Assembly: GCA_037379345.1 (NCBI GenBank)
Contig: CM074524.1
Coordinates: 20,394,750 to 20,458,749 of the forward strand
DNA length: 64,000 nt
Direction: 5' to 3'
DNA from: Perna viridis
Lineage: Eukaryota
Shown here: piece by piece, positions 1-64,000 of the stretch
Position numbering within the stretch: the first letter of the stretch is position 1
How the letters are laid out: every line of letters begins with the position of its first letter
Program-made: the position numbers and the translations under genes
The notes under the pieces: generated by a model
Database searches by the model: none
What the model saw: only the letters and a program-made list of their open reading frames with translations
What the model was told of the DNA's origin: nothing

Positions 1-2446
1 CACAGGAGCTTTCAAGAATTCTATTTTATAAGGAGCAACTATCAATCGTATTATTATTTCAAACGTAAACCAGGCGTTGCTAGCACATTCGATATAAAAG
101 AAAGCCTCATGCGGTTCTGTTTTTAGTTTTTCTATCCGCCATATTATTTGACCGGAAACGTTCACTGTTGAATTTTTCAGAATCGGAACTCTCATTTCCG
201 GATGTGTTTTGAGACAGAATGATAAAATTGATGTCACTATGAAGAACACTGATACTACTGCTATAACCTGTAAAAAAGGGAAAGGGATTTGAGTAAGAGG
301 GGTATAGGAGATTTCACAGGTTGGTTATCAGCTTAAACTGTAACAGAGCTATATCGAAAATGGTTTCTCAAAATAAAACTCATGTAATACCTTGGTTAAA
401 TATTAATATTATCAATCCTCTGGTCAGTGATTAACATGCGCCTTTTCAAAGTTTTTAAATTTCTGCCACATCAAGTAATCGAAAACGTTTATTTAAACAC
501 ATTTGTACAAAACCAGGGTACATTTTGTTGGACTCAACAGGATTTTATTAAATGGAGGGTATACCTGAAGAAAATGTTCAAAATTAAGTTACATAAGGAA
601 AATGATTATCAGTTTATCGAGAAGCTGTTATCAGAATGCTTGTAACCACTCTGCTTTGTTTGGTTTTTTTTATTTATTGTAGTCAGGAAGTGACGTGACA
701 AGAGGTGATCCAGTCTGATGCATGTTTGGTTTCGGATTCAGCACCCGATCACTTACTTACATTTGAAAATAAGTCAAAACACCTATCATTACATTCTCAT
801 CATACTTAATGACCTGGAAACTCAAGTCTGTACGTTTAATTGTAAGATTTTGTAAGAATCAGGCAAAATTGGGAAAACCAGAAACACGCATGTCAAAAAC
901 CTACCAATATGACAATATAATATCTCTCAAGGATGCATTCTCTATTTAAAAAGACCATTATTTCATCTCTGCATCATTGGATTTCCTCAGAAATTTTTCA
1001 ATAAATTATTTTTAAAAATTTGGTTTTTGAAAGAGTTGTCTGCCCTTGAAATGTTCATTTGCAGTGCATTTTAACGAAATTACAACTCAATTTACCAAAA
1101 TGACCTGGAAAACCTTGTTTTCTTTACCTTGATTTGGATGGTGCAAATAGTCAATTTAACTTTCAAAATGGGGAGTTTTTCATACCATGTTTCACTCACT
1201 GCACGATCCTTGCAGAAACTGACACTTAATTCGTCTAGTAAGCAACAGGTATGTACAATTTTAAGTATATGTCTGGTTAAGTACGTTACTTCCAACTAAA
1301 TTAAAAGAGATCTATTATAAATGAGGCCACCTCGAAGTACAGGCTTACAACCTTAATTTAAAATGCTTCGAAAGCAGTAAATACTGTTAAGAAGAAGTGG
1401 AACTTTTATCTTGAAGACAAGTATTTTATTTCGTGTCAATCTCCTCCGCCGACCTAATTACTACTTCCTGCATGATTTACTATGTATCACTCCGTAATAT
1501 TATTTTTCACAAAGCATGCGCAAAACCACTTTAAGTCACGATTAACGGCTTCCGTTGTACTGTACGTTGCATTAATTTCTAAGTATAAAACTTTATTTAG
1601 AAAAATTGTCAAAACATAGTCGGATGAATTCAGCCATGATATGGAAAATATGTATCGAACAATCAGAGGTCTGACGAGTATATTTTTTCTGAACAAGAGG
1701 ATAAAGCTACACGAATCAGAACCTATTAAATTTTGAAGCGTTGCTGTTGCTTTGGGATCCCGACTTACACACAGTAGCTCTAACTGAACAAACTATTTCA
1801 TGCACTCGATCAAAAGCACACTTATAACATAATTATAATGACCCTAATTATTGTATAAAATGATAATCGTGATTTTGTAAATCTATGAAAGTGCACTTGA
1901 ATTGACAACCTTTTCATTGATAAGGTTTTTTCAGGATCATGGTTTTATCAAAGTTTTTATCATTAATAAAAAATGAAATGTTTATGGTGGAGTTTATTGA
2001 AATAAATTATAATGGAAGTAATCATAATGCAACCAAGTAAAGCAAGCATTAACTGTATTGAGTGCATGGCATCATATACGAGAAAATGGCAAAATAATTG
2101 TAGCCACAAAAGGTAATTTCAATAGTTAAATTAAAACAGTATTTTTTTTTACATTGGCTGAACAAAATAGCAATCTTATCGTGACCTTTCTACACAAAGG
2201 TTTCTGGGATATTTTCCAACAATTTTTAACCTCGAACGGCAGTCGTCTGGAATGTTATGTAAAAAGTCAAACCTGAAGATTTTATCGGGGTACACAGTTG
2301 TATGCATGAAGAGAAATATTACTATCACAACTTAGCAATAAAGCCATTCATTATTCCATCGTGACGGTTACACTTCCGACCCCCAACGGTTTGTGAAAGC
2401 AACCACTGATCTGTCATTATCTTAATATCTGCTTAAATGTGTTTTG

Positions 2447-2639
2447 ACCCTACCGGTGCACCTGGTCCATGATTCCAGTTATTACAGGAGCCCGAGTTGC
2501 TCATTTGCTTTTGTTACTTTTTATAATGCATGATTTTACTTTATGTTCTTTGTTGTGTATGTCTGTTTTCCATGTCTGGTCTTTGTTCCTGGATTACATT
2601 CTTTTGATTACCGCTATAACCTTGGTTCCCTTGATTACT
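2447..2639 (+). mobile_element. Short 3'-end copy of the PLE family
   Basis: accctaccggtgcacctggtccat...cttggttcccttgattact. Confidence 0.8.
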
Positions 2640-2941
2640 GTTACAGAGTATAACTATATATTTTTATTTACAATTTACCAGCACTTTTCATGAAAATCGT
2701 GAGGCCACAAAATCAGTAGCGATTCGAATGTGGTCACTTATTATTGTTTTGTCGAATCGCTGAGTTTGTACATTACATGTGTTATGTTTGTTTTACATAA
2801 AACTTGTACTTAAAACATCAGAAGCAACACTCATCGCAACAACTTCTGTTGAACTCTAAAACAAGGCAGCACTGTTGGAGGAAAACTGAATTAATTACGA
2901 TGAAAGGTTTGATGTTTATCATTTAGTTTTATTTATAAGAT

Positions 2942-3003
2942 GATAAGGGAGATTACCAATATCATCAAGAAATAAGGGGAGATTACCAATATCATCAAGA
3001 TAA
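2942..3003. repeat. Tandem duplication, ~30 bp x 2
   Basis: ataagggagattaccaatatcatcaaga occurs twice. Confidence 0.9.
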
Positions 3004-4420
3004 ATTGACCTTCAACATCTCGTTAAATGAAGAGAATATTCTCTTTCATGAATTTGAATTTTTGAATCTACTCTTAGTCGGTTTATTTTTTGTGCCAAAC
3101 GTTTAACGCTTTTCTACCAACATTTGATTTTTGTTATTCATATTCTGATACCGTCGAACCTGTAGAAAATGAATTGGTTATTTAGTACTACTGTTTGCAA
3201 AGGCCGATGATTTTTAATTATAGCTATACTTCTTCTCAACATTTTTTCCACAAATTCACAAGCTCGTAGTAGTTATAAATGGAACGTGAGCCCATCATTA
3301 TAAATTACTGTGGTGGTATTGGTGATGGCTTATTTGATGGTTTGATTGTTCAACGGGCCATTTTTGTTTCTTCCTATTTTTCTGCAAATGTTTTGCGGTC
3401 GTATACTATCATCGCTCTGCACAACCTCTAATTTCAGATCCTGAATCCGTCAATGATCTGTTTTGTATTATGACAGTGTGATTATCGAATATCTCATAGT
3501 TCAATGAACAAAATGTCGCTTTATGCAAGCGGAATTGTCAAATCATTCTGAGTTAAGTCGTGTAAGTATATATTGATTTTGTGCTTTAGAAGGAGGAACT
3601 AAAATGTTTTCTTGTTAAATCAAATTAGCAAAATCTTCAGTAAGATTTATCTAACGTACGCTAGAAACGAGACAAGGACAGAGACGTTTAGATTGTCAAA
3701 CTAAATTAAGTATCCGAACTTTATGAAACCGCCTAAAGGGAAGAACACCATCTGCATGTATTATGAATTTCATGAATACCGATAATATTGGTTTATTGAT
3801 CCATTATGTAAATGTTACATTTGTCTATTGTTAGTTGCATTATTGTTCCTTGTTTGGTTAAATGCAATGTAGTGCATTTCCCCCGTAGTTATGAGTGCAA
3901 TTACTAGTGGGAAATCAGTTCGACCTGTAGATTCTGATCGATTGCGACTCGATCGGTGACTTGTTAATAATTTCTCTCAGCGAACAGAGTTATGTTTTTG
4001 TTCAGTTATTTAGACTTTGTATAGCCTTACACAAAAACAATCATGGCCATATCAAGTTAACTTGCGTATACCATAATAGGAAATGTAAGTCTCGTCACGT
4101 GATTCTGTTCTTTCACGAGAATGGGTCCTAGTGTACAAGCAGATTCGTAGAGTTCAGTATTAAAAGCAGAACTTAACATTAAAAAAATAACCTATAGAAA
4201 TCAGAAGTTTCAAGTTTTGTTAAGATAGGCATAAAAAAGACTTTGCGTTGTAATCCTGGAAGTAAACAATAACATGCAGATCAGTCTTCCGATTTCAATA
4301 CATTGTACATCGGAAGTTCCGGAAAGGAAAATGTAACTAGAACGAATTTACAAAACCTATAAGTAAAATCAACGGAACTAATTTTAACTCTGTCAGTTTT
4401 TCCTGCATTAAACGATCAAG

Positions 4421-4564
4421 TGCTTGCTGGTGTAAGTGCATGTCCTCCTTGAATAATGCTTGCTGGTGTAAGTGCATGTCTTCCTTGAATAATGCTTGCT
4501 GGTGTAAGTGCATGTCCTCCTTGAATAATGCTTGCTGGTGTAAGTGCATGTTCTCCTTGAATAA
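4421..4564. repeat. Minisatellite, 36 bp x 4
   Basis: Unit tgcttgctggtgtaagtgcatgtcctccttgaataa; near-identical units with no spacers. Confidence 0.95.
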
Positions 4565-6048
4565 TCAATATTGAGTTTCCTTAATAGCAAATGGGGAAAA
4601 GGTACAGACAAAACAAAATAAAAAGGTCTTATTTAATATATGTGCAATTTACCTAAAATAATACTTATCGTCCTACTTATGTTTTTACTTCTCTGCATCT
4701 GCCATTCGTTTCATTTTTTAACGTTCTGTTTATTTCTAATCCTAGGATAAGATAACCACGAATGTCGACAGTGAAGTTGAGTAACATGTATATTCTACGG
4801 GAAAAACACAAGACGAATATAGCTTATACCAGACAAACAGACCCGCTGACAACATGTGATCTTTGAGATATAAATAGCTGGAAAGCAATAAGAATACTGA
4901 ATGTGACAAAAACAGACAAATCGTGAATGGCGCGTGAATTAGTTACACTTTTATCTTGATATTTTTGTCTCAATGAGAGACAGTCACGGAACTTTTCCAA
5001 ATTAAAGAAATTATTTTAATCGCCTAATTTTTTATTTTCCAAATAATTTCCAGTGTTGTTGGGAATTTTTGAGGTCATCCAATCACCTTCTGTAGTTATT
5101 TCAGGTCATGCTATCATTTCCCGATGATGTCGCTTTGTTTGAGGTCGTCTTTAGTTCAAATAGATTGGTTACCTCTGTCAAATCATAAAAAGCACTTACC
5201 GGAATTAACGTTCATCGAAATATTGTCATAATACTGTAATTTATGTCATGTAATCATGCTGAATAGAATTAAATTATTTCAGTTTGATGGTATGACTGCA
5301 CTTTGATCTAGAATGAATATCAATTTTACACAGATGAATGCAAGGATTGATATAAATATATGCGCAAATGTTTGCAATTTAAAAAAATGTTGTCCAAGGT
5401 GCTTTAACTCCGGGATCCAATCTTACCGTTTCAAACAAAGGAGATATTTGCTAATAATAATCTTTTGTTTACATTTGAGAATATTTGCCATGTGATTAAG
5501 CAATCAATAAACAGAATCATTGTCTAAATGTATACAGGTTTCCGAAACAATCGAATTCCATTGAGATAGCAGACCTAGGGCTATCAAAAACAAGATTTTA
5601 AATTCGTTAAATCATTGTTGTAACATTTTACAATATCAACAATGTATCAAAAATAGGCTCCCGAGGCAGTAAACAATGTCATGAAAAACTTGGATGGGCT
5701 ATAAAGAGTACGGGTATGGATGGCTTTATTATGTACGAATCACATAATTTGGGTTGCTGAAGAAAAATCAATTGGAAGGCCTTGGTTATATCGGATTTGA
5801 TCGGGGCTTGTCGTAGAAGTTTACCACTTCTTCGATATTGCCATTACGATATAGTACTGCTCTCAGTAACCATGGTAACTTTGAACCTAAGTAACCATTT
5901 TCTAAAGCCTTTAGAGGCTTCTCTTTTTTTTCGAACCGAGTAATCACCAACATATTAATATGCTTCATCGGAATAAAAACATTTATTCAAAATGAATTAA
6001 AATTGAAAAGGTTTCCGACTTTTTGTCACTAAAGGAAATTATACATAC

Positions 6049-6570
6049 TTTTGCTGCAGTCGACGAGTAAGGCTCATCGAACAGAGCCCATATTTTCGGT
6101 TGTATTCTTTGCCAGCAGTTTAGTTCCCCGGAACGATAGTCATCTTCCCAGCCGAATTTTTTCATTATGTCGTCTTCCGTAGGTTTATCTGTATCGAGAT
6201 CCAGACGATCGAGTGTGGCGAGTACTTCCGCTGTGTCTCGATGTGTAGTATATGTCATCCAACAACAAGGCTCAACTTGATTTGAGTCTAGACCCCAGAA
6301 TTCTAACTCGTCTTCGAAAAGAGGTCCACATACATCCGTAGGATAGTGAAGTTTTCCCGATCGGTAATAATTTAGAATTTGAGCAAATACACCCGGATGA
6401 CGATCGAAAAAGTACTCGTTCAAAACAGGATCGTAATTCGCCAGTGCTTCTGTCAATCTTGATAATCTCGTGGCCGGAATTTTCTTTAACGTTGCTTTGT
6501 AAGTCTCGTGCCGTATCCCACCGACATTGAGTATAACTCGATTGTCAGCGTCCATATTATTCATCGTCAT
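6049..6570 (-). CDS. Shaw: Shaw/Kv3 (KCNC-type) voltage-gated K+ channel, first coding exon (T1 tetramerisation domain up to S1)
   Basis: Translation [30 protein letters not shown]...[42 protein letters not shown]...VEPCCW...[15 protein letters not shown] is a Shaw T1 domain with the HX5CX20CC zinc motif. Splice donor AAA|GTATGT at 6048. In-frame TAA 12 nt upstream of ATG 6570. The ORF tail VCIISF... is intron read-through. Confidence 0.96.
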
Positions 6571-6728
6571 GATTGCGTTTTATTGAATTTGTTATCCAAG
6601 ATAGAGAAAAAAGAATTGGTTAAATCCACAAAAGACAGTTTCGTATTAGCTTAAAAACTTCAATAATGCTTTTTCCGCTTTCCCATTTTCATTCTATTTC
6701 ATCCTATCGTTGTCAGAAGGTGAAGTTC
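6571..6728 (-). other. 5' UTR part of the Shaw exon, starting at a splice acceptor
   Basis: Minus strand ttttttatgtttattgtAG|GAACTTC (AG at 6730-6729) implies a non-coding exon further right in the window. Confidence 0.7.
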
Positions 6729-8219
6729 CTACAATAAACATAAAAAAATGTTTATAAATTGTTTAGCAGACGTAACCGCGAGGTGGTAAAGCTTCTGACA
6801 AATAAATGAAAAGTACAACTTTATAGGTTAAGAATAGTTAACAGATTCAACAACCTAAATCTATGATTTGCAGTTATTTTATGATAAGCAGGACACAATC
6901 ATAGCACAGAAACGACTGATATATAATTTTCACAATTACCTATGTCATTACTCAAGTACACCGAATCAGGTTTGCATAATTCTAAGTAAATTATTCATTT
7001 TGTTTTAAAGTTCAAAGTCTGCATATCCACTTTGTGTGATACACAGTTGAAACATTTTTACAGAATGATTTATAGGAGAAGTTCATTGAAGAACTAATAA
7101 TCTATCACTAGGTGTTTATAAGGAATGGTATACAATGTAATGTCTGATAGATTATACCTTATACAAGTTCTTCGATTGTGAAATGTGTATTTGAAATTAC
7201 TTCTTGTTTTAAAATGCTTTCAATCAAGAATCGCAGATATGTTTCAATTATGGCGCGATTTGTCAACTTTTTTCTATGTTTCAACATAAAAATATTTAAC
7301 AATTAAAAAATCGATTCCATACCTCTCCCATCTTTCGACCCACCCATGAGAGTACACTATATAACATTTTAATTGCTGAAGATCAGTAAGCATATAACAA
7401 ATTAGCTTAATTAGCTTAAGATAAATGAAATTAATAAACGTACATACATGTAATTGGTAATTGTTATAAAAAAAATCAAACACATTCTCAATATTGCGAA
7501 TGCCGCAATTGAATGTTCAAAATTGATCAGTAAATGTTTTAGAAAACTGTTTCGTTTTTTTTTTTTTTTTCATCTTGGTCATGTCTTTCATAAACGCATA
7601 AAGTCATGCATGCTCTGTCCTGTAAAACTTTTGTACTTTTGGAAATATTTTTACGCTATATTTTTTATTAATCACCAAGTTAGTAATCTCGATATTCATG
7701 TAAAATTATACTAACCATCTGTCGAGGTATAAAAACGATGAATGCATGTGGACTTCTGTTAATTACTAAATAAATGATGATCAATAAATGCATTTTTATT
7801 TCGATTGTGTGAATTCATGTACATTTATTTCCCTTTTGTATGAAGTTAATTATTGAATATTTGCACATATATTTATAATATTTTGATTTGACGGGACGTA
7901 AGTACAGTTGATTGCACATTTTACTTCCAACCGTTTTCCAGTCCTGTAAAGTTTACTTTAACATGTAATTCCCTAAATCTAGACCACCCTCCCTTTCCCT
8001 TTTTGATCAGAACAACATTGATTTGTAAAATACGTGAGTTACTCCTAAACTTCTTTCTACCTTTGTCATTAAATTGTTTAATTTCAGAAGTAACACGCTG
8101 TTTGATTGAATAACAAAATTTGTCCATTATCTCATAGACCAAACTTTGTGATATGGCTGTGACGTCATCAACCTTATTTGATAATTTACTCCTTGATTTT
8201 TGATATTAAAATTAAATTA

Positions 8220-8372
8220 TAGGGAATGACTGTTATATTTTTTCAGTCTATTTGAAATAACCTCAATGCCCGTGGTGCACACTTCAAAATAACCTGCTAT
8301 GCAGGTTGTTTAGTGTACACGTGCCTGAGGTTATTTCTTTATAGAACGAAAAAAGAGAACAATCAGACCTTA
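8220..8372. mobile_element. Degenerate palindromic MITE abutting the Kolobok-like MITE
   Basis: Fold-back symmetry (aaataacctca / tgaggttattt; gtgcacact / agtgtacac). A partial relative lies at ~47120-47200. Confidence 0.55.
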
Positions 8373-8373
8373 A

Positions 8374-8585
8374 GGAGGTAGACCTAGGGTAAGGGACATA
8401 ACTCATGAAATCAGTGATATGTTTGTATCACATTCAATTTCACTAAAGTCTTTCAGGCTTTCATTTGAAACAGAATGCAATCAGTCCAAGTTAGTTTGAT
8501 GCTTACATGAAACTGATGTAAAATGCTGAATACAAACGTTCCAATGACTTGTAAGAGTTGTGTCCCTTACACTAGGTCTGCCTCC
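8374..8585. mobile_element. MITE with TTAA TSD and GG...CC termini (Kolobok-like)
   Basis: TTAA-GGAGGTAGACCTAGGGTAAGGGACATAACTC...GAGTTGTGTCCCTTACACTAGGTCTGCCTCC-TTAA. Confidence 0.85.
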
Positions 8586-8635
8586 TTAATATTTCATGAC
8601 AAATCTCATCAAGACCGTTCTCCAATTTTCTCCTC

Positions 8636-8820
8636 TTGATCAGTGCAGCACAGGGACTAAACAACCCTCATTTAGCTAGGCCACTTTTTTAATCAGTACA
8701 ACATGGAGACTATACTATTCTTATACAGACCACACCAACCGCCTTTTGATCAGTACACCACAGAGACTAAACTATTCTTATATAGACCTCCCCCCTTTTG
8801 ATCAGTACACCACAGAAACT
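8636..8820. repeat. Degenerate tandem repeat, ~53 bp x ~3.5
   Basis: Units resembling ttgatcagtacaccacagagactaaactattctta. Confidence 0.75.
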
Positions 8821-11249
8821 TTCGTCATCTTGTATCTGGGAATGTTTAATATGAATGAGTAAATATGTCAATTATCTGAACAAAACAGGCGATCAATTAT
8901 TTAACAAGAACGATTACCTATTTCTCTTGCGATTAAACCAGTTAAAAGTGTAGAGTCTCGAGATATCAAAGGAGAGGTCTTGAAAGAAAGTAGCTTGAAA
9001 TAATTATGGTGGTAGAAATGTTTACTCTGGAGGTGTAATTGTCGGAAGGCAAATGTAATTGATCGAACTTTAAGACTTGGCAATTTTCTTGCATTCGCTT
9101 TCATTTTGATTGATGAATGATGAGGGTACGTTTCAGCTAACCTTGATGTGTTTGCCTACACACGTTTTAAAACGTTCTATTGATTTATGGAGTGATTGAT
9201 CGATTGATTTGTATATGTATGTCCTCATCGGTTAAACTATCATTTAGGTCATCATTATTGCTAAAGAGGGAAATCTTGTCTCTGTGTACATGTATGAGGT
9301 AAATAATCATTATATTGGACTTTGGAAGTGGGGTTTTATTGATAATTTTTTACATGAAAAAATGCATGAATTCAACATAGATTTCAATAAAGGGTTGGGT
9401 GCCATATAACCGCTCGACCCCCCTCCTCCCAACCCAACCCAACAACAACAATAACAACAAAATCGGCCAATGTTATATAGGAAGGATAAGTAAGAGTAAC
9501 AAACATCTTGATAATATTTCCATGTAGAAGGCCAATCGAACTAACATATGTACTGGAAATTCGTTCCGCAAAATAATTTTTTTTTAGAACAACAGATGGT
9601 AAAGACAAAGGGAATATATATCTATAAATTGTTAACAGGCCATTGATCGTAACACTATACGTGTTGCTTTTACTTATGTTTCTTGTGATTTTTTAATAAT
9701 TGCTCAGTTTTCTTTCGGTGTGTTTTACAACTGCTACAGGTTCAATGAATCTTAAATAGATCATACAAAAACAAGAGATATGCGAAAACTTAAGCTATCT
9801 CTGCGAAGCTAAATGTTGGCGGACAAGCCTCAGTTTGATTTTGTGTCATTTTAGAGCGTATATTTAGTATTTATATGTTTTTGTCTTGGGGTATGTTATC
9901 ATTATAAGTTTTAACATATAACTGAAATTCATAGGAGATGAACAAAACTAAAGCACAGATTTCTATAATTCTTAAATTACAAATTAATCCACTTATTACA
10001 ATTCAAAATTCGAAAATGTGAAATAGTACACTTATTGACAAATCGGTAAATTTCTTACAAACAAGTTTCAGATTTCACGAAATTTCCTCGATTCTAACAA
10101 AGAGCACATAGATATATAAAATTAGTTCGTCTGAAAACCTTTCTAACCATACAGCAAGCAGTCCGATATTCAATTTTAACAAAATGAGCAAATTTAAATT
10201 TTATCAAATGAACGCAACTAACAACACTAACCTGGTTAAAAAATGTGTCTGCTATTAGAAAATGGAAATAAGTTCCAAACAAACTCGTAGTTTTGTAACA
10301 TATTTTAAAGGCACACACACACACACACACAAACACCGTGTAAAATTATTGTAACAACTGCTTCGATTTAGATCAAAGTTCCAATAAAATTTCAGCCTAA
10401 TTGATAAAACCAACCCATCAGAGAATACGGGTACTTTTGTACATGTAATTGTCAATATGGCGCCCTGTCCATGTTGACGGATGTCAATCACGTACTCTCC
10501 ATTACAATAAAGTGTCAATTATCTCAACTTCGATCTAAGCTCGTTCTAAGAACGTCTTTGGTTTGTTTGCTGTTGATAATGGATAAATTGTCGGTCGCAA
10601 TCAATTAAAACACAATCACTAACGATGGTTAATCGATATCTCAACAGAGCGGAGAGTGATAGTCTTGGAGTTACTGGCTTTTGTAAATATCATGACCATT
10701 TTTGTAACATCTTGTAATTGAAAGGAAAGTGATAATTGTAGTGTTGGAGACCATTGTCTAAACTGTTAAAGAGGCGAAAGATTCAGAGTAACAGGTCGTT
10801 CTAAAGATCGTGACATATGCTCTGAAACAGTTGCCCCTCATGAGGAGAGTGATAGTGTTAGAGTTACAGGCCATTGTAAAAATCATGACAATTATAATAT
10901 AAAATTTTTGCAGCTTCTAAAAATACTTTGAATAAGTTTTAATTGTACTTATTTATAAATAAACTGATCAATGGTTTCATTGGAGCCAAATCAATATCTG
11001 GGCGTTGCCAAATATCATATATCTTTGAAAATTGTTGGTATGAAAAAATATAGATATACCTAAAGTGTCACGAATATATTCCTAGATTCATATGAAAATC
11101 GTATGATAATTATAAAGTAATTTACAAATGATGGTCATATGCATATCACATGATACTCATGTAAGAATTGGCTTTCCAGAATCTTAGTGCCTTGATTACT
11201 ATTACATGGGATTATCATGTATTCATGAAAACAAATCATTATCAAAGGT

Positions 11250-11545
11250 TCTAATTGACGTGTTTCAAAGCTTTCTAGACCAAAGCCATAGTAAAATAGT
11301 GTTAAAAACATAACCAACCTTTCGTGTAACACATAGGCTGCGTCTATTTAAAAAAATATGAAGAAACTGATCATATAATAATTGAAATAAATCACGGAAA
11401 ATCCATTCCATCGTTGTTTTACCACGGACTGGCATTTACGTCGTTCAGTAACTCCTCGCTATCGTTCAAGGTAAAACGATTCGACATAAATGGCCAGACT
11501 GTGGTAAAACAATGATTAAATTGAGTTTCTATGATTTGTTTCTTA
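11250..11545 (-). mobile_element. DNA-transposon end with a terminal fold-back, starting at TTAA
   Basis: Inverted repeat aaataaatcacggaa...ttttaccacgg / tgtggtaaaac...atgatttgtttc-TTAA. Adjacent block homologous to 15781-15880 and 17512-17612. Confidence 0.65.
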
Positions 11546-12074
11546 AATAAGCATACATGTACGTTAATCGGCCCAAAAAAATCGATTTAGGCAGGTATCA
11601 AAAACCCATATTAAATCTACCAAAATTACCATCTTATTACACCATAGAATGGTCCATTTATCTAACAGTACTGAGTTTCATTGTAACAGATTACATGTTA
11701 TCATACGATATATTCTTTAATAATTGACGTTACAGCTGAAAATTAGTAGAAACAAATACATGCCACAGGTTTACACTCGATGCAAGCTAATTACTATTTC
11801 CATATGCAAACATAATTTTTTATTAATGTGAATGCTTTTGTGTTACATTCTTTAGACAGTTACCACACGTGTATATCAGTGCGTATGCTACCGAACTCGG
11901 CATAGTTTGACTATTGAAAAAATCTATATCCATGATCAAAACAATAGCTGTTAGTTTTCATAGCCACTGCTTGTTTCTCATATACAAATGTTTATCTTTT
12001 ATAGCTCCTTAGTACATATTGCCAAAAGCGTCTCATCTTTTTCAAACATTCCTCGACCCGTATTTCCACACTGT

Positions 12075-12328
12075 ATACCCACCGTGTTCTCTCTACCTCA
12101 CTGTCACATTCTTAATCAGTATCCTATTCCCGTTCTTCATTGTATCATTTTCAATTCACATCCCCACTCCCTTTCTAATTGCATCATTCTTTATTCACCA
12201 CCCTCTTGTCTCTTGCTAATTGCACCATTTCCAATTCACATCCCCATTCACCCTTTCTGATTGCACCATTCTGCTTTCACCACCCTCTTGTCTCTACCTC
12301 ATTGCATCATCTTCCATTCACTCCCCAA
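12075..12328. repeat. Pyrimidine-rich tandem repeat with alternating ~40-bp subunits
   Basis: ttgcaYcatt...caattcacatcccca alternates with ttgcaYcattc...tcaccaccctcttgtctct. Confidence 0.8.
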
Positions 12329-15300
12329 TCCCCCCCCCCAAAAAAACAAAGATTTTGGGGGTATATGCTCCCCGAATAAGAACACGTTTAACACAAGAAG
12401 AAAACAGGAGACAGCTGTTGTATTGCGTTCTATACCCGACAAAAAAAAACTAACAAACAAAATATAGGAAGACACTGGCTGCCCTGTTGTGTTCTATACC
12501 AAAATAAAACAGGAAGACAAATGTTGGCCGATTCTCCCCACATTCGATACACGAAAAGAAACAGGAGAACATATGTGTCCTATTTTGACACCAATCGTTA
12601 CACTGACAAACCAGATGAACACAAGCTGTCTGATTTTGATTACGTCAAACAGTAAGTTAATATCTGCCTAATTCTTATAACGTGCAAACCTGAAAAATAC
12701 TGGAGGTTAATTTCTGCTTAAATATTATAACGTATAAACCAAAACAAAAATACAGCTGCCTTGTTCTTATCACGTTCAATACACAAAGAAACGGTAAATA
12801 GAAGCCAGTAGATTAGAATCGTCGGAGAAAATCGATAGCGGACTGTCATTTGAAGCAAGTAAATATTTTCCTTGTCAACACAATGAATTGTTCTTCAGTA
12901 AAGTGGCAAATATTCCATAATTTAGAATGGTTGCTGAGATGCAGGGAAGAAAATCGAACACGAATGAACAATGTCTTGTATAATACCCAGGTGTTGAAAT
13001 CGATGTAGATGATTGTCATCCGTGACGGTCTTAAGTTTCATTGTTTAAATAAATCCTTGTTTCTTTCTATATTTCATGTTTTGTATATTATTTTGCATTG
13101 CAACTCCAGTTAATAGTTACCAACATTGAAATTTTATATTTAATTTAACATTCAACACAAGTTCTACTATAAACAAAAAGCCCTCGTACTGAATTTTTTT
13201 AAATTGACGAAAGATCTATAGTCCTACTCTCACCGTTGATGTAGCAGGTAGAAAGCGACGCTTTTGGTCGTCAGTAGTCTTTACGCTCATTTTACACTTT
13301 AGATCCGCATTTTATTTTAGATTCATGCCATTGTTTTCGTTCGTTCGTTCGTTCGCCCTTTATTTTGAATTAGATGTTAACCTGCAGGATGTTGGTCGCA
13401 AAAGTAAGAGAAAATAATTTGAATTGAAGTCATAAAATGCAAAACCATGATGATTACATTACCTTTTTAACATGAAGATCGTAACTCACATTTTTTTATA
13501 GATCAAAACATTTTATTGTTCTTATATTTTGTCGTTATTCAACAAGTAATAATAAAGCAAAAACAAACAATACTGCTCTTCGTTCATTATTCAGTCTTTG
13601 AGTGTTTGAATGTTATATATGTCAACAAGGTTCATTGAATCAGTATTTTTGTGTTAAGCTATACATTATCAATTGTCAGTCTAAGATATATCAGCAGAGT
13701 TATCTATATACTCACATAAAAGCAACAGATCTACAGAAGCTGAATATTAAGTTTTCTTGGTAATAACTAATGTTTGTTATTTAGATCTAAAGATTATTGT
13801 ATGTTAAACACATCGAGATCTGCAAAAAATACTGTTTCACCTTTTGTACCTTAACAATATAGCTTTTACAGTTCTGGTTATTTTTTACTTGTCTAAACTC
13901 AGTTCATAGAATACTCTTTACAACCACTGTATACCGAAAAGCAAATAATCACATGCTGATACATTTAGTTCATACTCAAAACATTCAGTGACTGGTAGAT
14001 AATCAAATTTTTGATATTTTAATGCGAGTTGCAGTTTTCATGATTGGTAATAGTCTTCGTGTTTGAAAATTAAAACTTAACCTGTATTCACCAATTCTTA
14101 TTCGAGTATATGTGCTTGTTATCTTTTAAACATCGCCAAAAGAGGCATATTCCCAAATGGACTGTAGTAGGTAAAACACTACTCCAGTTCTTGGTCTTTG
14201 TCATTGCTCTTTCAGACAGTACAAGAATGTACATATGAGACATAACGTTGATTGGCCCTAAATACACATCATACTAAATGTTATATTTCTAGAAGTTAGA
14301 GTAACCTTATACGACAAAACAGTAAAACATATAAGTATATCCCTGATGCGTTGAAATGATTAATTATACTCGAGTCAAATTGTAGCAATAACGAGATCTA
14401 ATAACATATTAGACCGATAATAGTTTCCCAGTCTTTTCATTTAGACAGTTATATCGAGACTTTATAGCATGGCTCTCACTTATGTATAATTATTTACCCA
14501 AGAGCATAGATGGCGTTTAACAATTTTGTTGTATACCATCTGCATAATTTCCCATAAGTACTTCTCTTGACAGACAGATAATATGAACAGTGTTATCGGG
14601 GGTAGTATCAAATGCGTTAATAGCTTCTAAATTTGGCATAAGGTCAGAATTCAAGTAATAGTCATGATTCGAAGAAATTATAAGACTTATGAATGACATG
14701 TTTCAAGAAAAGAATTGTTTATAAATTTGACATGAGCTCAGAATACAAATAAAAAGAGGTTTACGAATAACATTTACAGGGTATGACAAACGCACATCCA
14801 CAATGTGCTTTGAAACCATGCTGACTGTCATTCTTATTTAATTAATTCTTATTTAAGATTTTTTTTAAATTAAGTACTCTATATAAACAGTTACTGAAAC
14901 TAAAAGCTGTTATTACAGAATAGTAGATGTACAATGTATATCTGAAATGACATATAGAACAATACGGATTATGATGCTGGGTACTACTTTATAGACTGAA
15001 GAAATGAATGAAAGAATAGGGTCTGGAAGTCTCGTACTAGTTTCATTTTCCTTACCGGAATTTCTGATGTAGAACGTATTGAAATCCGAAGACCAGTCTG
15101 CATTCTATTGTTTACTTCCGGGATGGTTTCTATTACTCTATTACAATGCGAAATCGTCTATTCTATGCCTTTTCTTCACTCTTTTATCACATGTGGAAAT
15201 AGATATTTGTCATTTTTATTGCTATTTTTACACGAAAACATGTTTTGCTTTTATTTACTGAACCTAACGCTCTGCAAATGACAAATCTCTATGTATTTGA

Positions 15301-15650
15301 ATGGTTGATTAGGGCCCATTCTTGTGAAATCAACGGAGTCACATGAGGAGACTTACATACCCTATAACAGAGACAAAATGTAACGTATGTTTTTACACAT
15401 AGACAACAAATGATTGTAATATATTAAAGACAAATATGATATACATATGATAATGACTTTAATATCCATTCATAAAAAGCAGGAACATTTAAATAATACC
15501 TTTATTTTATGTTTTAATTGCATTTCATGTGAGGTAATTGTATGTTTTTTTCTTGAGGAAAAGTTACATAATATATTGGAAAAGAAACATATTTACCTTT
15601 CAATTAAATAATCAGAATCGAAGAAGCTTTAAGTCTCAAACGAATAATCC

Positions 15651-15885
15651 TTAAGAAATAAATCACAGAAACTCCATTTTATCATTGTTTTACCACGGGC
15701 TGGCCATTTATGACGCATTGATATACCCCGAGCGATACCGAAGTACTATTTTGGATCCTAATAAGACTAGTGTCTTCATATAGACACAGCCCTTGTGTTG
15801 CACGAAATGTTGGTCATGTGTTTATCACTTTTTACTACGGATGTGATATAAAGAACTTTGAAGCACATCATATTAGAATATTTGT
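15651..15885 (+). mobile_element. Same transposon end, internally deleted copy
   Basis: ttaagaaataaatcacagaaactccatttt... then agacacagcc...cacgaaatgttggtcatgtg. Confidence 0.65.
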
Positions 15886-17361
15886 TTCATCATGTTTTTG
15901 CACGATTTAAGGTAAATTATAAGGACAAAATTAAAGAACGTTAATTTTAACACAAAGAACTCTGAAATGTCTTAAATCCACAATCCCAAACAAGTACTTC
16001 TTAAATGCTAATAATTCAAGTAATATCAGATTTGCTTAAGATGCTCAATTCCTGTTAAAACCCATCGTTAGCGAGAGGCATTCAAACATTTATTGTTGAT
16101 AACAACGTACCAACAATTTTGCGTTTCCGTTTACAGTCGTTTTTTTCCTTTAACAAATTGCTATTTGATGTTAATAAAAAAGTGTACTTTGTCATAGTTA
16201 AAATTTCAATTTTTTTATTGATTTACGGGAGTTCTATTTAAACAGTGTGCATCAAAGCAAAGACTCTTGTTCAGCGTAAATTTCATTCGCAATATATAAA
16301 ATTGATACAACCGATCGACAACCTAAGACTAGTTATGTGATCTGTATCTTTTTCTGATTTGGAAATGAAAATAAAAGTATAATTGGTGGATTTTTACCAG
16401 TATTAATTACCTCCTCTCTGATTATAATATACATTGCTACTTAAGTACCCGTCCATATACTGCCTACTATTGTAAAGTGATTCAAGGTTTAGAAAAACCC
16501 ACCGAACAAACAACTCTTTGTCAGTCAACATACACTATAGTTGTATATTACAAAATCATTTCCTTATTTAGATCTGCATTTTTGAAACAAAAAATAAAAA
16601 AAGATACATTCACTCTCACTAACATATTAACCAAATCAAACCACAAAAAGGACGATAACTCCTGTCAAGTTTTTATTTCATGTACAATCTATGATTTTTA
16701 TCTCAAAAGCGCAACAACCAAATAACCAAAAAAACTAAGACTGATGTTTTTATCCGAACGTTTTCTGAACAAAAGATAAAAGTGAGTACGGTGAGTTTTT
16801 GACATGAATGAATCTGTCTGATTTTTATAAAGACTGGTACTTAAGTATTCGCAATAGTCCTAAATTCATCATGGTTAACCAGTGTAATATAGAACTATAT
16901 ATTTGTCATTTACTTTACATCGTAATTAAATCATTTAATATTTGACAAAGACAAATATTCATGCAGTAAATTGTCGATTTTAACATTTCAATATAATAAT
17001 TGGATGGGGTGAACAGAAAATTTTATTTTAATTTACTCCAACAATAGAAACCCTGTAATATTATGTACAAGTATATATTGTTCCAGCATGCTATATGAAT
17101 TGTCATGCTCTAGTTTTTAATTCGATTCTTCTACCGATGCAAATTGCCATGCTCCAGTCTTTTACAAAAAATCTAGGTGCTCTTTCTTAAATTAATTGTA
17201 TCGAGCAGAAAAAAAAACGATTCTTTCGACAGGCGCAGATATCTCAGGGTTCATCAGTCAGCTTAGGTCATTATATTTTCTGTCGGATTCAATCTCTTTC
17301 TATCTGTAGTTGAATGTTTCTGTTGACCTGATCATTGCTTTGTCATTACACCATCTCTTAT

Positions 17362-17612
17362 TTAAGGAATAAATCACGGAATTTCCATTTTACCATTGTT
17401 GTACCACAGGTTAAATATATATAAATATCCAGCCCGTGGTAAAACAATGATAAAATAGATTTTCCGTGATTTATTCCGATTCCAATAGGATTAGCTTTTT
17501 CATATTTTGAACAGACACAGCCTATGTGTGGCACGAAATGTTGGTCATGTGTTCATCACTTTTTTACCATGGCTGTTGTCTAAAGAGTTTTGAAGCATGT
17601 GATATTAGAATT
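17362..17612 (+). mobile_element. Same transposon end, third copy
   Basis: ttaaggaataaatcacggaa...ttccgtgatttattcc hairpin, then the shared block. Confidence 0.65.
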
Positions 17613-17843
17613 ATTCATAATAGGTACATCAGTAGTTGTTCATTCAAAAACAAAATACCATTTTAATTTCATTCATTATCGAGAGATATAACTTACAATT
17701 TTGCAATTATTTAGACATTGTAATGATGTCAGAATTTAACCCTTTTTCAAACAAATTTCAAATTTACTCTGTCAAAAATGCAACACTTTTCTATCACAAT
17801 TTTTTCAATAATTGTCATATCATGTAAATAAGATATTTTTTCA

Positions 17844-18390
17844 TTCAGAATTGTCAACTTCCTCTCATCTGTGCCAACATCCCCTAAACACCTGCGTATG
17901 GAGTGTTCGTATCACAGCTCATACGTTATGCCAGAGCTTGCCGAAACTACGCAGACTTTTTGTATCGCGCTAGAATTCTAACGAATAGGCTTCTGGATCA
18001 GGGTTATGCTACAAGATTGATGTCATCACTACAGACGTTTAATGGTCTTCATCATGAACTCGTGGATCGCTACGATGTATCCATCTGCGCCATAAAAACT
18101 GATTTGTTCAATGTGTCATAGTTTTTTTCCTCTTTCGTCTGTCCCAGACTTGACTTTTTATGAGCAACTCGGCGGGTGTTTCTAGAAAAACAGACATGAC
18201 GCTTACCTTACCGGTGCACCTGGTCCTTGCCCCCAGTGTCCGAGTTGCTCATTTGCTTTTGTTACCTTGTATGTATGTTTTCAGTTACTTTATGTTCTTT
18301 GTTGTTTATGTCCGTTTTCCATGTCTGGTGTTTGTCCCTGGATTACATTCGTTTGATTACCGCTATAACCTTGGTTCCCTTGATTATTCT
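17844..18390 (+). mobile_element. 5'-truncated Penelope-like retroelement (Naiad-type): RT C-terminus plus 3' UTR
   Basis: Decayed FRIVNF..ICANIP*TPAYGVFVSQLIRYARAC...LLDQGY...RYD...FNVS* resembles a PLE RT thumb. It ends at a stop with no C-terminal GIY-YIG. The 3' UTR is shared with five other copies. Confidence 0.72.
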
Positions 18391-18808
18391 AACAGACTGT
18401 TAGTCGCAAAAATGAAATGAAGCGAAATCGTATTGAAATCCTGCATCGCAAAACAAGTAATCGTGGAAATATTGTGATTAACAGTATTAGATTTCATAAC
18501 GCCTCGACAACGCATTCATTTAAAACAAATTTATGCGAAATAACCATCTATGGTGCAGTAAACGCTTCATGAACCGCGAAGCGTAAACTGTCTGTAGGCA
18601 TAACTTAGTCAAAGAAGTAAAAACAATCCTTGTAGTTTGATTTGTGATCAATTTCAGTCATGATTACAATTTGTCCTTACATCGAATTGCGGACTGCGGA
18701 TCAATCGGCGTTAATGATGTCACAGTTCCAAGTTGGTTTCTGGAAAATAGCCTATCTTGGCAGGATGAAAATAAATCAACGATGAAATCTAATCATTCTC
18801 ACATATCC

Positions 18809-18908
18809 CAGCTCAATGCACTTTCAACATCAGCTCAAAGCGCTGTCAACATCAGCTCAATGCACTGTCAACATCAGTTCAATATACTGTCAACATCAGC
18901 TCAATGCA
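18809..18908. repeat. Tandem repeat, 22 bp x ~4.5
   Basis: Unit cagctcaatgcactgtcaacat. Confidence 0.9.
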
Positions 18909-19473
18909 AGGTATTGTATTAAGAACATACATTTCACTGAAAAAATTGACTTGTTTATTCCTTGTGAGAGAGGAAATGTCAAAAGCCATTCATTTTTCTT
19001 TGAATCATTATTGCAGTGTATGTAACTACCAGAGGAAGTTAAAGATAAACAATGGTTAGAACAATTGCACAATACGTAAATTCTAACTAATACAACTGAC
19101 GTAAAAGCTTTCTACCAAGAACAATACAATAACTTTTATCACAGGTTTAACAGTGCAGGATTACCTTTTTGTATACCCCTGAAGCAATATAAAAAATGTC
19201 TAACATAATATACGTTGGTAAGATCCAAATGCACTTGAATGGGTTGAACTGATTGACCTCGGCCTCCTTAGAGAAAGTTTTGGTGCTAGCAGCTACGGTC
19301 TGCTTCAAAACCGTTTTAACTGGATTTTAGTGCTACTTGCAAGTTTAAATAAATGCAACTTGATATACAACATCAAAGATCGAGTTCTGAACCGTTGGGA
19401 TAAGTATGGATACATCAATCAAACATTATACAGGTCTAAAGTTAATTGTAATATTTGACATATAAGAAGCTTC

Positions 19474-19838
19474 TTATGTTGCTACAAGATTGAAGTCATC
19501 ACAACAGAAGTTTTATGGTCGTCATAATGAACTCGTGGATCGTTATGGTATATCCATCTACACCAGAAAAACTGATTTGTTCAACGTGCCATAGTTTTCC
19601 TTTCCTCTTTGGTCTACCCTGGACTTGACTTTTTATGAGCAACTCGGCGGGTGTTTCTAGAAAAGCAGAGGACGCTTACCCTACCAATGCACCTGGTCCA
19701 TGCTCCCAGTTTTTAGTGGAGTTGCGCATTTACTTGTCTTACTTTGTATGTATTATTTTAGTTACTTTATGTTCTTTGTTGTCATTGTCTGTTTTCCATG
19801 TCTGGTCTTTGTCCCTGAATTATATTCTTTTGATTTCC
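19474..19838 (+). mobile_element. Second fragment of the same PLE family
   Basis: YVATRLKSSQQKFYGRHNELVDRYGISIYTRKTDLFNVP* followed by the same 3' UTR. Confidence 0.75.
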
Positions 19839-21479
19839 GAACCGTTTTAGCAAAGAAAGATTTAAATGTTAGTAATGTCTTAAAAGTACTAATGAACCGA
19901 GGTTGTACGTAATCAAAATTTTTCAGTTTGAATTATTTTGGTGCCAAGAAATAAAAGAACATGAAAGTAGACAGCAAAAATATATTGTTCGATGAGAAGT
20001 TTAACCCATGGCTAGTTGGCAAAGAAATGTAAATATCAACAGCAGCCCAGGTGGGTAGGGTCGTTACGTAATCAAAATGTAGTAATCCCGGTTACTCATA
20101 AACAAGTATATGACTGTCGTTAAAGTAATGTAATGTGGGAAGATAAGGTCCAAATTTGGCCGCAAAATCAACTATTTGCGTGAATGAGTTACACACCCAG
20201 CAATAAGCAAAAGTATGAAAAGGTTTTGATTTGATTCATTAGCAGGTATATAATCATTAAGAATCTTTTGCGTTCTCAGTGCACTTTCCCTTCAAGTAAA
20301 GGCATAATGTGCTTGGATGAGTTATGGTAGTTACAACTCATTTAAGCAAATATTGAAATTTAAATGCAGGTCATACCTTTCTTTCGATTCGCAAAAAAAT
20401 AACCAACTTTGATTATTAAATGATGTGACCTGAACTTTCTTTATGATAATATTTTCCTGGTTTATATACACAAATATCTTAGGGATTAAATATTTAACAC
20501 ACGAAGACTCCAATTAACCCAACTTTATAATAAATATACCTTATCAATACTCCAGTCTTTTTTTACATATAATTTCCTGTTCAGAGAAAATAACTTTGGA
20601 AAGCAAATGGAGGATTTTGAAAAAGAGGAATAAAATTATTCTCTTACAAAGTATGCCTTAATTCGTGGCTATCAGCTGATATAACTAAGGGATTATTTGT
20701 TGTTTTTAATACTTTTGTTTTGTTCTGTTTTGTTTTTAATTTTGTTTTGCTTTGGTTTTTTGTTTTCCTTTTTATTTGGGGGGTGTTATGTTTGTGTTTT
20801 GTTTGTTTTGTCATGTTGGGTTATTTTTCGTCGACATCAACAAATAATATGCTTTGATGTATAGTCACGCCATGAAACATTTGCACGATATCTACAGGAT
20901 GAAAGGGTCTGTCTAAGCTTGATGTCTGTTAATATCACTGAGTGCACGTACATCGTCTTTTCATCAATAACAGTAAATATAATGACAATGAATCTTTTTT
21001 TCATTTCCTTTTCATTTTTACACTTGTTTATAAAATGCTGAACAACACTGCCACCTAGGACATTCGTTACTTGAGTTTAAACAAGGACAATATCAACATC
21101 GATTTGTATCCTCAAACGTCAACATGTGCTTCCTTCTCATTTCAAAATGTTTGGATGCGCCCATGATTCAGTATTTATAAGTAGGGATGCACACAGGTGG
21201 GTGGATTGAACAATGTTTGATCATCGACGTAGGTTAACCACACAAAAATAAATTATCTATCACTCAAACATTGCTAAACATCAAACCAGCCATAAAATAA
21301 ATGCATCTGTTCAAAAACCATTAGAGAATTAGATTTTTTAATGTATGCTGACGCATTGCAAATTTGAAAAAAAAAATACTTAAATGCGTGATGTGTTCGA
21401 ATAACCATTGAGTGCATTGCCTGTTTGATATGCAGCTAATGGGGTTACTTTAAAAACCGGCTGTGTGATTGTTAATAAC

Positions 21480-21634
21480 TTAATCGGGTTTATCTAAGTA
21501 AAAGGTAAACCAATTTAATAAAAGAGAAATTAATCTGTTCTTTCACAACGTTAAACCGGAATCCGTTCCGGATGTATCCCGATTTTATATTTACGTCTAA
21601 CGCTGCCATATTTTTTGAAACACCACATCAAAAC
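21480..21634 (+). repeat. Ngaro split direct repeat A1 (155 bp)
   Basis: ttaatcgggtttatctaag...caccacatcaaaac matches 26747-26901, with one C/T difference seen. Confidence 0.95.
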
Positions 21635-21671
21635 AGATAATCAATCCAAGCCATCCTCCTTAAAACGCAGC

Positions 21672-22847
21672 ATGAAACCTGCCAAAAGAAAAAGAGCAGC
21701 CCCTAGAAGGAATCAACAAGACGGAGATGCTACAAAAAACCAGAAAAAGAAGAAGACTTTGCAGACTGCTCAGACGTCATCGTCGCCACGCCAATCCAGA
21801 AAAATACCCTCGACAGCTTCCACGTCGTCCAGCGAAATTGATGCCACTGATGCCCCTACTCAAGATCCCTCGACCAGAAAGTCAACTTTATCTGTGAGCC
21901 ATGGTCCGGTCGTCAATATCATAGCCGATGAAGCATTGCCTCCCATTCCTGATGAGTCTCGTATGCCTGTTCCTGTTACCGCACAAGAGGTCCCACCCCA
22001 GCAAAGCTCGAGTGGAATTGGTAGGTTTATCAATACTTCACAAACCTTAGCACGTCCATTTTACTCTGGGTCTCCTGTTCCCCCCCCCCTTTCCGATCCT
22101 GATACACAAAGGTGTGGCGATATGTCGTACATCAATCAATTGCCCGATTCTGTGTCTAGTGTCTTTACTCCTATATCATCTCACGTCCCAAGTAAAATAA
22201 AAGAGAAAGTATGGGCAGGTGAATTTGTAGATCTAAACTTGCTTCTCAAATCAGCTCGAGATTTAGCAGATAACTGTGAGTTAGATGGAGAGCTCACTAT
22301 AAAAGGGGGTACCCTTGCCGTTGTAAAACAACAAAAAACACAGTTTAAAAACATTGAAACTTGGACTAATGCATTCATGATATATGCAAGCATTATTTTA
22401 GAGAAATGGCCCCAAAAAGGGTTAGAACTTTTCAAATATATGCAAACAATTCGACTTGCAGCCTCCAGGGGCTATTTTCGAGGTTGGGTTCACTATGATG
22501 AACAATACAGGTTGCGTAAAGCGGCGTCCCCAACTTCTTCTTGGGGAATAGTTGATATGGAACTTTGGATGATGTGTGTTTCAACTCCTTATACACCCCC
22601 TTCTCAGTCAGTAGGTCATGGGTCGGTTCAAGACCCTTCAAATCATAGACCTGGACATTCCTCACCAACTTCGTCTGTTTCTGTGGTCAGTTGGGGGCAA
22701 AACAAGACTAGCGCTGGTCAAACAACAGGCCCATGTAGAATGTTTAATAAGGGTTATTGCAAGTTCGGGTCAAAATGTATTTTTACCCATCAATGTAAAA
22801 AATGTAGAAAATATCACCCAATAACAAAATGTCCACAGAATCAATAA
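21672..22847 (+). CDS. Gag-like ORF1 of the Ngaro element
   Basis: First ATG at 21672 (the track start is TTG inside A1). Basic and S/T/P-rich N-terminus; KIKEKVWAGEFVDLNLLL and GWVHYDEQYR motifs typical of DIRS/Ngaro gag; C-terminal zinc fingers CRMFNKGYCKFGSKCIFTHQCKKCRKYHPITKC. Confidence 0.88.
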   Translation: MKPAKRKRAAPRRNQQDGDATKNQKKKKTLQTAQTSSSPRQSRKIPSTASTSSSEIDATDAPTQDPSTRKSTLSVSHGPVVNIIADEALPPIPDESRMPVPVTAQEVPPQQSSSGIGRFINTSQTLARPFYSGSPVPPPLSDPDTQRCGDMSYINQLPDSVSSVFTPISSHVPSKIKEKVWAGEFVDLNLLLKSARDLADNCELDGELTIKGGTLAVVKQQKTQFKNIETWTNAFMIYASIILEKWPQKGLELFKYMQTIRLAASRGYFRGWVHYDEQYRLRKAASPTSSWGIVDMELWMMCVSTPYTPPSQSVGHGSVQDPSNHRPGHSSPTSSVSVVSWGQNKTSAGQTTGPCRMFNKGYCKFGSKCIFTHQCKKCRKYHPITKCPQNQ

Positions 22848-22968
22848 ATCGATTTGAGTCTGACATTAATGACAATGTCATATTATGTAATATTGTAAAT
22901 ATGTTGTGATTACAAATTTATAAATCGAACTTTTTCATTTCAGGATTGACCCGTTTTATATACACTAG

Positions 22969-24552
22969 GTAATTCTCCTATCAGAGTGAGCGAAGTTAAA
23001 AAAGCTCTGAAAAAGTACCCATGTCAAGAAAAAGCATATGCTTTAATTAATGGATTACAATATGGCTTTGATATGAAATACTCAGGTCCCCGGAGACCCT
23101 TTGAAGCTAATGGCAAAAAAATTTTTGGCGAACGTTTACTCGCAGCCAGACAAAAAATTCAGAAAGAAATTTCAATGGGTAGAATAGCCGGTCCATTTAT
23201 TAACCCCCCTTTCCCTACATTTCGAACTTCACCAATCTCTGTAATTCCAAAAAAAATCAAGTTCAGAATTTCGTTTAATACATAATTTGTCATTCACTTC
23301 CCAGAACTCAGTAAACGATTTTATTGAGAGAGAATTCTGTTCCGTATCCTACTCTTCGATCGACGATGCGGTGGACATGATTCAGAAGCTTGGCCCAAAT
23401 TCCTTTCTTGCCAAATGTGATATAAAATCGGCTTTCCGACTGTTCAGAATTTCGCCACAGGATTTTGATTTGTTTGGTTTTAAGTTCGAAAATTTGTATT
23501 ACTTTGATAAGTGTTTACCTATGGAGGCCTCTATAAGTTGTGCCCTATTCGAATCTTTCTCCACTGCCCTTCATTGGTATGTAAAAAAAGAATCAAACTC
23601 TGAGAATATTCTTCACTATTTAGATGATTTTCTATTTGGGGGAGTGTCAGTTCCAGAATGTAAAGAGGTTTTAATTTGCTTCCAGGACTGCTGTAAGTTG
23701 TGGGGCGTTCCTTTAGCGGATGAAAAGACAGTTGAACCTACAGAAATATTAATTTTCTTAGTAGAGTTTGACACTATCAATATGATTATGAGACTCCCTT
23801 TGGAGAAAATAACTGAACTTCGGGAAAAAATTCTGTACTGTCTTGGTTGTTCAAAAATTACGTTAAAAGAATTACAATCCTTATTAGGGTCCCTAAACTT
23901 CGCTTGCCAAGTTGTGGTTCCTGGTAGAGCATTTTGTCGTAGGCTCATTGATGCAACTTGTAACGTACAAAAAAGTTACTATAGAATAAGAGTCACCAAG
24001 GCTATGAAAGACGATTTAGAGGTTTGGTTACAATTCTTGTCGGAATACAATGGGACTACAGTAATTCTAGATAAATTTTGGCCTTCCAATTCTGATTTGA
24101 ATCTTTTTTCGGACAGTGCAGGAGGTAAAGAAAAGGGATTTGGTATTTTCTTTGATAACAGATGGGCTCAGGCCTGTTGGCCTAGTTCTTGGGTTAACTC
24201 TGACATTTTAACCGACATTACCTTTCTGGAATTATTCCCTGTTGTAGTAGCTCTGAACATCTGGGGAGAATTGTTAAGGAATAAACGAATTTTATTTCAC
24301 GTCGACAATCAAGCAATTGTTGCAATTGTCAACAAAAAATCATCCCGTTCTCCACGAGTTATGTCATTAGTCAGGAAACTTGTTTTGGACTGTTTAAAAT
24401 ATAACATACTAATAAAATGTGAACACATCCCCGGAGTTATGAATAAAGTATGTGATGCTCTTTCTCGTTGTGATTTTCAGAAGTTCCAGACTCTTTGTCC
24501 GACTGCCGAACCACGTCCATGCGCCATTCCATCCCATCTTTGGAAAATTTAA
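22969..24552 (+). pseudogene. Reverse transcriptase/RNase H of the Ngaro element, frameshifted at an A8 run (23249-23256)
   Basis: Track ORFs 22986-23285 and 23287-24552 join as SPISVIPKK-SSSEFRLIHNLS if one A is removed. Motifs: KCDIKSAFR, YLDDF, LQSLLGSLNF, FSDSAG, ITFLELFPV, HVDNQA, HIPGVMNKVCDALSR. Confidence 0.93.
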
Positions 24553-25457
24553 AAGTCGAAACGAATTCTTTATTCGATAGTTCCATGGCTTCGAGTTCCT
24601 GGAAGACTTATAGAACAGCAGTCGCTTCTTTTCAAAATTTCTGCTCGCTTTATAATTTTGATGTTATTTGGCCAATCCCCGTAGAGTTATTGTCCCATTA
24701 CATTGCATTTCTTTCTTGTGAGGGTAAATCTTTTTCAACTGTCTCTACTTACCTTTCAGCTCTGAGTTACGCTCACAAATTAAATAATGTTATTGACAAC
24801 ACTAAATCTTTTCTCGTTACAAAGTTGTTACAAGGTTTTCGCAGGAAAAATCCAACAAAACCCGACATAAGAATTCCGATTACTTTTGATCTACTAAAAA
24901 AGCTTATTTCCTCGTTACAATGGATCTGTCACTCCGATTACGAATCATACATGTTTGCCTCCACCTTTTCTCTAGCCTACTTTGCCTTATTAAGGGTAGG
25001 AGAATTTGCCGTAACAACAACTGACAATGAAAGTGGACACGCTCTCGATCTTCGAGATATCTCTTTTTTAGATAAAAATACAGTTTTGCATGCCAATATT
25101 CGCAGTTCTAAAACAGATCAAAAGCGATCCTCAATTAAGCTTATATTAACAAAGCAGGAAAATGTATCAGTTTGTCCAATTTTTCTGTTACATCGTTATT
25201 TGTCTATCCGTTTCTCGGGTCAAAATGGTTCTGAAAAACTTTTTGTTCATTTTAACGGCAAGCCTTTGACAAAATATCAGTTTTGTGCTATGCTGGAGAA
25301 ATCTCTAAAGTTTTGCGAGATACCATTACACATTCGCTCACATTCTTTCAGAATAGGCCGTGCGTCCGATCTAGCTAAAGAGGGCATAGACGACGAGGCA
25401 ATTAAAAAATTGGGTCGCTGGAAATCTAGTTGTTTTGAGAGATATATTCGTCTTTAA
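24519..25457 (+). CDS. Tyrosine recombinase of the Ngaro element
   Basis: Catalytic motifs present: LLRVGE (R), SKTD (K), HSFRIG (HxxR), GRWKS (W), RYIR (Y). Overlaps the end of RNase H. Confidence 0.95.
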   Translation: MRHSIPSLENLKVETNSLFDSSMASSSWKTYRTAVASFQNFCSLYNFDVIWPIPVELLSHYIAFLSCEGKSFSTVSTYLSALSYAHKLNNVIDNTKSFLVTKLLQGFRRKNPTKPDIRIPITFDLLKKLISSLQWICHSDYESYMFASTFSLAYFALLRVGEFAVTTTDNESGHALDLRDISFLDKNTVLHANIRSSKTDQKRSSIKLILTKQENVSVCPIFLLHRYLSIRFSGQNGSEKLFVHFNGKPLTKYQFCAMLEKSLKFCEIPLHIRSHSFRIGRASDLAKEGIDDEAIKKLGRWKSSCFERYIRL

Positions 25458-25528
25458 ATTCGATCTGTTTTGCGAGTTTACATGTACTTCTGACTGATTC
25501 ATTTTTATTACAATTTCCTAATTTTTAG

Positions 25529-26124
25529 GTTCAAAATCTGTTTGGATTTTTGGCTCATCGATTGTTTATTGGGCCCGTAGACGAGCTGACTTTCGCACTG
25601 GGGGGATCCACCTTGGACTGCAAAGGCTAGGATATGTTGTTAGATGGTTCGGGGAAAGAAGAATGAAATGGAGTGAGTTGTCGGCCACAGTCTCGCGTGC
25701 TAGAGAGAAATATCCACTTCCCGCTATGATCGTAATACACCTTGGGTCTAATGATATTGGTTTACGGCCTTGTTCTGATATAATAGATGATATCAAAACA
25801 GACACCCTTAGATTTAAATTATTATTTCCTAATACCAGAGTCATTTGGAGTGAACTTCTGATGAGACGGTACTGGCATAGCGCAACAAAAAGTGGCACTC
25901 GCTTAGAGAAGGTCCGAAAACGCATAAACACTGCAATAAAAAATTTCTATTTAACTGAGGGCCTTGCCGAGATAAGACACCCGAATATTAGAGCATCTGA
26001 GATCGACCTCTACCGGTTTGATGGGGTTCACTTGACCGATCTCGGAAATGACGTACTTCTAAACAACTTTGAAGGTGCTTTGGAAACCTTTTTATCCTCA
26101 CCCGATGTTCGTTCATTCCCTTAG
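25529..26124 (+). CDS. SGNH/GDSL hydrolase (esterase) ORF of the Ngaro element; probably spliced in, as no ATG precedes block I
   Basis: Frame extends 44 codons upstream of the track ATG (SKSVWIFGSSIVYWARRR..., block I). Also HLGSND (block III) and DGVHL (block V). In-frame TAA at 25519 and acceptor atttttAG at 25527-25528. Confidence 0.88.
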
Positions 26125-26252
26125 GATTGTCACATTCGTTAATATATGTTATCAAATGTTGAAAGGAATATAAATGATTTATTATTTGAAGCGGTAGGGC
26201 CGCGGGGGGGGGGGGGGGTAAGATATTTAAACGTGTATAGACACGCCCATTT

Positions 26253-26750
26253 GGCGGAATCTGGTAAGATAAGGGGACACTATCCTTTCCTTAATTGTAC
26301 GTCGGGTCATATCAATAAAACTTTCCTACGCTTTACCGTTGGAAGTTGGTCTAGACCATCTCATGCCTCCATGAGTGGTCGGTTCTTTTCTGATCACCAG
26401 ATTGAATTTGGCCAGGGTATTCTAAATACAAATAAATAATCAAAATAAATAATAAACTCACTCCCATGTTTTTATAAATATTAAATGAAAAAAGTGGTTT
26501 CTACCATGGGGTGACAAATGGTATGGGCTGGCGTACTGGAAAATCGTGTCCCTCGTTCTCTCAAGGTACCTTGAGGAATGTGAGCATCCATTGTTTACCA
26601 ATGGTGCACAGAGTTGTCCGTATACCCCTGCGTTTGGCATTCTGTTTCCCTATCTTGTCAATTCCTCTCTTGCAGTGAGCTGTGGCCGTTATTAGCCATT
26701 TATATTGTTTCTTGAATTTTTATAAGCCAAACAATTGATTCTTTGATTAA
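26253..26750 (+). repeat. Ngaro split direct repeat B1 (498 bp)
   Basis: ggcggaatctgg...ctttgattaa matches 27334-27831, with one T/C difference seen. Contains clustered AATAAA motifs. Confidence 0.95.
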
Positions 26751-26901
26751 TCGGGTTTATCTAAGTAAAAGGTAAACCAATTTAATAAAAGAGAAATTAA
26801 TCTGTTCTTTCACAACGTTAAACCGGAATCCGTTTCGGATGTATCCCGATTTTATATTTACGTCTAACGCTGCCATATTTTTTGAAACACCACATCAAAA
26901 C
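26747..26901 (+). repeat. Ngaro split direct repeat A2
   Basis: Copy of A1, joined to B1 through a shared TTAA. Confidence 0.95.
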
Positions 26902-26963
26902 CCCTCCATCCTCCCCTTCCACATTTACCACCTGTTGCTGCTGCTGTTTTATAATTTTTTCAG

Positions 26964-27172
26964 GGTCAAAACATTCGATCGACTTAAACTTCCGGGGATC
27001 TGAGAGTTTCGAGCAGAGTAGACTGTTAAATGAGGAAATCCTCATGAACTTTTGTGAATACAGACTCTGGACACTCAAACTGGTTGTGAATCCGACAGAT
27101 CAGCTCGGAGAATACGAACTCATGGACAACAACATTGGTTTGGAGACTGTTTCTTTAATTGGATTTGTTTAA
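26964..27172 (+). CDS. Candidate extra exon/ORF (~69 aa, unknown function) in the A2-B2 spacer
   Basis: Acceptor ttttataattttttcAG (26962-26963), open phase-1 frame GSKHSIDLNFRG...SLIGFV*, then an AT-rich tract and AATAAA at 27305. Confidence 0.45.
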
Positions 27173-27333
27173 TGATTTTGATTTATTTTATGATGCACCA
27201 AAGACTGACTTAAAACGTTAAATTTTAGCTAATTTGATTTCATTTTTATTGTATTATTATATATATATATTTTCAGAATAACTTGTGTCATAAATATAAT
27301 TAATAATAAACAGTTCTTGTCACAGTCTGTCTG

Positions 27334-27831
27334 GGCGGAATCTGGCAAGATAAGGGGACACTATCCTTTCCTTAATTGTACGTCGGGTCATATCAATAAA
27401 ACTTTCCTACGCTTTACCGTTGGAAGTTGGTCTAGACCATCTCATGCCTCCATGAGTGGTCGGTTCTTTTCTGATCACCAGATTGAATTTGGCCAGGGTA
27501 TTCTAAATACAAATAAATAATCAAAATAAATAATAAACTCACTCCCATGTTTTTATAAATATTAAATGAAAAAAGTGGTTTCTACCATGGGGTGACAAAT
27601 GGTATGGGCTGGCGTACTGGAAAATCGTGTCCCTCGTTCTCTCAAGGTACCTTGAGGAATGTGAGCATCCATTGTTTACCAATGGTGCACAGAGTTGTCC
27701 GTATACCCCTGCGTTTGGCATTCTGTTTCCCTATCTTGTCAATTCCTCTCTTGCAGTGAGCTGTGGCCGTTATTAGCCATTTATATTGTTTCTTGAATTT
27801 TTATAAGCCAAACAATTGATTCTTTGATTAA
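27334..27831 (+). repeat. Ngaro split direct repeat B2
   Basis: Copy of B1, ending in TTAA at the right boundary of the element. Confidence 0.95.
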
Positions 27832-29161
27832 GGTAAATCATTACGATGTGCAAATAATATATATATATATTGCGACCTTCTGGTCGTTTCAATATCGAAA
27901 ATTAAACAAAATATAAGTAAATTCAGTGTCCATTCGCATTGGAAAATATTTTGTGTACCCGAAAACTTTACATTCCTTATATATTAAGCTCTTAATACGA
28001 ACGACATGTGATATCTGTTTCATAATCCTTTTCAAGTATCCTAGGCGTAAAATACAAACAGATCAGAAACATTTCAAGTAGACGAGTAATGCATATCAAA
28101 GTTTGATCTGAGTTATCCAAACACATCAGAAATATGTCAAGTGGACGTGGAACCAGGCAACTCTAAATCTACGTGACTAACGGAATATACTGCATTAACT
28201 GTCAAAGTTTTACGTTGTTCCAGGTGGTTGAAAAATGCATGTCGTATGCTCAATGACGTAAGCAGGTGAATGTAAATAGTCGCCGAACGCTGAATCATCG
28301 GGCTATGAACAGTTAGGGAATTGTTCCCAACACTTGTGTCTACACCTAATTAACGTATGATAGATAAGAGATAAACGGGTTTTCACCATAATTTTACATT
28401 AACATGACTTTAACCTTCAAAAACCAATGTGTATATCTAAATAACGTCATTTCGAAATCCGATAAATCACTTTTCAACATCGTTGCATATCTATATGACT
28501 TTTAACTTCCCAAACAAATGTTTACCCCTTATTAACGTCAATTTCAAGGGCGATTAATCGTTTTTTCAGATTTTATATCGATATCTACATGACGTTAACC
28601 GCAATCTGAAATTACACCGTCGTGGGATATAATCTTTATCATTCGTACAATCGTTCAAATCATCTGCAGATGCAGCATAAAGCAAACCAAATGGTATTTG
28701 TAAATCGTTTAATAACTGAAGGACACGATGTCCATTAGCAATGATTTCTGCAGATAAATATGAAGTAAACCGCGAAATCATTCAGTTTTCATTTACTTTA
28801 GAATAAAAGATGATGAAAAAGAGAAAATTAGAAAAAAAACATAAACAACATGCATACAGGAACAAAAACCAAGAAGGAAAACGGAAGAAAAAGAGCAACC
28901 GTGATTTCATCGAAGGCAAGAATCATGGCAAAGGACAACGTTCATTTGCAGGGTAAGCGTTCTAAGTTGCAAAGTTTTGATACTAAAAGTTAAAAAGAAG
29001 GCGTTCTTTTTTACAATTTCCACGTTTTCACTTTCTTTTCTGTTGTCTGACCAAGAATATATTTCAAATCTTACATTATATCATTTTATTTAGACTTGAC
29101 ACACAGGAGGCTTATAGCGTTGTTGTCGATCAGTTATAGAAACCACATTTCTAGGGATTTT

Positions 29162-29295
29162 AAGAGTAACCAAGGGAACCAATTTTATTGCGGTAATCAA
29201 AAGAATGTCATCCAGGGACAAAGACTAGACATGGAAAACAGACATACACAACAAAGAACATAAAGTAACTAAAATCATACATACAAAGTTACAAA
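29162..29295 (-). mobile_element. Short 3'-end copy of the PLE family
   Basis: Reverse complement of the shared 3' UTR (gacatggaaaacagacatacacaacaaagaacataaagtaac). Confidence 0.75.
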
Positions 29296-32200
29296 CAACT
29301 GTTCATTGACACTGAAGAACTCGAACGAAAATATCGTTTTTTATGTGGTCAATATGGCCTTTCTTGATTTTACATTCACATACACATTGTAATAACAGGC
29401 TGGAATAACATTCGTTCTACGAATTCTTATTGCCATTAAAATCAAATTCAATTGCACAACTTTGTCAGCTATCCCTTACCTTACCGGTGCACTAACTCAC
29501 GTCCCAAGTAAGTTGTTGTGTCTTGGTTGCTCATTAAGCATGATTTTCGTCGTTGTATCTCCTGGTTATTAAATGTTTTATCATATCTCCCATGGTCTTT
29601 ACTTGCTAACAAACCTCAACATTATTAACCTATCGATCTAAAATATACTATTATCATTGATTGTATATCTACACAAATACAGAAATATCGTTTTCATATT
29701 TTCGTGTATACCTTGGACATTAACACTAACATAAATAGTTTAGTACATTAACAATACACATAAAACTCTATTACATGGCATTGTTTGCTTATTTACGATC
29801 ACAAGAGAATTTTGTAATTAACGTTCACGTCTACGATGATTCCAACGTGGCTGATGTTACTTTGTAAATAAGATAATGCTATCATTTATTATCATTTGTA
29901 ACTAACTACATAGCGCGGTTGATGTATGTAATAAACTCATTAACACGTACTATGATGAAAGACTCTGCGTATTAGTAACTTGGTGCTTCACTTGAAGGAA
30001 ATGAGACTTAAGAATGGGGTCAATTATTAGGAAGTTATATATTTTGGATCTTGAATGCTTTTCATTTTCTAGTAAGAAATAATATGGCCTTATTTGGCAC
30101 CGACGTTGCAGGTAACTTAGTAAAGCTTCCAAACTGTTACAACTGAATTCAATGAAATATGAATTAGACCATGAGCATATTCATTTTATTTATATTAGAA
30201 TGAAATGCCAGTATAAATCTAAGGGATTAAATTTGTTTTGACTGAAATTCCCAGAGGTTTGATAGCAACATTCGAAAGTTGGAAATTTCGATATAAAGGC
30301 AAAGCTTAAATAAAGAAACAAAAATAGTAGACAGAACGAGAAAACACAAAAAGATTCAAAGTAATCAAAAAACAAGATTTCGCACAAAATATTTGGCAAT
30401 GAACTAGTTGCACCGATAGAGTAAGTATAATATCATCGTCGGGTTATTTTTTAATGGTTCAACAAGTTCAAAAGTATCAAAGTAATAATAGCCGATTATG
30501 ACGTAACAGACAAAATCACAGGGAGAAATGTTGTTTAAGGAAGGCAAAGATATGGATCAATTGCAACAAACTATCTGATTAGTTGGTTCTCTTTGAGGGA
30601 ACCGTGTTATTTTGTATAACCTGCCTTGGTACTATGACTTCATAAAGGTCGATTGGTTCACTTTCCGCGATTCAAATAATTCAAAGCAAACTAACGTTTT
30701 GGTCTGTCACACAAAAGAGACTGATTATAATTTTTGAGCAGGTAATACCCGATAACCTGGTTTGGGCCAGTTTACACTTCTTATAAAAGTAAACTCTCAC
30801 GAACAAGGTTATTTCGTATAAACATTTCAATAGAAATAATGTTATTAAACCTCTCAGAGCGCGTATACTCTGTTTCGATGCAACAAGAGTGATGAACATG
30901 CAAACAAATGCAATGAAACGCACGCTAACGATGACAACCATTAATTCGATAATAACATTGTTTCACTATCAAAGGTAACAAGCAACATGTTTTCGCTTTT
31001 GTCGATATGAACAATTTGCTAATATCATGCTTGCATTAAATGATTGTTAATAAATGCATCTCCAATAACACGTGTGTATCTTGACATACTGAAAGTGGGC
31101 TTTCAGACAGTAACACCAGCTTTTGTGACATCATCCTTAGTAGTTTTTTTTCTTTTATAAAATTATAAAATTCGTATATTTTCTTTCTAAATATCAAGTT
31201 CTACTAATCCTATTATTTGCAATATTCATTTGTTTAAACGAAGGCTTTAATTTATCTATTACAGAAAAACCTGGGTTAGTAAGGTGAAAATCAAACTGAC
31301 ACTTGAAATGATTTACTACTGACAAAAAAGAATCCCCCAACAGCAAACTATGAAGAAAATAATAACCTGTTTCGTTATCTAATTATGGTAAGCAGAATGG
31401 TAATCTCGAAAGATGAGGCAAAGACTCTAATTCAAAATCCAGGTAAGATATAATTAGAAAGTTGTTTATTTTTAGATTTCCAAACGAGTGTTTTAGAAAT
31501 ACAATTAATTAACATGACACGAATAGGAAAAGCCTGACTCAATAGGATATGAAACGGCATTCGTTTTAATTACTGTAAGTTACTAAAAGTATGCTTAACA
31601 AGATGTAAGTAATAAACCTAAACAACTAAGCTATGTTGTAGTCGATTGGTACTTAAAAATGGATTTATTCACCCAAAGAAAATGACGCTAAAGAGGATGT
31701 TAAGATGTCGTTACGTGATTACCACTTCATAACAGCTTTTGAAAATTCTAAATCAGGTTTTTTTCTAAGAGCTTGGGTCTGACAGTGTTGAATTGTTCCA
31801 ACACCTTAAAACTATATTTCGTGCTTTACTTGATCACGACGTATTAAACTTGTAAACTTTTAATTCTTTTAGGTAATATGAGAGTCGAGATGAAGTTTAC
31901 ATTTTACATTTGCAACTTTGAAAATCTTCTCCTCTGAAAATTCTCGATGGATTGTAACCAAACTATGCATGATTATTCCTTGCGATATCCTTCACAATTA
32001 CTGTGATTACTGTGTAGGGATTATCGATCTGGCAAAAAAACATGGTGACCATTACTAAGAATAAACCATAAGGGTCAAATTGTTGTTTCATAAAGGTGTT
32101 TGGCCAAACTACGATGCGGTAAATAAGGCGGGAATTAGTGCCAAAACCAGTACAGCATCAACACATCTCCACAATCAGTTGATCTTGAAAGTACTCAAAT

Positions 32201-33849
32201 ACATTCACACAATAATATTCATTTCTCCATTTATATTATGCAATACGAATAACAAAACATGTCTTTTAAAGGTTAGACAGGAACACAAAAGATAAGTATG
32301 GACGAAACTATCTAAAATTCTCCTCTGTATCTCAGCAAGTATGCTTTGTGGTTGAAAATATCTTTCGATCTGATCAAGATATAGGGATGAGGTACATCAA
32401 GATCCGTTTATTGTACAAAGATATCATCATAAATATGTAATTAATGTCTTTGTTTTTGATCGCCTACGCTTGGTTTAGTTTGATAAACCAGTCGGCACAT
32501 GACTTGATTCATCTGCTGGAAAATGCATTTGACACTTACTTCATATCTATGGCTGTATATCTATCTTATATATATTGCTTTGAACTACAAGTTATGTGTT
32601 TCAAAGTGCACTTCCAGTGCTTTTCTTTGTTGTTTAAATTAAGAAAGGGGCATTCATGATTGCAGTCAAAAAGCTCCGTAAGGTGAATTAATTCAATAAG
32701 GCATGCGCGACACAGTATTAACAAAAACATTTTTACTTTTTGAGAAACTGAATCTTGGTTTCAAGTAGCAGTCTTAGTAAGAATCGTGTAAACTCTGCAA
32801 ATGTGATACATCTCAAATTCGCAACACGATTATATTTTTGTTATTTTATTAAGTTACTTTAAAGGTCTACAAGATGAAATATATAACATCATTCATTCTA
32901 ATCTGTCTGCTCTTAGGAGATAATTCACATTGAAAATCCAATAGTTCCTGATGTATTTTATTGTCATTTACTGAGTTATCTCCCTTAATTCTGAATAATA
33001 CGGTGCATTCTATATACTTTCTTTCTCTTACGAATAAGAGTTCTATGAAGAGCCAAATGTAATTTCTGTTTACTTAAGCATTTAAAACAAAATATCAAAA
33101 ATAAAAAAAAAATATGTAGGATTTCCAGCCATGTACCAAATATTGCATGATTCTCAGTTGGAGTGCTACTTAAATATAATGAAAAGTGTCCGTGCCAGCT
33201 TTAACAAAGCAAATAGTTTGCTTTTTCTAAACAGAATATACCATTATTTACCACTTTGGTAGATGAACGACTCATCAATTAAATTGGTCAAGTTTCATAT
33301 ACAAATAAAAAGATATCTTCCTCTCCCGGTTTCAAAATTATTAAGTATCGCTTTGAAGTTCATGTATATCATGTATGGGTCGTTGACATTGATCAGGTCT
33401 CGTCTATCGCGGTGTGCTCTAGTAGTACTAAAATTCAATGTAATAAGCAATTATTCGCAGCAATTCAAATTGTTAAACTTGAAATGTGTTTTTGCCTCCA
33501 TTTATCTTCCAATCAAGTCTTGCTTTGCAAAATAACTAGGCATCAATTTATGGACAATTGTAAACGCTGTTAATACGTTGCATAATAATTTCTTTTTAAT
33601 TGTTCTGCTGGTACTTTTGGTACAAACTTAATGGGTATCTGGAAACCAGTTTACAAAGTCTATAGCAACGCTAACTATGTGTCTAAATGATTTACAAAAA
33701 AGGCAACCAAGTAGAGTCTACAGACAATTCACTGTTAGATACGATATTAATATTGTCAATATTGTAATGAAAATTGATATAACAATATTTTCAATATTGG
33801 CCCATGTACCAAACCGAGACTAAAATCATCATATTCATCATATTCCTAC

Positions 33850-34330
33850 TTAGCAAGTTGGGGTATAAAGTGATAAAGGTGTCCGTCCGTTCGGAACACA
33901 GGGTGATCAATCTACTACCCGTTACCCCTCCCTACACCAGTGAATCACATTAAATAAAACTTTCACAGAATCTGTATTGCAAGTTCATATTGTGAACCAC
34001 CGATTGTGAACCTCAGAATCTTTATTGCATGTTCCGATTGTGAATCTCAGAAGCTTTATTGCATGTTGCCATTGTGAACCTCGAATCTTTATTACATGTT
34101 CCCATTGTGAACCACCAATTGTGATCCTCTTATTTTAAATATTGATCCCAATCAATTTAAGGTTTAACTAAGCAAATTATGGACTTAATCATTTGTGAGT
34201 AAGGGGGCATATAGTACATATCTTTTATCTGTCACTCCTCCTACACCAGCAAATGGAATTAAATAAAACTTTCACAGAATATGTATAGGTATTGCAAGTT
34301 CCCATTGTAGATCAAATCACAATGGAGGTC
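33850..34330 (+). mobile_element. Helentron-associated/pearl-like non-autonomous element with internal tandem repeats
   Basis: ggggtata followed by a gtccgtccgt microsatellite; duplicated cctacaccag...taaataaaactttcacagaat; ~33-bp attgcatgttcccattgtgaacc units. Confidence 0.45.
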
Positions 34331-37300
34331 AAAAGTCAGTAAGCATTGCTAACAGTGTTTTCTACTTAATCATATTTATTGAAATTTGCTGTATTACAAG
34401 TTTCAAAATACCTAAAATACTGAGGCTTTATTCACATGTCAAAAATCACAAGTACGTGTGAAAAATAAATACTTGAAGGAAACGTCAGTCTTTATTTATA
34501 ATGATAGAATCCGTCCTTGCACCAAGTCATTAGGAAGAAAAATCAAACAGTGTCTTGATTTACATCATTTCGATTGATAAAATAATTATGAAAAATATCA
34601 AAGATTTGATTACGGCAATCTAAAGTCAGTTAGCAATTTTTTACCTGCTTTTTCATAGTTTGACGTCATATACGCCATAACCATTTACCTAGCAATTGAA
34701 TATAAAACAAATCTGTCAACAGTGCACTGTGGATTTCCTTCCGTTTAGTTACTTCAATGTAATTAGCATGGTGTTGATGAGTCAGGGGTGATTTTTCAGA
34801 CAATCAAGTGAGTGTATAATATTGTATAATAATCTGGTAACGTTGGATCAGAGGTCAGTTGATCGAATTTTTACCCGTCTTATGTTTTTTTTACGATCCC
34901 TGTCTTGATTGTTTATTTGAAGTTTTAATCAGTTGATATATGATTTAATATTTTGTTTGTACCTAATGATACCAAAATGTCTTTAATGGAACGATAGAAG
35001 TATTCAAATGTAAAAACACGATTTGTCTCCCCTTGAATCTACGTATTTTTGAATCAGGTACTCAGAACTTTCAAAGGTTTTGTACAAAGAGAACAAATTG
35101 CTTGATTTTGTATAATATATTTATAGCCTCTATTTATAAATATTTTAATCGTTGCAAGTAGTAAAGTGTTGGGATAAATAATTCACAAACTTTTAGGATT
35201 TTTCGTGAAGTTTATCAATATTCCACTTTGATTTGAAGAGCACGAAATTTGCAATTTCCAAAACAATGAAATGCAAGCAGTTTATGTTAACTGCTGCATA
35301 TTTAATGCATACAATTTTAATATGAGTATAATCACCATGTTACAGAAATAGAAAGCAAGACAATTGAACAGCGGGTATATATAAAAACCGTCCGTGTCAA
35401 TTGTCTATTGTTTTACTTTCCTGTTGGTAAATACTCTTAGCATTCTGGGATGGTTTCGGTCCTCAGATCTTATCAGGCCGATGTACTTTACGCTGTTGGA
35501 GAAATGCGCTTACAAAAAATCCGAATCATCTGATTATACCTTCGTTTGACTATCTATTGCAATGTTCAAAATATCTATTTCAGCGATGACAACTACATGT
35601 ACGTGACGACGTGTATGTTGTGATAATTTGTTTTCCAGTAAACCGACGAGGATAAGCAATAATGATATTTCTGTCTTGTGTTTTAGGAGGAATGATTTTA
35701 AAAATGTATGAGTAGAACATTAGTTTTGTGTTGTCTAGATAACTCATAGAATCAACAAAACATTGATCAACAGTTGTTTAAATAAACCAATATCAGTGTC
35801 CACATAAGGTAGCGTGCTTTCGGGAAAGATGAAGCCGATATGTAGAAGAGATGTAGAACGCACATAAATACAAATCGAACACGCCCTTACCATGATTAAC
35901 TGTACAGAACTCAGCTAATATAACTGATAGAATAGTTACTGATGCTGAAAACACTGAATTGAACTGCTATAAATATTTCTACAGCATAATCGATCATATC
36001 AGAATCTCATTCATCACCACACGTGCCAATCACTGCTGTTATTTTTAACAACAAAACTACACATATTACCGGGCAAAAAGTCGTCAAACGCAACGCTTTT
36101 AATTTCGCATTTGTCATCCGCCAAGGATATTGCTAGACCACACGTGATCAGTCCTATCATGCATATTATTAATATGAAGGAGGTCTTGAAAGAGGAAGTT
36201 AATTTTCAGATAAAAATATGTCTTTTCATGATGCAAGTGAAAGCGAATTCCGAATTATAAAGAAGCCGAAACTCGTCTATATATTTTTGTAATTATTTTT
36301 GCAGTATTGGCAAGCATAACCCTTCCACTACACTCACATATTTCTTGTAACAGAATAATGGCTTCATTTGTTCTTGGTGTTTCATTAAACTTCAGCCTTA
36401 TCTGCGAAATACCAAGTGTACATGTACATGCCCGGTCTGTATCCCTCAATATTAACCCCAAAAACACACACACATAAAAATGAAAGCCATACTAGTGAAC
36501 AGATTAAAATCCTAGGATAGTAACTTTGTCTCTATAATTCGTTCAGTTGGTTCAGTTTCATTGAATGTATTTAATCTGAGCTCTCTAGACAGGAGGTGTA
36601 AATGTACTCTTGATATCGTTCAACACATTGTATTTACTAATGACTAGCATTATAGAACGATCAACTGCACGCGCATTATGCACGTCACGCCCGTGCGAAC
36701 TCGGTTATTAATTGGCCGTGTAATATGCCATCAAATTTCAGCTGAACTTAAACGGATATTATTTTTTGTTCGTCATACTCATTTGTGCAGCTTTCTATAC
36801 TATTTTTGTAACAGTATACAGATATATGTATGTTCTTAGCATGCGTTTGTTCCTTTTGCATAAACGTTGAATTGCAGTTCAGATCCAAAGATTTTGAAAA
36901 CGGGATTATATGCTATAATTTGCTCATTTTTGCCCAACAAATTCTTCACAAAATTAACAAATATTTTCGAAAAGGCGGAGTCAACCCCTTGGAACTCACC
37001 ACTCCGGATCAGCCACTGAATTGGGTTAGTGCATAATCATAAATTTGCGTATGGTAAAATTCAGTTAAAATGTGTCAGATGCTGCCCGTCGGAAAATAAA
37101 ATAAAAAGTAATTAGATGAAACTTCCATGAATGATTTCTTCAAGCAAGGTGGATTTACTTATTTAGACATCGGTTTAGAAAGGTCACACAGCTTACAGAA
37201 TCCTGAATTATTGATGCCATAATGTTATGCAACGTCGTAATATTTGTTAGATTACTAGGATTAAGATTTTCCTATTAAATTTTCTGTGACATTTCTGTTT

Positions 37301-40300
37301 ATTATTTCTACAATCATTGTGCATTTTATCTCGTGTCCGTATAACTTCCTAACCGCATATACGATTATATTTACAACTCCACCAAATCAAACATTTTTAT
37401 TGCAATTTATTTAAGCTCCATAATGTAATCTTAAAGTTCGCATTTTTAAACTCTAAATTCAGTCAGTTGTAAATTACAAACAAACAAAATGATAATGGTG
37501 TAAAGTAATGAAGCCCGGTAAATGGTGAAACAGGGAGAATATATTTGTTCATTACTTAAATTTAATGCCCACGTCACCCTTTGGATTATTTGGCAGCATC
37601 GTAGTACCTCCATCCCAGTAATTTTTTTTTCAATTCAACATTCGAATGGCGCCGGATCCATGGGTGCCGGTGGTTGGAGTTCCTTCCCCTTTTGAAAGGA
37701 TTATTCAAGTATATAAACACAAGCAAATAAAGTAAGTACAAACAAAACAAATGAATAGAATAAATAGAATTACAAAATTAGTGAAGAGATGCAGTATATG
37801 GAAGTAAGGTATTAACAAACCGTTTACTTTAAAAAAAAAAAAAAAAAAACTCTTGGACTTACGAAAAACTTACATTTTGTTCAGCATTTAGATCAACGTT
37901 TATAGTACGTTTAGGTACGTCATTTACCATAGAAAAGATGATTTAATAGATTATATTTGGACAGATTTTTTTTTTATTTCGTGCAAATATTTGGTCGAAA
38001 ATGAGCAAATGATAACGTGCCCCTCACCCTTGGAATACCCTGGATCCTTCCTTTCTCAAATTCTGAATCCGCCCCTGTATTATATATGTAAGATTAAAGC
38101 GGTCGAATTGTAAAATATCCTAACAAGCTCATGTACATAATTGTGCATCTGTTTCGAACGCAACATAGGTGAAGAATGTGATTTAACCGTTCATGCATGA
38201 TCAAAAATCTTTGTACGAACATGTAGTTTTACTATTTACATTTGTCAGGCTTAAAAGAATTTAGATTAGTTCAGTGATTATAGTTTTTCCACATGCGTTC
38301 ATTTTGAGATGAAAGGTGTTCTTTATGTGCATCGGGGAAAGATTGTCTTAAGCCATTTACATTAATCGAATTTATTTACTTACATCACGACTCTCTAAAT
38401 GGCTTTAAGGGGAGGTAACCGATTTATTAGTGCATGATTTAATTTCTTCTTTTTAATGGATTGAACTGTTCAGAAAAGTCGGAATGTTGATTGGGACTAA
38501 TTTCACTGAAGCCAACATAACCCCACAAAAAAAGTATGCATTCACTCGCATTTATAGTGATTTATTGCTTTCCTTATAATCAGGTGCGGATCCAAAAATT
38601 TTGAAAAAGGGGTCAAGACTATTATTTGCTCATTTTTGTCAAAATTTTCACATAACTTTTTTTTTATAACCTAAAAGGGGAGTGCCAAACCTAAGATCCC
38701 CAAAAGCGTATTAGAAATACAAAAAGGTTCAGTTATTATAATACATTATTAATACGCAATTTGCCTTTACTGCTTTCTATGTTTAGCTTAGTTTTTAGTT
38801 CGGGAATGATCAAATTAGTCTGAGGCAACGCCAAAAGCTAATTTGTCTGGCCCTTCATTTTTTCAGTTTTACTCATTTGAAACAAGAAAATTACAGTGGG
38901 CCTTGTCTTATCCGACACATCTTATTTTAGACGGGTCTTACTATAGCTTCAGTTCATACACAGGACATTGGCTATTTTTACACAGGTAAACTAGTCTTGT
39001 TTAACACGAACCGCAGATCATTATAGTCTTTCTGTGACATCTGACACAACACATCAAAACAGCTTTTATATTTCAAATCGCATTTTGGTTTAATTGACAT
39101 TATGTATTGTAATGGCAAGATAGACTATCAAAAGGATTCAGATTACATTGATTATGGATTTCATGTTGATATTGACCCCCTTAGTAAGTGCATGTGAAGT
39201 GCATTGTATTGATGCTGTATTGGGGGTTGAATTACTGAATGGCATCGACTAAATCAGGAGGTGTCAAGTGTGCTATTGACCAAAAAGAAATGATCAATGG
39301 TTAAACGATTTATGGTATGTAATAATAGACAAATCACTTTGTATTGGGTTTAATTTCGGATTTTTTTCATGATTGTTGTTTTCTGTATATTTGTTTTTGT
39401 GTTTGTTATTTGTTTATTTATTTTCTCGATTTTGCATACATGTAAGTACAATGCGACAATCTTCACAAACTGAGTTTCATAAGACAGACCAAGATTAATA
39501 TATTGAAACAACACAAAAGGAAAAACGACGGGACAGGTACGGGAAAGAAATTTGATTTTTAAGCACAAATATCAGCTTGAGAGTTCTAAATACATCTGTA
39601 GCTTCGGGAAATTTAACAGAAAATGCATTAACTCCACAACTGAACGACAACACTACAGTATTTACAAATAGAAAACGGTTAAAACATACACACACTTCGA
39701 CGTCATTAATCACTTAAATAACAAATAAAATTCACTTCCGCTGACCATAGTCTGTTTTATACATTCTGTACGAGCTGTTCTCAAGTCTTGTTTTTAAATA
39801 AACAGAGCATTTCAAGATCACCCTCACATCCTTGTAAATAAAAGAGAATATTACTTTGACCAGCGAGCTTTTCTAAAAGTAATTTTAACATCACATAAAG
39901 TGAGTAATTCAAGAAAACTTGCACAAAGCATTGATATAATTCATAGACATTACAATTAAAAGGTAATTCCTTTTGACCAGTGAGCTATTCCGAAAGCACT
40001 TAACATCACAGAATGTGTACGATTTCGATATTCAGAAAATTAGTAGGCATCGATAAGACGAGAAAAACATGCGTTCGGTGGAACATCTTATGATAAATAT
40101 GATTGTACAGATTATTTGTAAACATGCCATATTCTAGATACTGAAGAATTAGAAGATCGCGGGAGAAATAAGCACGGCAATTCCCTCAATCAGAAACGAT
40201 TGCCGTTATTTGATTTGCTTTGATAACAACAAATTATTTCAGAGTATTTAATAAAAATATTGTATATCACAATCCAAAATTCGTGGAACTGATCACCTCT

Positions 40301-41102
40301 TTTAATGCGAGTTCTCGTCTTGATTCTGGCGATTTTTGAAAGAAGAGATAGTAATACCGATGATGCAAACGAGGGGAAATCACCCACAATGGGGCGTGGT
40401 CAATACAACATCGGGAACACCAAAAGGAAAACAAGCTACAAATAAAAACCGGGCAGCAATGTACACCCGGAAGAAAATTGTATGGACCTCACTAAAACTA
40501 AAGGTTAACTCAGGTGATCCGCAGTCAACATTTCTTCTTCTTGCAAAAAACCCGTGCTTCTTGAAGGTGAAGCCGGTGAGGAGGATATTATGGCTGTTGG
40601 TGGAGATCTTCGATCGTGTTCAACGCGGACCTTACATATAGATTAATCAAGTCATAGAAATGATGGTAGATTTTATTAAGTACAAAATAATTACACATAA
40701 TTGGGATGTGGTTTATCTGTTGCACAAGTTTTCATAGGTACGTCCACCAGAAAAATATATACTGCGACAAATGCGCGCTTTCATTTTGAGCGATCGCTGT
40801 CGACCGCTGTAACGTACTGGAAATATTTTATTTTGTTTTTTAAGTTGTACATCCTAATGCAAGAAACGGCTATAAACTTTACTCGAAAGACAAATGTTTC
40901 TTGTAAACATTATTTTCGTTTCTATAGCAACAGTAATTATTTAGCTCATTTTACTTTCATTAAGCTGAAAACTCAATTTTCAACTGCCATAGAGCATGAT
41001 GGTCAGTATAGAGATAATTAAAACCAGATATGCATTTGTGAGAACCGACGATACCAGATTGCAACCATGTCTCTTAATACCAATGTTTAATAAGTGTCAA
41101 TG

Positions 41103-41304
41103 GGACGGTTACCCTACCGGTGCACCTGGTCCATGCTCCCGGTTTTTAGTGGAGTCCGAGTTGCTCATTTGCTTTTGTTACTTTGTATGTATGATTTTAG
41201 TTACTTTATGTTCTTTGTTGTGTATGTCTGTTTTCCATGTCTGGTCTTTGTCCTTGGATTACATTCTTTTGATTACCACTATAACCTTGGTTCCTTGATT
41301 ACTC
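41103..41304 (+). mobile_element. Short 3'-end copy of the PLE family
   Basis: ggacggttaccctaccggtgcacctgg...gattactc, with TGTCAA on both sides (possible TSD). Confidence 0.8.
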
Positions 41305-43234
41305 TGTCAAAAACGTAACGAATTTACAAACGTGTATATACGAATCCACGCGGTCATATCCCCATTATACGTGTTGCGTATTCCATTCCATTCGTCCATA
41401 ACCCAATCTTTCAAGCTATAACGCATCATAAATGTCAAGTTCATTGATGACGTCATCTATTATTCAAGAGTTGTATTCTTTTTTTAATTCACATATTTTG
41501 AATATAAGAGATACATAATTGTGATCACCAGACCATTGATCTAGAAGCATGCTTCTTTACGCTTTCATATGTTTTCTAGGTGCTAGACTGAAATCCCAGC
41601 TGAACTATTTTTTTCTCTCAAAGAAATAGAATTCTTCTTTTAAGTTTGATAACGTTTAAAATATCAATTAGCCATATACGAACAACTTCCCTGTGGTCAT
41701 AAGACAAGAATTGGAATCACATGGACATACATTTACATTCAAAGTGAGGTTATGTAGTAAGGGGTCATGCAACACTCTTCTTTTTTTATTCAGCTGTTAA
41801 AACGTTGAGTTGATTCAGTACACAAATGAAAAAGGCGGGCAACAGTGTCACAGGAAATTCAAGCCAGTTAAAAGGGCAATAACTATAATATGAGATTCCA
41901 TGTGCGGTTTTAAGAAAAAAGTTTACAATGACACCAGTGCCTAACAATAGATGACCATGCATACCTAATATTAAATCCCTTTCCCTTTCAGTTCTATATA
42001 TACAGAAATACATTACAATTATTATAATATAATTATTATCATTATAATAAGAAGAGTGAAATTCTGATCACATTATCAAAAACAAACTAATCAATTGTGA
42101 TTACAAAAAAATATGGAGACCAAAATGCAAGTACTAGTTACTTAAAAAATGTACATGTACAATTGTATATTTCACGACTAACCTCATTTCCAACAGTAGA
42201 ATTTATGGAAGAAATAATTCGCTCTTCAACAATGTAACAACAATATTACCCCATCTTATACGTACATTCAAATAGTTGCTAAGCGTATCAAAAACTAAGG
42301 AAATGGATTTACGTTTCCATAATGAAATGTTACATAACAAGTTGCTGTATCAATATTTTCAATATTATCTAAGATGTTGCTTGCGGCTGCAATCACAGTT
42401 CGGTATTATCTGATTAAAACTTCGTTCCCTGGGATATCTGATACCGAGTCTACAGTCAAAATAATGTCAGTATCGATCTAAATATTTCACAAGTGTGAAA
42501 TGGAAATAATTGTCCTGCTTGTCAATTTTTCAATTTGACATATGGCAGTAGACACGGTATATGAAAAAAAAATCAAGAGAAATCACGCTTTCAATAATTT
42601 GACATTCGGAAATTAAATATTTTGGACTAAAACAGTGACACACAGTATATAAAAATGGTTCTCAGTTACAACTAAAATGTCACGATTTTGTCAGTATTAT
42701 AACTGCTGCTTTTACTTTTGAGTCTAGGTTTACTGAATTGTAATAATTTTGGATTGCATTTACTGTGATGCCCCATACATAGAGACAAATTCCTACTTTC
42801 AATAAGTAAATGGCACGATTTATATGTCAACTCTTCATACTTTTGTAGTCTGTTACAAGTCGTCAAATCCAGGTTTCTTTTGAATCCAAAAGAACTAGTA
42901 TTTTTACGCTTTGTCTACGGTAGGGACGGTACTACTGAACTCTTATTTACGTTTATGACCAAAGGCAATGTGCGAGACTTTCTATTACACATGATGTGCG
43001 TCTGCGTTAAAAGTTCAACGATCACATCCTAACTTAGATACGGTAATGTAATACCCCCTACTCTACGCACGGAGTATAGTGCAAAAAGGGGGGGTACATT
43101 ATCGTATTGATGAAGCGTATAATACCGGCCAACTGATATTAACAAAGAAAATGAGCCAAGTAAATACCAGGTAGACGTGAGATGTACGTTACATAGTCAA
43201 TGGAAAAAGCAAAATGTAACAGGAATTATCTTAA

Positions 43235-43441
43235 GAAGGTAGACCTAAGGGACACAACTCCTACAAATTATTAGAATTTTTTTATTCAACATTTTACATC
43301 AATCTCATGTAAGCATCAAAGTAACTTGGATTGATTTCATTCTGTTTCAAATGAAAGCTTAACAGTCTTTGGTGAAATTGAATATGATACAAACATGTAA
43401 CCGATTTCAAGAGTTATGCCCCTTATCTTAGGTCTAACTCC
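43235..43441. mobile_element. Same Kolobok-like MITE, inverted copy
   Basis: Flanked by TTAA; interior is the reverse complement of 8374-8585. Confidence 0.8.
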
Positions 43442-44310
43442 TTAAGAGTTTGACAATCCTTCATCAAAATTTAACGTAACTATGTACACTTGTTTGTGCT
43501 CCTTTGACATTGACATTGTCGTTATAGAAGTTTCTTGTAATTAATCATAAGTCTATTGAAATAATAAGCTTAAACTAAGCTTGCGTTTCTTTAAATGAAC
43601 TACATGTACATGTGTCATTCTTATCAGAAATTTTAAAATATTAATTGATACAGATGGAGGGTGCGGAATCATTTTATTACCTTTTCCAAAAATTTCATTA
43701 TGGCAATACTGTATTTATATATATAAAATTCTCACCAAGTAACTAACCTACATTTAAATATGAGTTGGAGTCCGCATTTGTAAGTTTTTTCGCGAAGTAC
43801 GGACACCGGTTTACCATAATACATGTACGTCCCGGTTAAAATGATAGGTGTGGGAAAATGGACATTAACTAAAACTAATGCTTTGGAAAGTAACATTACC
43901 ATATTCGAAAATCAGGTAGAAATACATGTATATACAAACGAAGGTATTGTTAATTGGCATATACATGTATATTCTTTTCTTATCTGTCACGGTGCAATTA
44001 TAATCGACAAACTGCATGCATATGGTTAGTTATTCTTGTGAAATGGTGGGGTCAATTTTATACTTTTTATATAAACCCTAGTATTATGTGAATGCTGGTC
44101 ATAAGGTAATGGAATGAAGAAGATTTCTTCACTGTTACAGTTTAGACAAATGCCACTTCCAAGAACTTAAAAAAAGTGTCAATGAACAATATTTTAAGTA
44201 TTTTTGCTTAATTCATTGTTTGTCTATCACTTTTATTCGCCTCGTGGTTAGATATAAGACTACTATCAGCATTCTCATTACTCTTACAGCAAGTATATTC
44301 AAAATTACAT

Positions 44311-44406
44311 TGTTTCTTCAACGGTGTTTTACTTATTTCTTGTGTTTCTTCAACGGTGTTTTACTTATTTCTTGTGTTTCTTCAACGGTGTTTTACTTAT
44401 TTCTTG
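44311..44406. repeat. Tandem repeat, 32 bp x 3
   Basis: Unit tgtttcttcaacggtgttttacttatttcttg. Confidence 0.95.
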
Positions 44407-47400
44407 TCTGTCAATGTTCTTGTGTATAGATCAGACCTTATAAGACCGTCATCCTTTGCATCATGTTTAAAAACATACAGAAAGTATTTACAAAAGGACA
44501 TCAATGCTTCATTTTTTAAACTTATTTTTGTCTGTCACAATGTATAGGAATCAACAAGCTATTCTTCTCTACTTTATGCAATACCAGTCCTGATCGATAA
44601 ATGTTAATTTCAATGCTACAGCAGTGTCAACCATTTTCTGATCATTGTTTATTTGTCGAGCAAAACTGATGTCTATTTCAGCGTGTTAATTTTACGTATG
44701 TATTCATCGATTACCACATGTTTTCTAGATATGTTGCCGTATTTATAATACAGCAGATCATAACTCGTATATCTTCTTGTTATTAACTTAGAATCTGTGT
44801 TATATTAATAAACCATTTTTATTTAGACCTAAAACTTCGGCATCATAATGAATGTCTTGGAGAATTGGAACCGTGCTGAAATTGTTAACAAAAACACTCA
44901 CCTCAAATGTATCTGTTCTAAATTCTTTAGATTAATATCCATAGTTTATAAATATGAAATTATATCCTTAAATCGAGAATTGATGTTTTTGTAATCATTT
45001 TGGCAGAACTGTTTTTCCAGAATCAACTTTCTTCCACAGTCGTCTAATAATCGATTTTCCCAGAGCTTTGGGTTAGTCCATTCTTGTCTCGTTGATAGGG
45101 GGGTTTTGATGAGATTGGCATCTCACTCAAAATTGATCGATGATCAATACGCTGATCGATACAAAGATATGAAAGCGATAATCATATCCCACTTAAAACA
45201 GTTCCATTTTATATATCTTCATTTCATTAAAAGTGGGGATTGTTTTGATGCTGGGAAATGAATATTTGCAATCAATATCAGTATTAATTATGACGTATGC
45301 ATATCTTAGTATAATTCCGTGTAAACATCAAGTGGAGCCCTATATCTTAATTGCAAGTTTTGTATTCAATTTCGAAAGCATTTCTCTGAAAATTCGCATG
45401 TTGCTTTCTGATGATAACATTTTAAAGTTAAGTGCAATTTTTTGCTCTTGCAATGATTATTAACCAGTTTAAAAAAAGTTTGGCATGGTTTGATTTCGTA
45501 AATATGTTAATTTAGTTTTATAACCCGTAGATAATGATTCCTGTTGTAATAGGGAAATATCTTTTTTTGCAAATAAGAAAAAGGACTAAAATATACCAGA
45601 CAATACACCAGACGCGGATTCGGAGATTTTAGAAAGATTATTTTTGGTCAATCTATGCCAAAAAAATGCACGAATTTACCACAATTTTCAAGCAAAAGGG
45701 AGGGGGTTCCAGCCGCCGTCAATAGATTGTTACGCAGTTCAACATATACCAAGAAAATGTCATTAAATATTCTTAGTAAGTTCAAAAGTTTTATTAATAG
45801 TCAATGCTTCGTTCGTGCACACTGTAATTAAAAAAACATTGCGGGTATTATAAAATAAAGCATCTGCGGACATCTTTTAACTGGACGCGGACTTCGTATA
45901 TGTAAGATGTTAATCTATATGCATGGTTTTTAGGGAACTCGTTTAAACATCACGTGATTCTTGGCTTACGGACAATATGTCACTTTTGTGTGTTAATAAC
46001 CACCAGTTGGTTGTTTTTAAACTAAATATTTATTTTCTGCGTCTAATCATTGATTCCTATTACATTAAATTTATATCTGATGAAAAATTACAAATTGACT
46101 CTTTAGTATTTGAGAGCGATAACCTTGTAAAAGATATATCGCACAGAAAATATCTAAATATCTAAACGTAACGATTATTAGGCGGCTTTTATCTTAAAAT
46201 TACTTCAGAATGAGAGGGTTATTCAATGAGGTTGTATAAAACACTTTTTGAATGGCATACAGTGCTATCAGTAAAGGTGTCAGTTTAAAGGGACTAGGGG
46301 CTTGATAAAACTGCAATTTTAACGTCGAATCGTTTTAGAGTTGAATCCGTTAAGAATCGCAGATACGGGGATTTCTAGAACTTAATGAAAAAAAAATTAA
46401 ATTAAAGACAGAAATCCTCAATATACTGTGCAAACCGGATTCCACAAACGAAATGTAGCAACGAGCACGTGTACCAGAAGAATAAGCTACAAGAAATAGG
46501 GAAATAGAGACAATTTAACAAATAGAAACAAATTGAATGAGAAAACAATACAAATATAAATTAGCTAAGCTAGACTTAACGTGCCGAAACCTCGGAACAT
46601 GGATAAGTGCACTATAGAGAAAGATCTATACCTACATATAGCTTTCTAGAAACATCAACTTGTTATTTGTATAAATATAATAGCTTCGCGTACTTGTGTA
46701 ATTAGAATAAAAAAAATGTATCGCTGACCTTTCCGACCGAACATGTCAGGATGACTTAAGATTGATTACGTACTGTAGTCTTAGTGAGTTAAAGTTACGC
46801 GTTAGAAATCCAGTATGGCTTGCCGCTATAATTTAGTGATACATGTTCTCATATTTTTAGTACAATTATGTCATTGATGTCAGTGCCTATCAAGTTTTGC
46901 TTCTTTCAGTCAGCTTTTTGCGCCTTAATTTTGAATCGATAAATTCAATAAATTTTACAGGAGTTGTGGGGCTTTGTTTACAAGCCACATTATTGGAACA
47001 TTTTGTAGATGGAATTCCTCAGAAAAATGTTCATTTGATTTTCGTTAAATATAGTTGATTACTACATGTAGTTGACCTTCTTCTGTCAACATTTGAATTC
47101 GACAAATTTTAGTGTCATATATTGTTTCTATCTATCTGAAATAACCTCAATGCCTGTATTGGACGTTTGAAAATAACCTACCTGGCAGGTTATTTAGTGT
47201 AATTTTGGACGATCATACGCCGCAAGTTTTGTGTAGTGTTCATGACGGACTAGTGTGTATGTGTTTTTAAGGCTAATAAGAATAGATTTAACATGTTCAT
47301 AATACCTCAACCTTACTTCCGTGAGCCAAATTGCAAACAGCTCGTTCCTACGTTCTTTGAATCTGGCAGAATAGTAGTAAAATATTTATCATTTAGAACA

Positions 47401-48184
47401 TTTTATACGGTTTCTTTACCCTAACACTGGAGAAGGTGAATAAATAACTGAAGAATGACAAATGACCTACCTGATGAGAAAATCCAGCAATCCTGGAAAT
47501 CCACTGTAAAAGCTGTTTTGATGAACTTCACATTTGGTTTTCAGCATTTAGAATGGGTACATCTATTAATAAAATTACGGATTTTAATTTGCGAAACGAA
47601 AATATTAAATTAACCAACGAATTGCTATTACCCAATTTTAAGTTCATTTTGTCAAGATATATTGTATTACGTAAAATTAGTGACCTAATTAAAAATGGCT
47701 GGTTACTTTATTACATATGTTTTCTAAGTATTTAAAAAAAATAGGATTTTTTTCGCTTGATTTCCCGTGGCCTAAACTTCTTTTATCTAAATAAAAGACT
47801 TAAAATATTTTAAAACACATATTTGCGGTAGCTTTCAACATGTCAGATGCTAGAAGTAAGGATGGTACCAAGTCAGAAAATACAACACGCAGCTTGCCAG
47901 ACAACCTCTGGAACTGCCTGAGTTAGTTAAAGCTGCCAGAGGGAGGTGTCTTTTGTTTCTGTACTTAAGGAATATAGTGATATATTCTACCATTATACCT
48001 CTAAAGAAGTCGTCCAAATTTAGTGACGCGCGTTCTATATTCAACGACGTCACCAAATTAGCTTCAAAGAAAGCGAAATCAATTTCAAAGTTCTTCAGCA
48101 TCAGCGGATAGCCTAATAAGATTTCATTAAGTTATGAAAATCGATTGCGCCCTCGTTTCTGTACAGGCCTGTGTAAGAGTTAAG

Positions 48185-48383
48185 AGAGCAATCAAGGGAA
48201 CCAAGGTTATAGCGGTAATCAAAAGAATGTAATCCAAGGACAAAGACCAGACATGGAAAACAGACATACACAACGAAGAACATAAAGTAACCAAAACCAT
48301 ACATACAAAGCCACAAAAGTAAATGAGCAACTCGGACTCCACTAAAAACTAGTAGCATGGACCAGGTGCACCGGTAGGGTAAG
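48185..48383 (-). mobile_element. Short 3'-end copy of the PLE family
   Basis: Reverse complement reads cttaccctaccggtgcacctggtccatg...ttcccttgattgctc. Confidence 0.8.
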
Positions 48384-48745
48384 AATTGTGTTTAAATATC
48401 GTCTTCAATTTGCAATATTAGTTGTAGTTGGTTAATGTAGACGCCATTGTTTTAGGAACGGCTAAAAATCTAAATTTCGAGTAATAATAATCTAGAAAAT
48501 TTGAAAGTTTAATCAGCAATGATCCTTTCTATCGAAACAATGGTAGATGTCGGCTGACAAACTAAACTTCCTGACTTGATATTGGAAGAAGGCATTTTCT
48601 TTTTTTATTGAAGTGTTGGTTTGTTTTCATTAGTGGAAATTGATGACAATTTGTCGGATAGAAATGGAGGCGCCGATTTTTTTTTAATTCAGGAGAATAT
48701 GTGTCTCTATAAGGTCAACACGCGTGTCTCCTCTGTACCCGGTTC

Positions 48746-48905
48746 CACGGGCACTTGGGACCAGTTTTCCTTTTTTTCTTTTTGGATATAAAAAATATCA
48801 TTAAATCATTTTGTTTCCAGATTTTAGTTATTATGTGTGTTCTCTAACAAAATGATTTAATGATATTTTTTATATAAAAAAAAATCCTGGTCCAAAGGGC
48901 CTGTG
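48746..48905. mobile_element. Palindromic MITE with CA...TG ends and a degenerate 8-bp TSD (hAT/P-like)
   Basis: CACGGGCACTTGGGACCAG / CTGGTCCAAAGGGCCTGTG; inner perfect inverted repeat aaaaaatatcattaaatcattttgtt; flanks cccggttc and ctaggttc. Confidence 0.75.
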
Positions 48906-50524
48906 CTAGGTTCTGGAATCAATAAACTGATTCTGCCATTTGGGGTTTGTGCTTTGTAATAAATTTGTTTTCATTTTCACTAGCATCTCTTGCATGACTT
49001 TTGTTAAGAGCCCGATTAACAACATTATTCAGAAATCAATGACCGACTCAAAGACCGTTGATCATTAATATTTACGAAAGCCATGCTTAGGACATAAGGG
49101 TAAATATTATGCATGGGAAAGTAACGATAAGAATTCATGTGGGACCAATTATTATGATACTCATTATGTTTGCTTATTAAAATCCATATTTGGTATTAAT
49201 TAAGAATGAATTACCTTGTGTAAAGGTTGTGTTGTTTTGTTTTGAATTATGCCACAGCGATGACTATGATACGGGGATAAATGAATTTCAGGTATACATG
49301 TAATTGTGGATGGCTACAAACTTCGGGGCCCTGCCCAAAAACGGAATTACCCAGTCTTTATCGTGCATAAAGACTGAAAGGATATGACTGATTAGTGCTA
49401 ACTGTATGGGCCATATTCCTTTGCTCAAACAATATTTGTCGTTTGCTTCCCACTGTTGATTTCGGGCAAGGATTCGTAGGGTGGACCCGGGTCTATTATC
49501 CCCCTTACATGTAGCTACCCACCCCCTAAAAAAAAATTAGCATTTTTTTATGTTTTGTATGATTTTTTTTCTTTCATTCTATTTACACCTCTAACCTGAA
49601 ATCTTTGATCCGACCCCTGTTGTAATCATTTGAAAGGTACAGAATATTGCACGTCTTAATATACCTTAAAATCCATGGGGAAACTAAGTAATCAGAAGCG
49701 GGTCATTCTACAGTTTCACTTTACCATTTCCATTCTTTTGTAACAGAACATACTTTAAACTGGCTTATTATTAAAATTACAATAAGTTTTTTTCTGTGTG
49801 TTAGAGCGTTCTGTCATTTTTGCTCATTTATGTCCCAAAAATATATCAAATGAGGATATACTTGGCAATACAAAAATGATTATTGGTAAGAAAGTATTTG
49901 AAGTGCATTTCGCATGTGTTGAGAAGAGATCATCATTAGAACAGCACTGGACTCATGAAGGGAACATGAAAAATCAAGAAGGTATTGTATGATCTGGAAA
50001 ATTGAAGCAAATTTTAATCAATATTCAAAATGAAAGAACAATTGTCTAAGGAGTTAGAAAACGCTTTCCTTGGTCGCCTTCTCATACAGATGCGTGCAAG
50101 AATCATACTTGTAGGGGTTGATATCTATTTTATACAGCTTCTCGAGCTAATAGCAAAAATTCAGATCGACCACATTCTAGTTTTATAACTACAAATTCGA
50201 TAAGTATCAATGGTTTCCGAACCAAGAATGGAATTTCTTTCAAACTTACTTCAGTCGTAGCACATCGATTCGATATATTGAAAGCACTATTTTAGTTTCA
50301 AATGAAATTAAAACAGCATATCGAGACATTAAAAGAATTAAGAAGTATTCTCTTCATAGAAAAATTGATTTATGTATTACAGCCTGGTTGGTTCAATCTC
50401 ATTACTGTAAATACAGTACCGCGTCAAGTATTCTATTACGTCACGCATAAAGTGATGCAACTTGGAGAATTCGATAAAGAATCCGAGGAAATTTGAATTA
50501 AGGTGAAGGCAAATCTGTGATTTT

Positions 50525-51052
50525 GTTTGTTTGTTTTGTTTGTTTGTTGGGGTTTAACGTCCGAGCAGCAATATTTCAGCTATATTCAGACGATGAATAT
50601 GAAATTGATGATAAAATGAACATGAAATGATGATAAAAATGAAAAAGGGATGGGACACAAGGATTATGGGGTCGACAAATTTTGATTGCCACTGGAAATA
50701 GGGAGAGATGGGTAGGGTCGGGCAATTTAGCCTCCTGTGGCGGAGCCCTATGGTTCCTACTCCGGGAGAATACCACAGTATGGTTTTTTAACGTGCGAGG
50801 AACATGGCATCTTTTCCAACACGGTGCACCACTATGGTTTGCGGTCAGGTTTTCCGTATTATAGCCTGACAACCCCAGCATGTAACAAGCCAGGGGTACC
50901 CCATTCAACCACCTGGGACACACATCCCAGTTACTCTGTGGGCAGAGCGCCCTAGCCCCCGGCTATGTTTCTGAGCACTACTTAGTCGCCTTTTACAACA
51001 AACTTAGCGCTGATGCAGGTCTATTCTTTTAAGACCCGGACCTGCACGGGAC
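50525..51052 (-). mobile_element. SINE, RUDI/V-SINE-like, with non-tRNA head and (CAAA)n tail; copy 1
   Basis: 13-bp TSD AATCTGTGATTTT (50512-50524 and 51053-51065). Tail GCTGAAATATTGCT...CGTTAAACCCCAAC(AAAC)n. Highly similar to 53718-54235. Confidence 0.85.
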
Positions 51053-53089
51053 AATCTGTGATTTTAAGGTAATTACGGCCTAAAACTAATATGAATATCA
51101 GGTTTCTAGAGCTTTACTCATTATCCATGTATCGTATTACATGTATTTGATGCTTTATATTAATTTGTTCCCCGAACAGATCACACTTGGAGTGGGCTCG
51201 TCTGTAAAAGGTTGTAGCTCGACCCTTTTAGAAACAAGCCTACCTAACGTACATTGTATCTAATACAAACCCAATTATTAGTCTACATCATCAGTTTCAT
51301 ATGAGCTAAGAGACCAGAAATTAATAACACTTTAAAGTCGACACACCTTGAGAGCTGCACCGGAAGTGCCCTGGTGATGACGGAAGTGAGAAAGACTAAC
51401 TAGAGAAAGTATCGAACAAACATTGTAACAAAAAAGTAATCTTGACACGCGATTTCATGATGTTAATCTTAACCTTTTCTTCAAAAAATTAGCCGAGTCT
51501 TCCTGAAGGAAACGAGCCTGATTGTCCAAGAATCAGTCTATACACGTGTACGAATACGTACTGTAGTATTTATGATAACAGCAACAACGAAAGGAAGAAG
51601 TAATGAGATACAAGCAGTGCATGGTTAAGAGCATGACATTGTCCTAAAACCGCAACAGAGTATATGTTTAACGATGTTCATGTTGTACAGAAACAATAAA
51701 GCTTGCAGCTTTTTTTCCCGATGGAGTGAAAAAAATATAAGCCATCACAAAACAATATGAAAGAACTGAACTGTACTGGCATAAGCGACCAAGAACAATT
51801 TTGAAAAGCTTCTCTTGATAATTTGTACTATAAACACACTTAAATCTTAAGTTCTTAGCTCAATCAATTGGTATTGTCACATTTTATTTCCTGCACGAAA
51901 CAAATCTGTATAATGATTACCATGCATCTTTTGAGAAGATTATGACATCCTGTATAAGCTTAAAGAGTATATGCTTTGAAGAAAATATAGGACAAACCGT
52001 GCGCCTCGAGCTCGCTTATTCTTTTATTAGAATACTATCTAATAAAAGTGTGAAGATATTTACTTAGTCTGTAAATGATGTTTACTTATCTACAATTAAC
52101 CCAGTCGTACGGAAGAGAAGTGGTAATTATGACTTTGATTTTCATGGAAGTATTTTATCATTATCACCTAAGAAATTCGCTTCCTCTAACACAAAACTGG
52201 TGTAACAGATATGCTTAAGAAATAGCAACAATGTTATCCGGGAAGGATCCAGAAATCAAGGATGGCTACCATTTACTCATTTTGCCCAAATTCTGTACAA
52301 ATTTACAAGTATTAATTTTGTTGTCTATCATGAAAAGAACTATACTAAAAATGCAATTATGAAGAATGGAACATGTAAATGGTACCGGTGGTGTGACAAT
52401 TTTAAGTTCTAAAGAAGTCTTTATTTTTAGTAATTATATCATTGTGAGTCATTCGAATACCTGATGGTGTTTGTCTGTAATTCCGCATATATACTGATGC
52501 AAAAAAAAAGAAAAGAAAAACAATTTTAAAGTGGTTGTTGTTGAAATTTCTGAAAATATGTGTTAGCTGTTATAGAGGTGTATGTACCTTTGAAATTAAT
52601 ATATTTCAAGTATATATTTTATATAAAATGATAAATAATCTCTACTTCTTTGTACGGTTCCTTTTTCCATTGCTTTCGTTTATAAATCTCGGGTGGCGGA
52701 TCAGGATGATCGTGGCGAATCAAGAAAATTTTTGAAACATAATTTGTGAAAAATTAAGATTTCATGCATTGTCTCCCTTTTTTCGGGGGATGGGGTGGGG
52801 TGGGGGCATACACCCGGCTCGCTCATCCTTGGATCTACAACTGAATCTTTGCTATCAGCTTGGCTTCGGCGGTTTTGAATACTACTTTAATAAGTGTGGT
52901 TATGTCTTGTTTTACGCTGTACCATATAAACACAAAACTGAACTGCATTTTGGAATAAACAATCACGTATATGGTTTTAAACAATATTCAGTAATATTCA
53001 ATATTTGGTTTCATGTTTTAGTTATCAGAGCAGATACAGTTTCGTTTAAAATTGCTGTTTTGTACCCTTTTCTTACAACCTATAATTGA

Positions 53090-53225
53090 NNNNNNNNNNN
53101 NNNNNNNNNNNNNNNNNNNNNNNNNNNNNNNNNNNNNNNNNNNNNNNNNNNNNNNNNNNNNNNNNNNNNNNNNNNNNNNNNNNNNNNNNNNNNNNNNNNN
53201 NNNNNNNNNNNNNNNNNNNNNNNNN
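53090..53225. other. Assembly gap (136 N)
   Basis: Run of N. Confidence 1.
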
Positions 53226-53717
53226 CGAGTCAAGGTATAACTATTTCGAAAAAAACATCGTACTAGGTAAAATTGCAAAAATTAATCCGACTTCTAAAAA
53301 CTTTTATAACTATACTTGCCTATGTACACCACTATATATCTATAGATCAGTGTACAGTAGCTCCAAATTAAATCTGGACTTTCTATTATTTGTAATGGTG
53401 TCCTTGAAAATTCAGAACCGCACACAAAAAAATGGCTTATCGGCGACACAAGAAAGTAACGGGATCACACACATAGATTAATTTATCATTTTCATCTTTA
53501 AAATTCTAATTGCATTTGTAATATATAAAAGTATATACCGAGGCCCATCTGTCACTTTTTTTCTCAAGTTAATTTCTTGGACAAACAAAGAAGTTTGAAT
53601 AAAAAAAAAGTAATAATAATACTCTTCTGAAAATTTCAATTTTATCTTGAATTGTAAAGGTTTTGGATACTGATTTCTTTAGTAATTTATTAAAATGAAA
53701 TGTCAATTTTCAAGAAA

Positions 53718-54235
53718 GTTTGTTTGTTTGTTGGGGTTTAACGCCCGAGCAGCAATATTTCAGCTATATTCAGACGATGAACATGAAATTGATGATAAAA
53801 TGAACATGAAAATATGATGAAATGAAAAAGGGGTGGGACACAAGGACAATGGGGTCGACAAATTTTGATTGCCACTGGAAATAGGGAGAGGTGGGTAAGA
53901 TCGGGCAATTTAGCCTCCTGTGGCGGAGCCATATGGTTCCTACTCCGGGAGAATACCACAGTAGGGTTCTTTAACGTGCGAGGAACATGGCATCTTTTCC
54001 AACACGGTGCACCACTATGGTTTGCGGTCAGGTTTTCCGTATTATAGCCTGACAACCCCAGCATGTAACAAGCCAGGGGTACCCCATTCAACCACCTGGG
54101 ACACACATCCCAGTTAATCTGTGGGCAGAGCGCCCTAGCCCCCGGCTAAGGTTCTGAGCACTATTTAGTCGCCTTTTACGACAAGCTTAGCGCTGCTGCA
54201 GGCCTATTCTTTTAACACCCGGACCTGCACGGGTG
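53718..54235 (-). mobile_element. SINE, RUDI/V-SINE-like; copy 2
   Basis: Full-length match to 50525-51052 with scattered substitutions. No clean TSD. Confidence 0.85.
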
Positions 54236-55239
54236 TAATTCTCGCATGTTTCAAAGGATTCCGTAGGATTATGCAGGAGTCAACACTTTATCCTGCTACA
54301 TTGTATGAGTGACAGACCTTTATAGTCCCATCAATTAATTCAAAGCACCGAATTATTTACTTTCGTCGTCTAATTGGTACTTACAAGCATGTTAATGAGC
54401 TTGTTTTATGAGTATAATTGATGGTAAGGGCTATTTTATCTTCCTGATTACAATAAAATTAAAACAAACTGTGAAGCACAAATCAAAAGCAATATTTACG
54501 CCATCTCTGTAAAAATAAAAATGCCGTAATATCTTTGATCGTTTTAAGTACAAAATGCTAATTTCATACTCCAGCTACAACAGAACTGACTGGTTGAATG
54601 CATTCTAACTCTATCATGAAATGCTGAAAATGATTTTCTTTTTTTTTTGTGTGTGTGTGTTTTCGAATGTTTTTGTTTGTTGTTTATTGTTTTCTTTAGC
54701 ATTTATTTTGTTTATCTAGTTTTTTTTACACAAGTCCATATTAGCATACTGAAAATATTGACTTTCCTCCTGGTTCATATAACGAGCAGTACTTTCAAAG
54801 CGTTTCAGTAGTGGGATTAACTTCTAAGGGGGTTTGAATTATGTGTAATACAATGCATTGCAACCAAAACTCTATATTAAACTATCATATAAAGTACTGT
54901 TCAGTAACGGAAGTTTTCATGTTTACTCAAGTTTAAAATACATACAAACGTATACGAAGTAACCAGATGAATTACATCAAATAAAAAATAAAAATTAGAA
55001 AAAATAGATCATCAGGAAACTTTCATTGTTCTTCAGCTCTATTCTTTAGTAATATCTAGAATTGATTAATTGAAGGTGTATGTATAGTTGGGTTAACCAC
55101 AATTTATTAATATTGACAAAATATCAAAGTGTTTATCTTCTGAATATGATACTCAGCTTCCTCCGATATGTGAGTTTTATTGAAAATCTATGTTACGGTC
55201 CGAGTACTACAACCTAAATCGGCCTGGACTTTGTGCAGG

Positions 55240-55446
55240 CGGTGTTGCCATAGATATCACAACGGTACGAGTTCGAGTCCCGCGAAGGAAACTACCAAAA
55301 TTGGCATCGAAAATTTGACAGTTCTAACATCGTTGGAATTTTTCAGACCCTTCTATAAGTTTACATTATCCTCCCTATATCAATTTGATCCGATGGAGCA
55401 GTGTAACGAATAGAGTCGTCACATTCTGAGACGTTTATATATATAT
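55240..55446 (+). repeat. Repeat remnant with a Pol III B-box-like motif, ending in (TA)n
   Basis: GTTCGAGTCC at 55271-55280; no complete tRNA cloverleaf. Confidence 0.35.
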
Positions 55447-55530
55447 TCGCGAGTTTTCATGCGAATTTCATGAGAATTTGTCATTGTGAATTTCTGAATT
55501 TAACGTGAAAAACGTATGATGATTCTTGTA

Positions 55531-55789
55531 CACAGGCAAATATTTTTCACGTGAAGTTCATGTTAATCGAGCTTCACATGAAATTCATGTGAAATTCACA
55601 TGAAATTAACATGATTTTCATGAAAAATTCACTAAACACGAATGTCATGTGAACATTTCGTGTGAATTTCACGTGAAGGCTCCTTTCACCCGAATTTCAC
55701 GTGAACTCTGTCACTTATTTTTTTTGCTCAATTCAGGCGAAAATCATGTGAAATTCGTGTGAAAATCACGTGAAATAATTTCGCCTGTG
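55531..55789. mobile_element. MITE with CAC...GTG termini, TA TSD and an internal TTCAYRTGAA array (CMC/EnSpm-like)
   Basis: TA-CACAGGCAAATATTTTTCACGTGA...TCACGTGAAATAATTTCGCCTGTG-TA. Confidence 0.7.
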
Positions 55790-56013
55790 TAATAAAATAA
55801 AAATAGGAGGCCACCGTTCATTCCAGAGATCTATGGGCCATAAAAAGTACGTTTTTTCCATATTTTTGGCTGTTTTACCAGAACATTTTTTTATTATTTC
55901 ACGACGATTGAAAGATTGTGAGAGTTGTTACATATAAGTTTTTTTTTTTTTATGCAAAGATGATAAAAAAATCATAGGTTACAGATGGTTTTAAAATATG
56001 CGAATATATTTCA

Positions 56014-56210
56014 GGAGGTAGACCTTGGGTAAGGGACATCAATTTTGAAATCAGTGATATGTTTGTATCATATTCATTTTCCCCCAAAGCCAATCAAGCT
56101 TTCATTTGAAACAAGTTACTTTGATGCTTACATGAGATTGATGTAAAATGCTGAAAACAAATGTTCCAATGATTTGTAAGAGTTGTGTTCCTTACCCTAG
56201 GTGTACCTCC
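56014..56210. mobile_element. Same Kolobok-like MITE, third copy
   Basis: ggaggtagaccttgggtaagggaca...cttaccctaggtgtacctcc-TTAA; left flank is TTCA. Confidence 0.8.
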
Positions 56211-57870
56211 TTAAACGGGAAAGTAGATGGTGGTAAATGCATGCATATATATAACTGTCAGTGTTTCAACTCGTACATTCGACAGAAGGAATGCCACCGA
56301 ATGTCTTTTGCAAGTTTTAAGTTTCAGTTAAATGTTTCTAAAACAAGTGCACTAAAATCATGATTCAAGGCATAAATTATTATGGAAAAACATAAAGAAC
56401 TTATTTCTTTAAAAAATATAGCTCTGTCACGTGATATAAACGTGATACAAAAAAAAATGATTGTGTTATTTTTGTTCCATCGTTTCATAACAGCATATAA
56501 CTGTAATTAAATTACAGGTCTATAATTACAGACACATAAAAAACGTGAAAGATCTCATTTCATGTTTTAGGATCATAATTCGGTTTTGCCTAAACAGAAA
56601 CGGTGAAATATAGAAATATAAATATCGAATCGTGTTTCAGAATCACGTCAAGAAAATGCACCCCATGGGACTGAGCTATAAAGCCTTACAATACACACTG
56701 AGCCGAAGCTTTACAGAAATTCTTAAGTTGTACTTATATATCATTTATCTTCTTTAAACATAATTTACTTTTTAATCAAAGTGTTCATATATCATTAACG
56801 AGTTCAATTTGTCACTCCGGTAAATAGGAAATTGATACGCGGCTATGAATCGCACACATGGTTCAAACTGACGCACTTGATGCATACTCCAACAATGCTA
56901 GAGGTTGTCTGGAGAGATATTTTCTGATTTGGTGGCAGTATGGAAGAACGAAATTCAAATATCGTACGTTGTAGGAGTAATCGAACTTCGTAGCATTACC
57001 ACGAAAGGGGTTGCAAGTTTAATCTCATGAATGTTATAATAAATGGCAAAATTTTCGATCTATTTTTGTGTCTGTAAATATATAATAGATTAAATACTAA
57101 TGGAAAAAAGAAACTATGCATTCCTGTTACATTAAATAGTAACAAACCTTCGATATTCGCTTGAAATTTTCACACAATGGCAAGTAATATGGTAGACCTT
57201 TTTTCGGAGAAAATTGAAAAATCTGTGAACTCCAGCTTCAGAGATTAAAAAAGAAATGTATCAAAAAATGAATAAAATGCTATTTATTTGCAAAATTCTT
57301 CGTGTAAACTCTCCATCGTTATCACAATCCCAAACTGAAAATTTTACGCCTTTTTTCAAAATCAGATTTGTGAATCATTATTTCGCACAACTAATTATGA
57401 GAATACAAACTTAAATATGTTAAAGGATGGAAAGTTGTCCGTATTTAAATGAATTAACTTGAAAAGGGTGCTGCAGAGTTTTTTTCCATTTGTATATACA
57501 TGGCACAAAGCCAGAAAACAACTTGTCAGCCTCCTCTAGTATATTTCAGTGAACCTTTTGTAAGCTTTTGAATAAATAAAGTTGAAGCATTGTTTTTTTT
57601 ATTATCAAACAATAATTAAATATTCGTACTACAGGTATTTATTGCTCGGCTTTTTTGTGACAGAAACTTTTGAGGTAACCAGCAGATAAGTACTTATAGA
57701 ATGAAATCCAGTAAACATACACGAAGTTAACCAATATGAAATTGGTCAATTTTTGTCTGACTTGTACCTATATTTTGCACGACATTCATTCGTGTTAAAA
57801 TCGACATTAAGCCCACGCTTAATAGTGTGATTTGTCTAACGTTTACAGCTTGTATTTTGAACGATTCAGT

Positions 57871-57997
57871 GTAGTGGTGGATCCAGGGGTAGAAACCCTT
57901 TCTTTTGTTGTTTGTACTCTGACACCCCTTCATTATTTTCAAATATAAATTTCTAGATCGGAACCATCTATAATAAATTTCTAGAATCACCGCCCCT
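57871..57997. mobile_element. Degenerate hAT-like MITE with GGCGGATCCAG-type TIR; relatives near 36874-37018, 37643-38076, 38581, 45614, 49465-49619, 52691
   Basis: Recurring ends resembling CAGKGGCGGATCCAG...GGATCCGCCCCTG. Confidence 0.5.
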
Positions 57998-60900
57998 GCA
58001 GAGAACTGGAGAATAATGTTGTGTTAGGATTTCAGAGGTTAAAATTGGGGTGTCCCAAATTGACACATTAGTTTTGACCTCTGCCTTAAGTCACATGGCT
58101 CTGAAACAAAATACAGGAAAACAATGAATAAAATGCTATACAGGGTGCAGCCTGATACGGCAGCACATGTCTAACTTTTTACTTGGGTCAAGTATGTACT
58201 GAACTTGATACAGCTCTAAATTTTGGATGTGAATTTTACCAAAACAAAAGTGGTAAAAGAACTTTTAAAAAAAATGCAATTAAATATAGAAATGAACAAT
58301 TCATACGATCTTAAAGAAAAAGCTCTTTGCAGCCTCTGATTCCTGCAATGTTCTGTTCGCAACCAACAATATCATAGTTTTGAATTTGCCATAATTTCCA
58401 AAATTGTATCGTAGTGTTCATCACAGGAAATAATCATTTTGGTTTTATTTTCGCCGTACAGGTTTATTTGTGAAAGTAAAACAGTCACAAAATTTCAGTA
58501 CCCACCTTTTAGTAATAAGAAAAAAAAACATAAATGTTTGCTTTATTTTTCTTATGACATTTGCCAGTGATAGCCACTCTCTGCTGCCCTATTGTAAGTA
58601 CATAATCCACATAAATAAACACAAGACTTTAAACATAGAGGATATTAATTATGGCATATAATAATAGAATCTACAGTAAAAACCCTTTTTTGACAGTGGA
58701 ATTCGTTCTGTTTAGACAGGTTCAAAATACATTTAAGTAGCACTACAGCTAAGAATCATGCCAAATGTGATTCATGGGTAGAAAGCCTACATATTTTTTT
58801 TTATATTTTGTTTGAACTGCCATAGTAAACAGAAATATGTTTCTTTAGTGAGGACATATTTTTATGAATGTAAATACAACAGAAAAAAACATTTACTATT
58901 TTCAGCAGTTTTTGCTAAATGACATATAATTTAGGCACTATTCACAGCCTAATGCCCTTACACCTTCAATGGAAATTACAAAATGTAAAAAAAAATGATG
59001 TTATGAGTGTATACTTTAGTCACACTTCATTAACAACTTACTTACATAAATATGAAACAAGTGAATTGCAATAATAAACACGTTTATAATGTCCCATGGT
59101 CAAGTGTGACATTTAACAAACAAGTTGGAGTTTACACTTGCTGAAAAGGCCAAGTTTTCTCTATCTAGTTAAAGTCCATGAAGACTTTCACCCTTTATAA
59201 AAATTTGAGTAAGCTAATGGCGATTATATCAGGGACATTCACTGATTACATATTACTCCCACATTCAAAAAAGTGTGAAAAGGAGCAATAACACCAGAGA
59301 AACTGAAAATACACAGAAATGGAACTGGGTCTGAATTTAATGGTGTAGCACTGTATTCAAAATTAAAATTTCAAATGTGCTTTTCTGAAAATTCACTATA
59401 AGAATCAGGCAGCGGGTGAAATATGGTACGAAATAACCCATCACTTCGACAGTGTAATTAAACTATTTCAACCATCGGAATTAGGGAATAAAGAGAAGAT
59501 TTCCAGACATTTTATTTTAGTAATATGTGTTATATAACTTATATCTGCATTTAAATGCACTACATATGAACATTTAAGGTGTAAATCCAATTAAAAATTT
59601 CCAATTATATTCAGCAATGCCGAGATCACAAAGCAGGCATTTCAAATAAGGAAGATTCCTTGAGTGAACATACATTATCAGATCAGTGGATTTTGAACAG
59701 GCATGTCTCAGTTATTTCTCATTTTGTCTGACTCTTACAAAGACTTGTATTAAATAGTTCACTGATCATGGTTAATCAGGAAATTTTACATATCTCATTT
59801 GCTCACTCCCACTAAACATAAGATAATATATACAATAACAGTATCTCATTTGCATAAAATTTATCACGTTTGATCATAATTAACAATTTACATAAAGATG
59901 ACAGTAGCAAAATATAATAATTCACACTCTGAATGTCCCATGGTCAAGTGTGACAATTAGCAAATAAATACCTTATGATGTGGTGTGGAGGTACATGTAC
60001 AATAATCATAATTTATACCTTATGATGTGGCGTGGAGGTACTTGTATAATAATCAAACATATATATGTAAAGGTTCAATGGCAAATGAATATGACACATG
60101 CTTTTAGCATGTTAGCATTCAATATAAGTTACGACACCACTGGAAGGTTAGTGCTCCACAAATGTCAAGGCTTCCATGGACTACCATAGTTCTAGAATTT
60201 TATTAAATTTCCATTGTGGAAGATTTGCAACTATTATGAAGCCTGCTTTGATCAAGGTCATAAAATCTTCTCCTTGTGTATTAATGACATGGCACAGAAT
60301 AAAATTTACATAAAAAACCATTTCATAGTCATACTCAAAGAGAATAGTCATTTATAAAAATGACTTGATATCTCATGATACAATCATGTATATGTAAAAA
60401 GATATGGCACTAAGCAATATTGACTGTTTCACAACATAACAATATGAGATAATATATACATATTGTTTGCAAAGAAAGTTTCTATGTTTTTCTCCCTGAG
60501 AAAATTAGTTAAATCATTACAACCTGTTACAGACAAGTGTTTCAGAGCACTTCAAAATATATGTATACACAAATATGAAGAACTTGATGAAAAGTAAAAA
60601 AATATTTTTCATCTCTCAACAATCTATTCACAAATAACAGCAGATCTACAGAAAAATATGATAATAACAGAACAGCAAAGTGTCTGGTTTAACTAAAACA
60701 AAAGTTGTTTTTTTTTAAATTTGAAAAAAATAAAAAAAAGACTTTCCAAAGCCTTGGGCTTCCAATAAAATTTATAAATTTCAACACATCTGATTGGTCG
60801 ACATTTAAATTGATTTTAGTTAAAGAAAACCACAAAGTTAAGATTTGTTTTATTTAACCAGACCAAGGCTCACATAAGAATTATGCTAATTGAAAGAAAA

Positions 60901-62371
60901 CACCAATAATTGGTGTGTCTAAGGTTAGATAAGAAGAGAAATTAAGTACAGAATTTTCTATTAAATAAATATTATTTCCCTTCATTTCATTCACTACAGA
61001 TCCACCTAAAACCTACTATTTTTTCTTCACATACTCTTTGATTCTCAATCATTTCTTTTCTCTTTCCGATCTCTAATGGGACATACTGGATCCATTTACA
61101 CTTTTAAGGAAGTTGAACAAAATATAGCCTTACCAACCTCTGCATAATACTTATGTTTACCTGTACATAAAGATTTGTTTGTGATTTATGATGACTAAAG
61201 TTCTATCATGTATCTGACAGAGTTGGAAATATTAATCTGATAGTCAATCTGGAACTGGTAACCATTGAGCAGGGATGGCTTAAATTTAGGAAAATGTAAA
61301 TATCTAAAAAACAAATAAAATTAATGTACAGTTGAGCACCTACCGGTAGGTTAGATAACCAACATCGTATACAAACATGTAAACAGAATACATATACATG
61401 TATATGAAAGACTATACACCAGTGTACAAATGAATATGTATATATGTACATGTATGTATTTACATGGACAAAATTATTGATGTAAAAAGAAGAAACTTAA
61501 AAAGAAAAGACATTCAAAGAAATACACCCAAGACAATTAACATTACAAACTCTCTAATTTGAGAAAAATAACATATGGAATGTAAGAAAGGGAACATGCT
61601 GACCCGACATATTCTTATCCAGGGGAAGCACTGTTTGTAACTTAAGTTAGCACCACTCAGACCCATAGACTGACATTCGTCACTAGGGGAAAACACTGTT
61701 TGTAACTTATGTTACATATCATACAGACAATTACCATTTTTGCATACCATGAAAACTTATGGGTATTAGTATGAAAGAGGAAATAAAACTTGACCAGCCT
61801 TAAGTCATCTGCAAGATTACATTGTGCATAATGTAAGTACTGTAAACTATAAAATTTTTCACAGCAGTCTGATGAACAATCACGAATTTAAAACTGTACA
61901 AAAGCAGATTTATAGCAGAAAAACCGTGAAAAAAAAAGACAGTGCATTTCCCAGTTTACAGTAACAAACAACCTCTTTCCTCCAGTGCTGCATATATGAA
62001 AAGAAAGAAATTCCATGATATACAAAAATAAACCAATCTTTATAAAGTAAAAAGACTGAAACACAAATGTCATTCCATTCATAGAAAAATGTTAAAATAT
62101 TTTTACAGGAGACAAAAAAGTTTTCTTTTATTAGTGAGGCAAAAAATAAATCTATCTTTTCAATGTAAATCTAAAGTGAAAATCCAAATTTACACTTACA
62201 AAAAAACCCATTAAGGTGCTGACCCACCATTCATAACTACGAACAATAATGAAAATTAACACATTACATCTTAAATGTAATTCTATATGAAAAATACCAA
62301 TTTAAAAAAACATTAAAATGCTTATCCACTATTTATAACCCTAAATGATGATGAAAATAATAGAAGGACTT

Positions 62372-62649
62372 TTACAATTCATCCTTTATTTCCTCTTTCT
62401 CTGCATTCTTTGCTTTTGATGAATTCGTGGATTTTTCCTTTGTTTCATCTTTCTTTTTATCTTTCTTTTCACTTTTTTTCTTCTCTTGTTCTTCACAATA
62501 ATTGTTAATGATGTGGTTTGCGGCACTGACTCCTGACATGTATGCCCCATGAGCTGTGTTCAAGTGTTCTAATATTGTATATTCACCAGCAAAATAAATG
62601 TATGGACACAGGGGCTCAGATAAAGATTTAAATACTTCTGGGTCAATAC
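62372..62649 (-). CDS. Terminal exon of a flavin-containing amine oxidase (polyamine/monoamine oxidase family) with C-terminal KDEL
   Basis: Acceptor tatttttgcAG|GT at 62650. Translation (G)IDPEVFKSLSEPLCPYIYFAGEYTILEHLNTAHGAYMSGVSAANHII carries the FAGExT...TxHGAxxSGxxAA amino-oxidase C-terminal motif, followed by a K/E-rich tail ending KDEL*. Confidence 0.9.
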
Positions 62650-64000
62650 CTGCAAAAATATTTTATTTTAGTTCATTAATGTTTATTTTTGATGACATCA
62701 ATTTGTCATTTTTAAATGAAATATTCAAAATAATTCATAAACATTCATTATTTAGAGTGCAATGAGTAATAATAGGATCACAAATTAGATGGAGTGAATA
62801 ACCAAAATATGATCATGATTGTTGAAGAATGCCAAGATTCAACACTATTCAGTGATGACCTTAACATTATTAGACATTATTGATGATTTGAAATAACAAT
62901 CAGCTGATAACAATTTTTTTTAATTATGAGCAAACAGCAATACATAATGAGAAAATATAGAAAAAAATAATATATCTATTGGCTATGGTGAAAAGTAAAA
63001 ATAGAGTTACTTGTGCCGAAAACAATGGATTTAACATGTTATTCCTTGGCATTCTTCTGCACAATGTTTATCATATTTTGGTTATAGCTACATTTTCCAA
63101 TAACTAACCCTATAATGAAGAAAAATGAGAAACATTGCAACTACTGATAAGTATAATTATCCATATCAGTTGTATCAATCTAAAAGTCTTATCACGACTG
63201 ACGCCATTGCCTGAGGGTCAATATCAGTTGAGGCTTGATACCAATATGGATATGCCTTGTTATAATCTATTTATCAAATCTTTCAACAAGATAAAAAATG
63301 CTTTGCAGTGTGAAGGAAGATATGCCTGCAGAGGTAGAACCTTGAACAGTTGAAGTGAATATGGACACAAAATTCAAGCCTGGTACAGGTTATATTTTTA
63401 ACTGTGATTAAATGTTTGACACAAGATGAGACGCTACTGAATTACAGTCCAAAAACTGTGAAATTCCCCCCTTTTAAAGGATAATTTCCCACAACTCTAG
63501 ATTGTAAAATTGTAAATTTATAAAAATCTTTTATATTTCCTGTTAAGTGACATTATAATTTGCATTAATGGGCAGGTATGGTGAAGGAATATAAGTCATC
63601 AGCCCAGGTCAGAGAATCTCTATTCATTACTCACTATAATCAGATAGGTAAAACTGAACACATCAGGATAGAAAATGAAATAAGTCATTTTGGGATCATC
63701 AATTTTAAGAGTTTAATAGGTTCATATTCCCTGAGTCATAGGTGAAGACATAATGAAGCTATCACAGTGAACAGCATGCGAATTTCATTCAAGTATATTT
63801 CTTTTTATACATATTTTTAAAAAAATTACATTTCTTTACATACATGTAGGCTTTCCATATACATTCTATATCTGCCCGAAACCTCCACTCCCCCCCCCCA
63901 AACAACAAAAAACATAAGACACCCAAAGCAGACTGTCGAGGCATTGAAAAGCAGGTATATACCAGTAATAAAATAAAAGTATAATTGATTATCTGTATCA

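Follow-up and report, generated by a model that had tools for sequence, protein, structure and literature searches.

One donor in gag and in-phase acceptors ahead of each downstream reading frame suggest retrovirus-like splicing in a bivalve Ngaro retrotransposon

How does a retrotransposon translate reading frames that lack a usable start codon? The question is raised by positions 21480-27830 of the window, the whole 64,000-nt stretch of Perna viridis DNA analysed here, which hold a slightly damaged copy of a young Ngaro-type tyrosine-recombinase retrotransposon with the order A1, gag, RT/RH, YR, SGNH hydrolase, B1, A2, spacer, B2. The downstream ORFs of TR-retrotransposons have been described as overlapping or frameshifted, and the Ngaro hydrolase as having "no proven function" (PMC9210276, PMC3783388). 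Introns and spliced subgenomic mRNAs are absent from the accessible published descriptions of Ngaro, and in the literature searched we found no account of such a scheme for tyrosine-recombinase elements. Whereas published Ngaro elements are thus credited with overlapping or frameshifted ORFs only, the window element has a phase-1 acceptor for each downstream ORF, tied to one donor in gag. The main ORFs and repeats are the following.

21480..21634, + strand: A1 terminal repeat, 155 nt, 1 nt different from A2
21672..22847, + strand: gag-like ORF, 391 aa, with a C-terminal CCCH-type zinc knuckle (weak CCCH Pfam matches)
22971..24552, + strand: RT/RNase H ORF (RVT_1)
26253..26750, + strand: B1 repeat, about 498 nt
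26747..26901, + strand: A2 repeat
26902..27333, + strand: A2-B2 spacer
27334..27830, + strand: B2 terminal repeat

The direct repeats are split, with A1 at the 5' end and B1-A2-B2 at the 3' end; A1 (21480-21634) and A2 (26747-26901) match at 99 %, and B1 (26253-26750) and B2 (27334-27830) at 99.8 %. An RT/RNase H ORF is followed by a tyrosine recombinase ORF, and the Pfam matches RVT_1 (E=3.7e-9) and Phage_integrase (E=2.4e-11) occur in element order. No ORF of the window element has a Pfam match to a methyltransferase domain, for which the overlap of the RT/RH ORF with the start of YR leaves no space; the element is in this respect a Ngaro, set apart from DIRS1/PAT (order DIRS). The A1...B1-A2-B2 repeats are shared with the Ngaro elements of fish, amphibians, echinoderms and fungi (Goodwin & Poulter 2004, via PMC9210276, PMC7192593), as is the ORF order of gag-like, RT/RH and YR with an SGNH hydrolase after YR (PMC9210276, PMC7192593). 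Identity to a Mytilus element is 71 % in RT/RH, 56 % in YR and 41 % in gag. The RT frame of the window copy is broken at the A-run 23249-23256. No copy sampled retains an RT frame that is open throughout, and the family may therefore have lost its activity.

The hydrolase has the SGNH/GDSL catalytic blocks I (GSS, 25552), III (GSND, 25744) and V (DGVH, 26020), all invariant columns in an alignment with Mytilus and other homologues. The Pfam match of the window hydrolase to Lipase_GDSL_2 is sub-threshold (E=0.0015); the same domain is among those precomputed for the proteins P0001 and P0002. The first ATG of the hydrolase, the 48th codon of its open frame, is at 25663 and lies 3' of block I; in Mytilus and Ostrea, as in the window, no ATG comes before the catalytic serine. 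In RT the earliest in-frame ATG is the 42nd codon in the window copy and the 55th in others. Ruditapes differs: its RT frame begins with an ATG, and the ATG of its hydrolase sits at block I. Judged from sequence, RT and hydrolase are therefore without a usable ATG in three of the four genera. The lack of overlap between gag and the RT frame in this family argues against frameshifting as a route to RT expression.

The original prediction was that unspliced RNA makes Gag, and that RNAs spliced from a single donor in gag fuse a common leader to RT, the hydrolase and a spacer ORF. The candidate exons and splice sites are as follows.

21672..22020, + strand: leader exon, gag ATG to donor, 349 nt, phase 1, 116 aa
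22021..22026, + strand: 5' splice donor GTAGGT, exon ending in ...ATTG
22928..22944, + strand: probable RT acceptor ...ctttttcatttcag/GA, exon start 22944, phase 1
22969 (first exon base), + strand: alternative RT acceptor, tag/GT, the one first proposed
24481..25457, + strand: YR exon and ORF (Phage_integrase), acceptor ...cgttgtgattttcag/AA, phase 1
25529..26124, + strand: SGNH hydrolase exon and ORF, acceptor ...cctaatttttag/GT, phase 1
within 26902..27333, + strand: conserved spacer acceptor ...tgctgctgttttataattttttcag/GG, exon start 26964

The predicted leader was borne out in every particular: it opens with the ATG at 21672, ends at ATTG/GTAGGT after 22020, comprises 349 nt (116 codons plus 1 nt, phase 1), and is basic and S/T/P-rich, with 18 K/R and 42 S/T/P residues and a basic, NLS-like N-terminus (MKPAKRKR...). 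The hydrolase acceptor atttttag/GTTCAAAA, with exon start 25529, a branch-like CTGAC at 25490, an in-frame stop at 25519 and no ATG before block I, was likewise found as described. For RT, the acceptor tacactag/GTAATTCTCCT (exon start 22969) keeps phase 1 and the RT frame in all the copies sampled; the stop at 22947 in that frame and the lack of an early ATG are both real. The choice of this site over its listed alternative did not hold up as well. The stronger cag site, with exon start 22944, is 1 nt out of frame in the window copy because the T-run 22954-22957 differs in length, and it is in the RT frame in seven of the seven other sampled copies; its homologue is used in a spliced Mytilus coruscus copy (below) and in P0138. 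With those seven copies and the homologous Mytilus site in its favour, 22943/22944 appears more likely to be the RT acceptor than 22968/22969. It had also been suggested that YR might be carried downstream of RT on the leader-RT RNA. Instead, YR has a phase-1 acceptor of its own, with exon start 24481, three codons past an in-frame stop at 24471 and on the Q codon of a conserved RT C-terminal motif; in Ostrea, joining the homologous YR acceptor to the leader gives the exact length of a second, 386-aa product that begins at the same ATG as the leader-RT model.

Taken in the window alone, the splice sites are unremarkable. The donor fits four of six consensus positions, and 17 YAG acceptors between 22021 and 27333 (5.3 kb) are preceded by 10 or more pyrimidines in 13 positions, so that site strength does not exceed chance. 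The pattern as a whole does exceed it, on two grounds independent of site strength: some DNA copies are spliced, and in other genera the sites keep their position and phase.

A copy on contig C5 of the same genome (L010, G000:C5:26692603-26695463) has both termini and lacks exactly 22021-25528, a GT..AG interval. Its junction, GGAATTG/GTTCAAAATC, places the leader in frame with the hydrolase in an uninterrupted 317-aa ORF, and the open frame there is 356 aa, against 200 aa in unspliced copies. A Mytilus coruscus copy (L053) lacks exactly the leader-to-RT intron. Both are defective derivatives. The donor GT is kept in 14 of the 14 other leader-bearing copies that are unspliced at that point. 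Eight further copies have deletions with non-GT/AG breakpoints, mostly with a few shared letters at the joint (up to 8), and their joints cluster at 22593-22730 to 25868-26114; these show what non-splicing deletions look like in this family.

These eight copies also bear on the possibility that there is no splicing at all, in which case the GT/AG sites would be fortuitous, L010 and L053 would have arisen by reverse-transcriptase template switching at a GGT microhomology of 3 nt, and the RefSeq models would be artefacts. Template-switch deletions are evidently common here, acceptor-like sites are frequent (the 17 counted above), and both spliced-type junctions have a 3-nt ambiguity. However, the deletions in L010 and L053 coincide exactly with sites already predicted from sequence or independently annotated, in two species and for two introns, whereas the eight template-switch deletions lie elsewhere and lack GT..AG ends; in addition, independent annotations of several species agree on donor and acceptors. 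We regard this explanation as very improbable.

Those annotations are RefSeq models of related Ngaro elements in Ostrea edulis, Ruditapes, M. trossulus and M. edulis, which start at the gag ATG and run to a phase-1 donor that is joined to RT, YR, the hydrolase or the A2-B2 spacer. As XP_ models they are automatic predictions, which reads from intronless copies could in principle seed. The M. trossulus model XP_063439102 (P0002) joins an exon at 10001-10382 (382 nt, phase 1, CCTTG/gtatgt) to one at 13922-14520 (ccttttag/GTTCAAAAGC); it sits in a complete Ngaro element, and its acceptor position and junction codon equal those of the window. The leader-hydrolase structure in M. edulis is the same, while the Ostrea edulis and Ruditapes models join the leader to RT in phase 1. 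Mercenaria has a contiguous leader-RT ORF, and no detectable gag remainder. Overall, a single donor and an acceptor before each of RT, YR, the hydrolase and the spacer exon, all in phase 1, are present in the window, Mytilus, Ostrea and Ruditapes, and the predicted leader fusions are open and in frame. In the three other genera the donor is also in gag and its exon likewise ends in G; leader length varies from 157 to 382 nt and the phase is always 1. Conservation in related mollusc families, proposed at the outset as a check, holds for the phase of the donor and for the positions of the acceptors in four genera whose proteins are 40-55 % identical.

The core of the original prediction, unspliced RNA for Gag and one-donor spliced RNAs for leader fusions, thus draws support from L010, L053 and the RefSeq models. 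In RNA of this species splicing is inferred, because RNA-like contigs show no junction: joints of 22020 to 22944, 22969, 24481, 25529 or 26964 are absent from Logan contigs of four probably-RNA runs of P. viridis, two of them near-identical, the run type being guessed and minor forms being dropped from such contigs. The contigs run unspliced across the donor, the hydrolase acceptor and the spacer acceptor. This null result agrees with a reading in which splicing is real but either incidental or a mis-processing imposed by the host, comparable to the spliced integrated copies of L1. It would then disable the element, and unspliced RNA would serve for translation of RT, YR and hydrolase through re-initiation, internal entry or starts at non-AUG codons. 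The defective state of the spliced DNA copies points the same way, as do the in-frame ATGs that YR has soon after its acceptor and the ATG that opens the Ruditapes RT frame. Set against this, phase 1 and the acceptor positions are kept across the four genera despite the variation in leader length, every junction yields a long in-frame fusion, and the hydrolase has no ATG before its catalytic serine in the window, Mytilus or Ostrea; cryptic sites are not expected to stay in phase for four separate ORFs. Incidental splicing is accordingly an unlikely explanation, though a better one than no splicing.

We therefore consider it likely that the family is expressed like a simple retrovirus, one gag donor being joined alternatively to the phase-1 acceptors of RT/RH, YR, hydrolase and a spacer exon. 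Full-length RNA would serve both as genome and as Gag mRNA. The donor, 349 nt into gag and in phase 1, would be joined to acceptors that precede the conserved start of every downstream ORF by a few codons, giving exon starts at 22944 (or 22969) for RT/RH, 24481 for YR, 25529 for the hydrolase and 26964 for the terminal spacer exon. Each spliced mRNA would begin at the gag AUG, and its product is predicted to carry the Gag N-terminal 116 aa, including the basic KRKR. The leader might act as an initiation and nuclear-import or Gag-association tag, a role that is conjecture because, beyond its basic N-terminus, the leader shows little conservation.

Several known systems share parts of this logic. 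In avian sarcoma/leukosis virus the major 5' donor of the env mRNA lies inside gag, and the product begins with the first Gag residues, so that the spliced mRNA starts at the gag AUG as in the Ngaro scheme; only 6 Gag codons are fused there, however, and Pol is made by Gag-Pol frameshifting, whereas the Ngaro leader would contribute 52-127 residues and the polymerase too would come from a spliced mRNA. Foamy virus Pol is likewise translated from its own spliced subgenomic mRNA, not by Gag-Pol readthrough or frameshift, but it uses its own AUG without fusion to Gag and belongs to an LTR/integrase element, unlike the leader fusions of a tyrosine-recombinase element. Spliced integrated retrotransposed elements of L1, and the spliced gag RNAs made by copia/BARE LTR elements, parallel the Ngaro case in that spliced RNAs can be reverse-transcribed and inserted, giving intron-less copies such as L010 and L053, but these involve one intron or incidental sites and not an in-phase acceptor set for every downstream gene. 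ORF IV of rice tungro bacilliform virus, joined in frame by splicing to a short leader ORF at the 5' end, resembles the Ngaro ORFs as a distal frame without its own start context; that virus, however, belongs to the plant pararetroviruses, has one splice event only and lacks a recombinase.

If true, shared-leader splicing would account for the translation of ORFs without start codons and for a class of intron-less derivative copies, would supply the correct full-length RT, YR and esterase sequences needed for biochemical work, and would extend retrovirus-like subgenomic mRNA logic to a retroelement lineage without LTRs and integrase. It would also matter for annotation, in that several bivalve RefSeq entries of the form "uncharacterized protein LOC... 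isoform X" would be spliced transposon mRNAs.

More broadly, we lean towards the view that bivalve Ngaro elements, and perhaps Ngaro generally, run a full retrovirus-style programme, in which a short basic N-terminal piece of Gag is fused to RT/RH, YR and the SGNH esterase alike, a fourth, conserved splice gives a leader-only product, and spliced RNAs still containing B1-A2 remain competent for copying and insertion, seeding gag-less and enzyme-less derivative lineages. The fourth splice would use the spacer acceptor ttttttcag/GGTCAAAA, which opens at 26964 a frame of 69 codons (27172 with its stop). The window and Mytilus show nucleotide-level conservation of this acceptor, whose distance from A2 is the same in Ruditapes, and isoform X2 (P0142, 146 aa) of the gene that encodes XP_063439102 is the leader joined to it. 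The proposed acceptor and its phase therefore stand, with the position conserved across genera, while the spacer ORF as a conserved product does not: the frames behind the acceptor, 69 codons in the window and 19 and 24 elsewhere, are not homologous. A leader-to-spacer RNA would thus encode little beyond the leader. An AATAAA lies at 27305 in the same A2-B2 spacer.

The element at 21480-27830 (+) is a Ngaro-type tyrosine-recombinase retrotransposon, and on every structural test applied it is an ordinary member of that group. Its parts are as follows:

21480-21634, + strand, A1 repeat
21672-22847, + strand, gag-like ORF with a weak C-terminal CCCH knuckle
22971-24552, + strand, RT/RH
ending at 25457, + strand, tyrosine recombinase (YR)
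25522-26124, + strand, SGNH hydrolase open frame
26253-26750, + strand, B1 repeat
26747-26901, + strand, A2 repeat
between A2 and B2, + strand, A2-B2 spacer of 432 nt
27334-27830, + strand, B2 repeat

At least 15 copies in the Perna viridis genome, at 97-100 % identity, carry a complete leader, the segment from the gag ATG (21672) to a donor whose exon ends at 22020. The RT frame of the window copy is broken at the A-run 23249-23256, a break absent from most copies; a fully open RT frame was found in none of those sampled. A six-frame search of the genome with the hydrolase, seeking divergent Ngaro families, gave about 150 matches, many of which start at query residue 2-3 and are preceded by short open frames only.

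The original prediction held that this leader is spliced to several downstream frames, and its coordinates, phases, stops and ATG statements were all correct. The leader is 349 nt long (116 codons plus 1 nt) and ends ...ATTG/GTAGGT (slash, exon boundary), while each of the exon starts 22969 (RT), 25529 (hydrolase) and 26964 (spacer ORF) is phase 1 and keeps the frame of its ORF. RT and hydrolase have in-frame stops at positions 22947 and 25519, respectively, and the hydrolase has no ATG before its first motif, its first ATG (25663) being downstream of block I (GSS at 25552). The strength of the splice sites was rejected as evidence: the 5.3 kb contain 17 comparably pyrimidine-rich YAG sites, and the donor agrees with the consensus at 4 of 6 positions. 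Site quality being nothing special, the case for splicing therefore rests on other evidence.

Such evidence was found in the genome itself. L010, a Perna viridis copy (G000:C5:26692603-26695463), retains A1 and the full B1-A2-spacer-B2 end and lacks exactly 22021-25528. Its junction, GGAATTG/GTTCAAAATC, joins the predicted donor to the predicted hydrolase acceptor with the GT..AG segment gone, so that the leader-to-hydrolase junction (22020 to 25529) is realised at the exact predicted sites. The resulting ORF runs unbroken for 317 aa, beginning with the gag ATG and including the hydrolase; in the genome search the open frame measured 356 aa in L010 versus 200 aa in unspliced copies. Furthermore, the Mytilus coruscus copy L053 is without exactly the Mytilus donor-to-RT acceptor segment (junction CCTTG/GTTACAC), and its annotated product, P0138, reads ...NNLG/YTHLYSLGNSP. 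In Mercenaria mercenaria, locus L051 has a contiguous 602-aa leader-RT ORF (6001-7809) followed by YR and hydrolase, and no gag remainder was detectable at this locus; it probably represents either a further spliced copy or a lineage devoid of gag.

Internal-deletion copies served as a control. Eight independent ones (L011/L020, L012/L025, L017/L026, L018/L029, L019/L023, L021, L022/L027, L024/L028) keep the 5' part of gag and the 3' end of the hydrolase. Their breakpoints, 22593-22730 joined to 25868-26114, are clustered, yet differ between copies; none of the eight joints has GT..AG ends and most share a few letters, up to 8 nt, as is typical of template switching. The RNA data, Logan contigs of four RNA-like Perna viridis sequencing runs (X1, X2, X6 and X18, of which X2 and X18 are probably one data set deposited twice), contain two of these forms. 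Much of the element is covered, with donor and acceptors crossed unspliced, and the sole joints are 22658 to 26095 and 22664 to 26019, matching the genomic deletion copies L011 and L021, and the B1/B2 repeat wrap. The L011-type deletion is the form with the deepest coverage (27x). No splice joints were found in these contigs, which suppress minor isoforms, so that their absence proves little. In one contig of run X1, 22857 is preceded by 24 letters that match neither the window nor the fetched loci.

Annotated gene models of other bivalves contain the same arrangement. With the natural L010 ORF as query, homologue searching returned RefSeq proteins of 326 aa from M. edulis and M. trossulus that span 100 % of the query, and RefSeq exon structures were checked against the models' own protein sequences. 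All queries in joined form were natural genomic copies, L010 and L053. The element that carries the M. trossulus gene is a complete Ngaro (A1, gag, RT, YR, hydrolase, B1, A2, spacer, B2). Its isoform X1 joins exon 10001-10382 (382 nt, phase 1, CCTTG/gtatgt) to an exon starting at 13922 (ccttttag/GTTCAAAAGC), matching the window in acceptor position and in the Gly-Ser-Lys junction. The M. edulis model is identical in structure to this isoform; further 326-aa entries, namely other M. edulis records and one of M. galloprovincialis, belong to the cluster by membership only. In isoform X2 (XP_063439103, 146 aa) the leader continues at ...tgctgctgttttattcatttttcag/GC within the A2-B2 spacer for another 18 codons; when the Mytilus leader alone was the query, this isoform was not among the homologues returned, and it was recovered from the cluster listing. 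In the RefSeq proteins P0063 (Ostrea edulis) and P0052 (Ruditapes philippinarum), a phase-1 leader exon, 220 nt long in the former and 157 nt in the latter, is joined to an acceptor located where the RT frame starts. A second product of the Ostrea locus, 386 aa long and with an integrase domain, shares its ATG with P0063; its length is matched exactly when the P0063 donor is connected with the acceptor ctctcgttcacag/TG (8411). Several bivalve RefSeq entries named "uncharacterized protein LOC... isoform X" are products of Ngaro splicing. Symbiont MAGs of bacteria (Candidatus Thiodiazotropha, Sedimenticola) include some Ngaro RT proteins, probably through host contamination of the bins.

Comparison across related molluscs, proposed as a check in the original prediction, revealed that phase and acceptor placement are kept in four genera. 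In all four the donor is phase 1 with an exon ending in G, and phase-1 acceptors directly precede the conserved starts of RT, YR and hydrolase. The YR acceptor of the window, absent from the predicted set, was located by homology (...gattttcag/AA, exon start 24481), three codons past an in-frame stop (24471), where it coincides with the Q codon of a conserved C-terminal RT motif. For RT, exon start 22969 is in phase as predicted; the 1-nt correction thought necessary at the stronger site, exon start 22944, applies, among the copies sampled, to the window copy only. In all seven other sampled family copies the T-run 22954-22957 differs in length from that of the window, as it also does in one RNA-like contig, and 22944 is in frame, giving G-LTRLYTLGNSP, homologous to Mytilus G-YTHLYSLGNSP. 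The spacer prediction held in part. In the window as well as in Mytilus and Ruditapes its acceptor lies 55-68 nt past A2, with nearly identical flanks in window and Mytilus, whereas the frames that follow (69, 19 and 24 codons) are unrelated to one another. Because the acceptor is conserved and these frames are not, the spacer splice appears, judging from sequence, to be under selection and the proposed product "ORFX" does not.

Together, the positions and phases, the spliced DNA copies L010 and L053 and the homologous annotated isoforms support the shared-leader proposal, from which we infer splicing in Perna RNA. Unspliced RNA would serve as genome and Gag mRNA, and alternative splicing from 22020 would yield leader-RT/RH, leader-YR and leader-hydrolase mRNAs plus an RNA for a leader-only product, translation starting at the gag AUG in every case. 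Since only the basic start M(K/P)P.KR.R of the leader is conserved across genera, it may supply the start codon and, conjecturally, a nuclear-import or RNA/Gag-association signal. An AATAAA at 27305-27310, 29 nt before B2, has a counterpart in Mytilus (L048, about 15590), the distance to B2 being about 25-40 nt across the two elements; this placement suggests that element RNA stops close to the start of B2. Spliced RNAs retaining B1-A2 are evidently still copied and inserted; the leader-to-spacer splice would remove B1-A2 from the RNA.

Known systems offer parallels to the proposed scheme. ASLV env mRNA likewise uses a donor inside gag, foamy virus Pol is likewise made from a spliced mRNA, and L1 likewise has spliced integrated copies. 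Relative to the literature searched, the shared-leader scheme appears to be new for Ngaro/DIRS, in line with the original statement that none was known for YR retrotransposons. In that literature Ngaro/DIRS ORFs are said only to overlap or to be frameshifted, and the Ngaro hydrolase to have "no proven function". Native splicing of Ngaro or DIRS elements is nowhere described in it; a prior mention is possible in the original subscription papers (Goodwin & Poulter 2004, Poulter reviews), which were outside its scope. Gag-RT frameshifting was rejected for this family because the two frames do not overlap: gag stops at 22847, and the RT frame of other copies opens about 19 codons before GNSP.

Other copies bear on element structure. 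In two tandem copies (L046 and L047, G000:C15:2.95 Mb), 21744-22187, including the donor, is swapped for an unrelated segment of about 309 nt. Many copies (L003, L007, L013, L016, L017, L018, L022, L024) end at the B1/A2 boundary (about 26750) without A2-spacer-B2, and the family therefore has two forms, "A...B" and "A...B-A-spacer-B". Three 5'-truncated copies, L004, L013 and L016, have a complete A repeat (end 21634) fused straight to internal positions 23870, 25094 and 25235, as if the A repeat were added after cDNA synthesis stops early; these fusions bear on how element termini are regenerated. Additionally, the last 3-14 nt of B lie directly 5' of A1 in some copies (L010 948-961; L012; L011), and the window flanks 21460-21480 and 27825-27840 resemble a B-end/A-start junction around TTAA, which suggests recombination of a B/A circle junction with a look-alike target.

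Follow-up and report, generated by a model that had tools for sequence, protein, structure and literature searches.

A short unique stretch lies between the inner and the terminal repeat of TOC1 of Chlamydomonas. In Xenopus, the hydrolase-bearing Ngaro retrotransposons DIRS-53_XT and DIRS-54_XT have the order A1-gag-RT/RH-YR-SGNH-B1-A2-B2 with near-identical repeat pairs, as does the element described here, but the available text on them gives neither an A2-B2 spacer nor splicing (PMC9210276), whereas the elements of this study have spacers of 235-830 bp with conserved ends. Nematode-form PAT and Kangaroo have unique sequence separating their inner repeats from the final one, and are thus a precedent for a filled A2-B2 interval; in the part of that account available, the interval holds a conserved tyrosine recombinase (YR) gene (PMC4157794), whereas the spacers of the six families considered here (F1-F6) hold no conserved protein. 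VIPER/SIRE of Trypanosoma cruzi has split direct repeats as well, and SIRE consists of A2, a unique region, and B2, like solo A-spacer-B copies of F2-F6; however, the unique part of SIRE is about 30 bp, and VIPER differs in YR clade, gene order, and trypanosome RNA processing, according to the sections available (PMC6681497). Ngaro elements of Cafeteria are arranged A1-ORFs-B1A2B2, with isolated AB repeats likened to solo LTRs, and the accessible portion of the report mentions no spacer (PMC8547959), while here there are two half forms, A-ORFs-B and A-spacer-B. Literature searches, outside whose scope lay the founding papers and Repbase, turned up no Ngaro spacer described as having a conserved acceptor or poly(A) signal. 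The question of how the RNA ends behind the B1-A2 joint is not addressed in the available parts of PMC9210276, PMC8547959, PMC4157794, PMC6681497, PMC7192593, PMC3783388, PMC9341512, or PMC5408684. Viral contigs held no relative, and of ten metagenome loci the eight inspected had no A2-spacer-B2.

The window, which is the whole 64,000-nucleotide stretch of Perna viridis DNA that was analysed, contains at positions 21480-27831 a Ngaro-type tyrosine-recombinase retrotransposon, here family F1. Its parts, in window coordinates, are as follows.

21480-21634, plus strand: repeat A1, 155 bp, the element's left end, 99% identity to A2
21672-22020, plus strand: gag 5' leader exon, 116 codons plus 1 nt, basic and S/T/P-rich, with a phase-1 donor at its end (TTG/GTAGGT, the slash marking the exon end)
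21672-22847, plus strand: gag ORF with a C-terminal CCCH zinc finger (zf-CCCH E ~0.001, under the curated cut-off)
22944-24552, plus strand: RT/RNase H region (RVT_1 E 1.7e-9), with an acceptor-like site at 22942-22943 in front
24474-25457, plus strand: tyrosine recombinase ORF (Phage_integrase E 2.5e-11), with a phase-1 acceptor-like site at 24479-24480
25529-26124, plus strand: SGNH/GDSL esterase exon, acceptor at 25527-25528 (Pfam GDSL E 0.0015, a weak match)
26253-26750, plus strand: repeat B1, 498 bp, 99.8% identity to B2
26747-26901, plus strand: repeat A2, the 155-bp A repeat, 99% identity to A1
26902-27333, plus strand: unique spacer, 432 bp, between A2 and B2
26902-26963, plus strand: conserved 5' part of the spacer, a C-rich tract, then TGCTG, a T-rich stretch, and an acceptor-like TTTCAG
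26964-27172, plus strand: phase-1 open frame of 69 codons (a split Gly and 68 codons to 27169, stop at 27170-27172), in F1 only
27173-27333, plus strand: AT-rich trailer with AATAAA at 27305-27310, 23 nt before B2, and GTCACAGT
27334-27831, plus strand: repeat B2, right end of the element

The order A1, gag with CCCH finger, RT/RNase H, YR, SGNH esterase, B1, A2, spacer, B2 has the features of Ngaro elements in the order DIRS: split direct repeats (A1-ORFs-B1-A2-B2, here with the 432-bp A2-B2 spacer added), RT/RNase H followed by the tyrosine recombinase with the inner repeats 3' of it, and an SGNH hydrolase after the YR as in animal members. The nearest named relatives of the esterase are Mytilus proteins named SGNH hydrolase, at 54-55% identity, and no methyltransferase family was matched in the six ORFs scanned in the F1 element. 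The RT/RNase H region of the window copy (22944-24552) carries frameshifts. Copies of F1 start at or near TTAA/TAA and finish in TTAA (window 21476-21483 and 27828-27831); these ends equal the sequence of the B1-A2 joint, as would fit a recombinase that inserts at a short core common to both partners. Elsewhere in the window, at 18007-18390, 19480-19839, and 29163-29295, are fragments of a different dispersed repeat, 86-91% alike and in both orientations.

A genome search with the spacer matched 11 places, all at 97-100% identity, and 11 of the 20 known F1 copies carry it, the other nine stopping at B1; the repeat search, with 40 of its 66 candidates scored, gave at least 11 B1-A2 joints and at least nine copies ending at B1 (all nine checked). 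These nine have the half form A-ORFs-B (e.g., L053-L057 and L185-L188). The other half form, the SIRE-like solo A-spacer-B, is found in F2-F6 (e.g., L095, L100, L104, L125, and L216) and in none of the 11 spacer copies of F1. Both may have arisen when a two-joint circle resolved into two, or else when repeats recombined. Fifteen large internal deletions were counted among the 19 F1 copies examined. Eight of the 15 start in gag at 22593-22730 and end near the esterase end at 25868-26114, a hotspot with different bases each time, and deleted copies of this kind are among those transcribed. In L053, L054, and L196 the deletion starts exactly at the end of A1 (21634-21639) with 3-5 nt of microhomology, looking as if the template had been switched where A ends.

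Searching the genome for relatives of the esterase, the YR, and the B repeats yielded five more Ngaro families, F2-F6, with RTs about 35-62% identical to that of F1 where an RT was found (none was retrieved for F5). The A2-B2 spacer had been presented as a departure from the usual B1-A2-B2 end, but it is not unusual in this genome, where each of the six families examined has one, measuring 432 bp in F1, about 450 bp in F6, 500 bp in F4, 830 bp in F5, 235 bp in F3, and 340-405 bp in F2. In one F3 locus, L098 (G000:C2:3415000-3424500), the arrangement is B-A-spacer-B-A-spacer-B, with two tandem spacer units. At L106 and L108, B repeats of the F5 type follow non-coding DNA in which units of about 34 bp are repeated in a long tandem array, and these loci are probably a non-autonomous derivative.

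The spacers resemble each other at their ends. All families have a C-rich tract where A ends and the spacer starts, then a T-rich stretch and YAG, which lies 60-83 nt after A in F1 and F3-F6 and further in for F2; in F1 this acceptor-like sequence, TTTTTTCAG, finishes at 26963. The acceptor AG is kept in 11/11 copies of F1, 4/4 of F6, 3/3 of F4, 16/17 of F5, 4/4 of F3, and 2/4 of F2, and is missing from one divergent F4-like copy. When the first 62 nt of the spacer were compared with F1, shuffles did as well in 0, 0, 0, 2, and 11 of 400 trials for the five families, although mononucleotide shuffles overstate this likeness, to which the C-rich-then-T-rich composition contributes. The next 150 nt gave no alignment above shuffles in any of the five comparisons (115-359 of 400). 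A combined F1 and F4 pattern has 12 matches in the genome, of which ten are in F1 and two in F5, and its reversed control has none; comparable T-rich TTTYAG sequences occur at 0.09 per kb in the window flanks. At the other end, five of the six families carry AATAAA some 20-35 nt ahead of B2 (the F3 spacer is without it), and F1 shares with its sister family F6 an end running from AATAAA to GTCACAGT. The AT-rich trailer with AATAAA noted in the preliminary description is present, with 22% GC in the trailer. The spacer is thus real, its ends, which look like RNA-processing signals, are conserved, and a fifth gene is not supported.

The reading to which a little more than even weight is given is that the spacer is a non-coding terminal-exon or 3'-end cassette, by which the RNA would pass B1 and end near B2. 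According to the available part of PMC7192593, the internal region is required in DIRS-1, and by the same token the RNA would have to carry the B1-A2 joint in order to rebuild the ends. Replication would thus need an RNA with the inner joint, and B1 would have to be read through although it is equal to B2. If the signals lie in unique sequence immediately ahead of B2, B1 could be read through and the RNA finished at or inside B2. The 69-codon frame would be a by-product, or at most supply a variable tail when the leader is occasionally spliced to the spacer. In general, an upstream 3' splice site helps to define a poly(A) site. What was found is a putative 3' splice site conserved upstream, and, in five of the six families, AATAAA close to the end.

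The conserved 5' part could instead be a cis element for reverse transcription, its likeness to an acceptor being incidental. The C-rich tract behind A2 would then pair with a G-rich tract before B1, looping out B1-A2, or would act in priming or template switching. This is improbable. The predicted duplex is better than with shuffled partners in F1 (0/300), F5 (0/300), and F4 (7/300), including in F5 a 9-bp pairing of GGGGATGGA with TCCATCCCC, but there is no such excess in F2, F3, and F6 (48-59/300), and cognate pairs are no better than cross-family pairs. The three deleted copies that break exactly at the end of A1 would mark the A boundary as a switching point; however, the invariant TTTCAG is left unexplained, the fold of the whole spacer is not unusual (z 0.16), and the spacer has no Rfam match. 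A hairpin or G-rich tract directly before B1 (window 26200-26252) was seen in all six families, with an equivalent in L159; the hairpins are strong in F2 and F3 (about -16 kcal/mol, calculated with no shuffle control). This feature may set the left border of B.

The frame in the spacer had been proposed to encode an undescribed accessory protein. The spacer, the acceptor-like site, the 69-codon frame, and the peptide are all as originally described, and the F1 frame is longer than expected by chance. When the 370 nt 3' of the acceptor were shuffled 5000 times by dinucleotides, a 68-codon run in the acceptor phase appeared in 0.6% of cases, and in 1.5% when the frame alone was shuffled, i.e., about 1%, with 8.5% for any plus-strand frame. 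The GC content drops from 41% within the frame to 22% in the trailer, and the step falls at the stop. The frame was also said to have a coding-like composition, which was not found beyond GC: its codon usage relative to the element's own genes has z = 0.5, matched by 29% of shuffles, in a test that is itself weak (RT chunks z 0.8-2.3, YR chunks negative). The peptide begins with G-S-K as the esterase exon does; the match is real, but it amounts to one shared 6-mer after the split codon, and in the sister families the esterase and spacer exons begin differently from the shared start of F1. The spacer exon was also considered as a degenerate duplicate of the esterase exon, a reading that was dropped, as they have that 6-mer in common and no more. 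A single-sequence structure model places a helix at residues 13-41 with moderate confidence (mean pLDDT 63.6, pTM 0.41). The 116-residue frame had a sub-threshold match to ME53 in Pfam (E 0.059), which was taken as chance.

In F1 the frame is open in 10 of the 11 spacer copies and broken in one truncated copy. Because the copies are 97-100% identical, an open frame in them is inherited and not selected. They differ within the frame by seven nonsynonymous and two synonymous changes and one indel, in a family too young for dN/dS, and the esterase gene in the same young copies has 19 nonsynonymous and three synonymous changes and three stops. An equivalent ORF in the other Ngaro families was not found: none of F2-F6 has retained the frame, though most of their copies are old solo or deleted ones, whose master may have lost a frame that an active element had. 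Phase 1 runs for 69 codons before the first stop in F1, compared with 4 in F6, 10, 10, and 46 in F4, 7 in F3, and about 34 in F2. In F6, the closest family, TGA is at the same aligned place, codon 5, in all four copies. In F5, where 17 near-full copies out of 30 loci were aligned, phase 1 has 9-10 codons, with a stop at codon 10 in 15 of 16 copies, and shared stops number 11, 13, and 11 in the three frames, equal in all. A long protein-like frame in the F5 spacer was dropped for its shared stops at codons 10, 48, 56, and 123. Further in, behind shared stops, the F5 spacer has a 66-codon stretch with no stop; long open frames in A2-B2 spacers are thus not genes by default.

No homologue of the 68-residue peptide was found in 1.84 billion representatives, a 5.8-billion collection (two length ranges), the PDB, or the rest of the genome, and comparisons with sister-spacer frames did not exceed shuffles (0/12 and 0/12). 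Short resemblances, LVVNP to LMVNP in F4 and LWTL to LWIL in F6, looked like homology and failed against shuffles. A conserved protein domain in the 69 codons, acting as a regulator or silencing antagonist from inside the terminal repeats, has on its side the open frame in F1 copies, the length of the frame, the step in GC, and the modelled helix. It is nevertheless very improbable, given a frame closed at codon 5 in F6 and short in the other four families, no homologue in the collections searched, near-identical copies with mainly nonsynonymous changes, and no spliced read. A product of the leader plus 69 residues that is specific to this family may still exist.

The splicing logic of the preliminary description is right for the esterase. 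Copy L184 (G000:C5:26692300-26695700) is intron-less, with 22020 joined to 25529 exactly at GT..AG and the frame open from the gag ATG through the entire esterase; among the 15 large internal deletions it is the one that fits GT..AG. A second intron-less copy joining the gag leader to the esterase, L063 (G000:C1, near 6110470), belongs to F6. The GT of its join is present in four of four unspliced F6 copies, but the sole unspliced copy with the acceptor side reads AA, not AG. Phase-1 acceptor-like sites stand before the esterase in most families and before RT and YR in several; that of the RT is in phase 1 in F1 copies L055 and L056. In Mytilus, gene models, which are predictions, have RT and esterase exons beginning at the same places. 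The available part of PMC9341512 has nothing on DIRS splicing. With the intron-less gag-esterase copies, the way in which the unexplained esterase is expressed is proven at the DNA level.

From the same donor, 22020 would join the spacer frame in phase, for 185 residues in all. The spacer acceptor may be considered as one more alternative acceptor, the fourth, for the donor of the gag leader, a doubtful proposal with some chance of being correct. The mRNA would then encode a free 116-residue basic leader, as the working part, with a short family-specific tail (69 residues here), and, since the splice removes the B1-A2 joint, an RNA that is not copyable and would be a regulator or a splice sink. 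The donor is proven by L184, with L063 as a second case, and the spacer site in F1 has the same phase (1) as the acceptors of RT, YR, and esterase. Processed copies at the spacer acceptor would not be expected, because such RNA is without B1-A2, and no match in the spacer search begins at the acceptor, which counts against its use. The "strong acceptor" of the preliminary description stands as an acceptor-like site conserved across families, but no read or contig joins into it. A candidate donor just before B1, whose use would remove B1-A2, is present in F1, F2, and L159 and not in F3-F5, and RNA gave no support for it. Donor scores were computed with approximate frequencies. The wider version is a four-way splicing switch in animal Ngaro elements, in which one gag leader would be joined to RT, YR, esterase, or spacer, the non-copyable leader RNA would throttle the element, and the tail would have become, in this young family, a novel domain of 69 residues, a nascent gene within the terminal repeats; this is a long shot.

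RNA was examined in run X21, of which about 19% of the raw reads were read and 1863 placed, on one strand. Depth over the spacer in three bins was 165, 108, and 45. Seven joints were seen, namely five internal deletions, one from A to gag, and one from the spacer to B (19 reads). None enters 26964 or leaves 22020, with a donor depth of 70-94 and an acceptor depth of about 110-165, and no splice of any kind was seen. The missing 22020-26964 joint weighs against the spacer acceptor as a partner of the leader, as does its continued absence where internally deleted copies with both sites are transcribed. With a depth of 1-3 over the YR, there is almost no expression of intact elements in X21. In all seven other runs, contigs cross the acceptor unspliced and hold no such joint, the runs being only guessed to be RNA and possibly holding DNA. 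Spliced RNA into the acceptor was thus seen neither in the raw-read run nor in the seven contig sets, in which no other splice joint was seen either. Depth in X21 was as high behind A2 (108) as behind A1 (106) and higher than before B1 (39), a hint that A holds a promoter and that a short A2-spacer-B2 RNA exists, although 3' bias could explain the depth too. The 19 reads that run from the spacer into B extend up to 72 nt, and seven reads have a loose end behind 27312 with A's at the end that do not match the window.

For the terminal-exon cassette, then, there is the presence of a spacer in six of six families, and an acceptor AG mostly kept despite RTs that have diverged so far from that of F1. 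The activity of the acceptor is read from its conservation alone, because no X21 read uses it at the depth reached there. The B repeat lacks AATAAA in F2, F4, F5, and F6. On the other side, the 19 reads in X21 go past AATAAA, and many RNAs pass it; the B repeat of F1 has four AATAAA, F3 has AATAAA in B and none in the spacer, and the length of the F1 frame exceeds chance at the level given above. The cassette and the use of the spacer site as a fourth acceptor can both hold. If the cassette is real, it would be a concrete answer, consisting of two short motifs, to how the RNA of such an element ends behind B1-A2 when B1 equals B2.
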